Positions 1 through 13,357 of a stretch of DNA of 13,357 nt are shown one piece after another. The translations under genes and the position numbers were made by a program. The stretch's first letter is position 1. The number at the start of each line of letters is the position of its first letter. This DNA comes from Pseudobdellovibrionaceae bacterium. GTDB taxonomy: Bacteria; Bdellovibrionota; Bdellovibrionia; Bdellovibrionales; Bdellovibrionaceae. The stretch spans positions 1 through 13,357 of the forward strand of contig JBGGMM010000111.1 in the NCBI GenBank assembly GCA_041288045.1, in the 5' to 3' direction. A model generated the notes under the pieces. That model was not told the DNA's origin. It searched no databases and saw only the letters and a list, made by a program, of their open reading frames with translations.

Positions 1-137
1 ATTTTTTTTTTTTTTTTTTTTAAAAGGCATTGAAAGTCGATTCATTTTAAAAAATTCCAGACAAGCGCCCCTCATCGATCGGTTCCTCAAGAAGTCAAAA
101 GGGGATGATTCAGGGCGCTTTTTAGATCCCTGAGAAA

Positions 138-560
138 TTACCGAGCGTGAATTTCTCGAGTGTGAGCGGCTCGTCTTGCAGCAGCTTGTCTTTGTGCTGG
201 GCTTCTGTGAGCAGCAGCTTGCTTAGCTTGTCGTGAAAGCGCTCGGCGTGAGACGCTAGATCGAGGCTCACGCTTGAGGGCCTTCAGAACTGCTCTTGAT
301 CTTTTAGGCGAAGCTTTTTTCAAAGTTCGCTTTGCAGTTGCCGATTTTCTTTTTACGCCTAGAGCAGATTTCACTTTCACTCCAGCCCTGCGAGCTTCTG
401 ACAAACCGATAGCAATGGCTTGCTTGGCTGACCTTGCGCCGTGTTTACCACGGCGAATTTTTTTAATTTGGTCATGCACAAATTCACCGGCCTGAGTTGA
501 CGCCGATTTTCCTTGGCGAGCAGCCTTGCGTGCGCGCTTGATCGTTCTTCTTTGTGGCAT
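138..560 (-). CDS. Small, highly basic (Lys/Arg/Ala-rich) DUF6496-like putative nucleic-acid-binding protein, 140 aa
   Basis: Start moved from 608 to ATG at 560, which has an AGGAGG SD at 570-565. The motif GKSASTQAGEFV...GKHGARSAKQAIAIGLSEARRAGV matches my recollection of the DUF6496-type KQAIAI(G/A)LSEAR family. The C-terminal tail is K/R/A-rich and low-complexity. Confidence 0.8.
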   Translation of the reverse strand: MPQRRTIKRARKAARQGKSASTQAGEFVHDQIKKIRRGKHGARSAKQAIAIGLSEARRAGVKVKSALGVKRKSATAKRTLKKASPKRSRAVLKALKREPRSSVSRRALSRQAKQAAAHRSPAQRQAAARRAAHTREIHAR

Positions 561-588
561 AGTGCCTCCTTGTCTAGATACAAGCGTT

Positions 589-604
589 AGCAAGGAGTGC
601 GCCA
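589..604 (-). promoter_or_regulatory. sigma54 (RpoN) -24/-12 promoter for the basic-protein gene
   Basis: Minus strand reads TGGCGCACTCCTTGCT, an exact GG-N10-GC spacing close to the consensus TGGCACG-N4-TTGC(A/T). Predicted TSS near 578, just upstream of the SD (570-565) and ATG (560). Confidence 0.7.
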
Positions 605-1141
605 TCAATGCCGTTCGACCAATCTTTGAAGCTTATCAAACGAAGAGTTCCAACCTTGAACACAGTCATCATGCATTTTCGAAGGAATGCCTTGATGGTG
701 AATAGTCATTTTTGTTTGCTCACTTTCGACCTCACTGAATTCAATAGTGACAAAACCTTCATAGTCATTGGGCCAATCTGCTGACATTCCGGCTTGTTGA
801 GGAGTGATGACCTGACCCTGTTCGTTGGCAAATAGATCTGAGCAGACAATTAATTTATTGGGAATAATTTGTCTGTACTCTCCAGTTCCCCAGACGACTT
901 CGCCTTCTGGTGACTTCATTGCCATGTGGTATTTTCCGCCTTCGCGAAAATCAATATTTGCTGTGGGACATGTAAAGCTCTCAGGTCCCCACCATTGGCG
1001 CATAAATTCGGGGCGGGACCAAGCGGCCCAGAGGCGTTCCACTGGAGCATGGAAAGTTCGGGTGATGTCGACAGTTCGAGTTTCCGTCCACTTTTTTTGG
1101 TTTTCGGTCGTGGGGCTTTTTTGGTTCAGGTTTTCATTCAT
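605..1141 (-). CDS. SRPBCC / AHSA1 (activator of Hsp90 ATPase homolog 1-like, START-fold) domain protein, 178 aa
   Basis: Start moved to ATG at 1141 (MNENLNQ), SD GAGGAG at 1154-1149. Typical AHSA1 motifs: ITRTFHAPVERLWAAWSRPEFMRQWWGP, IDFREGGKY, GEYRQIIPNKLIV, and C-terminal GWNSSFDKL. Confidence 0.9.
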   Translation of the reverse strand: MNENLNQKSPTTENQKKWTETRTVDITRTFHAPVERLWAAWSRPEFMRQWWGPESFTCPTANIDFREGGKYHMAMKSPEGEVVWGTGEYRQIIPNKLIVCSDLFANEQGQVITPQQAGMSADWPNDYEGFVTIEFSEVESEQTKMTIHHQGIPSKMHDDCVQGWNSSFDKLQRLVERH

Positions 1142-1217
1142 AAAACGTCTCCTCGATTTGAGTTCAAATGCATAATCTTTCTGTGAGGGTTGCAAATCCT
1201 GTACACGAATTTTTTCG

Positions 1218-1233
1218 TGGTATGCAAAATGCA
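1218..1233 (+). promoter_or_regulatory. sigma54-like -24/-12 promoter for the NTF2-like gene
   Basis: TGGTATGCAAAATGCA has GG-N10-GC spacing and lies about 50 nt upstream of the ATG at 1286. Confidence 0.55.
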
Positions 1234-1285
1234 AATTTTGTTTGAAAGAGAAAGTGAAAGAAGAAAATAAAAAACGAAGGAGCAT

Positions 1286-1681
1286 ATGATGGCCAATTTA
1301 GAAAACTTAACAAAAGAAATACTCAATCTTGAGAAAAAATACTGGATTGCAATGCAAGAGAAAGATCTTGAAACTGCGATCAGCTTGACTGACTTTCCTT
1401 GTCTTCTTGCAGGTGCACAAGGTGTCTCATCAGTCGATCGAGCTCAATTCGAAAAAATGTTCCAATCGGGGCAAGAATCCATGAGGTCATTTCATTTTGA
1501 TGAAGACAAAGTCGAAGTCCGCCAAGTGGGCCCAGACACCGCTGTGATCGCCTATCCGGTTCACACGACTTTTTTAAAAAACGGAGAAAGTCGCAAGATC
1601 GACGCTGTTGATACTTCCACTTGGATTCGAAGTGGAGACAAATGGCTTTGTGCTATGCACACGGAAACCGAGCTTCACTGA
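1286..1681 (+). CDS. Nuclear transport factor 2-like / DUF4440 (SnoaL-like) protein
   Basis: 131 aa with an AAGGAG SD just upstream (ATG at 1286 or 1289). The pattern EILNLEKKYWIAMQEKD...VRQVGPDTAVIAY...DTSTWIRSGDKWLCAMHTET is typical of the DUF4440/NTF2-like fold. Confidence 0.85.
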   Translation: MMANLENLTKEILNLEKKYWIAMQEKDLETAISLTDFPCLLAGAQGVSSVDRAQFEKMFQSGQESMRSFHFDEDKVEVRQVGPDTAVIAYPVHTTFLKNGESRKIDAVDTSTWIRSGDKWLCAMHTETELH

Positions 1682-1773
1682 CTTAGGTCGGGATGCGCTT
1701 TTGGACTGATAAAAAATATTTCCCTCCCCAAATTCAAGCTTAGAATGAATTCTAGCTTTTCTGGGGAGTAAAG

Positions 1774-4185
1774 ATGTTCAAGTTGAATGGGATTTCAAAT
1801 CGCCGGCTGATGGCGGGATTTGTAGGTGCGGTGTTGTTGTTGGTTGCCATCGGAGCCTACATGCAAAAGACCATTCATGATGTGCAGACTTTCACCAATC
1901 AAAGAGCCGAAGCGCGAAAAGTCGCAATGAAATTGAAAATCTTGCGTGGGCTTCTCTCGGATGCAGAAACCGGGCAAAGGGGATTTTTGCTGACTGGGGA
2001 TGAAAAATACCTTGTTCCCTATCATGAAGCACTTCGCTCAATACCTGAGCATTACAAAGAAATCGAAGCAGCCTTGATTCAACAGCCAGAACAGTCTTCA
2101 CGAATTCTTCAAGCTGAAAAAATCATCGACAATAAATTGGCAGAACTGGCAAAAACGATTGAACTGAAAAAATCCGGGCAAACAAATGAAGCCCTGAGAA
2201 TCGTCAAAAGTGGAGTGGGCCAAGCCGACATGGTTCAACTGCGCGATATTTTGAGATTGATGGATGAAGCGCAACAAGATCTGATCTCTCAGCGCAACAC
2301 TCATATGCAGTCTGTGGTTAGTCAGAGTGTTTTTGTAAATCTCCTTGGAAGTGTTTTTACTGTCATCTTGGTGACAATTCTTTTGGTCCTGTTGATTGGT
2401 AACCAAAGAAGAAGTCGAGAAGCCACAGAAGCTCTCAAAGAGACCAATGAAGCTTTAAAAAAGCAACAGGATCTCTTTTCAAAAATCATCTCGAGCCAAA
2501 ATGACATTGCAACTGCACCATTGAATTCGAAATTACTCATGGATCTAGTCGTGCAAAGATCTTTGGATCTCACACAAGCAGACGGGTCGATTATCGAGAT
2601 CCTTGAAGGAGATAACCTGGTCTATCATCATGCTCACGGTGCGGCCCATGCTTTTCTGGGGATGAAAATCCCTCGAACGGGGAGCTTTTCTGGGCTTTGC
2701 CTGAAAGAAAATAAGACGTTGATCTGCCATGATTCGGAAACCGATGACCGAGTCAATCGAGAGGCTTGTCGCAAAGTCAATTTGCGCTCGATGATTGTGG
2801 TTCCTCTTCAGCATGGCGATCAAGTCATCGGTGTTTTGAAAAATTATTCGGCAACGCCTCATCACTTTGATGATCAGGCTTTCCGAGCGCTGACTTTACT
2901 GACAGGCCTTCTTTCATCCGCTCTCAGTCAAGCTCAAGAATTTGGCGAAAAAATATCTGCCATCGTTGACCTCGAAAAAGCCAAATCCGAGCTGACAATT
3001 TCAAAAGACCAAGCTGAATCCGCGACCCAAGCTAAATCCCGTTTCTTGGCCAATATGAGCCATGAAATTCGCACTCCCTTGAATGGAATCCTCGGCATGA
3101 CGGGTCTTCTTCTCGACGGAGATTTAAGTCCCCAACAGCGAGATTACGGAAATGCGATCAAAACATCAGGGGATTCGCTTTTACGACTGGTGAATGATGT
3201 TTTGGATTTTTCAAAAGTGGAAGCTGGCCACCTTGAATTTGAAAAAGTGAATTTCGATTTGGTGAGCAACCTTCAAGATTTCATCAGATCCTTTACTTTT
3301 GCAGCTCAAAAAAAAAATTTACAGCTTGGTTTAGAGCTGGATCCAAAAATTCCAAATTACGTCAATGGCGACCCAGGACGGCTTCGTCAAATTTTTATGA
3401 ATCTGATCAGCAATTCCATTAAATTCACGCATCAGGGATCTGTCCACCTGAAAGCTTTTTTTATCGGGGAAGAGGCCAAAGGTTTGCATTTTCGTTTTGA
3501 GATTTGTGATACTGGAATTGGCATTTCAAAAGAAGTGATCGGAAATCTTTTTCAGGAATTCGTCCAAGCGGATGCTTCAACCAGTCGCAAATATGGCGGC
3601 ACTGGACTGGGCCTCTCAATCAGCAAACACATGGTCGAGCAAATGTCGGGACAGATCGGAGTTGAATCCGAACCGCAAAAGGGATCCAAATTCTGGTTCA
3701 CTCTTTATCTGCAACCAGTTCAAAAGCAGGAAGTTCCTGAGCCTATCCATCTTGTCACAGAGGATTTTCCTGTCCGGGAAAAACCTTGGAGGATTTTGGT
3801 CGCTGAAGACAATCAGATCAACCAAAAGATCATTTTGGCTTTTCTAGAAAAATTAGGCCTTCGCGCCGATATTGCCGCGAATGGAAAAGAGGTTCTTGAA
3901 TCCCTCGCCAGTCGACCCTACGATTTGATTTTGATGGATTGCCAAATGCCTGAAATGGACGGTTATGAAGCAACGGCCAAAATCCGAGAAAGCAAATCTC
4001 TTCCAGATCCACAGATCCCGATCATTGCCATGACTGCCAATGGCCTGAAAGGTGACCGCGAAAAAACAATCGCTGCCGGCATGAATGATTACATTGCAAA
4101 ACCATTGAACATCAAAATCGTCAAAGCTGTGCTTTTAAGGTGGATTAAGCAAATCGATTCTGAAAGCAAACGATCTGTGTCTTAA
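1774..4185 (+). CDS. Hybrid sensor histidine kinase/response regulator (TM-CHASE3-TM-GAF-HisKA-HATPase-REC)
   Basis: CHASE3 motif LSDAETGQRGFLLTGDEKYL between two hydrophobic segments, then a GAF-like region. H-box FLANMSHEIRTPLNGI, N-box RLRQIFMNLISNSIKFT, G1 DTGIGI, G2 GGTGLGL. Receiver motifs ILVAEDN...LMDCQMPEMDG...AMTA...AKP. SD GGGGAG at 1763-1768. Confidence 0.95.
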   Translation: MFKLNGISNRRLMAGFVGAVLLLVAIGAYMQKTIHDVQTFTNQRAEARKVAMKLKILRGLLSDAETGQRGFLLTGDEKYLVPYHEALRSIPEHYKEIEAALIQQPEQSSRILQAEKIIDNKLAELAKTIELKKSGQTNEALRIVKSGVGQADMVQLRDILRLMDEAQQDLISQRNTHMQSVVSQSVFVNLLGSVFTVILVTILLVLLIGNQRRSREATEALKETNEALKKQQDLFSKIISSQNDIATAPLNSKLLMDLVVQRSLDLTQADGSIIEILEGDNLVYHHAHGAAHAFLGMKIPRTGSFSGLCLKENKTLICHDSETDDRVNREACRKVNLRSMIVVPLQHGDQVIGVLKNYSATPHHFDDQAFRALTLLTGLLSSALSQAQEFGEKISAIVDLEKAKSELTISKDQAESATQAKSRFLANMSHEIRTPLNGILGMTGLLLDGDLSPQQRDYGNAIKTSGDSLLRLVNDVLDFSKVEAGHLEFEKVNFDLVSNLQDFIRSFTFAAQKKNLQLGLELDPKIPNYVNGDPGRLRQIFMNLISNSIKFTHQGSVHLKAFFIGEEAKGLHFRFEICDTGIGISKEVIGNLFQEFVQADASTSRKYGGTGLGLSISKHMVEQMSGQIGVESEPQKGSKFWFTLYLQPVQKQEVPEPIHLVTEDFPVREKPWRILVAEDNQINQKIILAFLEKLGLRADIAANGKEVLESLASRPYDLILMDCQMPEMDGYEATAKIRESKSLPDPQIPIIAMTANGLKGDREKTIAAGMNDYIAKPLNIKIVKAVLLRWIKQIDSESKRSVS

Positions 4186-4254
4186 ATCCGTACTGGTTTT
4201 TTCCTGAAAACAGAGTTTAAATAAATAAACATTTTTGTTTTAAAGGAGACACCT

Positions 4255-4650
4255 ATGATCAAATCCAAACTGCCTTTGATCGCTCGAATCTTGCTTGGCT
4301 TGATTTTTTTCGCTGCCGGGTTGACGGGCCTTTTAAATTTGGTCCCTCCACCTCCGGATCTTCCTGAAAGGCTTCAAACTTTCAATACTGGCCTGATGGC
4401 CTCTGGATATTTCTTCACTCTCTTAAAGCTCACCGAAACGATTTGCGGCGCACTTCTGTTGTCAGGATTTTTTGTCCCCTTGGCGCTGGTGATTTTAGCC
4501 CCGATCAGCTTGAATATCTTTCTTGTGCATGCGTTTTTGGCACCCAGTGGCTTACCCTTAGCAATTGTCATCGGACTTCTTTTGATTTACCTCTCTTTCT
4601 TTGCGCAACCCTACTCTTCGGTGGTGAAGCAATTGTTTCGCGCCAAATAA
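4255..4650 (+). CDS. DoxX family membrane protein
   Basis: 131 aa with about four hydrophobic helices; N-terminal ARILLGLIFFAAGL and LKLTETICGALLLSG. SD AAGGAG at 4243-4248. Confidence 0.85.
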   Translation: MIKSKLPLIARILLGLIFFAAGLTGLLNLVPPPPDLPERLQTFNTGLMASGYFFTLLKLTETICGALLLSGFFVPLALVILAPISLNIFLVHAFLAPSGLPLAIVIGLLLIYLSFFAQPYSSVVKQLFRAK

Positions 4651-4663
4651 AAGAAGGTCACAA

Positions 4664-5146
4664 ATGAACAAGTCCCAATATTGCTTTCAATCCAAGATCG
4701 GACCGCTTTTCCTTGTGGCGTCAGTGGAAGGTCTCGAGGGCGTTTATTGGGATGAGCAACTGATTCCAATGATTTCAACTTTGGAAGCTCTCGATACTGA
4801 GACTCAAATTTTAAAACAAGCCGCTTCTCAATTGGCCGAATACTTGGATGGGAAGCGAAAAGAATTTGATCTGCCTTTGGCAGCTTTTGGTACAGAATTT
4901 CAACACTTAGTCTGGAATGAGCTCAAAAAAATTCCATATGGGAAAACTTTCTCCTACAGCGAAATTGCCCAGAGATTGAAAAATGAAAAAGCAGTCCGAG
5001 CCGTCGGAACAGCCAATGGCAAAAATCCACTTTGCATTATCGTTCCCTGCCATCGGGTCATTTCTGCCGACGGAAGTCTAGGTGGTTACTCAGGCGGGTT
5101 GCAGATCAAATCACAATTGCTCGAAATCGAAAGTCGTCATCACTGA
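4664..5146 (+). CDS. ogt: Methylated-DNA--[protein]-cysteine S-methyltransferase (O6-alkylguanine DNA alkyltransferase)
   Basis: Active-site IIVPCHRVI, plus GTEFQHLVWNELKKIPYG, AVRAVGTANGKNP and LGGYSGG. No Ada zinc/AraC N-terminal domain. Starts 13 nt after the DoxX stop, so probably co-transcribed. Confidence 0.95.
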   Translation: MNKSQYCFQSKIGPLFLVASVEGLEGVYWDEQLIPMISTLEALDTETQILKQAASQLAEYLDGKRKEFDLPLAAFGTEFQHLVWNELKKIPYGKTFSYSEIAQRLKNEKAVRAVGTANGKNPLCIIVPCHRVISADGSLGGYSGGLQIKSQLLEIESRHH

Positions 5147-5228
5147 CTAAAACTTTGTCTCTTTTTGACTGTTGACGCGTGGCGCATTGAGACTCTTCAG
5201 CAGCTTTCTTTAAAAGTTTCAAAATAGC

Positions 5229-5255
5229 TCAAGCTTCCTAGACCTTAGCCGATAG
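5229..5255 (+). promoter_or_regulatory. sigma28 (FliA)-type promoter upstream of pilin A
   Basis: TCAA-N15-GCCGATAG against the consensus TAAA-N15-GCCGATAA. The spacing is exact and the site ends 58 nt before the ATG at 5314. Confidence 0.7.
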
Positions 5256-5313
5256 GTCATTCAGACATTGGTCGAGGTCCCTTAAAGACAAACACGACCT
5301 TTGTCCTAGGACT

Positions 5314-5841
5314 ATGAAAAATTGGATTCGGTTTGTTCTCATTTCATCTTTGCTTTTACTGCCAGCTGCGAACGCTGCAGACACCGCAATCGCTGGCTTT
5401 AATGTCAGCGGAACAGTACCGACATTTTTCAGTGTTACCACTCGTGGCATGCCGGGGGATTTGGATCTGACTCCGAAAGTGATCGTCAACAATCGGCGAA
5501 TTGGACTTTTGCATTTTAAATACAATGCCAATATTGCCAATCTCACTGTTTCCAGCAGCACTGCCAGTGGTGGACCTGAAGGAACCAGTGGAGCTTACAA
5601 CTTTCAAGGTGGATTCAAAGTCAGCATCAGTGCTGGTTGTTCCTCCGTGGATGCCGCTTACAACACTCCTTTCGTCCTGACGGCGGCTGGTACTGATGTG
5701 AAAAGTGCAGCTTCAGCGGCACTTTTGAATGGAGTCGAAGAGGATTGCGAAGTTCTCGCCAGTTGGAAAGGCACCAATACGACACTGCCATTAGCAGGTG
5801 TGTACGCTCTAAATATCAACGTCACCATGGTTTCTCAGTAA
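5314..5841 (+). CDS. Putative chaperone-usher pilin subunit A (secreted, 175 aa)
   Basis: Sec signal peptide (MKNWIRF...PAANA). Mature N-terminus has alternating hydrophobic residues like a donor strand (ADTAIAGFNVSGTVP). One Cys pair. C-terminal beta strand AGVYALNINVTMVSQ. First gene before the chaperone and usher; paralog of 11128-11706. Confidence 0.8.
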   Translation: MKNWIRFVLISSLLLLPAANAADTAIAGFNVSGTVPTFFSVTTRGMPGDLDLTPKVIVNNRRIGLLHFKYNANIANLTVSSSTASGGPEGTSGAYNFQGGFKVSISAGCSSVDAAYNTPFVLTAAGTDVKSAASAALLNGVEEDCEVLASWKGTNTTLPLAGVYALNINVTMVSQ

Positions 5842-5861
5842 CCCAGACCCACCTGCATTTC

Positions 5862-5889
5862 TTGCAAATCATTGTTTTGCCTTTATAAT
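5862..5889 (+). promoter_or_regulatory. sigma70-type promoter for the chaperone-usher-tip genes
   Basis: TTGCAA-N16-TATAAT (perfect -10) in the pilin A/chaperone intergenic gap, followed by an AGGAGG SD at 5904-5909. Confidence 0.55.
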
Positions 5890-5917
5890 ATTTAAAGCAT
5901 TGCAGGAGGCTTCAAGG

Positions 5918-6664
5918 ATGAAGACGTCTGTTCTCTCGTTGTTGATTTTTTTTCTCAGTTCCATGGCGCAAGCTGGATTTGATTTTAGTCCCATCATTGC
6001 CAACCTAGATCCATCCGGACAGGGAGCGACGGGCGCTTTCACAGTCAGCAATTCTGAAATGACGAAGCTGGCAGTTCAAGTGACCATTGTGCCCCGAGAA
6101 CCTGATTTGAGTGGCAAAGAAGAATACAAAGAATCAGATAAAATCGATGAAATTTTTCGGATTTTTCCAAGCCAGCTTGTCCTGGGACCGAAAGAAACTC
6201 GAACGATTCGTGTGACTTATGTGGGAGCTCCGCAAGTGACTACCGAGCTTGCGTTTCGGATCATTGCCGAAGAGCTTCCAGTTGATTTGGATGATCCCAA
6301 TAAAGTTTACACCAAAGCAGTCGCCAAAATCACTTTGGCCACTCGCTATATCGGCTCTTTGTACGTGACGCCGAAAGCTGCAAAACCTGAAATCGTGATC
6401 GAAGCGAAAAAATCAGAGACGGCTTCAAACGATTTGATTATCGATGTCACCAACAAAGGCACGGCTCATCAAGTTTATCGAAAGCCAACAGTCAAAATCC
6501 TTTCAAAAGCTTCTGGAAAAGAAGTTCAACTCACGGAAGAGGAAATCAAGCCTTTCATGAGCCAGAATATTCTGGCCGGTCGCACTCGACGCTTCACTTT
6601 GCCTTGGCCGAAGAATCTACCTCCTGGCCCCTTGAAGGTCTCTGTTGATGCGCCTAAAGAGTAA
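5918..6664 (+). CDS. Periplasmic pilus assembly chaperone (PapD-like), 248 aa
   Basis: Start moved to ATG 5918 (MKTSVLSL), 8 nt after AGGAGG. Signal peptide ends MAQA. PapD_N-type motifs FSPIIANL, FTVSN, FRIFPSQLVLGPKETRTIRV, ELAFRIIAEELP, SLYVTP, VTNKGTAH. Contains no cysteine. Confidence 0.9.
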   Translation: MKTSVLSLLIFFLSSMAQAGFDFSPIIANLDPSGQGATGAFTVSNSEMTKLAVQVTIVPREPDLSGKEEYKESDKIDEIFRIFPSQLVLGPKETRTIRVTYVGAPQVTTELAFRIIAEELPVDLDDPNKVYTKAVAKITLATRYIGSLYVTPKAAKPEIVIEAKKSETASNDLIIDVTNKGTAHQVYRKPTVKILSKASGKEVQLTEEEIKPFMSQNILAGRTRRFTLPWPKNLPPGPLKVSVDAPKE

Positions 6665-6673
6665 TGTTTTTTT

Positions 6674-9600
6674 TTGCTCTTGAGTTCGCTCACCTGGGCG
6701 AACTCGGCTGTGGTTTACGATATTGGGCGGATTGATTCTGCTAAAGGCGTCAACGTCCGCTCGTCGATGACTCTCAATTCTAAAATTCTTGGCATGCTCT
6801 ATCCCAAAGACTCCTTTGCGGTCGCACCGAAAAATGATTGGTATGTGATTTTGGACGGCCCTTACACTGGTGGCTATGTTCGTCATGAATTGGTGAAGCT
6901 TGTCGGTGAAAAGTATTCCTTGAAAAAAGTCGCGGCCCAATCGGTCCGTGTCCGTGCTTCTGCAACTGAGCGAGCACCCGTGAAAGGAAGCCTCAACACC
7001 AATGATGTCTTCGCTGGTGAGAAAAAAGGTGATTGGTTTGAAATCAAAGACGGCCCCATGAGGGGTGGCTTTGTCAGTGCTCAATTTATTTCGGATTTGG
7101 ATGCATTGCCTGAGCGTGATGCCACACCGGAGCAAGCCACCGTTCAAGGAAATGAAACTCCAATCATTGTGGATTCCAATGCGCCTGCAGAGCCGGCACT
7201 CAAAGCTGAATCAACAGATGCAACATTGGCCTCTGCAGCTACAACTGAGCCGACAACGACGACAACACTTCCATCTCCAGCTCCACCTCCAGCTCCACCT
7301 CCAACTGCGAGTGCATTTTCACAAGGTTTGGTCATCGCAAAAAATTCGGTGAATGTCAGGCAAGCTCCAACAACAAAAAGCCCGACAGTGGGAAGCGCCT
7401 CACCAGGTCTTACTTTTGAAGTCGAACCAGCAGGAGAGGGTTGGTATAAGATTCAGTCTGGCCTCAACAAAGGCCGTTACATTTCAGCTCCGTTTGTGAA
7501 AATCAATTCGCCGACTGAATCGGCCTCAGCTGCGGGAGCTTCTGCCAAGCCCACGGTCGCCAATTCAACCTTTGCACCCAGCCCCAATTGGGATTCAAAA
7601 ACAGAAAAAATATTTCAGGATCAAGTTGATAAAGTCTTTAAGAAAAAAGCCAAGCCTGAAGATGAAAACCATGTGGTGATGCCTGTTTATTTCGAGGATC
7701 GTTCAATTTCATTGGGTCAAATCGACAGCCGCATTCGTCAAGGCCAGCCCTTGTTGGTGGACTCTTTGACCCTGTTCAAATACTTGCGCCTGCTTTTGCT
7801 CCGTGAATGGTTCGATAAACCTCAGATCACAGCCATCAATCCCGAGGGAATCAAAGATCCTCAAGAAATCAGCAAAAGGCGATGGCTGTCCCTGGATCAA
7901 TTTGCTGAAACCGGAATCAAAGTCACTTTTGATCCCGCCCAATTGGATGTCATCATTTCCGTGCCGCCGGCTTTGCGCGCCCCAAGTGTGGCTTCGATCA
8001 TCAAGGGCGATCGCAATGTCGATGATGCAGCTCAAGCTGATCCGGCTTCTTTGTTCAGCTCCTATTTGAATATTTACGCCAGCGAAACTTTTGATACTCG
8101 CTACAAGGAATTTGACGACCATCGATTGCCGATGAAAGCTCAGCTTGAAAATGGCACCAACCTCGGCGGCGTTGTCATGGAGGCTTACGGTCGTTATCTC
8201 GAAGACCGCACAAATCAAAATCCTGACTCCACTGGCTTTGCGCGCGGTGATGTACGATTGGTGAAAGACTTTCCAGGTGGATCTGCAAGGTCATCTGTCG
8301 GGGATTTGGTTTATCCCACGCAAGGATTTCAAACCTTCCGTCCCATGGCGGGGGCTTCAGTCACTACCAATTTCACCATGTCGAGGTCCCGACTGACCTA
8401 TCCGACGGGAAACTACGACATCTTTTTGCAGAGAAATTCGAAAGTCTATATTTGGCTGAACGATCAACTTCAACAGGTTTTAGATCTTCCGGCTGGCCGC
8501 CACTCCCTCCGGGATTTTCCTTTCGTCAGCGGTGCCAATGATCTTCGTTTGGAAATTGTCGATGATGTTGGACGTGAAGAAACTGTTCGTTACTCTTACT
8601 TCTCCAGCACAGAAATGCTAAAGACGGGATTGAATCAATTCAATTATTCGGTCGGAGCTCCCTCTGAGGATATTGGCAATCAGAGAATTTATGACAGTTC
8701 CAAGACCACATTGACCGCTTTTCATCGCTACGGCCTGACAGAAGATTTAACAGTCGGTGCAAACGTTCAAAATGACCACTTGCAGACAGTCGCGGGCCTT
8801 GAGGGAATGATGTCGACATCATTTGGATTCTTGAAATTGGAGCCAGCTGTTTCTATTTTGAATAGTGAAACTGGTGGCGCCGTTCGAGGAAGTTACAGTT
8901 ATTCCGATTACAAAGGGATCATGAAAACCCAGAGAACTTATCGCTTGAGCTTCGTGCATGAGGGGGCAAGCTTTGCTCCTCTCAGCCAAAACGCGTCTTT
9001 GCCTGTGGTGACTCGCACTTTTGAACTGACTGGAGGTTACACTCAAGGCCTCAGTCGAAATCTTTCAGTGAATTTCAACGCTTCGGTCCGCAATCTGGCA
9101 AGCGCTTTAGGAAATCAGGATGCCTTTACAATTGGAGTAGGCGCCAATCGCAAGTGGGATGGTGGTCAATCTGTCAATGCAACCATCTCTCATAACAAAA
9201 CAACGGCAGGTGATGAAGACATCAATGTGTTTCTTTTCTTTCTTTGGGCCTTTCCGAAAGAAAAGCAAATTGTCACTGCCATTCATAATACGTCCGATTC
9301 TTCAAGCCGCTTGGATTGGAGCTACAATCCCTCCGCAGCTGCGGATTCATCCAGTTACGGAGCTTCGTTGCGAGACACCGATTCAGAGCGTGGTTACAGC
9401 GCTCAAATTCTTCATGATGGAAATCGAACGCGCTCCTCTCTGGCCCACGAAGTCGCAATTAGCAAGATTGCCGATCCGACTGCGACCGGTGATGATGTGA
9501 ATAAAAAACCAACCAGTCATACAACGTCTTTGAATGTGGCAACGTCTTTGGCTTTTGCTGGTGGACATTTCGCAATTGGTCGGCCTGTGACAGACAGTTT

Positions 9601-10117
9601 TGCAATCATTGCGCCGGTTAAAAATTTGCGAGGACAGCGCCTGGATGTCAATCCTCAAGGAGAAGAGGCTTATGCGGCCAAATCGGATCTTTTGGGGCCA
9701 GCCCTCTTGCCTGAGATCGGATCTTACAATTTTACTGAAATCACAATCAGTGGCAAAAAACTTCCACCACAATTGGCAGTGCCAAGAGATCACTTTTCAG
9801 TCTATCCTGGGTACAAGAGTGGTTATGCATTTGAAATCGGGACAGATGCGACCGTTTACCTGATGGCGAAATTGGTAGATGGACAAGGCCAGCCATTAGG
9901 GCTTGCTGCTGGAACGGCGATTTATCTGGATGATGATAAACAGGAACCTGTGACGATCTTTACCAACAAAAAGGGCGTGCTCAGTTCCGAAGGCTTCAAA
10001 CCGGGACGTTACAGATTCGAAGTTGCAACCGACGTGTTTGAGCCGCTTGAAATCACGATTCCTGAATCGGCTAAAGACAACTTTGATTTGGGAACTTTAA
10101 AGCTAAAGGCGAAATAA
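6674..10117 (+). CDS. Fimbrial outer-membrane usher with three N-terminal SH3b-like domains; likely true start is ATG 6648, separated by a frameshift in the T9 tract at 6667-6675
   Basis: Usher hallmarks from about residue 335: plug region FLQRNSKVYIWLNDQLQQVLDLPAGRHSLRDFPFVSGANDLRLEIVDDVGREE, barrel strands LKTGLNQFNYSVG and FHRYGLTEDLTVG, LAFAGGHFAIGRPVTDSFAII, and C-terminal domain LVDGQGQPL. Residues about 18-277 hold three repeats of V(N/R)VR...W(Y/F)xI...G(G/R)(Y/F)(V/I)xxx(L/F). Confidence 0.92.
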   Translation: MLLSSLTWANSAVVYDIGRIDSAKGVNVRSSMTLNSKILGMLYPKDSFAVAPKNDWYVILDGPYTGGYVRHELVKLVGEKYSLKKVAAQSVRVRASATERAPVKGSLNTNDVFAGEKKGDWFEIKDGPMRGGFVSAQFISDLDALPERDATPEQATVQGNETPIIVDSNAPAEPALKAESTDATLASAATTEPTTTTTLPSPAPPPAPPPTASAFSQGLVIAKNSVNVRQAPTTKSPTVGSASPGLTFEVEPAGEGWYKIQSGLNKGRYISAPFVKINSPTESASAAGASAKPTVANSTFAPSPNWDSKTEKIFQDQVDKVFKKKAKPEDENHVVMPVYFEDRSISLGQIDSRIRQGQPLLVDSLTLFKYLRLLLLREWFDKPQITAINPEGIKDPQEISKRRWLSLDQFAETGIKVTFDPAQLDVIISVPPALRAPSVASIIKGDRNVDDAAQADPASLFSSYLNIYASETFDTRYKEFDDHRLPMKAQLENGTNLGGVVMEAYGRYLEDRTNQNPDSTGFARGDVRLVKDFPGGSARSSVGDLVYPTQGFQTFRPMAGASVTTNFTMSRSRLTYPTGNYDIFLQRNSKVYIWLNDQLQQVLDLPAGRHSLRDFPFVSGANDLRLEIVDDVGREETVRYSYFSSTEMLKTGLNQFNYSVGAPSEDIGNQRIYDSSKTTLTAFHRYGLTEDLTVGANVQNDHLQTVAGLEGMMSTSFGFLKLEPAVSILNSETGGAVRGSYSYSDYKGIMKTQRTYRLSFVHEGASFAPLSQNASLPVVTRTFELTGGYTQGLSRNLSVNFNASVRNLASALGNQDAFTIGVGANRKWDGGQSVNATISHNKTTAGDEDINVFLFFLWAFPKEKQIVTAIHNTSDSSSRLDWSYNPSAAADSSSYGASLRDTDSERGYSAQILHDGNRTRSSLAHEVAISKIADPTATGDDVNKKPTSHTTSLNVATSLAFAGGHFAIGRPVTDSFAIIAPVKNLRGQRLDVNPQGEEAYAAKSDLLGPALLPEIGSYNFTEITISGKKLPPQLAVPRDHFSVYPGYKSGYAFEIGTDATVYLMAKLVDGQGQPLGLAAGTAIYLDDDKQEPVTIFTNKKGVLSSEGFKPGRYRFEVATDVFEPLEITIPESAKDNFDLGTLKLKAK
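7275..7303 (+). repeat. 12-bp tandem repeat (CTCCAGCTCCAC, about 2.4 copies) encoding PAPPPAPPP in the usher linker
   Basis: Read directly: ctccagctccac ctccagctccac ctcca. Preceded by an ACA/ACG run encoding five Thr. Confidence 0.85.
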
Positions 10118-10118
10118 A

Positions 10119-11096
10119 ATGAAAATACAAAAAAAATTCGCACTTTCAGTGATTCGAAATCTGATATTGGGATTTTCTTTGACCTTTTTTTTCTCGCAAG
10201 CTCAGGCCGCCTGCGGATTGACGATCACCACTGATGACATCAGTCTCACATGGGGCCTCAATTTTTCATCCATTGCTGTGCCGATCACCATCAATCGTTC
10301 CACTGCCGATGCTTGTAATTATGCTCTTGGATTCACCAAGGGAAACGGAGCCTCCTATGTCGCTCGTCGTGCCGCCAATGGCAGCAATACACTGAGTTAT
10401 CAGCTTTATAAAGACACGGGACTGTCAAAAATTTTGAAGGACAATCCCGACATCACAACAATTGATGACGTGGTGGACGGTGGGTTTTTAGCAGGTGCAA
10501 TCCCAGTTTCTCAAACCGTGAACTATTACTTTGATATTCCCTATGCGTCGGCAACCACGCCGGTAATGGTGTCCAGCGGAACTTACACAGATAATTTCAC
10601 TCTCAATCTGTATGAGGGGAGTGGTCCTCCCTTCGGGACTTTGGTCGCTTCGAAAGGGGTCAACATCACTGTGACTGTGCCAAAGATGATTGCGCTTTCA
10701 CTGGTGGATCCGGGTGCTCCTTATCAGCAGGGACAGCTTTCCAAAAATGTGAACTTTGGGACGATGACAGAGGGATCTGCCGCCAATGTGGATTTGCGGC
10801 TTCGAACCAATGCCGGCTTCAGCGTCACATTTTCTTCTGCCAATAATGGAAAAATGAAGCACACTTCGCCAGGCAAAAATTCGTTGGTTCCCTATAGCTT
10901 AATGGTCAACGGGGCGACTTTGAATCTTTCTAATAGCAGCACGGTTCCGGTCGTGGGTCTGACGGGAAGTGGATCGACAGCTTTATCTGGTTTGGGTTAT
11001 CCGATTAAGGTCGTGATTGGCAGTGTGACAGGCCCGACAGTTCTAGGGGGACCGCATTCAGATGACATAACGATAACGGCGACCACAACAGAGTAA
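10119..11096 (+). CDS. Two-domain spore-coat-protein-U (SCPU/Csu-like) pilus tip subunit / adhesin
   Basis: Signal peptide ends AQA. Mature protein starts ACGLTI, with no donor strand, and has a Cys pair. SCPU-like motifs CNYALGF...RRAANGSNTLSYQLYKD...SGTYTDNFTLNL. Second Ig-like domain VNFGTM...LVPYSLMVNG...GPHSDDITIT. Starts 1 nt after the usher stop (TAA-A-ATG), suggesting coupling. Confidence 0.85.
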   Translation: MKIQKKFALSVIRNLILGFSLTFFFSQAQAACGLTITTDDISLTWGLNFSSIAVPITINRSTADACNYALGFTKGNGASYVARRAANGSNTLSYQLYKDTGLSKILKDNPDITTIDDVVDGGFLAGAIPVSQTVNYYFDIPYASATTPVMVSSGTYTDNFTLNLYEGSGPPFGTLVASKGVNITVTVPKMIALSLVDPGAPYQQGQLSKNVNFGTMTEGSAANVDLRLRTNAGFSVTFSSANNGKMKHTSPGKNSLVPYSLMVNGATLNLSNSSTVPVVGLTGSGSTALSGLGYPIKVVIGSVTGPTVLGGPHSDDITITATTTE

Positions 11097-11127
11097 GGTC
11101 GCCGATCGTTTCTTTGAAAAATTCAGA

Positions 11128-11706
11128 TTAGATAGAAACCATTGTCATAGTCAGAGCGAGAGTATACTTTCCAGCAAGTGGAAGAGTTGTATTGGTTCCC
11201 TTCCAAGTCGCACCCAAAGTGCAATCTTCTTCTCGACCTTGAGTCATACCAACTGTTGTCGCGCCATCTTTAATGTCAACACCAGTTCCGATGTCAACTT
11301 TACCAGCGCCGACTCCAGGAGTGAAAAGAGCTTTATAAGTACCTAAGATTGTTGTGCAAGCTCCGAATTTCAATTGGAAGCCACCAGCACCGAAGCTATA
11401 GCCTGTTCCTGCACCAGTTGTGCTTGATGGAACACCGTCTACTTCAGCAGATTTCAGTGTGAGACTTGCGAGGTCCACATTGTATTTGAAATGAAAAATT
11501 CCTACCAATCGGTCAACGACGTCAACTTTACCAGAAAGGTCCAGGTCGCCAGGATAACCACGAGCAGTGATGCTGAAAATCACTGGAACGTTACCGCTGA
11601 TGTTCAGATTGGCGATGGATGTATCCGCTGCCAGAGCTGCCATCGGCATGAAAAGTTGTGCGGCGAACAGAAGGGCTGCACTCAGTAGTTTTACTAGGAA
11701 TTTCAT
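11128..11706 (-). CDS. Putative chaperone-usher pilin subunit B (paralog of pilin A; candidate major pilin), 192 aa
   Basis: Signal peptide ends ALA; mature start ADTSIANLNISGNVP. Shares PGDLDL, HFKYN, EEDC, WKGTNTTLPLAG and TMVS with 5314-5841 and has the same Cys pair. GGAG SD preceded by an A/C-rich tract. Confidence 0.8.
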   Translation of the reverse strand: MKFLVKLLSAALLFAAQLFMPMAALAADTSIANLNISGNVPVIFSITARGYPGDLDLSGKVDVVDRLVGIFHFKYNVDLASLTLKSAEVDGVPSSTTGAGTGYSFGAGGFQLKFGACTTILGTYKALFTPGVGAGKVDIGTGVDIKDGATTVGMTQGREEDCTLGATWKGTNTTLPLAGKYTLALTMTMVSI

Positions 11707-11731
11707 TTTACTTCTCCGTTGTTGTTTTTTT

Positions 11732-11755
11732 GAGCTCGCTCACTTTCACGAGCTC
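11732..11755 (-). promoter_or_regulatory. 5'-UTR stem-loop of pilin B mRNA
   Basis: GAGCTCG-N10-CGAGCTC, a perfect 7-bp stem a few nt downstream of the predicted sigma28 TSS (about 11759). On the coding strand it is followed by A7, not a U-tract. Confidence 0.5.
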
Positions 11756-11765
11756 TGTACTCAGC

Positions 11766-11793
11766 ATATCGTTCGCCATTTAAAAAAACTTGA
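11766..11793 (-). promoter_or_regulatory. sigma28-like promoter upstream of pilin B
   Basis: Minus strand TCAAGTTT-TTTTAAATGGCG-AACGATAT. The extended -35 is good (consensus TAAAGTTT) and the CGATA core of the -10 is present, but the spacer is 1 nt longer than canonical and the -10 is degenerate. Confidence 0.45.
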
Positions 11794-12016
11794 TGAAAGG
11801 ACGAAAAATCTTGTCCAAAGTCCAGGCCCCACAAGAATTGCGACAAAGGAAATAGGAAAGTTTTTCCACCAAGATCAAAGTCTTTTGCAGTACTTAGATC
11901 GGTGAGCTGGTCGAACGGCTGGGGATCTCAATGTGCTTTTTTGCAGTTGAGGCGCGACTTGATAGGTCCAGGATCCAAATTCATACTGGTTCTGAGATTT
12001 AGAGAAAGGAGCCAGT

Positions 12017-13357
12017 ATGCTTCCCTCTCAAACTCCGGTTTTGATTGTCGGAGCAGGGCCCACAGGGCTTGTGTTGGCGCTTTGGTTGACTAAAATTGGG
12101 ATCAAAGTTCGCTTGATCGATAAATCTTCAGGTCCAGGGCTCACATCTCGAGCGATTGTTGTTCACGCTCGCACTCTTGAATTCTACCGGCAATTGGGAA
12201 TTGCGGACGAAGTGATTGCCCGCGGTTTTGAATTTCCTCATCTCAACCTATGGGTCAATCATCAACGAAGAGCGCAGGTTTCTCTCGGGCAGACGGGGAG
12301 GAGGCTGAGCCCTTATTCTTTTGTGTTGATTTTCCCCCAAGACGAACACGAAGTGTTTTTAATTGAGCGGCTAAAAAATCTTGGCGTTGAAGTTGAAAGA
12401 CAGACTGAGCTTCTGTCCTTTCAACAGGAAAAAGATCAAGTTCACTTTCAGCTTCGTTTGCCCTCAGGTGAAACCGAAAACGGATCTGCTCTTTATCTGG
12501 CAGGTTGTGATGGAGCGAAATCACGAGTTCGCGAAGTTTTAAACACTGGCTTTGAGGGCAGTACCTATCCCGATCTTTTCTATGTTGCCGACATTCGCGG
12601 ACAAGGGCCGGCTCTTAATGGCGAGCTTCACCTCTCGTTAGATCAATCCGATTTTTTGGCGATCTTTCCGCTGAAGGAAAAAGGGCATGCACGCCTTATT
12701 GGGGTGATTCGTGAAAATGAATCTGGAAGGTCTCTCCGGTGGGAAGATGTGAACCCGAGAATTCTCAGAGAAATGGATATTCAAGTCGACGAAGTGAAGT
12801 GGTTTTCCACCTATCACGTGCATCACCGAGTGGCCTCACATTTTCAAGTGGGACGAGCTTTTTTATTGGGCGATGCTGGACATATTCACTCTCCCGTAGG
12901 CGGCCAAGGAATGAACACTGGGATTGGCGATGCCGTGAATTTGGCGTGGAAATTAGGTGAAGTCTTAAAAGGCGAAAGTTCAGAGGAACTTTTAGAATCC
13001 TACGAAGCGGATCGAATGCCATTTGCAAAACTTTTGGTGAGGACTACGGATCAGGCTTTTAAAGTTGTTTCCTCACCTGGACCCTGGGCGCAATTTGTTC
13101 GCACTCGAGTCATTCCATGGCTTTTACCAGCTGCTTTCCAGTTTGAATTTTTGAGATATTTTCTTTTCCGTACAGTTTCTCAAACTGGAATTTCTTACCG
13201 TCATGCTCTTGCTGGTCTCGGCCAAAAATTACAGCCAGGTGATCGCTTGCCGTGGATCGAGAGCGTGGATAATTTCACTCCTCTGAAAACTCTAGCTTGG
13301 CAAGTCCATGTCTATGGAAAAAAGACTGTGAAAAAAAAAAAAAAAAACACCCCAGTT
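12017..13357 (+). CDS. FAD-dependent monooxygenase (FAD_binding_3, PheA/TfdB-like aromatic hydroxylase family), 3'-partial
   Basis: Translated by hand; open from ATG 12017 (SD AAGGAG at 12006-12011) to the window end. Motifs VLIVGAGPTGLVLA, SRAIVVHARTLE, LAGCDGAKSRVRE, RAFLLGDAGHIHSPVGGQGMNTGIGDAVNLAWKL and PGDRLPW. Absent from the ORF track because it has no stop codon in the window. Confidence 0.93.
   Translation, partial: MLPSQTPVLIVGAGPTGLVLALWLTKIGIKVRLIDKSSGPGLTSRAIVVHARTLEFYRQLGIADEVIARGFEFPHLNLWVNHQRRAQVSLGQTGRRLSPYSFVLIFPQDEHEVFLIERLKNLGVEVERQTELLSFQQEKDQVHFQLRLPSGETENGSALYLAGCDGAKSRVREVLNTGFEGSTYPDLFYVADIRGQGPALNGELHLSLDQSDFLAIFPLKEKGHARLIGVIRENESGRSLRWEDVNPRILREMDIQVDEVKWFSTYHVHHRVASHFQVGRAFLLGDAGHIHSPVGGQGMNTGIGDAVNLAWKLGEVLKGESSEELLESYEADRMPFAKLLVRTTDQAFKVVSSPGPWAQFVRTRVIPWLLPAAFQFEFLRYFLFRTVSQTGISYRHALAGLGQKLQPGDRLPWIESVDNFTPLKTLAWQVHVYGKKTVKKKKKNTPV

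Follow-up and report, generated by a model that had tools for sequence, protein, structure and literature searches.

What does a five-gene chaperone-usher (CU) locus build when its usher carries SH3b repeats and its pilins lie behind FliA-type promoter motifs, and is such a locus switched on? The locus lies in the window, the whole stretch of 13,357 nucleotides that was analysed, which is part of a soil Bdellovibrionales MAG. A possible Bdellovibrionota host had been proposed in the initial annotation, and the taxonomy assignment of the contig bore this out; from that taxonomy we infer a predatory lifestyle.

Components of the locus

The window contains a five-gene CU locus. Pilin A, chaperone, usher and tip on the forward strand and pilin B on the reverse strand had been claimed, and all five ORFs were found (Table 1); their assignment to a CU system holds as well, resting on the FimD/PapC-like usher, the CsuC match of the chaperone profile and the SCPU tip. 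The claim that all five genes have present or restorable Sec signals stands for four of them, whose N-termini are signal-like on inspection, but the signal of the usher is split by a T9 frameshift and is not intact. The flanking FAD monooxygenase, methyltransferase and kinase genes are not conserved next to relatives of the locus and were not counted as parts of it.

Table 1. Features of the locus in window coordinates
Feature	Position	Strand	Description
FliA (sigma28)-type promoter motif, pilin A and operon	5229..5254	+	10/11 matches to TTAAG-N15/16-CCGATA
Pilin A	5314..5841	+	175 aa, Sec signal; likely minor subunit
Periplasmic chaperone, non-classical (CsuC-like)	5918..6664	+	PapD_N E 7e-6, above cut-off
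Conserved overlapping usher start (TTG 6645/ATG 6648) and T9 run (6667-6675)	6645..6675	+	Junction comparison with relatives
Usher open frame	6674..10117	+	1147 aa; three SH3b, linkers, N-terminal domain, barrel with plug, C-terminal domains
Tandem SH3b pair, conserved core of the fusion	6713..7099	+	Residues 14-77 and 80-142
Third SH3b	7313..7504	+	Residues 214-277, flanked by disordered Pro/Thr/Ala linkers
Two-domain tip subunit	10119..11096	+	SCPU E 4.8e-11, residues 27-162
Pilin B	11128..11706	-	192 aa, Sec signal; likely major shaft subunit
FliA-type promoter motif, pilin B	11767..11793	-	9/11 matches

The chaperone, whose start is that of the database, is closest to CsuC, which the profile of its family retrieves at E 7.7e-11 (vs 0.12 for EcpB), and the conserved Arg motif of CsuC aligns in it; a match to TcfA is weak (E 7e-8, far below cut-off). 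The tip resembles CsuE/CupE6 in size and position, and its residues 212-321 match the profile of the sister pilins (E 6e-10). Scans of sigma-70 promoters (8 vs 6.6) and terminators (9 vs 8.4) gave no excess over shuffles, and a strong hairpin was not found in the interval between tip and pilin B. The linkage of pilin B to the locus was upheld by a neighbourhood survey, in which pilins faced inward in 8 of the 13 loci with both cassette ends visible; as a distinctive trait, however, the inward-facing pilin loses weight, because sister Bdellovibrionales, Acinetobacter SCPU and Novosphingobium loci have it too.

Usher, SH3b repeats and the T9 run

The usher frame matches the Pfam families Usher (PF00577; E 4.6e-11, above cut-off) and SH3_3 (E 6.5e-17), and its model (pLDDT 78.5) retrieved FimD (E 1.2e-31) and PapC (E 1.4e-28) with Foldseek; a PDB sequence search with the barrel gave no match. 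By Pfam the three SH3 repeats score singly at E 3e-5, 7e-4 and 2e-8 (the third), and each is folded in the model with pLDDT about 90, vs under 50 for the linkers around the third. The claimed SH3b-usher fusion is thus supported, and three repeats are present as described, but the extension, given as about 330 aa, is closer to 300 aa, because relatives lacking SH3 align from about residue 307.

Fourteen of the 76 ushers examined bear one to five SH3b repeats; all fall within one subclade, and the 10 of them included in the tree group on a single branch (support 94). SH3b repeats in ushers, confined to one subclade, are a new finding. Since most ushers of the family lack SH3 domains, these are dispensable. 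The N-terminal domain of the usher is periplasmic in FimD and PapC, and the repeats likely hold the usher to the cell's own wall, as we predict from their type and position. They hit SH3_3 as well as wall-binding Ent models of Bacillus, precede the periplasmic domain, beyond the reach of prey, and vary in copy number from 1 to 5, as avidity modules do. All three points speak against the unlikely alternative of a partner protein or prey material as the ligand of the SH3 domains, for which one may cite the weak sequence matches to characterised wall-binding SH3b domains (E 0.036 to 0.75) and the lack of a related SH3 elsewhere among the host ORFs. The best of those matches links the SH3b pair to the C-terminal region of the clostridial phage endolysin 4krt (phmmer E 0.036; Foldseek E 3.7e-5).

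The usher was claimed to represent an undescribed CU subfamily. It belongs to 23 ushers on one side of a branch with support 100, but these lie within a wide environmental clade (100/100) of Cyanobacteria, Alphaproteobacteria, Vibrio and many Bdellovibrionales, so that the subfamily stands only as part of a larger group. In the best tree, which was built without CsuD, CupE5 and MXAN_3883 and has a very long alpha branch, the clade of the usher is sister to EcpC (96/96), sister to and not within the two alpha references, and lies outside six SCPU-type plasmid ushers, although a sigma grouping survives the AU test (p 0.151). TcfC matched 7 of 19 full ushers below threshold, and CooC_C was found in none of the ushers searched. 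The nearest annotated usher is cyanobacterial (30% identity). Within the genus of the host, 6 of 8 genomes gave no pilin match. A related genus, for which many complete genomes exist, has sister loci in 26 of its 44 genomes. An apparent usher-tip fusion in one genome was an artefact of an N gap. By supplement rows, the interval between Bd0216 and Bd0217 in B. bacteriovorus HD100 is too short to hold a CU locus, and sister genomes carry one there; the word "usher" has 0 matches in the three supplement files. A literature search of open-access PMC and bioRxiv gave no relevant title among those listed.

The usher start that is kept in relatives falls about 20 nt inside the chaperone gene, and here TTG 6645/ATG 6648 and the usher body, which the T9 run separates, differ in frame by one base. 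This frame break is absent from the initial annotation, which treated the usher start as restorable. An assembly error was rejected, as T9 was reproduced with 0 gaps in the contigs of both runs, which come from one study and one of which may be the source sample. The only remaining in-frame TTG lies just 9 residues ahead of the predicted cleavage site, while gain of one base (start 6645/6648) or loss of one base (ATG 6664) would bring an upstream start into frame. With its usher start out of frame, the locus may be off or decaying. P0002, the P0003 cluster and P0005, the nearest ushers at 57-70% identity, have gene calls that are clipped at this same point, and slippage, phase variation and decay are therefore all possible.

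Decay, with T9 as an ordinary loss-of-function deletion in a patchy accessory locus of a genuine CU system that is dead or dying in this strain, is in our judgement rather unlikely. The out-of-frame allele in both runs and the short leader speak for it; the usher of another genome of the family (G376) is likewise frameshifted, at an A9 run, one pilin (G515) has an internal stop, and the family occurs in only 13 of 384 genomes of the order. Yet no damage is seen in the other 1147 codons, the four partner genes or either promoter motif, and a private mutation would not explain the clipping that the nearest ushers share, as seen in their gene calls. T9 and A9 runs slip, and it is tentatively possible that a conserved site of programmed slippage or phase variation here sets the usher level or switches piliation. 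Such a site would agree with the restoration of an upstream start by one base in either direction, with the clipped calls in close relatives and with the rarity of such runs, single-base runs of length 9 being ten times rarer in the genome than those of length 8 (43 vs 415). On the other hand, no length variant appears in the contigs, which drop rare alleles; the clipped N-termini may be choices of the gene caller; runs of 9-11 are tolerated, 27 of 51 lying inside long ORFs; and relatives use all three frames at the chaperone-usher junction, which suggests drift.

Pilins and FliA-type promoter motifs

Pilins A and B are 48% identical to each other, and no Pfam family was found for either. SCPU (PF05229) matched 0 of 68 pilins (E up to 1), only one cluster in the Atlas carried it, at 15%, and neither Pfam nor PDB sequence searches, including one with the pilin profile, returned a match that would make the pilins CfaB/EcpA-type by sequence. 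The AF2 model of pilin A (pLDDT 93.8) is a beta-sandwich with residues 1-17 unstructured; all but one of its best 20 Foldseek rows are CU subunits (E 1.8e-3 to 1.8e-2), the single best being CfaB. These fold scores are modest, and the top VIA match (Z 8.1) is to archaeal cannulae, not a CU pilin. Mature positions 8, 10, 14, 18 and 20 are hydrophobic in all aligned rows, with Gly12 in 71 and Pro15 in 77 of 78, as in a donor strand, and the C-terminus forms an alternating G-x-Y strand. As modelled, the pilins fold like CU subunits, with a probably incomplete Ig-like fold and a free N-terminal donor strand.

The two genes differ strongly in their translation signals: the Shine-Dalgarno duplex is -6.6 kcal/mol for pilin B vs -1.8 for pilin A, and codon adaptation places them at the 89th and 22nd percentiles, relative to a reference set of only 9 genes. 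Pilin B therefore likely makes up most of the shaft, with pilin A as a minor subunit, roles that fit the stronger ribosome-binding site and codon bias of pilin B and weaken the earlier proposal of interchangeable shafts. That A and B are alternative shafts with the central cassette inverted between them is unlikely. Each pilin does have its own FliA-type motif, four loci have an A-like pilin upstream and three have one downstream, and a locus holds one to three pilin copies; but the split into types is weak (73/88), a clade based on position is not rejected (p-AU 0.117), and a genome of the same genus keeps orthologues of both A and B (70% and 65%), to which the difference in translation signals is added. 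Cassette inversion itself was tried and not established, and recent gene conversion between the two pilins was ruled out by synonymous-site differences in their common C-terminal motif.

A sigma28-like promoter for each pilin had been claimed, and as FliA-type motifs, above chance for the family, these were confirmed. The consensus was taken from PMC3627812, in which the motif marks 92 of 140 attack-phase promoters of B. bacteriovorus. A match of at least 9/11 precedes 22 of the 27 family pilin genes, which are kin to one another and whose starts were chosen by hand, vs 75 of 1317 host ORFs; controls gave 0/27 for reverse complements, a mean of 1.1 for shuffles and 0/17 for pilins of sister loci. 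A positive control was weak, as only 1 of 7 host flagellin genes has the motif at 9/11 within 150 nt. Two of the 9/11 matches (L022 and L021_A) look like chance. The pilin B motif has the same boxes and a different spacer in its same-genus orthologue (L049), and the genome contains a fliA gene. The tie between a FliA-type motif and the family pilins is new, and from sequence the motifs are predicted to act while the cell swims freely in search of prey.

Proposed working and comparison with known systems

Taken together, we consider it reasonably probable that the locus builds an adhesive non-classical CU pilus, predicted to be switched on by FliA in the free-swimming phase, with its usher held to the cell's own wall by SH3b. 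FliA would transcribe the operon from pilin A to tip and, separately, pilin B, so that the shaft subunit could be made in excess. After Sec export, the CsuC-like chaperone would cap the subunits and the usher would thread the tip first and then the pilins by donor-strand exchange, as family knowledge suggests, giving a shaft mainly of pilin B with pilin A as a minor subunit. From the predicted topology, the SH3b domains, on flexible linkers before the periplasmic domain, would bind peptidoglycan and brace or position the pore. Both this anchoring and the attachment to prey suggested in the initial annotation are predictions. An exported full-length usher would need a one-base slip at T9 in transcription or replication, which would make piliation low or switchable.

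Secretion of a non-fimbrial surface coat or a type IV pilus accessory, in place of a pilus, is improbable. It is modelled on the Myxococcus spore-coat CU or Synechocystis CccSP systems, for which PMC4390875, 10.1101/130278 and PMC13734109 report non-pilus roles, and draws on the cyanobacterial affinity of the nearest annotated usher; yet a tipped filament is what a terminal gene for a two-domain tip and a donor-strand pilin with high translation would fit, and the Leptolyngbya locus has no tip gene. The fullest extension of the pilus reading seems quite unlikely to hold in all its parts: a predator whose attack-phase CU pilus grips prey or surfaces and is absent from the described kit of the model strain, with an usher that a variable SH3b array lashes to its own peptidoglycan and whose supply a conserved slippage site in the signal peptide rations or switches.

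Ushers of the outer membrane are not known to be anchored to the wall; with a clade that acquired SH3b once and varied its copies between 1 and 5, one can test whether a CU pore bears load or is held in position. Through the FliA motif, a CU system is tied to the phase in which bacterial predators hunt, and how they recognise prey is an open question there. Given how common sister loci are in the related genus, cultured strains will likely allow study of the wider clade, and a broad environmental usher clade that may belong with either alpha or sigma exposes a gap in the six-clade classification.

Among known systems, the archaic sigma Csu (Acinetobacter baumannii) and CupE (Pseudomonas aeruginosa) loci share the gene order pilin-chaperone-usher-tip, the CsuC-type chaperone, the SCPU-domain tip and the N-terminal donor strand, but differ in that the shaft pilins here lack SCPU matches, the usher stands apart from the SCPU-type plasmid ushers in the best tree, and SH3b repeats and FliA motifs belong to the locus studied. 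The alternative alpha systems CFA/I, ECP and Tcf are alike in the CfaB fold match of the pilin, the weakly TcfA-like chaperone and an usher clade sister to EcpC in the best tree, whereas EcpB is a poor match and the tip here is SCPU-type. Classical FimD/PapC share the whole usher architecture by fold, but at 12-15% identity, in a separate clade and without N-terminal SH3b. Uncharacterised loci from the environment, in Leptolyngbya, Niveispirillum, Indioceanicola, Novosphingobium, Vibrio, Photobacterium and other Bdellovibrionales, share one usher clade (25-30% identity), related chaperones (E 1e-45 to 1e-12), Pfam-silent or weak-SCPU pilins and a pilin often on the opposite strand; unlike the locus described here, they have no SH3 repeats and use another pilin subfamily (HHalign probability 86%), and the sister loci of Bdellovibrionales have no FliA motif.

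Setting and organization of the locus

The window is the entire contig C111 from a soil metagenome MAG of 2.89 Mb that is 83% complete. The host falls in Bdellovibrionales, the names on close proteins are Pseudobdellovibrionaceae, Bdellovibrionales and Oligoflexia, and the nearest locus-bearing genome, G405, belongs to the same genus, which bears out the Bdellovibrionota-type host considered at first; judged by this taxonomic placement, its life is presumably predatory. The assembly, searched with the five proteins of the chaperone-usher (CU) locus, gave no second match beyond the window locus, and its usher count is one. The genome also carries fliA and flagellin genes. Homopolymer runs at the contig ends (T20 and A17) are probably assembly edges.

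Coordinates of the CU locus, its surroundings and features in compared loci
Feature	Location	Strand	Remark
Ordinary neighbours	window 138-5146 and 12017-13357		DUF6496, AHSA1/SRPBCC, DUF4440, CHASE3-GAF hybrid histidine kinase, DoxX, O6-methylguanine methyltransferase, FAD monooxygenase
Pilin A	window 5314-5841	+	modeled part 5377-5838
Chaperone	window 5918-6664	+	
Chaperone-internal usher start	window 6645/6648	+	
T9 run	window 6667-6675		
Usher frame	window 6674-10117	+	
Hairpin	window 6680-6707		12 pairs, just 3' of T9
Tip	window 10119-11096	+	
Pilin B	window 11128-11706	-	
Sister-type locus adjoining mreB	L111:4503-9158, L112:4039-8715		G164, G099, genus g3
Extra inward pilin-like gene after tip	L107:6754-7233, L071:8143-8574		Acinetobacter and Novosphingobium plasmid CU loci
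Pilin of G515	L031:1062-1610		one internal TAA
Usher frameshift in G376	L017:8874-8913		A9 run

Sampling 401 genomes of the phylum turned up the pilin family in 8, and a survey of 384 from the order in 13. Thirteen loci show both cassette ends (G512 and four fragments were excluded as cut), and in eight of them a second pilin follows the tip and faces inward (window, G405, G376, G346, G307, G644, G675 and L046), with the G405 and G675 loci each joined over two contigs by inference; five lack it (G518, G007, G173, G254 and G205). Because of this recurrence, pilin B is part of the CU locus, as the initial annotation had it. G307 even has two inward-facing pilins after the tip. The layout is no peculiarity of the family, contrary to what was first thought, since a far-end pilin pointing at the cassette recurs in seven of 20 additional usher-bearing regions from the order (L111, L112, L114, L115, L117, L126 and L130) and in an SCPU-pilin locus on an Acinetobacter plasmid.

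Sister-type loci, which have a different pilin subfamily and lack SH3, vary further: in L115, L117, L124 and L130, transcription of tip and pilin runs towards the usher, or there are two chaperones; the locus adjoining mreB comprises chaperone, usher, tip and a single opposite-strand pilin. Genus g3 has an usher in 26 of 44 genomes; at the mreB-side site used by this genus, the gene table of the Bdellovibrio bacteriovorus strain HD100 leaves no room for a CU locus.

Pilin fold, proposed roles and FliA-type motifs

Searches of Pfam, NCBIfam and PDB sequences with the pilins gave no match, and the pilin profile found only 52 matches at E up to 0.001 among 1.84 billion representatives, so the family is small. 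Mature pilin A was modeled as a beta-sandwich with residues 1-17 free (pLDDT 93.8, 68 rows). Foldseek returned nothing at E 0.001 or better with this model, its best rows being CfaB, Caf1, FimA and other CU subunits; VIA gave archaeal cannulae (Z 8.1), TLP-1b (7.9), CfaE/B (6.4) and CsuA/B (6.2), values that are middling by the tool's own scale. TLP-1b, second-best at 12% identity, is an environmental filament solved by cryo-EM, and Atlas neighbours of the model include hypothetical proteins of Patescibacteria and Nanobdellota. Donor-strand complementation would suit the conserved alternating N-terminus and the G-x-Y last strand.

Pilin B exceeds pilin A in Shine-Dalgarno duplex strength (-6.6 versus -1.8 kcal/mol) and codon adaptation (89th versus 22nd percentile of 1517 ORFs, 9-gene reference), and we therefore read pilin B as the shaft and pilin A as a minor subunit. 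The pilin tree, weakly supported here, hints that A-like genes swapped ends between lineages.

According to PMC3627812, 92 of the 140 attack-phase promoters in B. bacteriovorus carry TTAAG-N16-CCGATA. Scanning 150 nt upstream with this consensus (11 positions, spacer 15 or 16) gave at least 9 matches for 22 of 27 family pilin genes and at least 10 for 10 of 27, the 27 being kin rather than independent, with starts picked by hand; among host ORFs the counts were 75 and 21 of 1317. Shuffled pilin upstreams gave a mean of 1.1 and a maximum of 5, and reverse complements 0 of 27; the 17 sister-type pilins, scanned over a somewhat longer stretch, gave none. The boxes persist while spacers differ. 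Only one of seven host flagellin genes reaches 9 matches, which counts against the FliA reading; the enrichment over host ORFs supports the predicted sigma28-like promoters of the pilins, as first proposed.

Usher start, SH3 repeats and partner proteins

Of 14 chaperone-usher junctions in relatives, 11 have the usher frame starting within the chaperone gene, by about 20 nt, one has it at the stop overlap and two just after it. The chaperone-internal start survives in the window and would give an N-terminus that is first basic and then hydrophobic, but it is out of frame by one base with the usher body across T9, a run found in contigs of both sequencing runs compared. The database call of the window usher begins inside the signal region, as do those of P0002, three further full-length P0003 cluster members shown and P0005; the start of P0004 is hydrophobic but short, whereas the signal is complete in P0006, P0009, P0010 and P0013. 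The G376 usher is likewise split by a frameshift at a homopolymer. The T9 break may reflect slippage, phase variation or decay, and the window copy may be off; a precedent for pili switched by replication slippage comes from Gram-positive sortase pili (PMC9187656). The hairpin beside T9 might influence slippage, or how well the usher start is translated.

The usher frame matches Pfam Usher and SH3_3. Its AlphaFold2 model (pLDDT 78.5, pTM 0.54, 24-row alignment) runs from a tandem SH3 pair through a disordered linker, a third SH3 and a second linker to the N-terminal domain, the barrel with plug and the C-terminal domains, in agreement with the SH3b-like triple repeat noticed initially. Foldseek matched the model to FimD (E 1.2e-31) and PapC, and the SH3 part to phage endolysin 4krt (E 3.7e-5). 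By family membership, peptidoglycan is the predicted ligand of the repeats. With a repeat profile, SH3 was detected in 14 of 76 ushers (some rows being the same or near-identical proteins), with 1 to 5 copies each, the two single-repeat ushers looking N-terminally truncated. The ten SH3-bearing ushers included in the tree (P0007 to P0013, G307, G524 and the window) form one branch (support 94), sister to the G376 usher without SH3; this reads as a tandem pair gained once, with single repeats on Pro/Thr linkers added later. A profile of the chaperone family, built from 20 rows, hits CsuC at E 7.7e-11 and EcpB at E 0.12, and the tip joins an SCPU domain in its first half to a pilin-like second half.

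Relation to known chaperone-usher systems

Ushers were found in 60 of the 384 genomes of the order. FastTree was run on 68 of 72 ushers, the other four being redundant or partial, and long sequences were trimmed to their final 830 aa. The 23 ushers of the focal family form a branch (support 100) that sits within a set of ushers from Cyanobacteria, Alphaproteobacteria, Vibrionaceae, a metagenome contig and other Bdellovibrionales. IQ-TREE (29 rows) groups these 14 environmental ushers on a single branch (100/100); its sister is the pair of alpha references (96/96), which has a long branch, and six plasmid ushers of SCPU or allied type lie alongside. Constraining the environmental ushers with the SCPU group was not rejected (p-AU 0.151). 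The references carry their customary clade labels, and those for sigma are annotated plasmid loci rather than CsuD or CupE5. Of the undescribed subfamily first proposed, the separate branch thus stands, but it lies within a wider environmental clade. None of the open-access PMC and bioRxiv titles listed concerned an SH3-usher or a Bdellovibrio CU system, and subscription literature may already put the environmental clade in sigma. The locus belongs to the CU pathway and very probably works like a non-classical CU pilus; the SH3b-usher fusion and the FliA coupling are genuine traits of a single subclade, apparently undescribed so far, with putative roles.
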